From NCBI GenBank assembly GCA_000091205.1, contig AP006502.2: a DNA stretch of 64,000 nucleotides; one strand, written 5' to 3'. Below the pieces are notes generated by a model. The model did no database searches, had not been told where the DNA came from, and saw only the letters and a list, made by a program, of their open reading frames with translations. The stretch comes from Cyanidioschyzon merolae (taxonomy: Eukaryota). Made by a program: the position numbers and the translations under genes. Numbering within the stretch: position 1 is the stretch's first letter; each line of letters begins with the position of its first letter. Shown one piece after another: positions 1 through 64,000 of the stretch.

Positions 1-99
1 TCCTCGCAGCATTGGATTCTTCCAACAAATTAATCTGTTTACAAATCCCATATTTGATCGTAGTTGCAACGAAATCGACAAAGTTGTTCGCACCTGTTC

Positions 100-600
100 C
101 ACCAGCGCTAAAGCGACGCGACACAGCAACGCGGAAATCATCAGTGGAGCGAACAATGCCTCGCACCCATGGGCGGCAAATACAGACACTCACGCGCAGA
201 CGCTTCCCAGACTTTTTAGACCGGCAGTCCGGTATCGGCGGCAGCTCTTGCGTCTACAAGTTGAGCATCAGAGGCTGCACTACAAAGTCGGATCGCGCCT
301 GCTCCTCGGGTCTCGTCCTCAGCACCGCACATCGTATGATATTGGTGGCGGCGTTCAAGTCTCGGTTCACGAACTCCATGTCTGCATCGACGCTGGTTGA
401 ACGCACCATGGCGAGGAATCGTCGAACTCGTGCCCTCTGTGCCAATTGGTGCACTGTCAGCTCTGCATGCTTTTCTATCGCCGAAGCGCTGCGCGGCTTT
501 CGCTGCATGTCGTCCTTCTGAAACGTACACCCCAGGTCATCGCTTAATTTTTAAAATGCGCGCACCTGCTTATGCCCTTAGGTGAGGAGCCTCCCACTGG
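100..600 (-). mobile_element. Relic fragment (copy a) of a TnpB/Fanzor-like element, covering the RuvC-III region and 3-prime module; the window start may truncate it.
   Basis: The minus-strand ORF 254..508 encodes MEFVNRDLNAATNIIRCAVL, matching the TnpB/Cas12 RuvC-III signature D-x-N-A-A-x-N-I. Its DNA aligns with 37690-37960 (copy c), for example CGCGCAGACGCTTCCCA...TTTTTAGACCGG and CAGCACCGCACATCG...CGGTTCACGAACT. The frame is disrupted and no RuvC-I or RuvC-II lies upstream. Confidence 0.5.
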
Positions 601-2905
601 GAGAAGGACCTGTGGAAGAGAGACGACAAACGCCCTGGTGTCACTGGACGGTGCGCTTCAGTGATTTACCCAGTCGAGCGATCATTGCGTTTCATGAGAG
701 AAAACACACTTCTTCGATGGCGACGGACCACGTAGCACGCGGCGCAATGAAAAGCAGCTCTACGCTGACGGAATCCGCATATGCTCGAACGCAAGGGGAA
801 TGGTGAAATCCTATGTTGTGTAATAGAAAAACGTCGCCAGACGTCAGGGAAAAGTCTTCAATGATTCGACAAATTGGATGGTACTGTTCGACGAGCCTTC
901 TCCACGAGAGAATTGAAGCTGCCAAATGAATCCACTGGAGCTCCAACAGATGATGATGTGGGCGTTCTCCTCGAGTTCGATCGAACGGACGACGGATTCG
1001 TTTCATTTCGAATACCCGTGCGCGCTCCGAGAGTTTCGTCCCAAGCAAGTCACATTGATTGAAAACAACAAACAGATGATCCGGTGGTTTCTATAGATCG
1101 CAACGCTCCAGGAACTCTTTGCGCGCTTTTTCGGTGCAAGATGGTCGTGCGTGAACTAGGTGTTTATGTTTGTGACTCTCTCCTGGTGTTCTCAGGATCA
1201 CACGAGCAAGCTGTTGTGAAGCAGAGACGCTTGTGTTGGATACTGTCCTCGCTTTTGCGCCACATAAAATGACCAACTGGTCGTTTTCCTACGATTGACA
1301 GCAAGTGCGCTTGAAGAATATCGGCTTTTGGCACGGAGCGCATATCCTTTTTCCTTTCAGTGTCCTGCAATGATCTGAGCAATGTGTTATGACTGACCCG
1401 ACGGGCGAATACAGTGCTCTTTGCGCTATTCATTAAAGAATCTATCCTATAGACAATTCGTCTACGATCTATACGGTATATGGCCCCGGCAAGTCGATCT
1501 CCTTCCATACACTGCAGCATGACGTACAACAGCATCGATTTGAAAGACGATACCGCTACCCAGCGCGTGAGATCATGAACCCGCCCAGAGCCTGTCCACG
1601 GCATCGCACGCTCGACGACGCTAGGCAGCGTTCGGGGAGTTGAGGCGGTGGCTTCGGTCAGCTCTACTTGCTCCCTTTTCGCCGTTCGTCGGTAAACGAG
1701 CGGGGAAGCAGCGCGTATTCGCCACTAGTCCCGCAGGGATCAACAGCAGAACGCCCTATCCGCGCGTCCTCGCTTGCTGCTGTGATCGACTGGAGCGGGC
1801 ATAGGTGCCAGAGCCGTTGACGCGCAGTTCAGCGTTCGGTGTGCTTGTGGGATAACAGAGACGTCGTTGGCGCACTCGAGCCGACCATGTCCGTGCCTGC
1901 AGCACCCAGAGGCCCAGCGATTAGTGATGATATTGAAATCGTCGCACATCCTTGTAATGAACGCATTGACGATTTAATAAATGTTCTATTCGATGACCCG
2001 CGGAGTCTGGGAGAGCCCTGGCGGGCACTGCGCTCGTGTCTGCGGAGGTACGGACTATTCCCGAGGCGAGAGCTCTGGAAACCCCAGCCTCATAAGCTTC
2101 GAGAAAAGCGGTATTCCGGTGAGCCAGATCCGGTGGACGCAGGCATCGGTGATACGTCACACGGCGCCGGACCTGAAACCCACGAATAAGCGCGTTGGCC
2201 ATCGGGGCGGCTCGCCTCTGACACAGGAGCGCGACAATGCGAGCATCATTTCCATGCGACAAACTCGCCCGCAACGTCCTCAGCATGATCTTGCATGCGA
2301 AACCTGTTGTTTCTCCTCAGCTTGTATGACTGATCGAGAAGGTTGCTTCCGAACCTGCCGCGGCGCAGAAAGCGTACGATGCGCTGCCAATTTCGAGCAC
2401 CGACTTTGAGATGAGCTCGGGAGCGTCCGACCAGAGCATCTCATGGAGCCTTGAACGTGCTCGATGATCTCGTGCATGGGCCTTATCCATCACATCGGCA
2501 GGTGTGGCTGTTTCATGTACTGTTGCGTTGCGCGGCATCGCTGGACATCTTCATGCGCCGTAGACGCTCTTCCCGATGACGACCATCAGGGTAACAGCAT
2601 TACACTGGCGCCGGCAAGTGGGTGGCCAGGCCTCGAACACCCCAAAATGGAAACAATCATGTGTGGGCTCCGATGGGGACTTGGCGTCGCCAAGCGGCGT
2701 TCACAGGAACCCCGCCGATGCTCCCCCTGAAAAATGGTCCCTCATACCGCACAGACCAGGATGGCGTTATGGCGAACGCCAGCGCGCATGCGGGACGCTC
2801 GCGCCACTGCCACGTACTCGTTGTTGTGTAGTACCAGCGGTAGCGCTTCGAAGGTCGCATCACCAGGCCGAAACTGGTGACACCCTATCCCGCAGCGCGG
2901 TATGA

Positions 2906-4078
2906 TCAACTCGCGATGCGCAAATTCGCGTGCAGCGACGCTACATCTTCGATGAGCTTGGCGAGCTCCTCTACTTTTTCCCATTCGCTGGCCTCGATTT
3001 CTGGCTGAGCGAAGATGAGCAAAATGAGTGCGCTATTCTGGGTTGTGCTGTCCATGGAAGCGACGGAATAGAGCCCTCCAATGCTGCTTGTGTCCGTGGT
3101 TTCGTCGTCCTCGCTCTCGCCGACATACAGACGACGGATGAGAACAAGGCCGCTTTCACTTTCGAACAGCAAATCACGCATCTCGTCACCCTGCACCATT
3201 AGAATCTGCTCCGTGTCATCAATGAGAAACTGAACATTCGCTAGCAGGGCGACCTGGTCTACCGTGGCATTCGAGGCGATGACCTTGTTGCCCCGCAGCA
3301 GAATCGCTCGCTTCACGTTTCGGAGGCGCGTGAACTCTGCCACGACCGCTAGTGCGCTCTTCTGGATCGCGTCTGAAAAGGCGCCGTCGAACTGACGGAA
3401 ACGATCCAAAAGCGTCACGTTCTGGACAAGGCTCCTCGATGAAAACGGGGGTTTGCGTCCGGAGATGCCGGGCACCAGCGACGGCATCGTGACAGCGCCC
3501 CTGGGACTAGCCGTGAAGCCAAGACTCGGCGCTGCCGCCCGAAGCTCACTGTCTATCACGTGATGGACCAGCTCAGGCGCACTTCGAGGTATCGGGGAGC
3601 CTCCGGAGACCTCCGAGGCGTTGCGCATGTGCTGGCTGGGGTGTCCGGGGGCATCCCCGTCGGTCAACGGGCTCGCTGCATGCGCGCTCAGCGAGTCGTC
3701 CGAGGTGTAGCTTCTGCCGTAGGTCGCACTTCTCGAGAACCCTTGTCCGTCCGTGGTCAGGCCGCTCAATAAAACATCTTCAAACATTGTCAGAAAGTCA
3801 TCTAGTAGCTTCGTGGCGACCAAACGTCCAAGTTGGCAAGAGTCAGACAGGTCCTGGAAAAGCGCTGCCGTTATTCTCGCTCGTTTGGCGGTAACCAACG
3901 TCAGGAGCATATCGTCGAACTGGACCTGAGAGATGTTGCGGCGGGTTTGCCGCGTGACAAACTCCATCACCGCCGTCAACAACGAGCCCACAAGCCGTGG
4001 TTGCTCGACAGGCCGTAGCACCGCCTTGCTATAGAGAACGAGACCCGACTGCGAAACGATGAGAAAAGTTCGAATCAT
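2906..4078 (-). CDS. Hypothetical 390-aa protein; the N-terminus (MIRTFLIVSQSGLVLYSKAV) resembles the first longin domain of Mon1/Fuzzy/HPS1-type tri-longin proteins, but product assignment is weak.
   Basis: A long clean ORF with ATG at 4076-4078. The N-terminal hydrophobic-S-x-S-G-x-hydrophobic-Y-S-K pattern is recalled from longin-domain RabGEF subunits; I could not verify other motifs. Confidence 0.4.
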   Translation of the reverse strand: MIRTFLIVSQSGLVLYSKAVLRPVEQPRLVGSLLTAVMEFVTRQTRRNISQVQFDDMLLTLVTAKRARITAALFQDLSDSCQLGRLVATKLLDDFLTMFEDVLLSGLTTDGQGFSRSATYGRSYTSDDSLSAHAASPLTDGDAPGHPSQHMRNASEVSGGSPIPRSAPELVHHVIDSELRAAAPSLGFTASPRGAVTMPSLVPGISGRKPPFSSRSLVQNVTLLDRFRQFDGAFSDAIQKSALAVVAEFTRLRNVKRAILLRGNKVIASNATVDQVALLANVQFLIDDTEQILMVQGDEMRDLLFESESGLVLIRRLYVGESEDDETTDTSSIGGLYSVASMDSTTQNSALILLIFAQPEIEASEWEKVEELAKLIEDVASLHANLRIAS

Positions 4079-5729
4079 CGTTCATGGTTTTTTCCCCAGA
4101 GCTTTGATTGTGAAACGCGGACTCAAGCAGGTCCCGTTCACCACGAACAGGCACAAAGCGATAAACCGTCACAGAGTCGCTGCCAACGGAGTTCTTCGTT
4201 CCAGGTTCGCGAACGGGTGCGCTTGGCTGGACCGCGCCCCGAGGAGCATCTGAGCCGCTGCAGGCGACTCTGGCTTTTGCTCTGGATCCATGAAGCAGCG
4301 GATGACTTCTGTTCGGATATTGTAGGATGGGGGTACCACGTGCATTTGATGTATGTTGCCGTGGAGTCGTTGGTCGAGTTGAATCTGAGGCAATCTGTAT
4401 GACCCGGACGGAACGAGGTGCGGGAGCATGCGCCGAGCCGTTCGTTGACGGTGCTCGTGCGCTGCCGACTTTTTCTTCCAATGTCAACGCTGCACAAGCG
4501 TGCTTGCGTGCAGCAGCTCGCATAGACGTTGTGGGTTATAGATTCTGTCAGAGGCGCCGGAAAACCTGCTCTCAGCGTCGCGTGCACGCGCTGCCTATTC
4601 ACAGACTGATTGCCGTTCAGGACGCACTTGAAAAAGACACTGCAACATAAAAGTCTTTCCGAATGCATGAACTGTGAAGTGCATAAAGGAGTAAACCATT
4701 GATAGGGTTGATTTTCGAAAGACTGACGCGAGCCGCTTCTTTGCTGGGCGGTAGCTACTGACGGCCTCGTGGCGGGTTTGGGAGTTTCGCCCCATACGCT
4801 GCAGCCGACGATGATAGACGACGTTGTATGGAGGCGGCCGCAGACACGCAGCATGAGACCGTCTTCACTGTGATACGTAAAACGGAGCCTCTGTGGTTGA
4901 AGAAAGATGCGAGATGCCTACTGGAGCTTTGCGAGCGTGCACAGAAAGAGCACGATCATGAAACCTTCCCGAACGGAACCGACGCGAATGCCAAGACTAG
5001 CGCAACGTTCTCCACATCGAGGTTGATCTCCACGGACGCTTCGCAGCAAGTCACTTGCTCTCAGGATCTCTGAAGCTGGTCCACGTATACATGCAGGAAT
5101 ACATGTTCGGGTACACGCTTTGCAACCGCGATACCAGAAGATGTACAGCACGACTCCATTACGAGAAGCTCATGCAGCTTACATTGTACAGGAACTCGAA
5201 GCCTGGTGCTCGGATCCTCGATATTCGAGCCCAACAGCAGCGAATCCGTTACGTAGCAGCATCGGAATTGCCCAGGAGCAGACGGCACTGCCGTTGCATG
5301 CTCCAGTCTCGACAATCTCACGCAGCAGTAGCGTTCACCGATATCTCTCGACCTAGATGTCTACACAACTCGACGCTATATCTACTATGAACCGCAAGCT
5401 CCATTACAGGTCCTGGGGGAGTGTCGGCTGCGTTGCCAGGTTCGCGATTTTCAATGACCGTTTTGGGAACTCGTCGCATTTGATTCACACGGTAACGCTC
5501 GGAGACCCGTTGCCTTTTGCGCGTTGAAGCACCCAAGCTGGGATTCACGCGCAAAGACGTCGAACCGGGAGCATTAGCCTCCGGGCAGAGATGTTCTGGA
5601 GCTCTGGGTGTGCACTTCGTGCAGGGCACTAGCCGGACGCATGACTGATAGCGTCCTCGTCTATGGCTGCGAGAGCTCTGCGACGCATGCCCGCAAGCGT
5701 GTTTCTCGCTGGGCGCTGGTATTCTAGGT

Positions 5730-5754
5730 TTAGAGTCTCAGTAGACGCAATGGG

Positions 5755-5790
<36 letters not shown>

Positions 5791-7535
5791 GGCTCTGAGA
5801 TTCCCCGTATGCGCGGGCGCTTCCGAATGATAGGGCTGCGGGTGTCAAACGTGACGCCAAACTCGCGTTCGAAATCCTTTTTCACCTCGATTACCTCATC
5901 TATGGATCGCGCGAGTCCCAGGTGCTGCATCATCCTGCCGAAACGCTGTTCATCGCGAATGGACCCACGAGGGTGCTCATTTCGCAGATCTTCGTCAGAG
6001 GGGCCTCCCGAAGAAGCTGCTGCATTCGCATCTTGCCGCGTACTCGTTTCCAGGGCACTCGCAGCGCTCTGGCTAGCCGCTCCACTTCCGAGATGGACTC
6101 TCGCGGAAAACTTGGACCCGGGAACAGCTGCGCCGGTTCCTCCCGCGCCAAGCCGATGCTCTTTCTGGTTAGCATTGTCTGATACGAGCATCCGACCCGA
6201 TTCTAAATAAAAAAGTTGCTTATCGGGATTTTCCGGGCCCGTGACGGCCATGGTTTCAGTACTCACACTACTGAATCCCAAGATTTTGCGATTTCCAGGA
6301 TCACTGATAGCGTTCGGTAACCGCTTGACGAGTTGCACGCTCTCGAACACGCGTTTGAGCAGAGTTGTGTTACGCAGCCATCGTGCGATAGCCTCTACCC
6401 GCTCCAAGGTCTCGTTGGGATCAACGCATGTCTTAAAGTACTTTGCTGCGTTCACGAACACAGGGACACGATCGGGTCCGAGGCCGTTCAGCGCAGCCAT
6501 GTACTTGGACCGGGACACCAAAGCATGTTGCTCTTCGGGAACAGAGACTTTGACGCCACCAGGAAACCCGAACGGCGGCAACACAGGTGTTCCAGCGCCT
6601 GCTCGGCTGGAGAAGAAAGCGCTCAACTCATTCTGGTAGAAAATAGGATCACATTTCAGAATATGTAGGTACCAGTTGTGGAAGCGAGTAGAAACATCCG
6701 TGCCACAGCGACTACACCAGCGATACGCTGCATGGCTTGACGGATGGAGACCCAACAAGATATCACCCTCGGGTTCCGGCAGATGAAGGACACCGGAGCG
6801 GATATTGCCCGGCTCTACCGCAGTGGCGCGAGCAGCGGCGATGCCAGCCGGTGTCTGCAAGTTCGGAACCAGTTGCGCAAGTCGCAAACTCGCCTGATCA
6901 ACCTGGCGGTCTGTACCAGTGACCGCTGCTGGAAAGTGCAGCAGACCGGTCTGGGCAGCGGCAGCAGCAGCTGCTGCTGCCGCCGCCGTGCTCGTTCGAC
7001 GGTTACCAGAACCACGGCCGGTCATGTCGGCAAACGTGCCGTCCATAATGAAGGGTCGAGCACCAACCAGCTGTCTCTGTACATAATTGTTCCCTAACCT
7101 CTTGGGTTCGCTGGCCTGAAACTTGCTCAGATCATAGGCTGGATCCCCGGGGTGGTAGGCCGCTAGCTTTTCAGCGAGGCTGAGCTCGAGGTCCGCTCGC
7201 GTTCGCCCTCGAGGAGCGTCATAGACCATAGCAATGACACGCAAAACATCTCGTTGCGTTTGCTTAATTTCTTCAAAGGTAAACTGCGGCAGTGGTTTGA
7301 TGCCAAACTCGAGCAACTTCTGCTCCCGTTCCGCGTCGTTGGCGTAGTTCCGGCGAACGGGTCCGCCGCCCGAGTGCGCGGCAGCACCAGCCACAGTCGA
7401 GCGCGCCGAGGTAATCGCCCCAAACCCAGGCGCTCGCCACACTGGCACGTTTTCCGGTTTTGAAGAAGTGTCTGAGCGGGTATCTCCTCCTTGCAATCCT
7501 CTCGCCGAAGACGAGACTGGAGGTAGGGTCGCCAT
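5730..7535 (-). CDS. Conserved hypothetical protein of about 601 aa, with a CxxC...H...H...C cluster and a C-terminal polyQ (Q11) tract.
   Basis: ORF 5730..7664 with its first ATG at 7533-7535 (MATLPPV...); the ORF track used an alternative GTG start. It is long and uninterrupted with regular codon usage. The C-terminal QQQQQQQQQQQ is encoded by (GCT)11 on the plus strand. I recognised no family. Confidence 0.5.
5756..5788. repeat. (GCT)11 / (CAG)11 trinucleotide microsatellite encoding the polyQ tail of the 5730..7535 gene.
   Basis: Direct reading of gctgctgctgctgctgctgctgctgctgctgct. Confidence 0.9.
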
Positions 7536-10435
7536 ACGCGCCTCGGAGTCAAGCGTGCAGCGCGACAACAATTGCGAAAGGAGTTTGGAAGGCGCCCTCG
7601 GGGCATGTGCAGGGCCCTGTCCAAAATGTGTGGTATATCCTATTTGGCATCTGAAAAAAGTCACCCGCTTACGATCTGTCCGCTGCGAGCAACGTGTCAG
7701 GCTGCGCGCTGTATATTTGTCACTAAATAGTCATAATTGTTCTAGGATTGGTAGTGGGTCCGGGCATGTGCCGAGCGCCCGACAGCATTGCCCGTGTGAT
7801 CTGCGGCGCTCGCGCACCTTGACGTTCTGGTTCGATTCCTCGGTGCTATCCATAGAAATAAATGCGAGCATGAGCGTCTGCAGTGCTCGGACACCATCAT
7901 GTTTCCGAACGTTTCCAGTTGGTGCATTTATTCGAGGAGGGCGCTGCGATCGCATGGGAACAAGTACAAGTTTGAACGCTGCGTAGCGTCTGATGCCCAG
8001 AGTCTGGACTGAATGGAAACGAACTTAAAGTTTGAGCATGGTCGGTATAGCCGTCGGTGGGTATCTCCCGTCCAGAGAGCTGTACCGCTGGTGTCTGTAG
8101 CACTGCGTCTGTTCCAGATTCGAATAGAAACAGGGAACTGCGCGCTTTGTACTTTCTGTCATGAGTTTTTCCTGCAAAATTTTTTAGACTTCCAGCCACG
8201 ACATTCGCTATGCACCTCGAGAAGCTTACAGATTCAAATGCCTTCTCAGGATACTTCATCGTGTTTTTGGAGCGGCGCTTTCGACGCTTCGTCGATGGAA
8301 TTCTTTATGCCATCTTTGTCAAGATGATTCACGGGGCTCTTGAACGAGCGTTGGTACAAGAACTGATATCACTATCGAATTCACAGGTATATGCCTCCAT
8401 GTGTCTTTGTTCCTTGCGAGTAGCATGCTCGAGTCACGCATTCTTCATGATTGGGTCCGCTTGTTTCAAATCCATTCCTCGACGCTGGATGGATGATGGA
8501 GAAATCGAAAAAGTCCCATGACTACTTGTTTACCAGCTTGGATTTTGTTCCCGCTATTCGTTTCCCCATGGTCAACATCGCGTTCCACACACCAATTATC
8601 GAAAGGGATAGCATGCGCGTGCAGCCGACAGAGTGCTCGCCGCAGAGATCACCCAAAAGTAACCGGTAATTTCAAGATACAGCACTGGACTCGAAAGCGG
8701 AGTAGGGCGTTGAGGGCGGCCTCATGCACCCGTCATGGACTTGTGCTGAGCGATGAGGCGAGCGCGTTTGCCCCTCAGTGCAGCGCTCGGAGCAGCGGCC
8801 CAGATCGTACCTATATACATGTATATTGAAACACCTGAGCACAGTCCAAGTTTCACCGCTACGATCTACGCGCCCAGGCTGTACACGAAGAACATGAAAA
8901 CGACAAGCGAACCGCAGATCGCAACTTTCATTTGTGCACAACAAGCGTCGACTCCCACCAAAGGCGGTGTAATCGGAGCTACCTCGCTGCCACCAACATC
9001 TGTCGACTACTGCCGATAAAGCTGGATGGAAAGGGGAAACAGGCCGGTTTAAAGCCAGAGCTTCGAGAGAAGCAAAGCAAACATTTGCAGATGTAGCTCA
9101 CATCGGCCAGCGTTTATGACATTGCGACGAGACCCAAACTTTCGTATATGCACCGGAATGCGTAAAGTGTACCCGTTTCATTGTATGTTGACATTGGCGT
9201 TGAGCAATGATAAATTCGACGTGTAGCCGCGGAACCAACAAATGCTGTGCTCGCCCCGTGGCCGCAAAAAACCGCAACAAGACAGGTGAATGCCCTTAAA
9301 CGACAACGGTACAACGCGTGGATGTGCAGACGACGACAGAAATGGCCAAATGCGAACAGGCATCGACATACTGGGGCTGCTCAGTGGCCCGCGCCAGACG
9401 ACCAGTGCGCAGTGAACGCACCTTCTGGCTCGGTGTGAAACTATTCTGAATTTTACCGGAAGCATATTCGTGCTTGTGCTTATAGAGCAAGGCGTGTGTG
9501 AGACGCATCTGGACTTGCGCGATACGCACGCTCACTGTCGACATGCCGACGGGGATTTTCGTACTCAGCGTTACCGCGCGGGGACACCACAGCGCGTTGC
9601 GCACGGTACCTCGAGCTTCCGAAATGCGCGGTTGCAGCGTTTGGAATACGTTTACGCTGGGTCTACCTCCGAGCTAGCCGTCAGCGACGGCACTCGGAGG
9701 AGCAGCGTATCCGCCCGAAACGGAGCATTTCTTGCGGTGTGCGACACGCACCGCATTCGGCTCCCCATGGAGCTGGTGTCAGTTCCGAGAGCGCGCTCAT
9801 CGTTGCCAAATGCCGGAGCTTGCGCGCGGCGTTTCGTTTTATGTGACTCCGGAATGATGCACAAGGCGTTCTTGCTTGATATTCTGTAGCGATTTGCGCT
9901 CTTGCTGCCCACGAGCAGCCTCGGCAGTTACGTGATTCCGCGTCGTTTCCAGTGTACTGCGCTCGCTGGTTGTGCCTATGCTCCAGAACGACGCGAGCGA
10001 AGCGTCGCGAGAAATACACAGTACTCCCGCATGCTGACGTGACCAAGCGTTCCACGACGGGTCGGGTGACGGCAGCTATTGGCGACGCAACTCGTTTCTC
10101 CATCGAGTCAGTAACTCCAATGCCGTTATGCGCAGCTCTGAACGTACGTTGCGAGTCGCTTGCATCCAGCAAACGAGTGGAATTTTCATCCGCAACCTAA
10201 ATTCATGATCCATTCGCCATCCATACAGTGTCCTGGATACAACGGTTCTTCGGGAGAGGATCCCGTATTCCTGGAAGCAGCGCTCATCGTAGAGCGCATC
10301 GTGCCCGCTGGCACGACGCTGAGCGCCCGTGTGGCGGCCTTGAAGGCCGATCGCGCGTGCCCTAGCCATGGCGGTTTCACGGCATCGTTGTGCCGGCGAG
10401 CAGGATACGCGAAAGTACCCATACACCGTGGCTGA

Positions 10436-10480
10436 TAGACAGGCAGACAGACAGGCAGACAGACAGACAGACAGACAAGT
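10436..10480. repeat. (CAGA)n / (CAGG) microsatellite in the 5-prime intergenic region of the coatomer gene.
   Basis: caggcagacagacaggcagacagacagacagacagacaag read directly. Confidence 0.85.
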
Positions 10481-10560
10481 AGGCAGGCATTCATCTAGGT
10501 ACGCAAATAGTCCGGCTTGACCAGTATCCGGCTCACTTGCCCAAAAGTGCACCCCATAAG

Positions 10561-13278
10561 ATGCCTCTACGTCTTGATCCCGTGAAAGTTGCCCAGGTGC
10601 GGAGTGAGCGCGTCAAGGGTGTAGAGCTACACTCGCGAGAGCCGTGGGTGCTGGTGGCCCTCTACACCGGCCAGGTGCTGATCTTCGACTACGATCGCTG
10701 TGTTGCGTTGAAGCAGTTCGAAGTGTCAGACCAGCCGGTGCGTTGTGCGCGCTTCGTGGAGCGGAAGAACTGGGTTATCGCCGCCGCAGATGATCTCTAC
10801 GTTCGTGTCTATAACTACAACACCATGGAAAAAGTGTGCGAGTTTGAAGCGCATCAGGACTATGTGCGTTCGATAGCTGTGCACCCGACTCGCCCTCTGC
10901 TCCTGACAGCTTCCGACGACATGGCTATCAAACTGTGGGACTGGGAGAGAAACTGGAACTGCACGATGGTATTCGAGGGTCACTCGCACTACGTTATGCA
11001 GGTGGTGTTCAACCCCAAGGATCCGAACACGTTCGCCTCAGCGTCACTCGACTGCACCGTGAAAATCTGGAGTCTGTCGAGCCCAGTTCCGAACATGTCG
11101 CTTGAGGGTCACCGCAAGGGCGTCAACAGTGTCGACTACTACCCGGGTAACGACAAACCGTTCCTGATCAGTGGCGGCGACGATGAGCGCGCGATCGTCT
11201 GGGATATGCAGACAAGGACCCCGGCACAGGAACTCGTTGGCCACACGGCGAATGTCAGTGCTGTACAGTTTCACCCGGTGCGTCCACTGATACTCACCGC
11301 CAGCGAGGATGGCACCGTTCGTGTGTGGAACAGCAACACCTACCGTCTAGAGACGATGCTGTCGTACGGCTTTGAGCGCTGCTGGAGCCTGGCTTGTCTC
11401 AGATCGAGCAGCGTCATCGCCATCGGCTGTGACCTCGGGACGATCGTCGTGCGCATCGGAAAGGACGAGCCCGTTTACAGCATGGATCAGAGTGGAAAAG
11501 TGGTTTTCGCAAAAAACAACGAGATATTCTTCGTAGCGCTGCGTCAAGCACAACTGGATCAGGTAGCGGATGGTGCGCGCGTTTCGGCACCGTTGAAGGA
11601 GATGGGTACCACGGAAATCTACCCGCAACGAATCAGTCATTCACCGAACGGCCGTTTCATTGCAGTTTGCGGCGATGGCGAGTACATGATCTATACGGCG
11701 TTGGCATGGCGTAACAAATCGTTTGGCACCGGAGACGAGCTTGTCTGGGATAATGGCCCGGGAGAGTATGCCGTCCGTGAAGGCAACGCCCGGGTGCACG
11801 TCTTCAATCGAATGCAGAAGGAACGGGCGGTCATTCGCGCACCTTTTCCGATCAAAGCGATTTACGGTGGACCGCTGCTCGGCCTTGGCGGTGAGGATTG
11901 TATCTGCTTCTACGACTGGGCTTCGTTACAAATCGTCCAGCGTATTGACGTAGCTGCAACGAACGTGCTATGGTCCGACACAGCCGATCTGCTTGCGATT
12001 ATAACATCAGATAGCTTTTTCGTCGTTCGCTACAATAGATCCACAGTGGATGCAGCTCTAGAAGCGAGTCAGGGAGTGCTTGGCGCGGACGGCGTAGACG
12101 ACGCATTCTCTGTGCTCCATGAGCAGGCCGATCGCATTGGTACGGGTCGTTGGAGCGGGGAATGCTTTGTCTTCTGCACACATAGCGGGCGTCTGGCGTT
12201 CCTCGTGGGGACCGAATCCACGACCATCGCGCACCTGGATAGACAGCTGTACCTCATGGGCTATCTGCCGACGGACAATCGCGTGTACCTGGTCGATCGT
12301 GACCTCCAGATTATCTCATATGCTTTGCTCGCCAGCATTGTGCAGTTTAAGTCCTACATCCAGAAAGGCATGCTCAGGGAAGCGCTCGACCTGCTCCAGT
12401 CAATACCGCACGCCGAGCACAATCGTCTCGCCCAGTCCCTTGAGAGAGCCGGATACAAGCAGGCAGCGCTGGAGGTTGCCACGGATACCGACTATCGCTT
12501 TGAGTTGGCCTTGACTCTGAACAAACTGGATCTTGCACGTTCCATTGCGGAGCAAGCACCCAGTGAGACTCGTTGGCGCCAGCTCTCCGAAGCTGCAATG
12601 GCCAACAATGATCTCCCACTGGCCGAAATTTGCATGCGAAACGCCCACGATGCCAGCAGTTTACTGTTGTTGCAGGTAGCGCGCGGCGATGCCGCCGGCC
12701 TCCGCGACGTTGCCTCGATTGCGCTCAGGGCAGGCGAATCGAATACGGCATTTTTGGCGAAGCTGCTCCTGCACGATCGACAAGGCTGCTTGGACATCCT
12801 CATTCAGAGTCAGCGATTTCCAGAGGCTGCGCTGTTTGCTCGCAGTTTTATACCGTCCAAGCTTGCCGAGACTGTCCAGTTATGGAAGAAATGGCTCCGT
12901 TCCAAGGGTGAGGATCGCGCAGCCGAGCGCCTGGTAGATCCGGCGTTGCATCCTGAACGCTTTCCAGGCGTACCGCGCTCTCCACTGGCCGATCACGGAT
13001 TGGCCGATGCCAGAAACGGAACCAACAGCGTCTCAGATGAAAAGACCGAGGCGAACAAGCGGACACAAGTCAACCTGGTCTCCGATCTACCCGACGTATC
13101 TCAACTCGCCCTGGACCCTGGTTCACCTGTCGTGAGCAGCACTGGCACGGCAGACGCGCAGCGTCAAAGTACGGATGATGAGCTGGGGCGCTCTCCAGCG
13201 AGTGCGGGTCCGAGCTCTCTCGAGGTTGCGCGAACGCGGTCCGTTTCGCATGATAGCAACTGGGATGTCGACTTTTGA
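10561..13278 (+). CDS. COPB2: Coatomer subunit beta-prime (COPI complex), with N-terminal WD40 beta-propellers and a C-terminal alpha-solenoid.
   Basis: The N-terminus MPLRLDPVKVAQVRSERVKGVELHSREPWVLVALYTGQVLIF...YVRSIAVHPTRPLLLTASDDMAIKLWDWERNWNCTMVFEGHSHYVMQVVFNPKDPNTFASASLDCTVKIW matches the beta-prime-COP consensus nearly position by position. The ATG is at 10561; the track start at 10537 is a TTG. Confidence 0.95.
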   Translation: MPLRLDPVKVAQVRSERVKGVELHSREPWVLVALYTGQVLIFDYDRCVALKQFEVSDQPVRCARFVERKNWVIAAADDLYVRVYNYNTMEKVCEFEAHQDYVRSIAVHPTRPLLLTASDDMAIKLWDWERNWNCTMVFEGHSHYVMQVVFNPKDPNTFASASLDCTVKIWSLSSPVPNMSLEGHRKGVNSVDYYPGNDKPFLISGGDDERAIVWDMQTRTPAQELVGHTANVSAVQFHPVRPLILTASEDGTVRVWNSNTYRLETMLSYGFERCWSLACLRSSSVIAIGCDLGTIVVRIGKDEPVYSMDQSGKVVFAKNNEIFFVALRQAQLDQVADGARVSAPLKEMGTTEIYPQRISHSPNGRFIAVCGDGEYMIYTALAWRNKSFGTGDELVWDNGPGEYAVREGNARVHVFNRMQKERAVIRAPFPIKAIYGGPLLGLGGEDCICFYDWASLQIVQRIDVAATNVLWSDTADLLAIITSDSFFVVRYNRSTVDAALEASQGVLGADGVDDAFSVLHEQADRIGTGRWSGECFVFCTHSGRLAFLVGTESTTIAHLDRQLYLMGYLPTDNRVYLVDRDLQIISYALLASIVQFKSYIQKGMLREALDLLQSIPHAEHNRLAQSLERAGYKQAALEVATDTDYRFELALTLNKLDLARSIAEQAPSETRWRQLSEAAMANNDLPLAEICMRNAHDASSLLLLQVARGDAAGLRDVASIALRAGESNTAFLAKLLLHDRQGCLDILIQSQRFPEAALFARSFIPSKLAETVQLWKKWLRSKGEDRAAERLVDPALHPERFPGVPRSPLADHGLADARNGTNSVSDEKTEANKRTQVNLVSDLPDVSQLALDPGSPVVSSTGTADAQRQSTDDELGRSPASAGPSSLEVARTRSVSHDSNWDVDF

Positions 13279-13314
13279 AGCTGCTCCCCAGAGCTCCGTT
13301 CACGACCATCGTCT

Positions 13315-13331
13315 TGTGTGTGTGTGTGTGC
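13315..13331. repeat. (TG)8 dinucleotide microsatellite just 3-prime of the coatomer stop.
   Basis: tgtgtgtgtgtgtgtg read directly. Confidence 0.8.
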
Positions 13332-13974
13332 GAATTGCATGCATATGAACTGCAGGGGATCCGCGGCCTTTCGAGATGCGTATGGGGTTTCTCCATACAG
13401 GTCAATGGTTACCAGGTAAATGTCGCGTTTGCGGTCGATGCATCTATTCAGCATACGCGCGCTGCTTTGTTGGATCATGCTCAATATCTATCCGAGCATG
13501 GTTTCTCGCGTGCAGCGCACAGTGCGAGAATCGCGCTGGGTGCACCGCTTTGACGATATCCGGACTTGATACGCGTTCGCGATAGCGTTTCGCAAGCCCT
13601 TTGGTGCCCGGCACTTGCTACCGAAGTACTGCGCTGCGTACCATGGCAGACATCGAGGGTGTGACACGAACGAGTTCGCCGCGCACGCTCCTGCGGTGTC
13701 TCGGTAATGGTGCCGCGCTCCGGCTCAAGCAGACTCGTACCCGAGTATCCATCGACGAGAAGCATTACCCGCAGCAGGATTCTGGTGAGCAAAAGCACGG
13801 CCGCTGAGGAGGTGCCCTTCATAGCAGCTAGAGGCCGCAAGCAGTCGTCCACAGATGGAGCTCTTGGGACGCAGGCATAGTTCCCTACTGTACCCGGTGG
13901 CAGAGCAACATCCGCAGCAGGTGATGTGGTGTCCCGCGTATCCATGCGATGTACAGGAATGGCGGTGGTGCACG

Positions 13975-13997
13975 TCTTCTTCTTCTTCTTCTTCTTC
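13975..13997. repeat. (TCT)7 trinucleotide microsatellite.
   Basis: tcttcttcttcttcttcttc read directly; it drives spurious poly-K and poly-S ORFs on both strands. Confidence 0.8.
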
Positions 13998-14566
13998 AGA
14001 TCGTCGTCCTTGCGGGAATGCGATTCCTTGTTCGATGCCGCGCGATGCTCACCGCGAGTCGCGCTCCAGACCCGACGAGGATTGTCAGAAACCTGGATGC
14101 TTCGCCCGCAATGCGCCATATTCAGCGCTCGGGCTTGAGACCTCGCGCCGTGCGGGAGCATTGCACGCATTCGTGCTTGTCCTAGTGTCCTGCGGAAAAT
14201 CGCTGCCTCGGCTCGGGATTCCCACACTCGAGCGACGTCGCATTGCATCGCATCGCATCGGATCGGATCGTATCCAGACGAGTTGCTGCCATGCCAATGG
14301 TCACGAAGCGCCCCGCGGCATCTCCTCAGTTGGCATCGTGCCGCCGCCGCCGCCCTGCACCCGAGACAATCGAAAATCGCAGGTTCACAGCTCCAACAGA
14401 ATTTTGGTTACTTCTCTCTGAACAGCACACATACCGCATATCCACGAATCATGCGTATTCGAGGACGATATCACGGGTATAGGTGTCGTCTTCGCCGTCG
14501 ATCTCTTGCCTCAGGTCCACACCATCGAGGCGTCTTCTCGAATCCGGGTCGGAGTTTCAAGTACCG

Positions 14567-14902
14567 TTAACTGCTGTGGAGGTCGCCCGTCGCAGCCATG
14601 CCGTGTTTGGCATCGTAAACACGTCTCTCGGCATGAAAGATACTCTCGCGCATACCGCGTGTGAAAGACATCAGACCGTGCTTGCTCCGCTCGATATGTT
14701 CAGGTGGCGGGTTCTCAATATAATCAAACGGATGCTTGCCACGAATCTCGCGGTTCAGCTGCACATCGAGGCCCGACTGGAGCTTCCGCACCGACTGATA
14801 GACCGCTGCAAACACACCCGTGAGCACAGCGCCCACCAATGGGTACACGTCGGGCTTCAGCCACCTACGAAAGAACACGGAACTGCGTGATGCTGTCAAC
14901 AT
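14567..14902 (-). CDS. NDUFA4-like small single-pass membrane protein (respiratory complex I/IV accessory subunit family), about 111 aa.
   Basis: MLTASRSSVFFRRWLKPDVYPLVGAVLTGVFAAVYQSVRKL...NPPPEHIERSKHG resembles human NDUFA4 as I recall it ([34 protein letters not shown]..NPEPW). It has one predicted TM helix, and the ATG at 14900-14902 was verified. Confidence 0.5.
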   Translation of the reverse strand: MLTASRSSVFFRRWLKPDVYPLVGAVLTGVFAAVYQSVRKLQSGLDVQLNREIRGKHPFDYIENPPPEHIERSKHGLMSFTRGMRESIFHAERRVYDAKHGMAATGDLHSS

Positions 14903-15892
14903 TTTTTTACGCAGCTTGAGCGTCAAATCGAATACGGTATTACAGAACACCCCAAGGGTCGATAGCGTAAGTAACGCTTCGAACGGAATCGCTCGAGGTC
15001 GGATGCGTTCGAGAGATTTGCCCGCGCATCTGGCGTCGCGATCTCCGCGTTGGACCTCCGGAAGATTCCCTGCGAAGCGCTGCGATACCCGTTACATGTT
15101 CTTTTGCGTGGACGAAACGTTACCATTGATGCGGGGTGTCGGCCTGCAGGCTGCGTACGGGTAATCGAGAAGGCGTCTATCATGCAGCGCGCTGCGTTCA
15201 AGTTCCACGGTTCATAATTTCCTCTGTAATATTCAGGTCATTGCTTGCGTGCGATCGGGTGCAGAATACCTGCCTTGCTGCTCTCGACACAGTATCTATA
15301 CCGGTGGTGCGGTTGCAGCACGGAGACAGACGGGCTCGGCCGCACCACAGAGGGCGTCGGCTCGAGGAATGCTTCCATCGATAAGGAATCGGGACTCATG
15401 ATCATTCTGGGAGTCTGCACGCTGCCCAGATAGACGCACAGACTGCAACAGCGCGAAGCAAGTCGCTGCGTGATCAGTGCACCAGGGCGAAGCTCGGACG
15501 CATTTTACCCTGTGCTAGTCTTTGGATACACTGCGTTGCGCACAAGCCGCTCAGGTCTCGCCACAGCACCCGGCACTGCTGACGCACACAGAGCGCTCGT
15601 CCAGCAGACTCTAGTAGACTCATCCGGATCGCGAGGCCTTCCTCCTAGAAGGTAAACGTACGAGACCACGGAGATTGCTTCCCCTTTTCAACGTTTACCG
15701 TAGAGATGGAACGAAATTCGTACCGAGTAGCTGGTTCGTAGTCCGTTTCCCTTGCTTTTACCGATCGTGTTGCATCCTGAGAAGATGCGCTGTCGCCGCC
15801 GCCTTTAATGCCGCTGGGCGGATGTTTGAAGCGCATGGCTCGCTTCTGCAGTAATCGCTGTGACGAAAGCGTTGCTCTCCTGTATCTTTAGA

Positions 15893-16262
15893 CAAAGGAC
15901 CCGCGATCCCTAGAGGTGGCTATTGCCGTGTTGCACACTCCCTAGGCAAAGCTTGTCTGATCTGAATATATACGCAAAGGATCCGCGATCCTTAAGGGTG
16001 GCTATTGCCGTGTTGCACACTCCCTAGGCAAAGCTTGTCTGATCTGAATATATACGCAAAGGATCCGCGATCCCTAAAGGGTGGCTATTGTCGTGTTGCA
16101 CACTCCCTAGGCAAAGCTTGTCTGATCTGAATATATACGCAAAGGATCCGCGATCCCTAAAGGGTGGCTATTGCCGTGTTGCACACTCCCTAGGCAAAGC
16201 TTGTCTGATCTGAATATATACGCAAAGGATCCGCGATCCCTAAAGGTGGCCACTTTAGCGTC
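15893..16262. repeat. Minisatellite of about 4.4 copies of an 83-bp unit, each carrying AATATATACG, about 150 bp upstream of the POL5-like start codon.
   Basis: The unit caaaggatccgcgatccctaaagggtggctattgccgtgttgcacactccctaggcaaagcttgtctgatctgaatatatacg recurs at 15893, 15975, 16057, 16140 and 16223 with over 95% identity. Confidence 0.9.
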
Positions 16263-16412
16263 ATACTTTCCCTTAGCAAATCGTTTCGATCGATACCCGT
16301 CGCCGTCCGCACACGTCTTTTCGCACGCGAGGCTCCCTGTGCTGCTCCGGTGCAAGGTGCAACCTTTGCGCTTGTGCCGGACTCGTTGACGAAGTTGTGT
16401 GGGTGTCCGGAT

Positions 16413-19400
16413 ATGTCGACGCTCGCCGAGGTGAAGCAGGCGCTTTGGGAGCTGCTTTCCGCGGACGCGGACGTGCGGTGTCGTGCGGCGTCCACGATTT
16501 TGCAAGGCAGTTTGCACTTGCCCGATGAGGATTTCGCGTATACTTGCAGGCGTTTGGTTGCTGGTCTCGTATCATCAGTGCAGGGTGCTCGCGAAGGGTT
16601 CAGCCTCGCGCTCTGCGCTTGTCTACGGCAGCTGCGTGCGGCTGAGGTAGAAGCGACCGGGCACCGGCGACAAGCGCTTATCCTGGACGCATTGCATCGC
16701 GCTTACGATCTTGAAGGCGTACCTACGACATCAGATCCACTCCAGAACGTGAAACATGTCGGTGATGCGCGCGAAATAGCCCTCGCACGCCTGTTCGCAC
16801 TGGGTGCTGTACTCGGCTCATGGGAGCCGTCGCACTGCGAGTCCTTGCCGCCGCTGCAGCTGGGCGGCATTCTTGAGGTTCTAGCGCATATCGCTGATCA
16901 GGATACGAAAAACTTTGCGGAAGCGTGTGGGCGTCTTGCCTGCGAGGCAGTGGCAAAACTTTGTGTCGATCGCTCCCTGTTCCGTGCAGGTTCAGGCGCA
17001 CGTGCAGCAGTTCTGCGATACTGGAAACGCCGGCAACGACAGGGCCGTCCGACGCTTGATGCGCTTGCGGTCATGCTTTTCTGTCGAAATCGGTACACGC
17101 TGCGAGCCAGTGAAGCGGACTGTCCGCTCTGGGGCCAGGAATCGCCTTGCCGGAGCCCAGAGCTTCTCCGCAGGTACGTTGTACCCGTGATCGAGGACCT
17201 GTCAACCGAGCATTCTCCAGTGATGCCACGTGCTTTTGATCTGCTTCTAGCAGAAATGGATGCCGATGTCACGCCTTCTGATGATGGAAATGCTCCTGCT
17301 CGGAAACGTCATCGCAGTGGAGACAGCTCGAAAGCCGCGTGGATCATGCTTTACGAGCAGGTCGTGGCGCCGCACTTATTCTCCAGCAAGCATCCAGCGC
17401 ATGTAGCGCTGGCGCTGCGGCTCTGCATGAAGGCTCTGCAAATTGCCGCGAGCTCGCCTTGCGTCCAAGCGCAAGACTGGCGTGCTATGCTCGCTCACGA
17501 CGACTGGAATGAGCACCTTTGGAACGTTTCACCGCTTCATCGCAAGCACGCTCATGACCTGGAGCCGCTGCTCAAGGCGTTGACGGATGCGCTTGTAGCG
17601 CTACTTGGCAGACGATGTCCACTGAGCACATCTCTGGCGGAAATCTTGTGGGAGAAGGAGCTGCAGCGAGCGCGGGGTGAACACCAAGGGTCCCCAGCCG
17701 TTGTTGTCTTAGAGGCTGCCGCTCGCCATCTACGTGCGACCGAGCTGGCTCGAATGGTCAGGTCGTCGGTCGACCTGACGAAGCTCCCGTTACTCGTTCG
17801 TGGATGGAACGAGAGCCTTCGCCGTGGTGCAGCTGCCGAGCGCACCGAATGTTCGCATAAGGTTCTGGCACTGCTTGACTCCCTGGCTGCTCTGATTGAA
17901 TCGGGTTCGTCTTCAAGGCTTGAGCGACAGCATTGGCGAGGTCCACTGTTCAGTGTCGCAGCGTTCATCGCAACCTGGTCTGAATACGCTGCGAACGAGC
18001 CCGTGCCTGACTGGCTTGGAAGTATGAGATCTCTGCTTGGGTGTATGCAACGGAAAGCGCAGCCCGAGTCCGAACGTGCTCTATGTGTATGTACTGCACA
18101 CCTGGAAAGCCTTGCCGCGCTGTCGGAACACCGCGCAAGTCGCCTCGCGCTTCTCACGCTGGCCTTGGTTCTCATTGTAGCGGTGTCAGCGTGGAGTGCG
18201 CCTTCACCATCGCCAAAGAAGGGGGCACAGCGGACGCCCAGCGAGCCCTCTGACCTGATTTTGCATCATTGCGTACCATTCCTGGACCGCTGCATCGAGC
18301 ATTTGCGGACTCCAGGTCTAGACGGCGACATGTTCGAGATCGAGCTCACGCGCCTCTGCTTGCAGTTGCTTCGTCTCGACGACAGTGGCGTGCGGAGTGC
18401 TGTCGACGTGATTTTTGCTTCTATGATAGCTTCGACGCAGCAGACTGCGGCAGTGCTTCGAGTGGTACTGGGTGAGCTCCCTGGTCTTGCCGATCAGGAC
18501 GACACAAGCACCGATGATCTTGATGATGCCGAGGCAGACCTGCGCTCAAGCTCGAGCGAGAGCGATGCGCCTAGCATCAGCGCTGACGAGGCCACGACGG
18601 ATGCCTCGGATACCTCGGATGCCTCGGATGTGGAATCTAGCCGCCCGCAGGTCGACCTCCAGGCGGATCTCGAGTTGGATATGGATGAGGAGGAGCCGGC
18701 AGTGCTTGCGGCATACGATGCGCAACTGGTGGCTGCTCTAAAACCCCTCGTTGGGGAGCGACGACGAACAAGCCAGTTGTCGGCTTCAAACGCCGCGGAG
18801 AGGTTGCGGGAAAATGCCTTCCACCACCGGGTCTTGGACCTGGTCCAGATCGCGATTCGGTATCAGACTCGTGCTGCAGGTTTCGCACCGGTAACGCTCA
18901 TGGATCTGCTGGGTGCGCTTCATCATGCTGCAGACTTTATCGCTGAGACCCAGGGTACCGACGCGGCCTTATACACAAGGCTCGTTCACGGAGTTCTTGG
19001 TCGCACGCAACGAGCAGCAGCAGCAGCATCCCAGGTGGTCGAAGCAGCGCACGAGCGTGCGTTCCTCGAGTCTTTCCAAAACCTACTGGAACAGGTCGTA
19101 GCGCTGGCAACCGCGAGACCGCACGCCGTACGCTTTACCGAACACGACGCAGTGGCACTGCATGCGGGTATTCGGCTGGCGTTGCAAGCTGCACGTTCAG
19201 CGCAAGCCTCTACCCGGATGGTGGAGCTGTTGTCTAGCGCGCTCTTGCAACCGATCCTGAATCACTATCTCACTACCCGGGGTCGCGTCGTTTCCGCTGA
19301 ACCACAGAAGCGCAGTTCGATTGCTGTTTCGAGTCTAGTGACATTTCTGGGTGATTTGGGCCGACGCATGCCTGCTGTCTTCGCTTGTCCGATTCTGGAA

Positions 19401-19859
19401 GCGCTGCACGGAATGCTCGCCAACGCCCAGGCCATGCAGCAGGACGGCAGGCACGGGCTCCGCTCACATGCACTTCTCGAATGCTGGGCAGTGGTGCTGC
19501 CTCTGGCAACCAGCATGCCGACGGTAGCGTTCCTCAGTGTGGAACGGCGCTTACCGATTCTCGAACGCTGGATCGAGGCGATAGCAGCATGGAACCTGGG
19601 TAGTGCTGGTCAGCGCAAGCTACTGAAACTCAGTCAACCGTTTCTCCGTCAGTTGGCGAAAGACCTGAACACACTTACATCTTCCGCAGAGCGCGATACC
19701 TATCGGTGTCGGATTCGGTGCCTTGTCGAAAGTAAGCTCCAGGTTTTGGCGCTAGGCAATGCGGCAGGGTCGAAACAGCGCGAGCTGCTCGACCAGGTCC
19801 TGCAGACGTGCTGCAACAGTGTCGCTCAGGTCGCTGGATCCGTCCGTGCGATCTCTTGA
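16413..19859 (+). CDS. DNA polymerase phi / POL5 / MYBBP1A-family nucleolar protein, a large helical-repeat protein with an acidic Asp/Glu/Ser tract.
   Basis: The N-terminus MSTLAEVKQALWELLSADADVRCRAASTILQGSLHLPDEDFAYTCRRLVAGLVSSVQGAREGFSLALCACL parallels the yeast Pol5 N-terminus, including the S-A-R-L-G-F-S-L-C-L pattern. An acidic block (DQDDTSTDDLDDAEADL...SDASDVESS) lies around 18.48-18.70 kb. The ATG is at 16413. Confidence 0.6.
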   Translation: MSTLAEVKQALWELLSADADVRCRAASTILQGSLHLPDEDFAYTCRRLVAGLVSSVQGAREGFSLALCACLRQLRAAEVEATGHRRQALILDALHRAYDLEGVPTTSDPLQNVKHVGDAREIALARLFALGAVLGSWEPSHCESLPPLQLGGILEVLAHIADQDTKNFAEACGRLACEAVAKLCVDRSLFRAGSGARAAVLRYWKRRQRQGRPTLDALAVMLFCRNRYTLRASEADCPLWGQESPCRSPELLRRYVVPVIEDLSTEHSPVMPRAFDLLLAEMDADVTPSDDGNAPARKRHRSGDSSKAAWIMLYEQVVAPHLFSSKHPAHVALALRLCMKALQIAASSPCVQAQDWRAMLAHDDWNEHLWNVSPLHRKHAHDLEPLLKALTDALVALLGRRCPLSTSLAEILWEKELQRARGEHQGSPAVVVLEAAARHLRATELARMVRSSVDLTKLPLLVRGWNESLRRGAAAERTECSHKVLALLDSLAALIESGSSSRLERQHWRGPLFSVAAFIATWSEYAANEPVPDWLGSMRSLLGCMQRKAQPESERALCVCTAHLESLAALSEHRASRLALLTLALVLIVAVSAWSAPSPSPKKGAQRTPSEPSDLILHHCVPFLDRCIEHLRTPGLDGDMFEIELTRLCLQLLRLDDSGVRSAVDVIFASMIASTQQTAAVLRVVLGELPGLADQDDTSTDDLDDAEADLRSSSSESDAPSISADEATTDASDTSDASDVESSRPQVDLQADLELDMDEEEPAVLAAYDAQLVAALKPLVGERRRTSQLSASNAAERLRENAFHHRVLDLVQIAIRYQTRAAGFAPVTLMDLLGALHHAADFIAETQGTDAALYTRLVHGVLGRTQRAAAAASQVVEAAHERAFLESFQNLLEQVVALATARPHAVRFTEHDAVALHAGIRLALQAARSAQASTRMVELLSSALLQPILNHYLTTRGRVVSAEPQKRSSIAVSSLVTFLGDLGRRMPAVFACPILEALHGMLANAQAMQQDGRHGLRSHALLECWAVVLPLATSMPTVAFLSVERRLPILERWIEAIAAWNLGSAGQRKLLKLSQPFLRQLAKDLNTLTSSAERDTYRCRIRCLVESKLQVLALGNAAGSKQRELLDQVLQTCCNSVAQVAGSVRAIS

Positions 19860-20124
19860 CACAAGGGGACGCACCCAAAACCTGACGAATGCGCATGCGG
19901 TGTCGGAAAGGCAGCGCCTAGGACGTCCAGCAAGTGTTGACGGAGGCCGCCTGCTCGCTTGCAGCATCGCCTGCGTTCCCTGATCAACATACAGCTTTCT
20001 AAAGGACTCCTGGAGCAGGCGTCTGCAGTGCGGACGATACAGCCGGGTCTACAGTGGATGCTCCGAGGCGTGCTCCAAGCTTCGCTTGGGCATCTCTTGT
20101 TGGAACCTGGATCCTAGGATCCGT

Positions 20125-23100
20125 TTATGGTTGGAGAAGCTTGCGTAAGCGCTCCTTGTAGGCGTTGCATTCCATTTCCATTTCTGCGAGGCAGATAAGG
20201 AGCTCGTTGTGTTCTTCTCGAAGACGCCAAAGCTCCGCCTCCATGTCCGCAGCGCGCGGATCCACGTGGACTTGTGTGGCGTCCTGCTCTTGCTCCTGCG
20301 CTTTCACCACTGCCGCACCTGTTGCTGGTACTGCTGCTGATGCTGTTGCGAAAGCTGACGACGGCAACCAGGCGTGCTGCGAGCTGTCAGCACCGGATGC
20401 GTCCAGCTCGTTGACGTGCGTTGCTCGCCAGGGTTGCTGTGGTTGCGCCCGCTTGTCGTGGTGGTGCTGCTCGGCGAGTTGCTTGCGCAGCAACATGTTC
20501 TCATCGTGCACCATTTCGACTGCGCTGGCAAGTCGTGACTCGCGGGCAATGAGTTCCTCGATCTGTTTCTCTAGTTGCGCGATGAGGTCGCGCTGTGCAG
20601 CTGCACTGCTTGGCAACTCTGCCGCCGTCTCCATATGCTGGCTGTGGCTCCCTCTGGTATCGTCGGATGGATGCGCTGGCTCCAGTCGGGGCAGGTTCGT
20701 GTCGGTGAGCGCTTCTCGTGAAGATACCTGGTCGTCGCCGTTGTCGTCGTCGTCGTCGTCGTCGTCGTTGGGTGTCCCAGCAAGCACGCTGGCACGAGTT
20801 CCAGAGGCATTTGGATGCTGGGCGTGCTCCCATGCTGCCAAGCGTGCGCGTAGGGCGCTGATACAGGTCTGAAGACGAATGTTCTCTTGGCGAAGATCGC
20901 CGCTCGCCATGCGTTCTTTCACGAGAGAGCGCTGTAGCGCATCGACGGACGCTGGATCCGCTGCTGGGCCGTCCACATCATATGAAGCGCTGGAATCGTT
21001 TTCGGGACTTGCTCGGTACTGGGTTGTTTCTGGCGCTGATGCTTCGTCGAACGCGCGCTTGTGCGATGACGCAAGCGCAATCGTGCGCAGGTGTTCGATC
21101 TCTTCCTCGAGTTCCTGGAGGACTTGTTCATGGACCCGCATCATTTCACGCATACTGGCCTCGTGCCTAGATTCAAGTTCAGCTAACTGCCGTTCATAGG
21201 CATCGCGGACAAGTTGTACTTGATGGGTATGCTGCTCTCCAGCGAACGCTTTGTCAGCCCTGATCGCTGACTCGGCGTGATCATCATCATCATCATGATC
21301 GTCATCGCCATCGTTATCATCGGGGTCGTGCTCACCATGCATCGCTAGCACCGCAGGAACTGGCTGCGGTGAGCGCTCGTTGCGCCTCGCCTCCGAGTCT
21401 GCGACTTGTTCGGTACCCGTAGCACCAGCTGATAGGATGACAGCGCGGATTTGCGCCTGGAGGTTGTCAAACTCAAGTTCACATTCTTGCAATGTTGCCT
21501 GCTGATCAGTGAGCATATCAAGCTGCCGGTCGATTATGGCGAATTGCTTATCCCTCCAGAAGTGAACGGTCGACGCACATGCACTGACCTCGGATGCGGT
21601 CGCGTCTATCACTCCAGTGATCTGATCCGTAAGCGCTCGTCTCCATCGATGATGCTCCGCTTCGATCATATGGATGCGAGCACAGAGTGCTTCCTGTTGC
21701 TCCTCAGCGGTAGCCAGTCTCTGGTTGGTCTGGTGAAGCTCCGCTACGCACTCATCGTGCGCAAGCTGAGTCTCGGCGTGCTCCGCGAGTACTCGGTCCA
21801 GCTGCGATTGCAGTTCGTGGCTGATTTCCTCGTACTGCTTTTCCGCCGCCAGTGCTTCTTCACGCTCCAGGCCGAGGGCATTTTGCAAGTTCTGCACTTG
21901 ACTCTGTAGGTGCTGTACTTGGTCTTCTCGAGATGCAAGCGTTTCTTGCAAGAGTAAAACCTGAGCGCTAAGTTCCTCCAATTCAGCATCGCGCGTTTCG
22001 CTTTTGGATTCGAGCTCGCGATTTCTCGCTTCCAGTTCAGCAAGTTTCTCCCTATCCGCCTGGGCCTGTTCTAAAGAGATTTCCAACTCCCGTCGTTCAC
22101 TCTCAAGCTCTTCGCACCTTCGCGTGATCGTTCGCATGGAATCCTCCAGATCCTCGAGCCGGCGGCGGTCTCTGGTAGCCGCAGTCAACGCTTCTTCGTA
22201 TTCCTCGATGCGAGTCTGGTAGAGCTGCACCAGCTCCTCGAGTCTCTGTAGCTCTGCAGTTTGTCCGTCGCAGTCTGCATGCTGCTCTCTGAGCACAGTG
22301 AAGCTGTGGGAAACCTGCGCTAGATCTTCCTCCAGAGACCGGATACGCGAGTTCAACAACGCCTTCTCATGTACGTGAGCATCCAGTTCGGATTTCAGAT
22401 TTGTGCATGTTTCCTGAACACTTTCGAGACGACTTGCATGCTCCAGCAGAGAGTCTCGTTCGTCACAGACGTTTCGATATTGGGTTTCGAGTTCTGCGAG
22501 TTGCGTTTGCGCTGCTTGCTGGGCTGCTACCGCATGCCCGAGAGACGCGCATTCGCTCCGAAGCCTGTCTCGTTCGTCACAGACGTTTCGATATTGGGTT
22601 TCGAGTTCTGCGAGTTGCGTTTGCGCTGCTTGCTGGGCTGCTACCGCATGCCCGAGAGACGCGCATTCGCTCCGAAGCCTGTCTCGCTCGTCACAGACGC
22701 TTCGATACTGGGTTTCGAGTTCTGCGAGTTGCGTTTCAGACCGACGCAATTCCGCAAATGCATCCTCTAAACGCTGCCAGGATCCAACAGCATGCGAGAC
22801 AGGCCCTGCCTCGGCATACCCAGGCTTCAGATATCCAAACAGTTTCACCGCAGCGTCCTTGAGCGCACCCAGCGCAAGCCCTTTAATCAGTATCTCTTCC
22901 AGTATCAAAACCTCTACCCTGAACGCACCATAACCAGCAGCACGCTCCCGAGCGATTGCCTGATTCTTTCGCAAGGCATAAGCGAATAGTTCGGGAAGCG
23001 CCTCCAAGGGCGCAACACACGTCCCTACCTCTGGTGCAGTGCAGGCACCGACCGTCGTGCGCTGCAGCGTCATCTTCGCTTCTGCACTCCCGGACAGCAC

Positions 23101-26100
23101 CACAGATGCATCGCTGCCACGCGGGATATGTGCTGGCAGGATTGCGCTACACCGCCAGATGCGGGTACACAATGTATCCACGCGAGCCTCCATGGAGCGC
23201 AACGAGGCCAACACATGGACTAGGTCTCCATCGAAGCGATTGGACAGGTTGTGCAGGGCATCGAGGGCGATGCTGAGACGCCCACTTGCTGTCGTACCAG
23301 CAGCGAGCGCATTCGCCGGTGCAACCTCGCACCGCAAACTGTCCCCTGTTACCCAACGATCGATGAGTGCATCTGGAGGTTGATCAGCACTCGGCACACG
23401 CCCAGATACCACCATTGATGCGACTTGGGCTGCTCGTTCACCGCTCACACGAGACGCTGCCTCGAGCTCCGATTCACTGGGCTGCAGAGCGGCAAGCACA
23501 TCTGTTTGCGTGCCCGTCGAGGCCACGTCAGGTCGCTGGTGCTGGTCGTGCGTCGTCACCCGCTCTGCCGCTGAACGCAACGACGCCAGTTCCGTGCGCA
23601 GCGTATCACGTTCCTGTTCAAGTCGAATAACCTGTTCTTCAAGGATTTGCTGTGTTTCATAGGCATCTTCTTCGGATCGTTCCAACATTTTCTGCAGTGA
23701 AACAAGTTGGGTTTCGAGGTCCGCGATACGTTGCTCTCGGGAGCCTGCGTCGATAGCAGGGTCGAACGATGTATCTGCTCGCAGTACGGTAGCGAATCGA
23801 TCCTCGCTCGAAGAACGCAGAGGCGGTGCCTCACTCGCAGGATAGCGCGGACTTGCGGAGCCGCTGCCGCTAGCGTCTTCAGCGGCACTTTCGATCACTG
23901 CATCTGAGGGTGCCCCGTCAGCCCCAGTATTCGTACGATTTTGGGACTGGATGTAGTCCTCGAGCGCTCGCAACCGCTCTCGCAAGTGCGCATTCTCGAT
24001 TCGCACGAGTTCCGATGCGCTATCCTCGCCTCGCTCTGCATCCTCGAACTGGTTCAGGAGAATCATCAACCGCTCATTCTTCTGCCGTTCTTCGGCGAGT
24101 GCGCGTTCCAATATCCTGACATCAGTGATATCGCATGCTGACGACTCTGACGTCTCGTCGATGTACGCGTGCGCTTCGTTGCTTCGGAAATGATCCGCAG
24201 TCGTTCGCTCCGCGGGATCGCGGAAAACTCCACTATGCACGTGCTGTGCTGGCAGAACGCTCGACCCGTCATCGACGTGTGCACCAGCGTTCCTCAGTTG
24301 CTCGTTCTCTAGGGCGAGCGCTTCGCACGCTTTCGATATCGACTCCACATCGCGCTGGCGGCTCTGTAATGCCTGCTCCAGCGACGCCACCTGTTCCGTT
24401 AGTCGCCGTACCAAATCCTCGCGCTCAGTTAACTGGTCACGAACGAGCCTCAGTTCCTCCCTAAAACGCGACTCTGAGCCGCGCAGAAGCGAATCTGCAT
24501 AATCCTGACTCTCACGAAGGCTCCTGCGGAGCATTTCAACTTCTTCTTTGGATGCCAACAGCGCCTCGTCTTGTTTTCGAATCATTCTTTTGTATTCGTC
24601 GAGCTGAGCCACCATATCCTCGAGTTCTCGGATTCGCATCTGCATGGCTCGAATCTCATTTGATGATTTGTTTGTGGTGTCATCGAAGTGCCGGTTATCG
24701 ATAGATAACGAGCCGGGCGTCGCAAACTCCTTTGCGTTTCGAGGTGACGCACTCACCCCAACCTCAGCGGACTTGAGAGTCGAGCCCTGCATCTCGGTAT
24801 CAGAAGGCGGAACCTCTTGCTCCACATACTCGTGAAGAAGGCGTTTTTGGACGCAGTCATATACAGGCTCCATAATGGAGACAAGTTCTTGAGGAAAGAT
24901 ATACATATGTCCAAGTTCTTCAACTAGACCAGATCCTTGACGGGATTCGGTCGTCAAGACGCCTCTCGCGAAGCGTTGTTCCAGCAGCAGTCCAGGAGAG
25001 CCCGTGATCGCCGCTGCAAAGTATGCCGACGCTCGCACATCATCCAAGTAAGAAGCAAAGCGCATCAGTCCAATGCGTTTCCGCACAATACCGACCAGGG
25101 TTCTTGGCGATATCACCAGCGATTCCGCTTCTGCACACTCGAGTTCCATGCACTCGGCGATCGCCAGCGCTGCGAGGCCGCGGATATGCACGAAGAGCAT
25201 ACCTTCAGCACGGCTTCCCGACGATGAGACCAGGTCCATCAGCAGCGGCACATTCAGCGGTGTGGACAAGAACTTTTGGCGTGCTCTGTCTGAAACATAC
25301 AGCCAACAGCACAGGAGCAGCAACAGCGCTAGTCGCACTAATGGAGGACTGTTTTCGCGCACCGCACGCCCCAACGTACGCAGCAGCTTCATAAACAGAG
25401 GCTCACCTGCTGAGCATTCGCCCGTGAGCGCACCAGCACCTAGGACGACACGATATCTAGATACTGGCATCAGCAGCGGGTCCTGGTCGGCCACCGATGA
25501 ACCCTGAGCACAGCAGCGTACCATCCACGACGCCAACAGCGAGCACGCGTACAATACAGCAGCTGGGTCAGCTTCATCGGGCCAGCCGACAGCAACACCC
25601 AGCAGTTCAGAGACAACGCGCTGGAGCGCATGAGCAGTGCGTTCATCGATCGATTCGACGTCCTTCAATACTTCGGAAGCGTGCGGATTACTGGAGGCGG
25701 GATCGACGGCACCACAAGTCTGACGCTTGTCTGCCAACATCCAGGTGAACCAGCACAAGCCTGATTCGCTTTCCAGCCATACCATAGAAAGAAAGCAGAA
25801 CGCTGCTGCTCGCAGCTCCTGTGATGCGTGCTCCGTCATCATGTCCAACACGAATGCAAGAAAAAGCGTATGCACCTCTTTCCCGTTTGGTGCCCGGCTG
25901 GTACGTGCTTGGCTGGAATCATCGACTTCAGCGACAACAACCCAAAGTCCATGCAAGAATGATAGGGTCGCGACGTGATCTCGAGACAGGCGGCCTAAAG
26001 TCAGAAGACCTTGGACAACGACGGCGTCCGCGTTGCGAGCACTACAAATCAAGCGCGCGATGCTCTCTGTAACACCGTAATGGAGACAAAGTGCTCGAGT

Positions 26101-27489
26101 CCGTGGTTCCTTGTTCGTAGACTCGGCGCGCGACAAGTGATCGACTAAACCAATCGTCAAAATCAGGTTGTCCACTTGCACGGGTCGCAGTGCTTTCGCT
26201 GGATGATCAGCCAGGAACAAGAGCGGACAGAGCTTTGGGATGCAACCAGCCTCGGCGAAGAGCGTCGCGATCGCCGGATCACCATCCAGCAAAATATCCA
26301 TAAAAATCAGACAGTCTCGCGTGACCAAGTCCATGACGTCTGACGTGGACGCCAACACCATCGGTACATGTTGTTGCTGTCGTAGACTCTCGTCGGATGC
26401 AGATGTTCTCGCTAGCGACTCTGACTGCGGGCGGCCGGATGCTGGAAAGCCATCCGTATCATCTGTTTCTGAGTTATCGTCGGCATCGCCGTTTTCAGCA
26501 GGTGCGTATCTCCGAGATATCTGAACCTCATCGCTCTGCTCATCGACATGGACACTGACTTCCTCATAGCGTGCCTTGTCGATCATTTCGAACAAAAGTT
26601 CGAAAATATTTTCAAAAGCAAGTATTCTCTGGATTTCCCCGCTGTTGCGCGAGAGCTCCATGACGAGACGGAGGCCGTAGGTTCGTACCACCTCGCGCGG
26701 GTCCCGCAGTAAATCCATCATTCGCGAGACTCCTCGCGGGCAGCGAAGAACGGCTTTCTGTAATGGTGGCAGGGCATGCCTCGCGATATGCGTCAGCAAG
26801 TCGGACACCTGAAGCCGAACGGAGTAGTCACCGTCTGCGAGCAAGTCGAGCAGGCACGGTACAAGACCCAGTCCCGCTCGCTCGGAAGCGGTGACGGGTG
26901 GACTGGCGGCACCGAGCATCATAGACACAGCGGTGCGTATCGTGGACGCTGTGTCGGCACTCCACTTCCGCCAAATGTCTTCGTTTCGGTGCAACGGCGC
27001 AACGGCTTCCTTCGATTGGCAGCTGGTATTGCTTCGACGTCGCACGAGCGAACGCCTCTCTGAAGAGGCGGCCTGCGTGCTGTCCTCGAGCGAGCCCGCA
27101 AGACTCACGGTCGGCGCACAGAGAAGCAGTTGTAGCAAAGCGAGCGTACTTTGGATAAGTTCAGACTCCGTCCTGTCCTGCTCGAGGATAGCTCCCAGAA
27201 GAGGCACGCCCTTCGTTACCAACTCTTCCCGGAGGCTCAGCGCGACCCGCAGCGCTTCTGAGACCTCGTCACAGGCATCAGCATCAGCCTGCTCTAAGAG
27301 CTCGGCGACCTTATCGTCTGCCGCAGTCACCCGTCGGAGCAGGACCTCGACACACTGGAGACGTTCAGAGGGAAACCGCCCACAATGCAGCCGGTGTATA
27401 ATCAGGTCGAGCGCTTCTGTAACACCAGAGGTGGCCGGATTACGGTCAGCTCCAGCAACGTAGCGCGCTGCCTTGGTGATCAAGTTCAT
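20125..27489 (-). CDS. USO1: USO1/p115-like vesicle-tethering golgin of 2454 aa. An N-terminal armadillo-like head is followed by a very long coiled coil with poly-Asp tracts and three perfect 38-aa repeats.
   Basis: The N-terminus ...LGAILEQDRTESELIQSTLALLQLLL parallels the p115 head motif LQTDRSDSEIIGYALDTLYNI. The C-terminal two thirds is heptad-rich (LAELETQYRNVCDERDRLRSE...). DDDDDDDDD tracts are encoded by (GTC)n around 20742-20767 and 21283-21300. The ATG at 27487-27489 was verified. Confidence 0.65.
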   Translation of the reverse strand: MNLITKAARYVAGADRNPATSGVTEALDLIIHRLHCGRFPSERLQCVEVLLRRVTAADDKVAELLEQADADACDEVSEALRVALSLREELVTKGVPLLGAILEQDRTESELIQSTLALLQLLLCAPTVSLAGSLEDSTQAASSERRSLVRRRSNTSCQSKEAVAPLHRNEDIWRKWSADTASTIRTAVSMMLGAASPPVTASERAGLGLVPCLLDLLADGDYSVRLQVSDLLTHIARHALPPLQKAVLRCPRGVSRMMDLLRDPREVVRTYGLRLVMELSRNSGEIQRILAFENIFELLFEMIDKARYEEVSVHVDEQSDEVQISRRYAPAENGDADDNSETDDTDGFPASGRPQSESLARTSASDESLRQQQHVPMVLASTSDVMDLVTRDCLIFMDILLDGDPAIATLFAEAGCIPKLCPLLFLADHPAKALRPVQVDNLILTIGLVDHLSRAESTNKEPRTRALCLHYGVTESIARLICSARNADAVVVQGLLTLGRLSRDHVATLSFLHGLWVVVAEVDDSSQARTSRAPNGKEVHTLFLAFVLDMMTEHASQELRAAAFCFLSMVWLESESGLCWFTWMLADKRQTCGAVDPASSNPHASEVLKDVESIDERTAHALQRVVSELLGVAVGWPDEADPAAVLYACSLLASWMVRCCAQGSSVADQDPLLMPVSRYRVVLGAGALTGECSAGEPLFMKLLRTLGRAVRENSPPLVRLALLLLLCCWLYVSDRARQKFLSTPLNVPLLMDLVSSSGSRAEGMLFVHIRGLAALAIAECMELECAEAESLVISPRTLVGIVRKRIGLMRFASYLDDVRASAYFAAAITGSPGLLLEQRFARGVLTTESRQGSGLVEELGHMYIFPQELVSIMEPVYDCVQKRLLHEYVEQEVPPSDTEMQGSTLKSAEVGVSASPRNAKEFATPGSLSIDNRHFDDTTNKSSNEIRAMQMRIRELEDMVAQLDEYKRMIRKQDEALLASKEEVEMLRRSLRESQDYADSLLRGSESRFREELRLVRDQLTEREDLVRRLTEQVASLEQALQSRQRDVESISKACEALALENEQLRNAGAHVDDGSSVLPAQHVHSGVFRDPAERTTADHFRSNEAHAYIDETSESSACDITDVRILERALAEERQKNERLMILLNQFEDAERGEDSASELVRIENAHLRERLRALEDYIQSQNRTNTGADGAPSDAVIESAAEDASGSGSASPRYPASEAPPLRSSSEDRFATVLRADTSFDPAIDAGSREQRIADLETQLVSLQKMLERSEEDAYETQQILEEQVIRLEQERDTLRTELASLRSAAERVTTHDQHQRPDVASTGTQTDVLAALQPSESELEAASRVSGERAAQVASMVVSGRVPSADQPPDALIDRWVTGDSLRCEVAPANALAAGTTASGRLSIALDALHNLSNRFDGDLVHVLASLRSMEARVDTLCTRIWRCSAILPAHIPRGSDASVVLSGSAEAKMTLQRTTVGACTAPEVGTCVAPLEALPELFAYALRKNQAIARERAAGYGAFRVEVLILEEILIKGLALGALKDAAVKLFGYLKPGYAEAGPVSHAVGSWQRLEDAFAELRRSETQLAELETQYRSVCDERDRLRSECASLGHAVAAQQAAQTQLAELETQYRNVCDERDRLRSECASLGHAVAAQQAAQTQLAELETQYRNVCDERDSLLEHASRLESVQETCTNLKSELDAHVHEKALLNSRIRSLEEDLAQVSHSFTVLREQHADCDGQTAELQRLEELVQLYQTRIEEYEEALTAATRDRRRLEDLEDSMRTITRRCEELESERRELEISLEQAQADREKLAELEARNRELESKSETRDAELEELSAQVLLLQETLASREDQVQHLQSQVQNLQNALGLEREEALAAEKQYEEISHELQSQLDRVLAEHAETQLAHDECVAELHQTNQRLATAEEQQEALCARIHMIEAEHHRWRRALTDQITGVIDATASEVSACASTVHFWRDKQFAIIDRQLDMLTDQQATLQECELEFDNLQAQIRAVILSAGATGTEQVADSEARRNERSPQPVPAVLAMHGEHDPDDNDGDDDHDDDDDHAESAIRADKAFAGEQHTHQVQLVRDAYERQLAELESRHEASMREMMRVHEQVLQELEEEIEHLRTIALASSHKRAFDEASAPETTQYRASPENDSSASYDVDGPAADPASVDALQRSLVKERMASGDLRQENIRLQTCISALRARLAAWEHAQHPNASGTRASVLAGTPNDDDDDDDDNGDDQVSSREALTDTNLPRLEPAHPSDDTRGSHSQHMETAAELPSSAAAQRDLIAQLEKQIEELIARESRLASAVEMVHDENMLLRKQLAEQHHHDKRAQPQQPWRATHVNELDASGADSSQHAWLPSSAFATASAAVPATGAAVVKAQEQEQDATQVHVDPRAADMEAELWRLREEHNELLICLAEMEMECNAYKERLRKLLQP
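22453..22795. repeat. Three tandem copies of a 114-bp coding repeat (38 aa, QTQLAELETQYRNVCDERDRLRSECASLGHAVAAQQAA) inside the golgin coiled coil.
   Basis: gtctcgttcgtcacagacgtttcgatattgggtttcgagttctgcgagttgcg... recurs at 22453, 22567 and 22681 with near-perfect identity. Confidence 0.9.
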
Positions 27490-28334
27490 AAGGGGTCTTC
27501 CCTGAGAGGCAACAGCCCTACCGTGTCTATGGCTTCAACGCTAGTTATACGCACGATCCCTGCGCGAGTATAACGTACCGCGCCTGTCTATCGATGTTGC
27601 GTTCGCGCGGCGGGGCGGGCGCTCTGCGGCAGTGCCGGGCACAGCGCTCCTGCGCTCTTCCCGGCACTGCCGCGTTGTGAAGCACCGCGCACATCCACGA
27701 AAGCCGTGCATGATTCCCGCACCACAGAAAGCACCCCAGACGCGACATCGAAGCCAGTGGATAACGACGCGTTGGTATCGCAATATCCGCCTTGCCGATA
27801 CCGTGGAAAATCCATACTCTGGTGTGTAGCGTCGTGTGGGATCGTGTGGTATACACGAATACGCATGCTTGCTTGGAGGCCTCGGTGTAGGCCTATCGTT
27901 GAATCTCTTCGCCAGCACGCTGCTGGGCGTTGCGCTGTGTGGCAACGGCCGCTATGTCCGCCCCCAGCGCCACCAGGCATGCCACAAAACAAAACTCCAG
28001 TATGAGCAAGCGCTTCTCTGCGCCAGAAACGCCAGCACCGTTGTGTGGAAAACTGCCGCTCGAATGAGCTTCCTGATGAAGGTATGAATACGCTGCGATT
28101 GACAAATGCTGCAACGATGGGATGGTTCAGGTGCGGGCGTCCTGCCTATCGATGGGGAACGAGGCCCGACGCATGGGAGCGCTTCCGCAGTTCCGCAGGC
28201 ATCGAACGCCTGTGGCGCTGCGGGCGCGGTGCGCCGCATGTCGTTGCGCCCGCTCCAGCAGCCGTGTGTCACCCGAACAGCGTCCTTCTGGGTAACCCGT
28301 GCGTTCTCATTGCTGTGTGCGTTCGCCGGGCTCC

Positions 28335-29840
28335 ATGAATAAAGAAGACGCTGATGCGTGTCTGAAGTTTGCCCATGAGGCACTCCGGGACGCTGACCTG
28401 GTGAGCGCGCTCAAGTGGGCCCGAAAAGCGTGTCGTTTGCATGATAGCGCTGAAGCGCGGAGTTTACTCGAGACGCTTGAGAAATCTGCTCGTCGAACAG
28501 GTTTTGTCCTGAACAGTGCAGACCATGACCAAGCTGTGGTTGGTGCGGGAGAAGATGACGCGGCGGGTGCCGGCCAGGTGCCTCCCGTGAACACCCACGA
28601 CCGCAGAGGGCAACCTAGCGCTCCTGTTGAAGACGCTGCTGGTGCTGGTGCATCGGGTAAGCGCGAGGCAGACGCGCACGCAAAGCACCAGCCAAGATCC
28701 AACAATTACGTGAACACAGGTGCTAGTCACTCAAACGGTCATTCGCAGGCAGCTTCTGAAGAGGCAGCGAGCGCTGCTTCGCATACGCGCACGCAAAAGC
28801 CGCAACCTGCCCAAACATCGAGACAGCGCTCTAGCCGATCTCCTTCGCAGCGACCTTCGACCTCACGCGAAGATATTGCAGAAATACTGAATGCTCGAGA
28901 TCTCTACCGAGTATTATCTGTGGAGCGAAACGCATCTGACGACGACCTTCGCCGTGCCTATCGCCGACTCGCATTGCGCTTTCATCCGGACAAGAACAGC
29001 GAGCCGGGCGCCGACGCTGCGTTCAAGCGCATTGCACACGCTTTTCAGACGTTGTCCAACCCGGACCGGCGTCGACTCTACGATCAGACTGGCATTGACG
29101 ACGAGCAGTCTGCGCTGAGGTACCAACAAGCACAGGCTCAGGCAGAGCACCACGCGGATGTGTTTTTCATGACAGGCTCGTCATCTTTTCACGGCGCACG
29201 TGGTGCCCGCATCTATACCCCGGACGCTTTTGACGGTTTCTTTTTTGGACCTGGAGAAATGAGTGCCGAAGAGCTTTTTGAGGCGTTCTTCTACGGCGGC
29301 TTTGGGGCCGGCATGCCCATGTCGTACTTGGCACAACGCCGGGCAGCGTTTTTGTCGCGAGCACGACAACAGCGCCAACGTGGCCACCCGTCCGCAGCGG
29401 GAAACGCGGGTCATGCTCGTCGACTTGGCATGTTTTGGCACTTTATGCCCTTTCTGATTTTTCTTTTCTTACCGTACATACTCTCCGCACTCGCACCTCT
29501 GCCCAGTTTTGTACTGGAGCCACAAGGCGCGTTTCGTTGGGAACGACGCACCACGGACACCAATCTTCCGTATTTCGTTCGCGATGAAGCGCATAAGCGA
29601 CAGAAGGAGCAGCATATCGAACTTGAGCGCAGGGTTGAACGGGAATGGCTCCAGCGATACGCCGATTCATGTCGCGCAAGACGGCGGGAACAGGCGCAAC
29701 TACTTGGCTTTGCTCGACGCGCATGGACACATCGCTCGCGAACTGCTTACGAGAATGCTGCCGAGGCCGTGCCAATGCACGATTGCGAATCCTTTGAGCA
29801 TCTACGTCTTAGGTTAGCGAACACATCCCGTTCCCGTTGA
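28335..29840 (+). CDS. ER-membrane J-protein of the DNAJB12/DNAJB14/Hlj1 type, with a J domain, a C-terminal DUF1977-like region and a TM segment.
   Basis: The N-terminus MNKEDADACLKFAHEALRDADLVSALKWARKACRLHDS parallels the DNAJB12 N-terminus. The J domain is DLYRVLSVERNASDDDLRRAYRRLALRFHPDKN...FKRIAHAFQTLSNPDRRRLYD, with the HPD motif present. The hydrophobic FWHFMPFLIFLFLPYILSALAPLP fits a TM segment. The ATG is at 28335. Confidence 0.8.
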   Translation: MNKEDADACLKFAHEALRDADLVSALKWARKACRLHDSAEARSLLETLEKSARRTGFVLNSADHDQAVVGAGEDDAAGAGQVPPVNTHDRRGQPSAPVEDAAGAGASGKREADAHAKHQPRSNNYVNTGASHSNGHSQAASEEAASAASHTRTQKPQPAQTSRQRSSRSPSQRPSTSREDIAEILNARDLYRVLSVERNASDDDLRRAYRRLALRFHPDKNSEPGADAAFKRIAHAFQTLSNPDRRRLYDQTGIDDEQSALRYQQAQAQAEHHADVFFMTGSSSFHGARGARIYTPDAFDGFFFGPGEMSAEELFEAFFYGGFGAGMPMSYLAQRRAAFLSRARQQRQRGHPSAAGNAGHARRLGMFWHFMPFLIFLFLPYILSALAPLPSFVLEPQGAFRWERRTTDTNLPYFVRDEAHKRQKEQHIELERRVEREWLQRYADSCRARRREQAQLLGFARRAWTHRSRTAYENAAEAVPMHDCESFEHLRLRLANTSRSR

Positions 29841-31313
29841 AGCACTAGCGCTACGTTCGTAGGCGCTCGCACACGCGAATCTGCATCATCGCGTAGCGCT
29901 CACGCTCATCGCCCGAATACGCTCATGGCTACGCGAACATTCATACAATCGTCAGGGCTGCCTGTCTTGCGAGTGCCTTTCACACGCGTGCTCGCTCACG
30001 GGTATGCTGCATACCTGCTCTGGTGCGTGGCTGTCTCTGATCTACGGCACGGTAGCGAGATGGTGTCGCGAATACACTTTAGAAGAGGTCTGCGCGCATT
30101 CGGGCTCTGCACATGTATACCAAGCCTCGGTGACGCCTCGTCTATTTCCTGAAGCGCATCAGATGCAAGTATGCAGTCATAGCGGCCTCTGACGGACTTG
30201 CGGTACCATCCGAGGTTCATATTCTCGATGCCTGCATGCTACGAGGGCACTGCAACTGGCTCAGTGGTGCATACGTTTCAGCCGGTGAGCAAATGCTCAG
30301 CAGTTGCTCGTCGAGATTTGTTTCGGAAGCAATAGAAGCCCCCTGTACATTCTAAACGGTGCTCGTTGTACAAGTATTGCATAGCGCTTGGTTCAGAGTC
30401 GGTACGGATTTCTTTCCGCCTGCGGAGGCGCCGCGGCCGTTCCGAGCGCTGCTTAGCTATCGGATGCCTGCAAAGCATAACGTGTCGGTGCTTTGAACGC
30501 TCGTTTCGTGCTTCTTGTTCCAGTGATTCCAGAACGAATTCATGGTATCTGAAGACGAGTCTCGAGGGCACAGTTCCATCAGAGGGCATACAATGAGCAC
30601 GACAAGCTTTACGCGTGCGTTCTACGCTCGATACATCGCGACTAGGGTCCGAATTCGGCACTTGCCTCTCACATTGAAGCGGAATCGAGTTGGGCACTGT
30701 TACCAGTGTCCAAACGTACATCATGAGCGTCTTGGAAGCCACTTGTGGAACCTGTCGAGACTCTTGCGGCCAACTGAAGTACGTCGCGAGCAGGCGTCAA
30801 CAGCAAGCGGCGCCAGTGCTGGCGTAAACTCGAACCGGAGACATTCAGTGTACACTGTAACGTTTTCGAGGGGTTCGTGACCAGACTGAGAGGAGGTCAA
30901 CGCACTGTCCCGTTTCGTCACGCGAGAGACGTTTCAAGTCACGGCCCAGAGGCAAAGCACTCCTACGCAGCTTCCGTGCCTAAGATTCTTGATGCTTCAC
31001 AAAACTTATATTTTCCTGGGTCCCGTTTATAACAAGAGTCATATTACACTACAGTCGGGCACGAGATACTGGAATGGAACACGACAGCCCCACCATGTGT
31101 GAGCGTGCCTGAGCGTTATCGCTTCGCGCACTCTGGAACGGTGGACTCTCACATCCCCAAGGACGGCAAAAGATCACACAAAGGCAGTCCTATTTGTACA
31201 CATATATACGATGATGATCCGTTTCGCGGGCATCATGCGCTGCATACACGGTCTCGCACCAGCGCTGACGTCCCGCAAGACATCTAGGTCCTGCGAGGCG
31301 CGGTTCAGTGCTG

Positions 31314-34280
31314 ATGTGGGCGCTATTCGAAAGAAAAGTCGAATGGAGCGCTCTTCACTCGGCTCACGCTTTTCATCTTGATAAGTATACTATAGATAGT
31401 TTGTTCCGTAGCGATTCCTTGGCGAAATCGGGGCAGTTGCACTTGGGGGCTCGGCACGGGTACACGAGCGGCACCGCTGTGCGGCAAGGCGAGTTGAGCT
31501 GGGTGTCGCCGGTTTGTTCGGGACTATTCGTAGCGCTCTCTGGGCGTTTAGTACAGAGACAGTGTTCTGGATGGAACGGTTTTGCGGCCGCACCGAGGCG
31601 TAGGCGTCGCGGCCAGCGCTGCGTTCTAAGCGTCAATCAACCTAAGGAAGAGCCGTCACCGCAACGAGCGCCACCTGCACACCCAGCGCCAACGCTACAT
31701 CAGCCGCAGCCGCTGCCACTACAGCAGCAGAATCAGCAGCAACCTCAACAGGCAACGGTGAACGCGTCACCGCTGTCGCTGTCGCCTTCGCTGCAGCAAG
31801 CGGAACAGCACTCGGCGCCCAAGTCGAGCACAACCCGCGTGCCAGCCTACAGCGCTCCGGTTGAACAGACCTTCCCAAGCCCAGACACCAGTACTGGCGA
31901 GCCTCTGAAATCTGAAAAGAATGGGAACACGTCTGCAACAGGGAAACATGCTTGCGAAGCCGATGCTACGCTGGACGCTATCTCCGCTAAAGTGATGCGA
32001 GAAATCCTGGGACCTCTCGTTGCTTATCTGGGCCCAGTGCCGTGCTTCAGCATTGAGCAGGCATTAAGTTTTGTGCTTAAGAGTCGCGCCGCCAAGGGAG
32101 AACATGTGTCTGAAGCTAGCCTCGAGCGCGCCACCGGGATCACGAGTATTCTCGCAGAACTCCAAATGGATAGCGATACGATTATCGCGGGAATCTTGAC
32201 GGAGCTCGTGGAGAGTGGCGTTGCATCCCTGGCCTCCATCGCGGAGCAGTTTGGCAATGCTGTTGCGCGCCTCATTGAGGGCGAGGCAAAAGTCAGCCGC
32301 CTACCTGAAATGGCCGAGAGTCCGATAGCTGATGAAAACGTTGAAAACCTACGCCAAATGTTCATCGCCATGGCTTCCGATTTTCGTATCATCGTTATCA
32401 AGCTCGCAGCTCGCCTGCACACCATGCGAACACTGCAGACGCTCCCAGCAGAGCGCCAACGACGAATCGCTCGGGAAACACTGGACATCTTTGCACCGCT
32501 AGCGCACCGCCTAGGAATCTGGTCAGTGAAGAGCCACTTGGAGAATCTCGCCTTTCTCTATCTCTACCCCGAAGAGTACCGGAAGATTCGGTCTCATATC
32601 GAGGGGCGCATGCCCTCCTACAAACGGATTCTGGAGGAGAGCAAAGCGCGCCTCGAGCATGCGCTGAGCAGCGATCCAATCCTCAGGCGCACGGTTAGTC
32701 GTATTGAGGTTGCAGCGCGTTCCAAGGAAATCTATTCCATTTGGCAGAAACTACAACGCGGACGCGCACAGCGCCTGGATCATATATACGACCTGGTTGC
32801 GTTGCGGGTGACGATTGATCCGCGCGAGGACCTGTCCGTAGTCGGCACGAGCGGTACAAATGAAATGGATCGAGATGAGGCCGAGAAAACGCGGCTCCGC
32901 GATGACGAGAATGGGCTCTGCTATTACGTGCTCGGTATCGTCCATCAACTGTGGCACCCCGTTCCCGGACGTGTGAAGGACTACATCGCTTTTCCGAAAC
33001 CGAATGGCTATCAGTCACTGCACACCACGGTCGTGGTAGACAACGGCTCCGATCAGGCACCGCTCGAGGTTCAAATTCGAACCCGGGCGATGGATCGCAC
33101 AGCAGAGTACGGTATGGCTGCACACTGGTACTTCAAGGAACATGACCAACTGACGGCCGCCGCGTCCAACTCCTGGTTAACGAGCATTCAAGAGTGGAAT
33201 CTGGATATCCAGTCTTCTCACGAATTTGTGGAACTTGTAAGACGCGAATTGCTCGGCAACCGGGTTTTTGTGTTCGTGAACGATACGAATACCGAGAACG
33301 CGACCCGCATCCTGAATCTACCTCGAGGGTCCACGGTGGTGGATGTTGCATTCGCGATCAGCGCAGATGCCGGGTACCGCATGATCGCGGCGAAAGTGAA
33401 TGGCTCGATGGTACCCATGAACTACGTTCTCCAAAATGCGGACATGATCCAGATCGTGCGGAGCAAGTACTCACCAGGTCCCAGCTTGGAGTGGGTCCAG
33501 TACGCGAAGACGAGGCTTGCGCAGCATGCGCTGCGGCAGTTTTTCGCCCGTTGGCAAGGTGAGACGGAGCTTCCAAAACATTTTACGAGTGCTGCGGATC
33601 CGGACCTCGAGTCTGGGAGTAGCGCAAACGACAAGAATGGTGAGCCAGGTATCGACGGGAACTCGTCGAAAGCGGCTTCTAATGAGGAACGCCAGTTCCG
33701 CTGGGATCGTTCACAGCGCAGCGAAGACGCCGTGAACAGCTTCCTAAGTAGCATGAAGCCAGAAGACCTTCTCGATGATATGTGCTTACAAATCTCGCCT
33801 GCTCAACTCGTTTTCGAGGACGGACTCGAAATCGCTTCCGCGTCCATGGCGCGCTGCTGCCTGCCTCTGCCGAGCGACAAAATTTTCGGTGTCATCGCAG
33901 ACGGTGCCAGTCAGGTGGAAATTCATCGACAGGGATGCGCAGTAGGGCAGCGCGCCCTAGTGCAGACCAGCGGCGCGCGCAAACTCTCCGTCCAGTGGCA
34001 GAGCCCAGCGCGTAGCGGGACCACGCGTGCAGCACGGCTTCCCGCTTGTCTGAAAGTGACCTGCATTGATCGAAATGGCCTTCTCAGCGATGTCAGTCGG
34101 GCAGTTATTGAAAAAGGCATCACAATTCTGTCGACCCGAAGCACCTCTACGCAGAACACAGCTTACCTGGAGTACTGCGTTGCTGTCATCAATCGAACTG
34201 AACTTGATTCCTTATGTGCCGCCCTGCGCGATATCCCTGGGGTTGTCACCGTGGAAGACGGCTTGGCGCCGCACGTCTAA
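31314..34280 (+). CDS. RelA/SpoT homolog (RSH) (p)ppGpp synthetase of long-form architecture: pseudo-HD, synthetase, TGS and ACT domains, preceded by an N-terminal Q/P-rich extension of about 230 aa.
   Basis: It aligns to E. coli SpoT/RelA as FRIIVIKLAARLHTMRTLQTLPAERQRRIARETLDIFAPLAHRLGIW and RSKEIYSIWQKLQRG...YDLVALRVTI...FPKPNGYQSLHTTV...EVQIRTRAMDRTAEYGMAAHWYFKE. A TGS-like block (VFVFVNDTN...MIQIV) and a C-terminal ACT (LKVTCIDRNGLLSDVSRAVIEKGITILS) follow. The hydrolase HD dyad reads ILTELVESG at 32193-32219 where SpoT has LLHDVIEDT. Confidence 0.85.
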   Translation: MWALFERKVEWSALHSAHAFHLDKYTIDSLFRSDSLAKSGQLHLGARHGYTSGTAVRQGELSWVSPVCSGLFVALSGRLVQRQCSGWNGFAAAPRRRRRGQRCVLSVNQPKEEPSPQRAPPAHPAPTLHQPQPLPLQQQNQQQPQQATVNASPLSLSPSLQQAEQHSAPKSSTTRVPAYSAPVEQTFPSPDTSTGEPLKSEKNGNTSATGKHACEADATLDAISAKVMREILGPLVAYLGPVPCFSIEQALSFVLKSRAAKGEHVSEASLERATGITSILAELQMDSDTIIAGILTELVESGVASLASIAEQFGNAVARLIEGEAKVSRLPEMAESPIADENVENLRQMFIAMASDFRIIVIKLAARLHTMRTLQTLPAERQRRIARETLDIFAPLAHRLGIWSVKSHLENLAFLYLYPEEYRKIRSHIEGRMPSYKRILEESKARLEHALSSDPILRRTVSRIEVAARSKEIYSIWQKLQRGRAQRLDHIYDLVALRVTIDPREDLSVVGTSGTNEMDRDEAEKTRLRDDENGLCYYVLGIVHQLWHPVPGRVKDYIAFPKPNGYQSLHTTVVVDNGSDQAPLEVQIRTRAMDRTAEYGMAAHWYFKEHDQLTAAASNSWLTSIQEWNLDIQSSHEFVELVRRELLGNRVFVFVNDTNTENATRILNLPRGSTVVDVAFAISADAGYRMIAAKVNGSMVPMNYVLQNADMIQIVRSKYSPGPSLEWVQYAKTRLAQHALRQFFARWQGETELPKHFTSAADPDLESGSSANDKNGEPGIDGNSSKAASNEERQFRWDRSQRSEDAVNSFLSSMKPEDLLDDMCLQISPAQLVFEDGLEIASASMARCCLPLPSDKIFGVIADGASQVEIHRQGCAVGQRALVQTSGARKLSVQWQSPARSGTTRAARLPACLKVTCIDRNGLLSDVSRAVIEKGITILSTRSTSTQNTAYLEYCVAVINRTELDSLCAALRDIPGVVTVEDGLAPHV

Positions 34281-35387
34281 GCGGCGTTCGCACGACGCTT
34301 CGCCTTCAAAGTCCGCCGTCCCGTGCGTCGAGGAGCATCTCGAGAAGCGGAAATCGCCGCGCTTTTCGCCAACAGGTTGCCAGTGTCGCGTCGCAAGCAG
34401 ACAGACACTGAGTGATTCGGGGGGAAACATCAGAACTGACGGCGGCGACGGCAACATCGAAGTCGTTTTAGCAGCAGTACCAGCATCTGTTCAACGTTTG
34501 GAGCCAACACACAACGCAGTGTGGACCGACCGGGACGCGTGCCCAGACAACAGCACGATTACCCGCCATCGCCATCGATATTCACGGGGAAACGAAACCT
34601 GCATCGTCATTGCCAGGTTGACGCGTCCGATGATACGGATACCGGTGCGGCACGCGTCGCGAACCCAGTACACCATGAACACGCTCCGAGCCGCTTCTCG
34701 GTAACGCCGCCAGCCGACGAACCGCTGATTCAGCAAGAGCACCACGAACAACACGAATCATTACCATTAGCGCAGGATTCAGTAGTTCATTCTTCGAAAG
34801 CGTCCAAAATCTCTTCCGAAACTTCAGTAAGGCTGGGTGCATCGCAGAGGCTGCGGTTCAGCAGCGACGATGATGCGTGCACGGAGCGATTCAGCGGCAC
34901 GCATGATGCTCGTTGTTTGATGTTCGTACGCTGCACAGAGGGCGGCGTCCAGTATCCGCAGGCACCTTTCGCCTCGTTATCCTGCGGATGTTTATGAACC
35001 ATGCGGAACAGAGGCTCAAAGCATTCCACGCAAAGCTGGGTCACGATGCGCGCACCGAAGACACCCGGCATCCTGCACTACTGTACCGATAGTGCATGTC
35101 GCTCCGTAGGAGGCGCAATGGATACAGGCTTCAAGGGCAAGGGCGGCATGCCAGTATGTTCGGCAATGTGCATGCGCTCCGCAGGCTGGCTTCGGAGCTG
35201 CACGCACTGGTGGTGGCATCGACAGAGGGCCAGCATCGAAGTGAGCGTCGCCGCCTCCGCAGCAGGCGCGTTGCGGCGACGCGCAGTTCCAGGATGCATC
35301 CGAGGATGCGTGCTGCCACGAGCGCTATGACGCAGTGTCCGGAATGTCTCACTGGGCATGCGCCTGCATGCAGCATGCCTCCGGTAC

Positions 35388-36281
35388 TCATTCCTGGTTC
35401 ATTCCCATCGGATGGAAGAACTGCTTCACCGGTGCGAAGGATCGACGATGGATGGGGCTGGGCCCGAGCTCACGCAGCAGCTCCAGATGCCGTGGAGTCG
35501 GATATCCCTTGTTGTCTGCAAACTCATAACCGGGGTAGTGTTTGTCCAGGTTCTCCATGAGTCGATCCCGAGTGACTTTGGCAACGATGCTCGCCGCGGC
35601 AATGCTCAAGCTAGACGCATCGCCGTTGACGATTCCGAAGAACTCTGTGGCGGATGCGTTGTGCGCGTTCCGCTCATTTTCTCGTTTCAGTGTGGCCGGG
35701 AGCGATCCGTCAATAAGGGCAACTGCAGGCGAGCCGTTCCGCAGCGCTTGTAGAGCCTTCTGCATCGCGATCACGGTCGCTTCGAGGATGTTGACGGCGT
35801 CGATGACGTCCGCTTCGACGATGCCAACGCCCACGTCCACCCCAGTGCGCGGGTCCAACAGAAGATCGTAAATTTCGTCGCGAGCGAATGGAGAGAGCTT
35901 CTTCGAGTCGTTGAGGTTTTCGATCCAGAGGTCGCGCGGCAGAACGCACGCGGCTGCGACCACTGGACCGGCGAGGCTGCCGCGTCCGGCCTCGTCGACA
36001 CCGGCCAAGCGGAAGGCATCCTCTCTGGAAGAACTGTAAAACGCACGCTCTAGCTCGCCTAAGAGATGAAGTCGATTCTTCTCTTTCTCGGTGAGCAGGT
36101 GGGTGAGGCGCGAGTCTCGACGCAGAATGCGGTACTCGGAGTCGTCGGAGAAGCCCCGCACGGTCACGTAGGTATGGGCTGCAGCTCCAAGTGCGCTCAG
36201 AGCACCCCTGCTTCTCCGCATTGCGCGCTTTGGAAACCGGCATGCACGGCACCACCGCGACAGAGAGACCAAATACGCCAT
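35388..36281 (-). CDS. rnhB: Bacterial-type ribonuclease HII (RnhB family) with an N-terminal presequence-like extension of about 95 aa, probably organelle-targeted.
   Basis: GVDEAGRGSLAGPVVAAACVL...DSKKLS...ALIDGSLPATL...HNASATEFFGIVNGDASSLSIAAASIVAKVTRDRLMENLDKHYPGYEFADNKGYPTPRHLELL...HRRSFAPV follows the bacterial RNase HII consensus, including the KGYPT and HRRSF motifs, rather than eukaryotic RNase H2A. The ATG at 36279-36281 was verified. Confidence 0.8.
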   Translation of the reverse strand: MAYLVSLSRWCRACRFPKRAMRRSRGALSALGAAAHTYVTVRGFSDDSEYRILRRDSRLTHLLTEKEKNRLHLLGELERAFYSSSREDAFRLAGVDEAGRGSLAGPVVAAACVLPRDLWIENLNDSKKLSPFARDEIYDLLLDPRTGVDVGVGIVEADVIDAVNILEATVIAMQKALQALRNGSPAVALIDGSLPATLKRENERNAHNASATEFFGIVNGDASSLSIAAASIVAKVTRDRLMENLDKHYPGYEFADNKGYPTPRHLELLRELGPSPIHRRSFAPVKQFFHPMGMNQE

Positions 36282-37544
36282 GACTGCGCTGCAAAAGCGG
36301 TATGTTCGTAGTTACATAGACCCAAGAGGAAAGACGTAGAGCTGGTGCAATGTGCGCCCGCGCCATGCCAGCGCTGTGAAACATTCGCATCTGGAGATGT
36401 GCTGGTATGGGGCGCGCTTACTATCACCCGGTGCTGCGCTGAACGGGATCACGTCGGGACGACACACGCTCCGGCACGCTTCGAGTGTTCGTCGTTGTTT
36501 CCAGTTGGACCTGGTCGTGTCTCGCCACGTACGAAATCTCTGCTCTTTTGAGGGATGCCCGCCGGACGCGACGGCAACTCGTTCTTCGAGGCGTCGCCTC
36601 GTTGGCGCTGCCTCCAGCGTGTTACGCCCAAGCTCTGTTTGGTGTTGCTCAGGTGACTGGGCCAGTGGCGTCAGTCTGAGCACTGTATTCTGTTGCCACG
36701 GTAAGCAACGTGTGTATATGTTTGTTTATGTACAGGGTGCAGAGCAGCGCGTTGCGGGATACCGTCCTGCCCTGGCTTGTTGCTGCTGGTAAGGTGCTGT
36801 GCGCTCTCTGGGCGCACGGTGCTCATTTGTCATAGGTTCTTCAGGGATTTGTTTTGCATCCATATGAGCTGGTCCTTTTGCTACGGTTGCACGTAGCGTA
36901 GAGAGCTACAGGTCCGCTCCCGGGGCACTACAGGCGCTGCCAACCAAAAAACATGTGCTCGCGGGTACCAGGAGCACGAATATGTTCGTGACGCTCCGAG
37001 GCTCTACTTCGCTCCGCGAAAAACTGGAAACGCTTTTGCGTTCTACAGCTTTCGCCTACGCTGAATACGGAATTCTTTATTGCTGACGGACCTGCGAAGT
37101 TACCTAGCTCCCGCGTATGCCCAAACTGTCGCCTACAACCTGGGCAGCACGCGCAGCTCCACATGCGTCAAGCGCTCGCAGTGCGGAACAGGATCCGCAG
37201 CTCGGGCACGAAGTGAGCAGCAACGGTATCTGCCCTGTATCGAAAAGGACGGTGAGTTGCTGCATCTTCTCGAACCAGAACAGAATTGATTGATGCGCGC
37301 GCCCAGTCATTCGATGAACGATCCTCAGGTGGTCCGTAGCATTCACATCATGGGCTGGGCATTTCAACGAAGCACCTTCAAAACCGAGAGCCTGGTGCAT
37401 GCCTGCATGCGGGGAGTTCCGATGGATACGCAGGGCCACGTTCGCATCTGTCGAGGCTGGACAGACGCCCACATTGATGGTCTCATCCGCGAATCGCATT
37501 GCCTGCATGGTGCCTGGAACGGCGTCCTGTGCCGGCCGGGGTTC

Positions 37545-38154
37545 CTATTCGGCTAAGACGATCGTACATACCGACTTGTCATTACCAGAGCGCATGCGGA
37601 GTTGCTTCCGTATCCGGGTATCAAAGCAGCCTGTTCTTTGCGTTAAGGGCTCGGACAATGCCCAGCGAAACATTGAATGTCCCACGACGGTAGAGTGTAT
37701 AAAGACACCCGCGCGCAGACGCTTCCCAACGTTTCTGGACCCACCGACTGCTATCGGTTTCAATTTCTCTTTGCAAACTTGGAGCTTGAGAGGATGTCCC
37801 GCAAAGTTGGCTGGTACCAGCTCCCCGGGTTTCGTTTTCAGCACCGCACATCGTCGGATGCCGTTGACGTGTCGGTTCACGAACTGCATGCGTTTATTGC
37901 ATCTGATGGAACTCACCATTGCAAGGATTCCTAGAACTAGCGCCCTCTGTGCCACTACAGCCTTGTCATCGTCCGGTCGGGCAAACACCTTTTCTTGTCT
38001 GTCTCTCATCGTCATCTTCTTCCTCGTCACGTGCTTATCTTCGCTCGATGGTCGGCGAGATGAGGATTTTTTCGTTTTTTCGGCAGCCGGTGGCGGCGGT
38101 CCTCATGGTTCCCAACTGTCATGTCCATACGTTTCCCACGTCTTTTATATTTGA
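37545..38154 (-). mobile_element. Relic fragment (copy c) of the TnpB/Fanzor-like element, with a degenerate RuvC-III region and 3-prime module, lying just 3-prime of the RPS5 gene.
   Basis: Minus ORF 37545..38030 contains CNKRMQFVNRHVNGIRRCAVLKTKP, a decayed version of VNRD-NAA-NI-RCAVL. Its DNA aligns to copy a (positions 150-420), and an MCGAENETRGAG peptide in frame 37621..37851 parallels MCGAEDETRGAG in copy a. No intact domains remain. Confidence 0.45.
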
Positions 38155-38357
38155 AAATGAACGCACTTCGAACACATCTGCGATAAACGGCGAAACGGCA
38201 TTTGATGACACGCACCGAGCGGTGACTCTCCAACGAGGTAAACGACTATAGGAGAGAGAACCAGCCTCGCTAGCGCCGATGATCTCATGGCAGCATGCAA
38301 AGCGCACACGCTGCTTTCCTCACCTGCACAGTAACATGCATTGTGTGCAGTATCTCC

Positions 38358-38951
38358 TTAGCGATTCGCTTTGGCGACACGCTCGATTTCATCCTTCTTC
38401 TTGATGGCGAAGGAGTTTGAGCTCCCTTTCGCGGCGTTGATCAGTTCATCAGCCAAGCACTCGGCAATTGTTTTCACGTTCCGGAACGCGGACTCTCGCG
38501 CGCCCGTCGTGAGAAGCCAGAGCGCGACATTCACGCGTCGCAGCGGCGATACGTCAACAGCCTGGCGTCGAACCGTCCCCGCGGAGCCGATACGCGTCGA
38601 GTCCTCGCGTGGACCCGAATTGATCACAGCGTCCACGAGAATCTGCACCGGGTTCTGATCAGTGAGAACGTGCATGATTTCGAAGCAGTGTTTCACAATC
38701 CGAACTGCCATAAGTTTCTTTCCATTGTTCCTTCCGTGCTTCATCAGGGCGTTCACGAGACGCTCCACTATTGGGCACTGCGCCTTTTTGAAGCGTCGCG
38801 TCTGGTACCGCCCCGCCGTGTGCGGCAGGTACACTGCGTACTTCTGCTTCACAGCGATGTAGTCAGCCAGGGCAATATCTGAAACCTCAACATCCTCCAG
38901 TGACCACTTATTAAAGAGAAGAATCTCACGAGCTGGGACCTGCGCCTCCAT
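38358..38951 (-). CDS. RPS5: 40S ribosomal protein S5 (uS7).
   Basis: [88 protein letters not shown]...[37 protein letters not shown] is nearly collinear with human RPS5. Start is placed at the internal ATG near 38949-38951 (plus or minus 1); the track start is an upstream GTG. Confidence 0.9.
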
Positions 38952-39371
38952 GGCGGCTGCTTTAGCACCAGCGAGGTTTCCGAGCGTCGGAACCTGCACG
39001 TCGTAGCTCTATCCTTGCCTTGCGGGGGTTGCGCGGCCGCAAGCCCATGGACGCCGCCGTAGGGAGGTGGTAGAGATCTTGACAAAAAGGCAATTTAGTG
39101 GACGTTAAGGCCAGGTCTATCGCATGCGCAATCGGCTGGCCCTGGGGGCACCAGTGCTGGCCGAGCGCATTCTCTCTTGCGTGGTGCTGCGTCTCCGTCG
39201 ACGCACAGACGCCAGGAGCCCTCTGTAGCGTCCTTGCGCCGACCAGTCGAGGGTGTTTCGGGAGCGTCCTTGTTGTTGGACGGGTACTCTGCTCGTTACC
39301 ATGTCTACTGGACTCTGCGATATTTGATCTCCGTATACAGACATAGACTGCGGGAAAGATTCTCATAAACT

Positions 39372-40712
39372 ATGTCGATGGAAGGGAACGCCGACCCAGC
39401 GCTGGCCGCTCGGCAGTACCTGGAGCAGTGCACGGACACGTCGACGGCCGCTGTTCCACGAGAGCGACCAACCAAGGCGCTACCTGTTCCGAGGCGTTGG
39501 CGAACTGGCGAAAGTGACGAGGCTGAACGTCTTCTCGCAGACGAGCTGCTTCTTCGATCACTCAGCGCGCTGCCGCAGAACTATGACTTTGAAATCGCCA
39601 AAACGGTGGAACGCATACGCCGCGATCGGATCCAAAGCGTGGCGCTGCAGCTGCCGGAAGGCCTCCAAGTCTATGCATGTACGCTTGCGGACATTTTGCA
39701 GCGTCTATGTCAAACGAAGGGCAGCCATACCTGCCTGAAAGTCGTGATTCTGGCAGAAGTCACGTATGGAGCTTGTTGCGTGGACGACCTTGCAGCCCAA
39801 CGATGCGGTTGTGAACTCCTCATACATTACGGACATAGTTGTCTGGTTCCGATCCAGCATGCCTGCGTGCGTACCATGTATATATTTGTTCGCGTGTCCT
39901 TCGAAACGGAGCACTTGATCCAATGTATTATGAAAGAGTTCGAAGAGCGCTCTGAAAGGATCCGTTTGTACCTCGTGAGCACGATTCAGTTTCAGGGCCT
40001 GTTGGGGACTGTTGCGAAGGCGCTGCGCGAACGGGGGCGTTTTTCGGAGATTTTTATACCACAAGCGCGTCCGCTGTCTCGAGGCGAGCTGCTCGGCTGT
40101 ACAGCACCGATGGTATCAACCGAGCACGAGGCACAAGAGACGGTACCCTCGATTGGAGACTCGTGGGCAGTCCTGTACATAGGAGACGGTCGCTTTCATT
40201 TAGAGTCTGTGATGATTCAAAATGCCCATGTGGAAGCATTCTACCGCTATGATCCCTACGGGAAAACCTTGACAAGGGAATTCTACGATCATGACTCGAT
40301 GGTGCGGGAGCGATGGGAGGCGATCGAAGCAGCTCGTCGGCCCAATGTTCGTCTCTGGGGGGTTATTTTGGGTACTCTTGGGCGGCAGGGGAACCTGAAC
40401 ATCCTCCGTCGAATTCTAGGCATGCTTCGGGAAGATTGTAAGCAGTACGTTGCGATCCTTTGCAATGAGGTGACACCGGAGAAGCTGCGCTTGCTCAGCG
40501 GCAGCGGCATCGACGTTTGGGTGCAGGTGGCATGTCCGCGGCTCAGTATCGACTGGGGTCGAAACCTGGCGCCGGACGGTGCCCCCGTTCTGACACCATA
40601 CGAGGCCATGGTGGCCCTGGGTCGGGTTCCATGGCGAGGACGGCGGTATCCCATGGACTATTACGCTGGCAGCGGAGGCCCCTGGTCGAACTATTACCGT
40701 GATGGGTCATAG
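39372..40712 (+). CDS. DPH1: Diphthamide biosynthesis protein 1 (2-(3-amino-3-carboxypropyl)histidine synthase subunit 1; DPH1/DPH2 radical-SAM family).
   Basis: PQNYDFEIAKTVERIRRDRIQSVALQLPEGL...TYGACCVDDLAAQRCGCELLIHYGHSCLVPI...PLSRGELLGCT...YIGDGRFHLESVMIQN...YDPYGKTLTREFYDH...GVILGTLGRQGNLNIL...VQVACPRLSIDWG...LTPYEAMVAL...YPMDYY matches yeast Dph1 block by block. The ATG at 39372 was verified. Confidence 0.85.
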   Translation: MSMEGNADPALAARQYLEQCTDTSTAAVPRERPTKALPVPRRWRTGESDEAERLLADELLLRSLSALPQNYDFEIAKTVERIRRDRIQSVALQLPEGLQVYACTLADILQRLCQTKGSHTCLKVVILAEVTYGACCVDDLAAQRCGCELLIHYGHSCLVPIQHACVRTMYIFVRVSFETEHLIQCIMKEFEERSERIRLYLVSTIQFQGLLGTVAKALRERGRFSEIFIPQARPLSRGELLGCTAPMVSTEHEAQETVPSIGDSWAVLYIGDGRFHLESVMIQNAHVEAFYRYDPYGKTLTREFYDHDSMVRERWEAIEAARRPNVRLWGVILGTLGRQGNLNILRRILGMLREDCKQYVAILCNEVTPEKLRLLSGSGIDVWVQVACPRLSIDWGRNLAPDGAPVLTPYEAMVALGRVPWRGRRYPMDYYAGSGGPWSNYYRDGS

Positions 40713-41649
40713 TGTGGGCCAATGTGCCGATCGCATGTGCTGGTATCACCACGGACTAGGCCAAGGCTGTGAATATGCAGTAAACCATGACCCAGATTTC
40801 TGAAGTGTGCGCTCAAACACACGACAGGTGCATTTACAAGATGTTGTCGGATAGGATAGCGCTGGTGATGGGTTATCGAGCGGCCCTATGAACCGCGTCA
40901 CAGACGCTGTATCGTTTGCGCTGGTCGCAGCGATAATCCACCACGTTGTCTTCAGTTGCTTTCGAAGGCACCAACTTGCAAGCGTACGCATCAAACCGCT
41001 TTCCATGTGTGTTACGAATCGGGCCTCATGCGTTACTGACTGCGACACTGCGGGAACGCCTAAGGAGCAGGTATCCAGGCTGTTTTCGCACACACACGAT
41101 GCGATACGGTCCAAAGCGCAAGATACGTACACTGTGCAATGCACTGAAAATTCGAGTGCAGGCTCAATTCAAGCAGCAACGCCGGATTCCTACCAAGAAT
41201 CGATCCCGACGCAACCGTGTGCATCTTTTGGACTCTTGCACCACAAAAGGCGAAAAACATTCCCAATGCGGAGAGCGCATGGAGCGTCCCTGTTGAGCGC
41301 ACTGGGCCGAGCCATCTATGACACCGGGCCGGGGCACCGCTGCATGCAGGACAACTCCTCGGCGGTGGCAGCATCTGCGTAAAGGCCAGACTTTACGCGG
41401 ATTATTCACTTTCGGACCAAGCATCGTCATTGTCCGATGCAGCACCGTATTCGTTCGCATCCACATTGGTTGAATCCTTTTAACATCGGGTCGAAACAAA
41501 CCAGCAATTTTGCAGAGCTTCCGCACGTCGGCAGCCGCCCCCGCGCATCCGCTAACGGCATACTTCACGCGTCATCGCTGCGAGGCGCTTCCGCCGCTGT
41601 TGAACACACTTAGGTGGTGCTGGTTCTGGTAGTGGTGGCGAAGACGGCC

Positions 41650-41988
41650 CTATTGCACCTCAGATTTGCGCTTTGCTTCTTTTATCAACGTTACCAGCTC
41701 TCCGCGCTCGTATGCCTCCATCGTCTCCGAACAACCGCCAATGTGCTTACCACCGATGAAGACGTTCGGAACCGTTCGTTGCCCAGTCCAGCCATATAAG
41801 AGGTTCTGTATCTCTATGCCATCGTTCCCAAGCTCGTCAAGTTCTATGATTTGAGCAGGTGCCTGAAGTTCTTGCATCAGACTTTTCACCTGGGCGCAGA
41901 AGCCACACCAGCTCTTGGAGAAAACAACCACCGGCTGGCTGGCAACCAGTTCCCGCAGCTGCTGCTCCAGTCCGGAGCTCGAGCTCAT
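41650..41988 (-). CDS. Dithiol glutaredoxin (about 112 aa) with a CGFC active site.
   Basis: MSSSSGLEQQLRELVASQPVVVFSKSWCGFCAQVKSLMQEL...TVPNVFIGGKHIGGCSETMEAYERGEL fits the glutaredoxin fold motifs C-x-x-C, TVP and GG...D. The ATG at 41986-41988 was verified; the longer track ORF upstream is not supported. Confidence 0.75.
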   Translation of the reverse strand: MSSSSGLEQQLRELVASQPVVVFSKSWCGFCAQVKSLMQELQAPAQIIELDELGNDGIEIQNLLYGWTGQRTVPNVFIGGKHIGGCSETMEAYERGELVTLIKEAKRKSEVQ

Positions 41989-42646
41989 CGTCACCCGCTG
42001 CACCCTACACGCAAACCTGGTAACTCCCAGACCGACACCCTGCGTTTGCCGCTGAACAAACGTGTCGAGAGCACGTCTCGTGTACGGTGTCACAGCAGGC
42101 GCACGCACCCACTGGTGCAGAAGCGCACGGTGGTACTGCATACCAGCTCGCAGCGCGTTGCACCTACCTGCTGCCACGAGGACTCCAACACCTGCAAAGT
42201 TAAAGCAGATATGCCCCATCGCAACCGCGAGCGTACGTCAGCTCCCTATGCCGCGAAGCCCGTCGTAGCTCGTTTACGCGGGCAGCACGGCGTCGTCAGC
42301 CTGCATCACGCCGCTGTCGCCTTCAGGCAGCCGCATCTGCGAAGCGCGCAGCCGTTGCGCCTCCATCGGCCGCCGGCCTCCAGGCAGCAGCTGTATCCTC
42401 CGTCGAGGCATCAGGGCTGGGTGGGGCCCGCTGGGCTGCTGCCGCACTCGCATGGTAAATGGACCAGGCGCGTCCTTCTCAGTGCACCTGCGTCTATCGG
42501 TTGTCGGGTGTGGGTACTGTCGCCACTGTGTGCGCTGCGCTCAGGCTGTGGACGTTGACGCTGGTGCTAACGCTGGTACTTCCCTGCATCCTCAACGTGG
42601 ACTGGCTGGTATACTGCGGGGTCAGCAAAACTGTCCCTTCGACGAT

Positions 42647-43273
42647 ATGCTTGTAGCTTTCGTCTCGAACATTCTGTGTCTTTTGTTCGGGTACCTGTAC
42701 CCTGTCTATGCAACGTACAAGACGCTGAAGCGCGCTGATCCCGCGGAAACCAAACAGTGGCTCATGTACTGGGTCGTTATCTCCGGGTTTGCGGTAGCGG
42801 AGTTGGTTGGTGACGTCGTGCTTGCGCTTTTACCGTTCTACAACGAGATAAAGGCGGGTTTTGTCTTATGGCTAGTGCTGCCGCAAACTCGAGGTGCAAC
42901 CGTCATCTACAACGCTTACGTGGAAAAGTACCTGGCGCACCACGAGCAGGAGATTGAACGCATCGCACTCGAGACTCGTCAGCGGTGGCGACTAGGCGTC
43001 GGCGGCAACGCGACCGGTTCCGGCACTGGCGAGGCGCCCCCGCTGGTTGAGGTCAGCGCTTTAGACTCGCCTGTGCGAAGCGATGACGTCGATGGACGAC
43101 GGTACCGCGCCTTACAGCAACGCAGAGCGCGTGAGCGCACGGGACGTCGTCCGTCGGCTACCAGTGCACAGCCTGCTGGCGTGCCCTATGAAGCGGTCGC
43201 TTTGGAGGCGCCACTTCCACCGTCAGACTCGTCACCGATACGCGCCTCGAAGCGACTTGGGTTGGTGCGCTGA
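42647..43273 (+). CDS. HVA22/TB2/DP1 (REEP/Yop1) family ER-shaping membrane protein.
   Basis: MLVAFVSNILCLLFGYLYPVYATYKTLKRADPAETKQWLMYWVVISGFAVAELVGDVVLALLPFYNEIKAGFVLWLVLPQTRGATVIYNAYVEKYL is the canonical TB2/DP1/HVA22 core. The ATG at 42647 was verified. Confidence 0.75.
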   Translation: MLVAFVSNILCLLFGYLYPVYATYKTLKRADPAETKQWLMYWVVISGFAVAELVGDVVLALLPFYNEIKAGFVLWLVLPQTRGATVIYNAYVEKYLAHHEQEIERIALETRQRWRLGVGGNATGSGTGEAPPLVEVSALDSPVRSDDVDGRRYRALQQRRARERTGRRPSATSAQPAGVPYEAVALEAPLPPSDSSPIRASKRLGLVR

Positions 43274-43289
43274 GCCAACTCACTGTCCG

Positions 43290-45206
43290 TCAAACTTTAT
43301 ACAGCAAATCCATGTACGAAAGCAACAGGTCTGATACGACACCGCGCGCTGGCATGGTCCCGCCTAGCCCATAAATAGGCGCCATGCCTTCGGTTTTTCC
43401 GGTTCGGTTGGAACGGTCGAGTTCTAGATTGGACTTGACGCAGTCGCTGAGATCGCTGAGGAAGCGTTCGATGACACCTGGTGCACAGTGCCGCAGTGTC
43501 AAGCAGATGTGAATACAAGGTGGGCGATGCAGTCCATTCAGCGACCAGCCGCGATCACTCATCGCGTCCAGAACCCTGTAAATATTGAGCGTACTCGGGT
43601 CGGCAGCTGCCAACGCGATCACCCAAAGCGGAGCACCGAGGATGCGCAGGTCCGGAATACGCGCCCTGATGCCGGTTTTGAGTGCATGTGCAGCCCGAAA
43701 GATGGCGTCCGTCGCATGCATGTAGCCGTCCTCGCCCATGCGAAGCATAGAGGCCCAGCAGGCAGCAATGAGACCTCCCGGTCGACTCCCTGCGAACGTT
43801 GGCGAATAATAAAGACCGCCACTCCAATCCGTGAGGGTGAAAAATTGATAGCGACGCCACTCTGGAGTAGCGTACAGGATAACACTGGTACCTTTGGCGG
43901 CGTATCCGTACTTGTGCGTGTCCACAGATATCGAGGTTACTCCTGGGACGCGAAAATCGATGCAAGGAACCTGCAGGTCTCGTAGATGCGGGGCATCCGG
44001 TCGCAACTTTTGCAGCATTTCCAGCCATGGCAAAACAAATCCACCGAGGCAGGCATCCACGTGGAATCCGACTCGTCGCTTCTGTGCGATCTCTGCGAGG
44101 TCCTCGATCGAATCAATGACACCATGTGGGAACTGAGGCGCTGAGCCCACAATCAAAACGGTATTGCGGTTCACGAGTTTGCGCACGTGCTCCACCTTGA
44201 CTCGGAAAGTTTCCGGATTTACGGCGGCGATTCGCAAGCGCAGGTTGAAATATTGAGCCGCCTTGTAGAAGGCCGCATGGGCCGTGCTAGGTATAATGAT
44301 CTCTGGACGTGTGATGCGTCGCTCTGCACGGCCCCAGTCACGGTACGTTTTGCATGCAAGGAGGATGCTCTCGGTACCGCCGGAAGTGACCACACCGCAG
44401 GCTTGTGGTCCCCCGTGCAGCATGCTCGCCGTCATCCGCACAATCTCCGCCTCAAACTTGATGCACGAAGGCCACACATCAGCATGGAGAGGGTTCAGAT
44501 GCGTTGTCCGTGCATACACGTTCGATAGGAACTCGGCGTGCGCTCGATCCCCCGAGTAAACTGCGCCACTGACAAAGCCTTGCTCCCATTTAGGTGCCTC
44601 GCATTCTATCATTCGATCGAGGTCGGCGAGAATCTGTGTTGGCGCTCGACCCTCTGCGGGAAGACGATCAAAAGTCGGAACAATTCCCCTGTAGGGATGA
44701 ACGACAGCGTCCATGGGTTCAAGCGACTTGGCGTAGGCTGATCGAAGTCGCTGGGCGAGAGTCGGCAGCCAGCGCGTTGCCTGACGGTAGAGGAAGGAAG
44801 CCATTCGCTCGGGAATCCAGGGAAGGAGACGCTCCAAAAGGTCATTCAAGCGTGTTTTCCAGCTTATTTGTGACTCAGATAAGGAGTGAACACTGTTCTC
44901 AACCGAGGCAGTCGCCATAACACTACGAGCTGCGGCTCCAGTACCTACGTGCGAAGGCGCAGCGTCTGGAGTGCACGCTTCACCAAGCGCAGAACCCGAA
45001 CAAGAGCATTCGCTCGCAGCTATTTGCCAGCCGTTGTTCGTCACTGCAGGTGCCTGCGTGTTCCAGTTGAGTCGCGTGCCTGTGGCGTTCGTGCTGGTGG
45101 GCGTCTCGGTACCCTGCTCTGACCGCGCGGCTGCCGAAGGCGACCCCTCGGGCCCGGAATCCTCGCAGGATACACGCCGAGCTTCCACCGCGAACTCCTC
45201 AGTCAT
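43290..45206 (-). CDS. SGPL1: Sphingosine-1-phosphate lyase, a PLP-dependent group II decarboxylase-fold enzyme.
   Basis: Motifs SGGTESILLACKTYRDWGR, GFHVDACLGGFVLPW, SISVDTHKYGYAAKGTSVILY and an N-terminal TM-like segment match the SPL/Dpl1 family; the K in THKYGYA is the PLP lysine. The ATG at 45204-45206 was verified. Confidence 0.85.
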   Translation of the reverse strand: MTEEFAVEARRVSCEDSGPEGSPSAAARSEQGTETPTSTNATGTRLNWNTQAPAVTNNGWQIAASECSCSGSALGEACTPDAAPSHVGTGAAARSVMATASVENSVHSLSESQISWKTRLNDLLERLLPWIPERMASFLYRQATRWLPTLAQRLRSAYAKSLEPMDAVVHPYRGIVPTFDRLPAEGRAPTQILADLDRMIECEAPKWEQGFVSGAVYSGDRAHAEFLSNVYARTTHLNPLHADVWPSCIKFEAEIVRMTASMLHGGPQACGVVTSGGTESILLACKTYRDWGRAERRITRPEIIIPSTAHAAFYKAAQYFNLRLRIAAVNPETFRVKVEHVRKLVNRNTVLIVGSAPQFPHGVIDSIEDLAEIAQKRRVGFHVDACLGGFVLPWLEMLQKLRPDAPHLRDLQVPCIDFRVPGVTSISVDTHKYGYAAKGTSVILYATPEWRRYQFFTLTDWSGGLYYSPTFAGSRPGGLIAACWASMLRMGEDGYMHATDAIFRAAHALKTGIRARIPDLRILGAPLWVIALAAADPSTLNIYRVLDAMSDRGWSLNGLHRPPCIHICLTLRHCAPGVIERFLSDLSDCVKSNLELDRSNRTGKTEGMAPIYGLGGTMPARGVVSDLLLSYMDLLYKV

Positions 45207-45493
45207 TTTCCGCGGACAGTTCCGTTACACCTCCTAGAAAAGAAGGCAATACCAAACTACGTTGAACAGACGGCAGCCGCGCACACCTGTTCGTTTTTGT
45301 TTCCAGTAGCAGCACGTTTCCATGGACCATGGATCCCAGATTGCGGGGTGGATGGATATTGTCTTTCGGGAAAGCGTCCATCGTGATGCATCCTGCCTTA
45401 TCGTTGCATTCCTCGTGATTCCTCTCTGATATACTGGTCGTTGCGTATGTTGTATGGTGCGCCATACCTACTTTGTACACCCCGCACAAGCGT

Positions 45494-46651
45494 TTAAACT
45501 ACTGGAGCGGATGCTGCAAGGCATGCACGGTCACTCGATAGAGTATACGAATCGACCAGTATATCCGAGAAGAAGCATGGGCTATGGGACTCGGAAGTAG
45601 ATGGAATGATGGACGTCTTCCCGCGCATGGCCACACCAAACGCCGTTCGAAAGTCGAACGACGCCAACGGTGTACAGTAGTGGCGGGAAAACCGCGCCCT
45701 AGACAAAACGTCTCCAACTGACGTCCAGACGCCTCCCGCCTTTTTGGACCGGTCACCTACTACTGATTCCAATTCTTTCTCATATAAATCGACTTTGAGT
45801 GATTGTCCAATAAAGTTCTCTCTTGTCAGCTCTGGAGGTCTTTCCTCCAGCACCGCACATTTCCTCATATTGATTGCGGCATTAAAGTCTCGGTTCACGA
45901 GCTCCATCCGTTTCTTGCCATCACTGGTTGTACTTACTAATGCGAGTAGTCGACGAACTTTCGCCCTCCATTCCATTTGCTCTTCCTTCAGCGGTCCGTA
46001 CTTTGCTATTTCCTCAGGGCTCCTCTGGCACTTTTCCATCTCGGCCCTTTGAAGTGTGCACCCCAGTTCATGGTGTGTATACGATGTCCGAAACTCATCT
46101 ATTGGTATCGTAACAGAACGCCCTGCGCACTCCTTGTACACCCTCGTCGTTGGAGCTGGCGTAGTTCCTTTTTGTGTCTTCCAGCACCCTGCTCTGTACG
46201 CTAACACGAGCCTTTGAGTCTTGTCCTCTTTGAGGGCACTCAACTCATTGAAACAATTCGCGAATGCCCGCGGCTTCCCACAATACAAATTCATTCGTAA
46301 ACGTGCCCACCGGGGCTTGGTATACTCCTTCCACAGCGTATCCCAATGCGCCATGCGAACTTCCATGAATTTCCGAAAGGCTTCAAAGTCCGCTCCTCGG
46401 TTAGTCACGTCGCTCAAAGCTTCCAGGTGATCTTTCATTCCTGAATTCCACGTCTCAATTTTCTTTCTCGTATTCATGATTCCCGATTCTCGATAGTATC
46501 TCGCTCTCGAGAACCTCAAAAGACGCATGTGTTTCTGACGTAAGTTACCATCAGCACCATCTTCCGCACGCTTGGGTACAGCGATGGTTACGATATTCGT
46601 ATTCCCAGGGTCCGCGCCAACGACAAAGTCGTTATCTTGCACTTTCTGCAT
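45494..46651 (-). pseudogene. RuvC-domain portion of the copy-B TnpB/Fanzor-like gene; its ORF reads through the ancestral stop into the 3-prime module.
   Basis: Copy C terminates 9 codons after RCAVV (TAG at 60732-34), whereas copy B has CAG at the aligned position and continues more than 100 codons into sequence that is conserved non-coding in the other copies. Confidence 0.55.
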
Positions 46652-47130
46652 CGCAGGATCCGCCTTCTTGTTTTCTTAATGCTTCGTCGCGTCAACGACA
46701 AGGTCGTTATCTTGCACCTCCTGCATCACAGGATCCGCCGTCTTCTCATCTTCATCCTTCGTAATGTCAACAACAAGGTCGTTATTCTCTACCTCCTGAG
46801 TCGCAGGATCCTCTTCTTTGTTTTCTTCATGCTTCGCCGCGCCAATGATAAAGCCGTTATCCTGCACCTCCTGCGTCGCAGGATCCGCCGTCTTCTCATC
46901 TTCATCCTTCGTAATGTCAACAACAAGGTCGTTATTCTCTACCTCCTGAGTCGCAGGATCCTCTTCTTTGTTTTCTTCATGCTTCGCCGCGCCAATGATA
47001 AAGCCGTTATCCTGCACCTCCTGCGTCGCAGGATCCGCCGTCTTCTCATCTTCATCCTTCGTAATGTCAACGACAAAGTCGTTATTCTCTACCTCCTGAG
47101 TCGCAGGATCCTCCTCTTTGTTTTCTTCAT
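46620..47130. repeat. Perfect 150-bp tandem array (two 75-bp half-units; about 3.4 units) inside copy B. It encodes [25 protein letters not shown] / [25 protein letters not shown] and duplicates the segment just N-terminal to RuvC-I.
   Basis: tcttctcatcttcatccttcgtaatgtcaac recurs at exactly 46741, 46891 and 47041. The repeat peptide [17 protein letters not shown] parallels the native [20 protein letters not shown] that opens the RuvC-I block. Copy C has only one unit. Confidence 0.9.
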
Positions 47131-49822
47131 GCTTCGTCACGGGTGCAGCCGAGGGTGGAACTGGACGATCTTTCTTCAACCGCCGATAGTGTACACACAT
47201 GGCTACGCCATCGGTTTCGATCATCCCAGTGAATACCTTTTGTTTGCTGACTTTGAGACGTTTGAAATCGAAGATACTCTTCCAGTACGTCTCCCGGTTT
47301 TCACGGATGAAGTCCTCCCTGCTAACATTGAACCCCGGACTGATCTCCTTCATGATGCCGTAAAGGACGCCTGAATCGATACTCACAAAATACTACTTGA
47401 TGTTGCACAACGGAACCACGTTTAACTGCTTCCCCATTAGGAAAGCCTTCCGTCTCTCCCACTCTTCATTTGTCTCTTCACTCAGCTTCATCTCCGCCTT
47501 GCGTTCGAGTTCACGATTCAGAAACACAAAATAGCGCAGGATGAGGCGATAGTACCTTTCCTTATCTTTTTTTAACTCTGACACCTTTTCTGTTGGATTC
47601 GGTAGCCCCATGACTGCGCCGTGCTCTTGCATAGCCGCACGGATTACAGAAGCTTCATTCGTGCTCTCGTTTGACGCCTTCTTCTCGAAAAATTCGACCT
47701 CATCTTCATGCCTGCGATCTTTCGTGATGGCATCGATAATCGCCCATATCCCCTTGCGTGAGATTCCCGGGTACAGCGCAAACACGGCGCGTATCATGAA
47801 ACGTTCGAGGTTCATCGTCAAATGGTTCTTCAGGTTCGTCAGGTACTTGATGGCCCCGTATTCGTAAATATCCGCGTCACCTGTATACCGAGTACCATCG
47901 AAGCTGTAAAAGAGATGTTTTTCGTGCAGGACGTGCACCCGCTCATTTCCCCTCCGCGCTTCCGCTGTACCAATCGTCATGTGACGAATAAAGGTCTCGT
48001 CGGAAACTCGTTCGGAAGCTCGACTGTTTCCATGTGCGTCATTTCGCGATACATCTCCCCGCCAAATGCACTAGTCCTGACGACACCTTTATTATAGTCA
48101 TGGAGTTCGGCTCAACACGGTTTCGGATGGACTCTCGTAACTTTTTCTTGCACGGAACCTTGATCTGTCCAAGAAGACAGGCTTTCATAACCAGTTCGTT
48201 GTAGTGTGGTCTTTCTTGCAGCCATCGACGTAGGACCTCCCTCCTTTCGGTCCTTCTTCTCTTCCTTTTCTTCTGGACTCGGTACTGTTTTTTGTTTTTT
48301 CTGGCAGCCAGCGACACTTGGCCTCCAGGATCGTCGACTTGGTTTTTGATAACATTTCCTTTTTTATTTTTCTTGAAAAAGAGCGCTCTTTGAACGCTTC
48401 TCCTATAAACCGCGAAAAAGGACTTGAATACACTTATTTGAGGGTTGAAACACGATTCAACTGAAAACTGCAGTTTGCTACGACTTCAACGGAAATAGAA
48501 CTTTTACTTTACTGCTGGATCATAAAGGTTTGGATCGTGTCTCCCTTCAACGGCGACAAGCGCGTCATATCTCATGACTGCCAGATCTCCCAGGTGCGCG
48601 TCTCAACCGCGCTATTTAGAAAAAAAGGAAAGAGACTCACGATTCACGAGCAACGAGCTATCGATTTCTTTCCCCGTCTACATGAAACATTAAAAGGGGG
48701 AAATTTTTTCCGCATGTCCGAAAGTTTAACGTCTAGGCGGAAAGTCGCGCGGGCCGAACGAGTCTGCCAGGCTCGTGCTTCATGCCCCTCCCAGCGGCGG
48801 GTTCTTGAAAGAAACCTGTGCTACTCGTCCACAAAGCAATTCATTCTGGGACTAGGGACAGTTAAGCTGCATCTGGGCATCGCCCTGGTCGCAGTGGACT
48901 CCTAGGATATCGATTCGCGCTGTCGCAGGCAGTAGGTCTGCCAGCGTAGCTTGCAGGCTCCCAGAATGATCATGAACCTCGACCCTGATTCAGCCGTAGC
49001 ATTCCTCGAGTCGATGCGCTCTCTTGTATGGCATGTCGGTTCTCTCTGTCCATGCTGCGACCGCGCCGCCGCTATAGGCGCTATCGCGGACGCTCGCGAC
49101 GGGCAGTCGGCACACGGTCGAACTTGAAAATAATCGGTACCTCCGAGGGAACGTATGGGAAGCGGAACTTGCGAGGAGGGCGCGGAACGATGGAAACCCC
49201 ACAACGCGCGGTTACCGAGCACGCTCTCAGGGATTGCTGCTCTGTGGGTCAACGTTTCGTCCAACGAAAAGGAATCGAGTGTGTCCTTCACGCGCGCCGC
49301 TAGGCAGGTACACTCAACTCGTTCAGTGGTAAAGACGTTTTTCCGACGGTTCACTCGATATATCACAACGCATTGCGAAAATGAGTTGTCACTGACGTGT
49401 CCGTGGACCAGCCAGTTCATGTGCCGTATATGCGCTTTTTCTCAACAGATAGGTGAACGACCTTCCAGGTCCGTGTGGTGCTGTCGAAAGCGTTCCCGTC
49501 GAAACGGTACACATATGATCAAAGCGGGCCTGTTTGGAGGCATTCTAGATGCAGCTCTGGATATTGATCGTAGCTATGTAAATAGTATCCTTGCGAGAGA
49601 GCAGCCTGGCACCGCTGCCGCAACGGCAACCTTTGAATCTTGAACACTCATTCCAGTTTTAGATCAAATTTGACACCCGTCACTGGACGGCCATCGACGC
49701 CTGTCTCAGACGCTTCATCACCGCCGCCACCGACGCCGCTGGGTACCACCGAGCGCTGTACGCTTCAGCGCTCATCTGTGTCTACGACAAGGCGAGCTGC
49801 ACCGGCGCTCGGAACTCGTTCC

Positions 49823-50662
49823 ATGTGCGCGTTTATAGTAACTGGTTCACAGTGCTCTCGAGCGCAAGCAAATGTCTGGACGAAGGAGACGGTAGCGTGC
49901 AGGCGGGGACCAAAACCGCGCAGCAGCACAGCAAAGGGTCGTCCCCTGCGCATGGGTGTGGAAAGGGTACCCCCGCCCAAACCGGGGCAAGTTGTGGTTG
50001 CACCTTCCATTCTGTCGGCGAACTTTGCCCGACTCGGTGAAGAGGTAAGCGCTGTAGACCGCTTCGGTGCAGACTGGATACATGTTGACGTTATGGACGG
50101 GCACTTTGTACCGCCAATAACCATCGGCGCAGGCGTCGTGGAGGCGCTGCGTCCGGTTACACAGCGGCCGCTTGACGTTCACTTGATGGTCGTGAATCCA
50201 GACCAACACATCCCCGCCTTTGCCAAAGCAGGCGCTGACATCATCAGCGTGCATTGCGAGGGCGAGTCGACGATCCACCTGCATCGAACGCTGCAGATGA
50301 TTCGAAGCCTCGGGTGTCGTGCCGGTGTCGTTCTGAACCCGGCCACGCCACCAATGGCAATTGAGTACGTCCTACCTATCGTGGACCTGGTGCTGGTGAT
50401 GAGCGTAAATCCGGGGTACGGCGGGCAAGCATTTATTGACGAGGTGTTGCCGAAAATCACCGAGATACGGAAGATGGCTGATCGCCTCGGCAAGCATGAT
50501 CTCTGGCTCGAGGTCGACGGCGGCGTGAAGGGCTCCAACGCCTGGCGTGTTGTCGAGGCGGGTGCGAACGCCCTGGTAGCCGGTTCAGCAGTGTTTGGTG
50601 CCAAGGACTACAAAGCCGCTATCGATGAAATCCGGGCCGCGCGAAGACCTGTTGCTGTCTAA
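49823..50662 (+). CDS. RPE: Ribulose-phosphate 3-epimerase (RPE), possibly with a short N-terminal targeting peptide. An alternative start at 49952 would give the mature-size enzyme.
   Basis: [18 protein letters not shown]...[17 protein letters not shown]...[13 protein letters not shown]...[14 protein letters not shown]...[28 protein letters not shown] is the canonical RPE TIM-barrel consensus. The track ORF starts at a TTG (49640); in-frame ATGs are at 49823 and 49952. Confidence 0.9.
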
Positions 50663-52838
50663 AGTGAATTCGGGAACGAATTGGGCTCCATTTGTGTCCG
50701 GTCTTCATCTCGTGGTTACATAGAAACCCGCTGGACAGGGTCATCCAGAGCCGATGCACATCGAATTCAGTGGGCACGCTCTCCTAGTAGTACCGAGCGT
50801 CGTTGCTCTTCTCTGGGGAGGGATCGCTAGATGCCGCGTTTTCGCATACGACTCGGAGGGAGTGCATCGGCCGTGTGCAGCCACCAGACTGGAGCTTCAA
50901 TAACACATGGAAAGCGTTACAGTACCCGTTGTTGAAGCGTGACATGTCGCCACTGTGGCAAGCGCGCCGGCTGCTTTCACGCTTGAGGACGCCAGGCCTT
51001 TGCTACAGATGCGAACAGGTTCACGGACTGGAACAAGTCTCCGAGTTTCTGTTTAGTTTCCGTCGGAAAAGCTGTTCAAAGCAGCAGGAAAAGGCAGTAG
51101 AGAAGCGTGAGCCACGACAGCTTCAACAGTGGTCACCTCGTTCACAGCCTGTAGCAGCAATGATGAGCGCTAGCTGCGGCTGCAGTTCGAGCGACGCAAC
51201 GTACGTCGCTTACGGAAATGGAGCACATTTAGCAGAATCTCAGTTGTTGACGTTTCACTAAAAGATTTGGGTTGAACACTATCGCACAGAGTCGTCAGTC
51301 GATGTTTCTACGCATACGCACCCGATATTCTCCCGTTCAATGCAGTGCTGTATGGCGACCTATCGTCGCAACGAGGAAACGAGGTTTGTCCATCCAGCGC
51401 AGGCACGTGCGTTCCAGGCACGGGGCTAGGCTCGTCGCCGCGGCTTCTGTTGCTGCTTCTTTTGATGAAAACCCCCAATGACAACTGAGCAGCCTCGAGC
51501 TGATACCCCTGATACCAGACGGCAGAAAGCTAACACAGGCCGAAAATCAGAGTCGCTGGTGCTGAACTGGTCCAGCATGCGTCCGGATGAGCAGCTGGTG
51601 CTTCGGGACTGCGCACGACAGGCAGCTCTTCGAGGAACAGGGGCACTTGTCGGCGGCGCACTGCTCTCTAGTCTGGTGCTCTACGGTTTACCATAGCCGG
51701 CTCGTACTGGCTCCACACGCTTTTTCCAGGATAGTTGGCGTGCGCGCGTTCCAGCCTGGTTGCGGGTGCTCGCTATTGTCGCCACTGCTGGGGTGAGCGG
51801 CTACGCTGGAGCGCCGAGCACGGTGCCCAGCTGCTTGGAGCGTATCTTGCGACTTCCGAACTCACACCTGGCGGCGGAGGTGCGACTCAGTATCGAAGAC
51901 TGGCAGACGCACTGGTCGCAACGAGTGTTAGACTTGAAACCGCTGCAGCCGGCTGCCGAACCCGAGCAACACCTCGTACGGAGGGCTTCTGCGGAGACTG
52001 CACCCAGAGACAGCGGTCAAGCGCCCGTCTCATGCCGTACCAGGGGAACGGCACCCAGAGACAGCGGTGCTGCGCTTCCGCGAAAGCACGTCATTCGACT
52101 CTGGAACCGTTTTTTTCATCAGCGGCTACCGTAGCCGCATTTGCCGCATCAGGAATTATCGACTGCATCTCTCAATAGCAGAGAAAGCGCGTCGCAATTT
52201 GATCAGGAGCGTACGAGGTGCCTGTCGTCACGGTAACGAATCCGGTACGATGTGGGGTTCAAAAGCGAAACGTTGGTGCTCCAGCCGCTCGCGACGGTAG
52301 CCTGCAGAAAAGTGGAGAATTCGCGTTATGTGAAGTTGTACGCACGTTCGGCATCTCGATCCAGCAGGTATCGTTGCGCATTCATGAAAGCTTTGAGCTG
52401 GTCCTTGACGGTTGCACCGTCCCGCAGGAAAACCAAGACATGCTTTGTTGAAGGCTAAGCGTAGATAATGTAACGCTCATTCCGATGCAGTGCCGCACAG
52501 TGGAGAAAGTGTCGAGCGTGTTTGACTCTTTGCAGACTCGCTCCGAAAACGATTTCAGGACGATAGTCCCGCCAAGGTGGAATCATAAAGCGCTCATTTG
52601 CACAGATTTCTCGTGGAGTTGGGAGTGTCAGTTGCCTGGACGCCTGGCGAGGCGTCTGCGCGCGTGCTGAGACGAAGCGCACATAAGAAGAACGCTGGCC
52701 TGTGTGTCTGCTTTTTCTCAAAATGACTATTGTTTAGGCATAGCCGCTGCGCGTCTACGTCAGTCGTGTGCAGATGAGGTTGCCACAAGGGCCTATGGAT
52801 TGTCGCTTTATAGAATTTGTGTTGGACCGGGTTTGCGA

Positions 52839-54950
52839 ATGATGCGGCAAAACGACGGCGTAGGCTACCGACTGGGAGTATGGCCCTGGAATCGACGCCC
52901 AGCGGACAGCGAACTCCTGGAGCCGAAGTGCCGCTCGCCACGGTTGCTGTTCGGGATCGGTGCGGTGCTCGGAAAGCCGGGCGCTTACTATGCCATGCAA
53001 CGTATACGCGGTGCTCGTAGATCTCACCAGGCGCTATGTTCCGTCTATTCTCGGCGTTTTGTTGCAAGTCTGTCGGAGTCCTGGGCTGAAGCACATACAA
53101 CAGACGCCGCAGCTGAAGCGCTCGTGCAGGAGGGTGTGCTGACGCGCGGCTCGCGTGAGTACCGTCTGTTCCACGGACTCTCAGCGACGCGGGCCGAAAA
53201 AGTCCTTTATGCTCTGCGTAACCGAACGGATTGCGTCGCGGTTGTCCTCGACGGGGTTCACGGTGTCCATAACCTGGCTGCAGTCTGCCGGTCCTGCGAT
53301 GCCTTTGGGGTCCAGAACGTGCACTTTATTCCCCCGGATCGGTATGCGCTTCATTCAGAGACAGGTTCAGAGTCAGAAACAGGGCCATATGCGACGAGCG
53401 CCACTGCCAAGGCTCATTATCTGGGCCAGTTCCTCAAGTCGGCTGCATGCGATACCGCTGGGGGTGCCCACAAGTGGCTGAGCCTGAAGACCCACGGAAG
53501 CGTTCCTGAGCTCGTAAGTAGACTCCGAGCGCTGGACTATCGTATTTTCGTATCCAGCGTCTATGCGGATCGATGCATTTCTCTGTATGATTTGAACTTT
53601 GTGGATAGTAGGTATCAGAAATGTGCGTTTGTGTTTGGAAATGAGAATTCAGGGGTCTCCGAACAGCTGCAGGAGGCTGCGGACAGTCTGTTTACGATCC
53701 CAATGTACGGATTTGTCGAGTCGCTGAACGTGTCCGTATCAGTGGCAACGACACTCTCCTACGTAACACTTCAGCTTCGCAAGCAACTCGGTTCCGACTT
53801 TCCACTGCCAGTCGCGAGAAAACGTGAAGTACCGTATTTTTGGCTGCATGGTGGCTCGTTTGGTGAGCTCGAGCGCACGGCGACTCGCGGACAGGCGTCG
53901 AATGTGCGGGGTCTCTTCAAGGAAGGGCGTAGTGCTTTCTCGGTTTTTGGGCGTCGCTTCGAGCAAGAGCTCCGGAAGAAGGGTCTATTTGGGCTCGAAC
54001 CGAGCGGCCCCAACGCTGTGCTTGCCCCAGTGACTCGACAGCAGTACGCCAGACGAATACAGAACTACCTCATTCGTCGAAAGGGTGGCGTTTTTGGCGA
54101 AACCGATCCCCTGCGACGACGACGCCATCACGCGGAAACCTTTATAGGCCTTCTCGCTTGGATGAGCATTTGTGTGCGGAATGTCGAGTTTGCACATGCG
54201 AGCAGTCTACTACCCGTCTACAGAGCCGTATTCAGCAAGGTCGACGAGGTGATGGAGACTGACGCTTCCGCTGCTGCTGCGCTGCGTGTCGCTGCGCAGC
54301 CGTGGAGCATTCTGGACGACACCGGTGCCAAGCACTGCGTCAAGCTGGTCTGGGAAGTCCTGGAAGCGGAGTCAGCTACCTCTGGAATCGATGTCGCTGG
54401 CCTGCGCACGGCGGTGATGAAGCTGAATCCCCGCATTGTTGCGACTCGCCTGCTGTGTGACGTTCTGCAGATTGACATGCACACTGACCTGAAAGCGACC
54501 GAGTGGGCTGCAGCAACCTTTGGTCCAGCGGCTATAGAGGAAATGCAGAGCTTACCACAAACAGAATGGTACCATATCCAGACTGCAGTGCGTCTACTGC
54601 ACGCATGCGACGTTCGACGGCTATTCTACCTCAGCTGCGACAGCGAATCAGTTTCACGAACAGACAGGAAAACCTTCTTGCATCATCCAAGACATAGCCT
54701 GTATGAATGCTACTTTTGGGACGTGATGCGTTCAGCAGGGGCGGATGCCCCTGCAGCTGGCGACTGTGATACGCAGAACGTACCTGTACTCAGTTTTAAT
54801 TCGTATGCACCTGACAGCATGGAGCTCACAGCGCTTGCGAATAGCTCTGGCGCCTCCGCTGAAGCTCATGAAGAGCTGCGCCCGCATTTGCATTTAGAAC
54901 GAGCAGTCCAGGCGATTGCATTCGATTTCCAGCGTTTGCGCAACGTATGA
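52839..54950 (+). CDS. SpoU/TrmH-family (SPOUT) RNA 2-prime-O-ribose methyltransferase with a C-terminal extension of about 400 aa with no family I could place.
   Basis: The SpoU core reads VVLDGVHGVHNLAAVCRSCDAFGVQNVHFI...RIFVSSVYADRCISLYDLNF...CAFVFGNENSGVSEQLQEAADSLFTIPMYGFVESLNVSVSVATTLSYV. The start is uncertain: the track start at 52704 is GTG, and the first ATG pair lies near 52839. Confidence 0.7.
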   Translation: MMRQNDGVGYRLGVWPWNRRPADSELLEPKCRSPRLLFGIGAVLGKPGAYYAMQRIRGARRSHQALCSVYSRRFVASLSESWAEAHTTDAAAEALVQEGVLTRGSREYRLFHGLSATRAEKVLYALRNRTDCVAVVLDGVHGVHNLAAVCRSCDAFGVQNVHFIPPDRYALHSETGSESETGPYATSATAKAHYLGQFLKSAACDTAGGAHKWLSLKTHGSVPELVSRLRALDYRIFVSSVYADRCISLYDLNFVDSRYQKCAFVFGNENSGVSEQLQEAADSLFTIPMYGFVESLNVSVSVATTLSYVTLQLRKQLGSDFPLPVARKREVPYFWLHGGSFGELERTATRGQASNVRGLFKEGRSAFSVFGRRFEQELRKKGLFGLEPSGPNAVLAPVTRQQYARRIQNYLIRRKGGVFGETDPLRRRRHHAETFIGLLAWMSICVRNVEFAHASSLLPVYRAVFSKVDEVMETDASAAAALRVAAQPWSILDDTGAKHCVKLVWEVLEAESATSGIDVAGLRTAVMKLNPRIVATRLLCDVLQIDMHTDLKATEWAAATFGPAAIEEMQSLPQTEWYHIQTAVRLLHACDVRRLFYLSCDSESVSRTDRKTFLHHPRHSLYECYFWDVMRSAGADAPAAGDCDTQNVPVLSFNSYAPDSMELTALANSSGASAEAHEELRPHLHLERAVQAIAFDFQRLRNV

Positions 54951-55383
54951 CGTCACATGCGCAAATATGACGCTCTCGAGGGCGACGTTCGCGAGTCGAC
55001 ATCCGAAGCAGGATACGGCGCCAATGTCCTGTCTCTGTGCACCAGCCGGATAATCACTGTGTCGATGAAACCTCTTTTCCAAGAGTGCATCGCATTCCAG
55101 GATTTGTTCCATGTGGAAGCGCCTGTCACAGGAGCTAGGCGACAGCATCGATTACCGGCGACATTCGCACACCTGGAGACATGTGCTTAGAGCCAAGCGT
55201 CCTGTACGATAAGCACTTCGAGACACGACATATATAGAGCCAGCATCAGGGATGGACAGAGATGTTCTCAATGCCACATCAGCGTTCTGCGGCACGGATC
55301 GCGCTACATAGGTATCATAGAGAACTGCGGCGCCGTGGAATGGCGTGCTGTGGATCTCGCGGCACTGCATGGTATGCCTGCTG

Positions 55384-56358
55384 CTATCCTGGCACATCAT
55401 CTACAGATTCTGATTCTTCTGTTGCCACAAGTTCGCTGATGAAATGATCCATCTCCTGACAGGCGTAGGCGCTATCTCTTATGCACTGCTGCGCGGCGTC
55501 GAGTACCACGTCGGGCTCCACGGGCAAGGAGCCGCGCTTCCATATCGCTCGCAGGTGCTGCGCGCTGTCACTGGCCACAGAAAGGAAACAGCCCGCCAGC
55601 GTCTCCTCCTCAGCGCACGGATCGATTATAAACCACCGCGGGGCGACCAAAGTCACCTGATCATGCTCTGTGCGCGAGTCGCGTACCAGAGGCGGAATAA
55701 AAGCCCCACTAGCGCTCAGCGGAGCGTTCGAGGCATTCAGGAGAGCGCAGTACTCTGCCCGGTCATCCAGTTCCCAGCTTCCACCGCTTTCACTGTCCTG
55801 CCAATACACGGACGGGACAACGGTTGTTGCCAGTGCTGCCCTCACAGCGTAGGTCACGGCATCGAGAATGTTACCCCCCGAGGCCCCGAGCACCAGTACG
55901 TCCACGTACACGTCCCAGCAGCACACCCGGAGCGTACCCGGATCCGAAGCTAGCCGCTGTTCCCTGCAGAAGAGGTCTGCTAAAAACTCAGGAGAAGCTG
56001 CGTAGGCAGTATCTAGAAACGAGACGAGCTCTGCCTCAAGCACCTCAGTGGAGCGTCCTTGAAACTCGGGACTTGCGACTCCGCAGAACTCCACAGAAAA
56101 CGCGATCGAGCCACGTTTGGCGTCATCTTCCGCATGAGCTGGCAAATTGTATTGCCTCAGCTCCAGGTTTATACCGACGAGTACGTCGTTAGTCCGACCG
56201 ACGAACACTCGACTGGAGCCCGCTGTGGAGGGCAGCACATCAACAGCAACGCTCACAGAGCGCGATCGAAGCGCACTGCGTCCGTCAACTCTTAGACCAT
56301 GCTCCTTGAACAACCATATAAGACTTTTCTTCTCAGTTCTAGACAGTTCGGTCGGCAT
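55384..56358 (-). CDS. Exosome complex RNase-PH-like subunit (RRP43/EXOSC8-like; RRP42 not excluded).
   Basis: MPTELSRTEKKSLIWLFKEHGLRVDGRSALRSRSVSVAVDVLPSTAGSSRVFVGRTNDVLVGINLEL...CCWDVYVDVLVLGASGGNILDAVTYAVRAALATTVVP...FIIDPCAEEETLAGCFLSVA follows the EXOSC8 pattern [24 protein letters not shown]...IVDPTGEEE. The ATG at 56356-56358 was verified. Confidence 0.7.
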   Translation of the reverse strand: MPTELSRTEKKSLIWLFKEHGLRVDGRSALRSRSVSVAVDVLPSTAGSSRVFVGRTNDVLVGINLELRQYNLPAHAEDDAKRGSIAFSVEFCGVASPEFQGRSTEVLEAELVSFLDTAYAASPEFLADLFCREQRLASDPGTLRVCCWDVYVDVLVLGASGGNILDAVTYAVRAALATTVVPSVYWQDSESGGSWELDDRAEYCALLNASNAPLSASGAFIPPLVRDSRTEHDQVTLVAPRWFIIDPCAEEETLAGCFLSVASDSAQHLRAIWKRGSLPVEPDVVLDAAQQCIRDSAYACQEMDHFISELVATEESESVDDVPG

Positions 56359-58957
56359 CGCTGTGGCATCTTAGAGAGGTCGGAGAGCGCAGCCGTTTCA
56401 AGGCTTCGGAGAGAGAAGGCTGCGCGCACAGGTGGCCCTGGAAAACGCTGCGAACTCGAGTGTCTTATTTCCAGGTTGGACTGCATAGCAACAATTGTAA
56501 TCATACGGCTCAAAGGAAGAAAGAGAAATTGTAGTGTGGTCTCCGCTAAATCCCCAAGAAAGGAAAACTTGAGCGGGTCGCCTGTTTAGAGTGATGCTCG
56601 GCTGTGGAGCGTTCATAGCGCAGGTGGCTCCAGCCAGGCTTTCCTGGTGCTGCAAGGCGCCGCGTTTTTATGCTACTGGCCTCTCAACGATAGCAAATTG
56701 TTGAAGAGAGCTGGGGTACGAATAGTGATGGCACACGATATGAGAAAAAGTGTGTGATACAACCGTCGCGGAATTTTTGGCGCTATGCCGTACCTACTAC
56801 TACCGGCTCGTTCCAAGAGACAGCTACTAAGCCGATATTAGTCCCGTAATGGTATATGCGGATGCATATTATAACTTACATGTTTGCACGCGGGGCGCGC
56901 CGTCGCAGGAGCGTCTTGGCGTGCTCGAGGTATGCTCCCGCCCCAGAGGCAAGCGATCGGGAGCTTGTGGTAGGCAGGATGCGGAGAGGACGAATATCGT
57001 GCACTTTGTGTAATACAAGCTCGACTACACACGTCTGGGTAGACATAATTCAGGAACGTGCCGTACGCGCGAAGGGGACGCTCAGTGCCCACTGACGTGC
57101 GTAGCGGGCTTTTGCACAGGCGCGACGCAGCAGAGACCGAGGCGCCTCCTTTGGACCGCACTTTCAGAAGATTCTTCATGGACCAGTATCTGGTGAGCGG
57201 ACCCATAATGCAGTCCTCGTGGTGTCTGAGAGGTTTAGTGACACGGTACTGGCCGCTGCGGCCAAACCGCTATCCTCAGAGCTATGGGTTGGCTTTCCTG
57301 GTGCCTGACATGTGGATTGCGCATAATCACGAGTCTCGCCCTCAGTTGTAGCATGCAATCGAAGAAAGAATCCTCTTCGTCACCGCTCGAGTTGATTCTT
57401 TCCAAGGCGAGCGGCATTGATGCGCACCGCGTAATCGCCAGCCACGTTGTTTTCGATTGGCAGCTTCGACCCACCACGTGAGCGTTCTTCGTAGGTATCT
57501 TGGAAAGACGCATCGGAATACACGCTTCATACGGGCAGTACGAGCCTCGTCTCCTTGACCTCGCGTCAGGCCTTGATTCGGATGGAGCGTCGGTTTAATC
57601 CGATGACGGATAATTTCTGAGGCATGAGTGCCTTGCAGTTTCGAGCTGGAAAGCAGGCTCAGCGTGGACAAAATGAGCGTATCAACACTATCTAGAGGAG
57701 AATGTGACAAAGGATTTTACACGGAAACAAGTTGAGATCACATAGAAAGAGTCTTCTACCTGAAAACGATAAAATGTACTTCCGAGGTGTCCCCCGCCGG
57801 ACTGTCGGTGGCGGCCAGCCCGTGCATGATCGGAAAAACAAATCGGACTCGAAGATAAAGTAAACCGTGGCGGATGCAGTACCCCTGGTATTTGGTGGGA
57901 TCGTCCATCTGTAGTGGAAATTCTCGCAAAAGCGATTCGTCGAACGCGGTGCAAACCGGCCGAGCACTACACGTCCGTCTAAACGTTTTACTCGCAGTGC
58001 CTAGCACCGCTTGTTGAGGGCTCGATGCCTGTATGCAGGCTTTCGCGCGGAATACTAGTTGTGGTTTGCAACAGGGATGCTTCAGAGCCTTGCCCGCATC
58101 CGCTTCTTGTCGACGAAAGGAACGTCAACGGAGAATATTTATACTGGAATACGGAGACCTCAGCAAATTGATTTCGTAGAAAGATGCAGTCGCGGCCCGT
58201 TTTTCGCCACGGTTCGAGATCACTTTGCACATCTAACTGAAATGCGGAAAGAGACAGGAAAATGCATGTCTAGTCGGGTAATGATACACTGCGAGCGATT
58301 TGACGTTCCCACCATCATCTCATCTAATATTGGTATAGGTTGGGCCTCATTTTCTTACTCACTCGCGTCGCAGATCGCGAAGGCCAAGTCCGTGCACGTC
58401 AGGATTGCATCGCATCTTCGCATTTGGAGGCGTTATGCTTTCATTATGCACACATGGACGCGGCACATAGTATGCGACGACGCTGTCTGTACACTCGAAG
58501 TACCTGAATGCTGTCGCTTGGGCTGGTTGATGATCTGACGAGATGCCAGTTGCAGCATCCAGGGCGAGAAGCATTTCTCGAGGACTTATAGACCTATCTC
58601 GCCTCCCATGCCTGTTAAAGTATCCGAGAGGAGCATATCGGCGCGTCGGCGGTTAATAGACGCACGAAATCTACTTACCAGATTCCGCTCTACCCAGAAT
58701 CTCTCAGGGTAAGAGTTCAATACAGTCCTGCGTCTGGCCGGACAAGCGCTGTCGGTGTGCTTACGGTGCGCGCCGCGAACACGTACTGCTCTGGATTCGG
58801 AAAGCAACTCTGTCTTGAGGAGAGAGCGCTGGAACGCGCGTCGGTAACTAGGCTACCGTATAGGTCGAACGTTTAAGCGGTAAAAGCCTTTTGTGCTCGT
58901 GTTTGTGACTCGCTCAGCGTCTAAACAGGCTTTACGCTCGGTTGCGAGGTTCTTGCT

Positions 58958-59944
58958 ATGTTGCCGAGCACTTTTGGGTGTGTGACTCGTCCACCGAAAG
59001 TCTTAGCACTAGTACTAGTTCTAGTTTTCCTCGTGTGGACGTACTTTTCTGCCAGCTTCCTATGTTCGAGCGGTTTCTGGGCTTTCTCCTCGCGCCTTAG
59101 CGCTGGAAGTAGCGACAAGCACGTTCTTTCTGCTGGTTTATGCAGATCGACGCTACTTGACACCGTTGAGAATATCAGTCGGAGTCACGTCGAACAAGCT
59201 CAGGGGTCGTCGTACCCATACCTCTTTCCGCCAATTATTCACCAGATTTGGCTGGGCAACCGTCCTTTCCCGAGTAGCTTCTCACGCAGTCAGGAGAGTT
59301 TCCGGACCAAAAATCCAGATATGTACTATGCGCTCTGGCGTGATAATGATATTGCGTGTTTAATAAGGCGATTCTATCCTGTTTTGGCTCCGGTGTATGC
59401 GAAGATTACCCGGGTAGCGACCACTTCAGATCTCGCGCGATACCTGGTACTCTATGTTTTCGGAGGTTTCTACTCAGATACGGATACGGTTTGTTTGCAG
59501 CCGATCCGGAAATGGCCCATGCTCGAAGGAACGCAAGCTATGGTCGGTCTAGAAGCGGAATTCAGCCATGTACCCAATTGGCAAGACATGATTGTCGTCA
59601 GGCAGATTCAGGTATCCGTATGGACATTGGCCTCTACACCGCTTCATCCACTGTTTGGTTCCGCGATTCACGGTATTTTCGTGAACTGTACACGTTTGTC
59701 TAGGGAGAAGCTCGAAGGAATGGATGTTATGGAAGTCGCAGGCCCAGGGTATTTCACTGATACTGTGTTCCATTATATGCACGCTTTTGGTGCTGGGTAC
59801 GCGAATCTTAGCGGTTTGTCGAGACCCACTCTGTTCGGGGATCTGCTGGTTCAGCCTCTGCATGTTTTTCGCTGGGAGGGTCGCGGCCCCGAAGAGGAGG
59901 CCTGTATCCAACACTTATTCGGTCAGTCTTGGCGCTGGCGGTGA
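58958..59944 (+). CDS. GT32-family glycosyltransferase (Och1/Gly_transf_sug type, DXD motif), a type II membrane protein.
   Basis: An N-terminal signal anchor (VLALVLVLVFLVWTYF) is followed by PIIHQIWLGNRPFP...YYALWRDNDIACLIRRFYPVLAPVYAKITRVATTSDLARYLVLYVFGGFYSDTDTVCLQPI, matching the alpha-1,6-mannosyltransferase/GT32 sugar-binding region with DTD as the DXD motif. The ATG at 58958 was verified. Confidence 0.7.
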   Translation: MLPSTFGCVTRPPKVLALVLVLVFLVWTYFSASFLCSSGFWAFSSRLSAGSSDKHVLSAGLCRSTLLDTVENISRSHVEQAQGSSYPYLFPPIIHQIWLGNRPFPSSFSRSQESFRTKNPDMYYALWRDNDIACLIRRFYPVLAPVYAKITRVATTSDLARYLVLYVFGGFYSDTDTVCLQPIRKWPMLEGTQAMVGLEAEFSHVPNWQDMIVVRQIQVSVWTLASTPLHPLFGSAIHGIFVNCTRLSREKLEGMDVMEVAGPGYFTDTVFHYMHAFGAGYANLSGLSRPTLFGDLLVQPLHVFRWEGRGPEEEACIQHLFGQSWRWR

Positions 59945-60479
59945 CCGCCGCCGCCTCAGTGGCAAGAAATCAACGTCATAATGGTGCTTTTGGCTACGAG
60001 GGGAGATCGAATGTGATAAACGCCGGATTTCTGAAGGCGAAGTCATCATGGAGTACCTGACTGAATGCTTTTAACGCTTCGCAATTTGAGATTGCTATAC
60101 TATATACTGGACGGCAGCAGTTCCTTCATTTTTATTAGACTCCAGCCTGCGTACGGAAGAGATAGCGTTTCAGCATGCTCACTCTGAAGACTCGAATCAG
60201 AAGACGTTCGCAATCTTCGTAATGCGTCAAGGGCGACTTGCCCGATGCAGAGCACCATCTCCATGTTTTGAACGGCATGGTCATCTTCGTGCCTTTGTTG
60301 GTACACTTTTGCCTCCGAGTCAAAGGATGTGTGTTAGAATCTTCGCTTACTGTTGTTCATGTAGAAATGGTCGAACTAAGCGTATGCGATGACGTAAATC
60401 GTCCTGTAACAGAGATGTGACATCCCTGCGGCGAGCAAATACCCGTGGTCTCTATCTTTCCGAGCTTTCGGAAAAAATT

Positions 60480-62940
60480 GTTCGGGGTGATTGTTTCCGA
60501 ATTGAGGGTTGCGATTTTTATGACGACGACGCCAGCGACAGCAAATGTCTTCCAAAGAAAACGTTGCTGCCAGCGGCGCACAGTAGTGGCGAGTGACCCG
60601 CCCTAGACAAGACGTCTCTAGCTGATGTGCAGACGCCTCCCGGTCTTAATGGACCGGCCACGTACTACGGCTTCCAATTTCTTCTCATATTGATCTACTC
60701 TGCAGGATTGTCAAACAAAGTTCCCTCTTGTCTACCCAGGAGGTCTCGGCTCCACCACCGCACATCTCCGTATATTGATAGCGGCATTCAAGTCTCGATC
60801 CACGAATTCCATACATTTTTTGCCGTCGTTGGTTGAACGTACTAATGCAACTAGTCCTCGAACGTTCGCCCTCCTTTCCATACGCTCCTCCGTCAGCGTT
60901 CTGTACATTTTGACATCCTCGGGACTCCTATGGCACTTTTCCATCTCGAATCTCTGGAGAGTACACACCAGCTCATAGTGTGTATACGATGTTCGGAACT
61001 CATATACAGGTATCGTAACGAGACGCCGTGCGCACTGCTTGTCCACCCTCGTCGTTGGAGCTGGCGTAGTTCCTTTCTTCGACGCTCATCGCCCTGCTCC
61101 GTATGCTACTCTGAGCCTTTGACTTTCATCCTCCTTCAGGGTACTCAACTCATTGAAACAATTCGCGAACGCTCGCTGCTTCCCACAATACGAATTCATA
61201 TGCAGACGAGCCAACCGGGGATTCGTATACTCCTCCCACAGTACATCCCAATGAGCAATGCGAACTTCCATAAATTTCCGAAAAGATTTAAAGTCTGCTC
61301 CTCAGACGGTCACCTCGCCCAAAGCTTCCACGAGATCCTTCATTCCTGTGTACCAAGTCTCGATATTCTTCCCCGCATTCGTTATACGAGATTTTCGATA
61401 GTATGTCGCTCGCGAGAACCTCAAAAGACGCGTATATTTCTGGTGCAAGTTGCCGTTGGAGCAATCTTCCGCATGCTTGGGTACAGCGATGGTTATGATA
61501 TTCGTGTTCTAGGAGTTACTACCAACGACAAAGACGTTCACGTGGGGATTACACGTCCCCTGGCCGTTCTACTTCTTTCCGTGCATCGGTATGGGCGATA
61601 ACGAAGACGGGATAGGACGAAGTACATGCAACCGCTAATAATGTACACATCTGTATACGCCATCGCTATCGATGGTCCCCGTGAGTACTTTTTTTGACCG
61701 GTTTGGGGCGTTTGGAATCGAAATAGTTCTCCCAGCAGGTGTTCCGGTCTTCGCCGGTTACCTCTTTGTTGCTTCCATCGAGCTCAGGACAGATCTCTAT
61801 CATGAAGGCAGAGAGAACTCTGGGGTCGATATTCACAAAACATGACTTGAACTCGCATAACCGGCCGACAATGAAACGCTTCTGGAGAAGACTTCAATGT
61901 CGTTTCTTCCGTCCGTGATTTTTGCCACACTCAAATCCATATCGGCCTCGCGTTCGGGTTCTCGGTCCAAAAAAATGAAGTACGGCAGGATAAAAGGGAT
62001 AAATCTCTCTTCGTCTGCCTTTGATCATACCTGACAGTTTCTCCCTTGAGATGACAAGCCCCGAGACTGAACGAAGTTCTAAACTAGCGGCGCGGATAGC
62101 AGAAGCAGAATTCGTCGACTTGCATGATGTGCTCTTGTCGACGAATATGATCTCCTGTTCATGCTAGCGAGCGTTCTTGAGAATATCGATGATTGGCCGC
62201 ATCCCTTCGCGAAAAAGGCTCGCGTACAGCACAAAGCGGGCGCCTATCGTGAAAAAGACGAAAGATAAGATTTTTTGGTTCCTCGCATTCGTGAGGCAAC
62301 TCAATGCCCTGTATTCGTATCTTTTTACGTCACACCGATGTCCAGCACCATTGACGCGGTAATTGTCGTAAATTGTGAGGGGGGCATCAGCCAGCTCATT
62401 GCTCTTTGATGCTTCCCCATTGCGAGGACTCAGGTGGTTGAAGAAAGTCTTTTTGAAAAATAATTCCGGAAATATCACTTTTGCGATATGCGTTACGTCG
62501 TGATGCAGCTCGATCTGCAAATGCGTCAGTCCAAAAGAAAAGTTACGACCAGACCTGGAGTGCGAATCTACGCGGTCTCTGATAGCGTCTAGGAGCATTC
62601 AGTCGTACGGATAATTGATATGCTGGAGACGACAGGATCACACAACCATATCGTCGTACGGACATCACTCTTGCAGCCTTCGTGGTAGCGCCTCCACATC
62701 TAACTTCTTCTTTTTTCCCTACTCCTCGGAAATAGCTACTACGTCTCGTTTTTTTTCCAATATTCGGCATCCCCGGTCATCCACAACACAACACGTCCAG
62801 TTCCATAAGTGAAAGATGTTTTGGGAGAAAAACTCATCGGACGCTTGTGCGTAGAGCGGCGAATATCGGTTGAATACATTTACTTGAAGATTGAAATACC
62901 ATTGAAGCCAAAACAATACTTTGCTAGGATCCGATCGCAA
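60480..62940 (-). mobile_element. Degenerate TnpB/Fanzor-like element, copy C (subtelomeric), homologous to copy B along its length but fragmented by frameshifts and carrying a single repeat unit.
   Basis: ORF 60732..61046 reads EFRTSYTHYELVCTLQRFEMEKCHRSPED...MEFVDRDLNAAINIRRCAVVEPRPPG. ORF 61086..61271 (MEVRIAHWDVLWEEYTNPRLARLHMNSYCGKQRAFANCFNELSTLKED) matches the copy-B peptide MEVRMAHWDTLWKEYTKPRWARLRMNLYCGKPRAFANCFNELSALKED. ORF 62164..62598 matches the copy-B N-terminal segment. DNA homology with copy B runs from about 60540 to 62935. Confidence 0.55.
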
Positions 62941-63883
62941 GTACAAGAGGCCCCGATAAAGCAGTCGCTCAAGAAGAGGTCATTACCGCGTTTCTATTGA
63001 TCGGCGAGGCGCACGTCGGGTGACGAGACGGCCAGAATTCGCGATGCGTTACTATGGCACACGACATAGAAAATGCCAACTAGTAAATGATATACACAAA
63101 CGGGATAGCAAGTAATATCGCCACCAACCTGAAACCTTAAAAGGAAGAAGTTTTTGCGTATGGCCACACTGTTAGATTAAGCGGAAGGTCTGCGAGCCGC
63201 GAAACCCAACCGGCCAGTCCCCCGTGTGACCCTTCAGTGGCGGGTGATGCGCCGCACCTAACCACCCCAACCGAACGCATTTGATTGTGGAATCATGAGC
63301 GGGTATGCTGCATCAGAATCTCACTTTGGGCAAGGCGGACTTCCAATACAAAACTCCGCGCTATACCAGGCAGAAGAGCTGGAATTAGAGCTTGGAGGCT
63401 TCCAGAAATATAAATAGCACTGATTCCGTGTTGCATGAAACAAGCATCAACCGACGCGCTCAGTAGTATGTGAAAGCTACTGTGCTCCCCAAGAGCATCA
63501 GCACCAGCGATGGAGAAACTTCGGAGGGTGCAGACGGCAGGCATCCGGCGCAGAATAAAAGCGTGAAACGACCAGCAAAGCCGAGAGTAAGTAAAAGCGA
63601 TGCAATGCACAGAGATTGTTCAGCACGATAAAGGATTTTACGAACCAAAAAGACGAAGCGGCGATCTCAGCCATCTGATCAGTGGAAAAATTCTGCAAAC
63701 CAGTAAAAGCAAAACGTCCGAAGTAAATTCCCGATGAATTTGGTATATAATCTATGTCGCGGTAACAGATGCGAAAAAGCCCAGATCGTGCCGCGAGAAG
63801 TGATACACTTGTGGGAAATGAAATAATACACGTCGCTATCAAAGATGCTTTCGCACTAAGATCATCAAACCTATGTGAAACTG

Positions 63884-64000
63884 GGGGAACGGGCGGAGCG
63901 GGGGGAACGGAGGGAACGGGGGGAACGGAGGGAACGGGGGGAACGGGGGGAACGGGAACGGAGGGAACGGGGGAATGGAAGGAATGGGGGGAATGGGGGG
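63884..64000 (+). repeat. Telomere-like G-strand repeat array at the window end: irregular GGGGGAACG / GGAGGGAACG units grading into AATGGGGGG.
   Basis: gggggaacgggcggagcggggggaacggagggaacggggggaacgg...gggggaatggaaggaatggggggaatgggggg runs to the last base, with the G-rich strand 5-prime to 3-prime toward the end. AATGGGGGG is the telomere unit I recall for cyanidiophycean red algae. Confidence 0.6.

Follow-up and report, generated by a model that had tools for sequence, protein, structure and literature searches.

On chromosome 20 of Cyanidioschyzon merolae, AACGG-type variant repeats probably form the inner edge of the right telomere

At the proximal side of human telomeres, the variant repeats TTGGGG, TGAGGG and TCAGGG are reportedly present, and the proximal repeats of Arabidopsis telomeres are said to be degenerate. 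Closer to the locus studied here, the telomeric unit is A2TG6 in Cyanidioschyzon and Cyanidiococcus yangmingshanensis and A2TG7 in Cyanidium caldarium, and the unrelated Galdieria unit is derived from TTAGGG and written as T2AG3T3A, also as TTATT(T)AGGG or CCCTAA(A)TAAA (Cho 2023, PMC9812998; Plant Cell 2026, PMC13353863). The canonical unit has been tested by CD (Cho 2023, PMC9812998). In C. merolae, the repeat AATGGGGGG is found at all 40 chromosome ends, and telomeres of 400-700 bp were measured by a terminal-restriction-fragment Southern blot (Nozaki 2007, PMC1955436). The same work named two candidate telomerase RNAs (CMM123T and CMP131T), both with a CCCCCCAUU template, and a TERT candidate, CMD110C (Nozaki 2007, PMC1955436). 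H3K27me3 marks 36 of the 40 C. merolae ends, and chromosome 20's right end (20R) is absent from the four listed exceptions.

The window analyzed here, a stretch of 64,000 nucleotides, ends in a G-rich tandem array. This array is already known: it is the published C. merolae telomere (AATGGGGGG)n (Matsuzaki 2004; Nozaki 2007, PMC1955436), with the same organism, end (20R), unit, orientation and position. It has ordinary anatomy, and our main claim holds no new biology. The papers describe the canonical unit only, and the searchable C. merolae telomere texts and supplements make no mention of the block of 11 AACGG-type units with which the 20R array begins. This end-specific degenerate block at the base of 20R is undescribed but unsurprising. 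As in human and Arabidopsis telomeres, the degenerate units of 20R lie only at the centromere-proximal edge, contiguous and in register with the canonical repeats, and the block, confined to one end and one allele, carries duplications within the array. Unlike the zones in those organisms, the 20R block is very short (~95 bp), has one dominant variant type and comes from one sampled end only. By analogy, it would belong with the variant-repeat zones known from the base of telomeres in human and Arabidopsis. Like the canonical C. merolae unit, those of the sister genera are built as A2-T-Gn and carry T at position 3, whereas the C-type unit of 20R is the canonical unit of none of them. Interstitial telomeric sequences also consist of degenerate telomere-like units, but they have unique sequence on both sides, and at 20R nothing comes after the array.

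The window covers the final 64 kb of chromosome 20 of C. merolae 10D and stops at the deposited right terminus 20R, since proteins of the chromosome 20 record and the published 20R primer both match it exactly. Four of the window's ORFs match C. merolae 10D proteins exactly and over their full length (Table 1), and BAM83530 is the last annotated protein of this chromosome of 1,621,617 bp (Nozaki 2007 Table 1, PMC1955436), 4 kb upstream of the array. The primer is 915-1, the right-end primer of chromosome 20 (Nozaki 2007 Additional file 2, PMC1955436). C. merolae ends were obtained from PFGE-isolated chromosomes by nested PCR with an end-specific and a telomere-specific primer, followed by cloning; the 3' part of the telomere-specific primer is the 12-nt ATTCCCCCCATT, whose reverse complement is AATGGGGGGAAT (Nozaki 2007 Additional file 1, PMC1955436). 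The record stops after about two canonical units because this primer anneals at the first canonical repeats, and at none of the C. merolae ends did sequencing reach beyond 2.5 repeats (Nozaki 2007, PMC1955436). Owing to the telomere-primer PCR, the last 9-12 nt of the window are indistinguishable from primer sequence and may be primer-derived, and the last 9-12 nt of most other 10D chromosome ends in the assembly may be primer too, as the same method was used. The real 20R chromosome runs on for several hundred bp of repeats (~0.4-0.7 kb) beyond the record, which under-represents the 20R telomere by this length.

An initial annotation, made from the letters alone, had placed the array at a chromosome end of a Cyanidioschyzon-like red-algal nuclear genome. 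The chromosome end is confirmed by the exact 20R primer match and by four of four orthologous contigs that stop inside the array (see below), its physical proof being the depositors' PCR on PFGE-isolated chromosomes, and the genome, by its exact proteins and the same primer, is that of C. merolae 10D itself. The annotation had also named the final unit as the telomere motif of Cyanidioschyzon and Galdieria. This attribution was right for Cyanidioschyzon, where AATGGGGGG is the documented motif at all 40 ends and not a different one, and wrong for Galdieria, whose repeat is TTATT(T)AGGG or T2AG3T3A.

Table 1. Features of the 64,000-nt window, with coordinates counted from its first base
Feature	Coordinates	Strand	Basis or remark
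Degenerate fragment of element ORF	125-538	-	Sequence comparison
Degenerate fragment of element ORF	37590-37946	-	Sequence comparison
BAM83523	39372-40712		Exact full-length protein match
BAM83526	43290-45206		Exact full-length protein match
Intact element ORF, 385 aa	45494-46651	-	Internal copy
BAM83529	55384-56358		Exact full-length protein match
BAM83530	58958-59944		Exact full-length protein match
Subtelomeric copy (~3.3 kb) of the ~3-kb interspersed CMe-1A / 'WSV486-like' element, putatively Fanzor1	60540-63878	-	5' end abuts telomere
Pseudogene of element ORF in the terminal copy	~60639-61556	-	68 % identical to intact copy, with stops
Site of published 20R primer 915-1 (TCAGAATCTCACTTTGGGCAAGG)	63313-63335	+	Single exact match; 665 nt from end, pointing outward
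Conserved telomere-junction motif AAAGATGCTTTCGCACTAAGATCAT	63841-63865	+	MAFFT alignment of 10 chromosome ends
Three innermost, most degenerate units AACTGGGGG, AACGGGCGG, AGCGGGGGG	63879-63905	+	Array start, bordering on unique subtelomeric sequence
C-type variant block: AACGGAGGG / AACGGGGGG, truncated AACGGG and AACGGGGG	63906-63973	+	Unit reading
Transitional unit AATGGAAGG, T-type yet degenerate	63974-63982	+	Unit reading
Two canonical units AATGGGGGG AATGGGGGG, presumed start of the telomerase-made tract	63983-64000	+	Exact match; Nozaki 2007

By direct reading, the 122 terminal bases (63879-64000, + strand) hold 14 G-rich units head-to-tail. For this interval, Tandem Repeats Finder gives a period of 9, 14.0 copies, 80 % matches and the consensus AACGGGGGG. 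Units 1-7 read AACTGGGGG AACGGGCGG AGCGGGGGG AACGGAGGG AACGGGGGG AACGGAGGG AACGGGGGG, and units 8-14 read AACGGGGGG AACGGG AACGGAGGG AACGGGGG AATGGAAGG AATGGGGGG AATGGGGGG, which brings the reading to the window end. Every unit lies on the + strand, with the G-rich strand reading 5' to 3' up to the last base, as the initial annotation had stated. That annotation had the array end correctly at 64000 and its start at 63884, 5 nt later than the true start, and it described units of 9-10 bp; the units are in fact 6-9 nt long and none has 10 nt. Its description of proximal C-for-T variants grading into the T-type repeat holds: the 11 proximal units carry C (or GC) where the canonical unit has T, and only the last three units of the array are T-type. 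The changes in the proximal units are T to C at unit position 3, together with G to A or C substitutions and truncations. The units of the block, which is ~95 bp long, are in register with the canonical array and differ by 1-2 changes each, with matches to AAYGGGGGGAAYGG (up to 2 mismatches) at 9-nt steps. The degeneracy of the block rises toward the centromere, as expected for age.

The array is far from a chance assembly of G-rich words. Against expectations from shuffles of the 64-kb window, AATGGGGGG occurs 2 times (0.16 expected), AACGGGGGG 3 times (0.15 expected), GGGGGAACG 5 times (0.32 expected) and AAYGGGGGGAAYGG with up to 2 mismatches 11 times (0.72 expected). Exact and near-exact searches on both strands for T-type units, C-type units and the junction 9-mer found no telomere-like units in the remaining 63.9 kb.

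The same end was recovered from the environment. An exact-protein look-up among metagenome contigs, from assemblies made without a telomere primer, found four shotgun contigs from four samples (L001-L004) whose identity to the window is 99.64-99.75 % across 11.4 kb. All four have the array junction as in 10D, followed by ACTGGGGG AACGGGCGG AACGGGGG AACGGAGGG AACGGGGG and further units, which in L002 and L003 include AAACGGGCGG AACAGGGG AACGGAGGG AACGGGG. The innermost units are common to 10D and these relatives, and the more distal units differ. G-runs are G6 in 10D versus G5 in the relatives, a discrepancy that could stem in part from sequencing errors on one side or the other. Since primer-free assemblies from four samples have AACGG-type units at the same junction, the C-type block is genomic and inherited and not a PCR or Sanger artefact, and the base of the 20R telomere is stable enough for sharing between strains.

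The more distal part of the block differs between 10D and the relatives. In 10D it holds a two-unit duplication, seen as an exact 30-bp direct repeat with an offset of 18 bp (63899-63946), and in L002 and L003 it has a 35-bp period from a four-unit duplication, with 39 of 42 positions matching. The 18-bp-offset repeat and the 35-bp period both reflect growth by multi-unit duplication, and the block is strain-polymorphic, evolving as minisatellites do. All four contigs end inside the array, at the equivalents of 63922-63956, so that none of the four reads through from the block into canonical repeats (the furthest ends at the 63956 equivalent). Neither the window nor the four contigs have unique sequence distal to the array; a continuation into unique sequence, the finding that would have spoken against a terminal position, is seen in none of these four independent assemblies. 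Contigs that stop inside a repeat are usual assembler behaviour and are only supportive as evidence for a chromosome end. Genomes 99.6-99.8 % identical to 10D occur in at least six metagenome samples (L001-L012 compared with window positions 52330-63956). One contig, L011, is only 98.25 % identical to the window and diverges ~80 nt before the array.

We inspected other C. merolae-type ends to see how general the block is. Metagenome contigs were scanned for AAYGGGGGGAAYGGGGGG; the matches listed were mostly chance ones inside unrelated bacterial or other contigs (e.g. L083, L133 and L014), and only contigs with the array at the contig end and the G strand outward were kept. We excluded L121 and L111, whose terminal C-type 18-mers stand in unrelated sequence. 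At least nine contigs terminate in (AATGGGGGG)n, its G strand pointing outward (L112, L098, L058, L018, L114, L030, L048, L129 and L061), a check on other contig ends that the initial annotation had called for, and these nine have no telomere-like units elsewhere along the contig. Published 10D end primers lie on at least seven of the nine with 0-1 mismatch, all telomere-ward. The matches are exact for the primers of 4L (L030), 13L (L061) and 9L/19L/20L (L098 and L018), and they have one mismatch each for those of 15R (L129), 3R (L058), 4R and 2R/18L (both L112) and 16R (L114).

None of these nine end contigs among the matches listed has a C-type block; each has 0-3 degenerate units and then canonical repeats. 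When the terminal 330 nt of 10 ends are aligned with MAFFT, six ends are homologous to 20R up to the junction motif and then carry AATGGGGGG where 20R starts its C-type block. At the seven homologous ends, the first telomere unit follows 6-22 nt after the junction motif, whose form shared among ends is roughly ACAGATGCNTTCGCRCTNRGATCAT. A diverged upstream copy of the motif is present at ~63765-63800. From this alignment, the C-type block appears to be the positional equivalent of the innermost telomere and peculiar to 20R, a specificity judged on the nine end contigs of environmental relatives among the matches listed. Being peculiar to one end, the block is unlikely to be a general property of the telomerase product.

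The sequence that the array adjoins is itself repetitive. The terminal element copy (Table 1) has 70-75 % identity over ~3.2 kb, in the same orientation, to the ends of L058, L018, L114, L098, L129 and L061, and its homology begins at one common boundary in terminal and internal copies. Between ends, homology starts exactly where the element has its boundary opposite the 5' end. At no fewer than six distinct C. merolae-type ends the element stands against the telomere with its 5' end outward, at the same distance and in the same orientation. The 16L primer matches an element copy at 63272-63293 and the 16R primer another at 45742-45763, each with 2 mismatches and telomere-ward in direction, and these near-matches inside element copies suggest that the 16L and 16R ends also carry the element. 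Two descriptions in the literature must both be of this family: a 3.2-kb element present in 253 copies, its ORF weakly resembling WSV486 (Nozaki 2007, PMC1955436), and ~150 copies of the ~3-kb Fanzor1 element CMe-1A (Bao & Jurka 2013). The element was called randomly distributed, and 20R, 13L and 15R were given as ends without homology to other ends (Nozaki 2007, PMC1955436). For 20R this statement needs qualifying, as the terminal 3.3 kb is a repeat element common to many ends. The G+C content is 0.49-0.51 in 58001-64000 and 0.55-0.59 over most of the window, and the lower stretch coincides with the gene-free repeat element.

The intact 385-aa ORF reads D14, 174 residues, T189 S190, two residues, H193 H194 C198 C208, 45 residues, R254 D255. 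The Fanzor/TnpB motif is D-X(125,275)-[TS][TS]-X-X-[C4 zinc finger]-X(5,50)-RD (Bao & Jurka 2013); the spacing and catalytic residues of the ORF fit it, and the zinc finger is HHCC rather than C4. Searches of the element ORF in Pfam and NCBIfam, by phmmer against PDB and with a 6-sequence profile against PDB gave no significant match, and the protein collection has no annotated C. merolae entry for the 385-aa ORF. Motif spacing and literature together suggest a Fanzor1 identity of the element. A tandem repeat with a 75/150-bp unit (~7 or 3.2 copies, 46613-47138) lies directly beside this intact Fanzor-like ORF.

We consider that the array is very probably the inner edge of the 20R telomere, with 11 proximal units that are degenerate, non-renewed repeats in which a T-to-C unit was amplified. 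The last two to three units would be the beginning of the canonical (AATGGGGGG)n tract, which TERT would maintain with its CCCCCCAUU RNA template. The 11 proximal units would be old repeats in a zone that is no longer shortened and re-synthesized. A mutated T-to-C unit would have become fixed in this zone along with the G-to-A/C changes and truncations, and would then have spread by multi-unit slippage or unequal exchange into the end-specific variant block. The variant-to-canonical gradient, which the initial annotation regarded as informative about telomere maintenance, is real and tells less than hoped, because the record is cut after about two canonical units and the block is peculiar to one end. 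A different origin of the variant units would be the telomerase itself, the block being a fossil or by-product of a past or alternative RNA template (CCCCCCGUU) or an occasional AACGGGGGG product of a paralogue RNA. Eleven consecutive units with C (or GC) at the T position and the existence of two candidate telomerase RNA genes (Nozaki 2007, PMC1955436) would suit such an origin. However, both candidate RNAs have the CCCCCCAUU template, the sister genera Cyanidiococcus and Cyanidium also have T, C-type units are found at none of nine other C. merolae-type ends among the matches listed, and GGAGGG, GGGCGG, truncated units and multi-unit duplications are typical of local decay and slippage, which makes a telomerase product very improbable. 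Also very improbable is an origin of the block in a G-rich minisatellite that already lay at the 5' end of the element and at which a broken or new end was healed by de novo telomere addition. The block does follow directly on the 5' end of a repeat element found at many ends, and G-rich sequences are good telomerase substrates. Its units, however, share the 9-nt period and the register of the canonical repeat at 1-2 changes' distance, at six other ends the homologous elements lack a minisatellite and pass into canonical repeats at just the position of the block, and no C-type unit occurs elsewhere in the window, internal element copies included.

Technical explanations fare worse. Errors of PCR, cloning or Sanger sequencing in a G-rich repeat, or mispriming by the telomere primer, might be suspected, as the end was cloned after nested PCR with a telomere primer of 12 nt, and G-runs are error-prone. 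Such errors would not change T into C in 11 consecutive units, and the AACGG-type units stand at the same junction in four primer-free shotgun assemblies from different samples, so an artefact is hardly credible. The window alone cannot show where the source record ends, and the array might in principle be an interstitial telomere-like sequence with the record continuing past the window. Against this stand the documented 20R primer and method, with at most 2.5 repeats sequenced at any end, the last annotated protein (BAM83530) 4 kb upstream, and the four of four orthologous contigs that stop in the array; we regard an interstitial array as next to impossible. A further proposal concerns how the end arose: the 20R array might be a scar of chromosome-end making, with the AACGG block as an old healed tract at a CMe-1A-bearing end. 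The CMe-1A pattern would fit a telomere-targeted insertion, or element-associated breaks healed by telomerase, and could also come from subtelomeric exchange; what is observed is the association alone; we hold the scar proposal to be doubtful.

As a degenerate inner telomere edge, the ~95-bp AACGG-type block would offer a heritable, strain-polymorphic marker of 20R, which could serve single-telomere length assays and strain typing. Two further tandem repeats occur in the window, one of an 83-bp unit in 4.3 copies (15893-16250) and one of a 114-bp unit in 2.5 copies (22453-22736) inside an ORF of 2454 aa.
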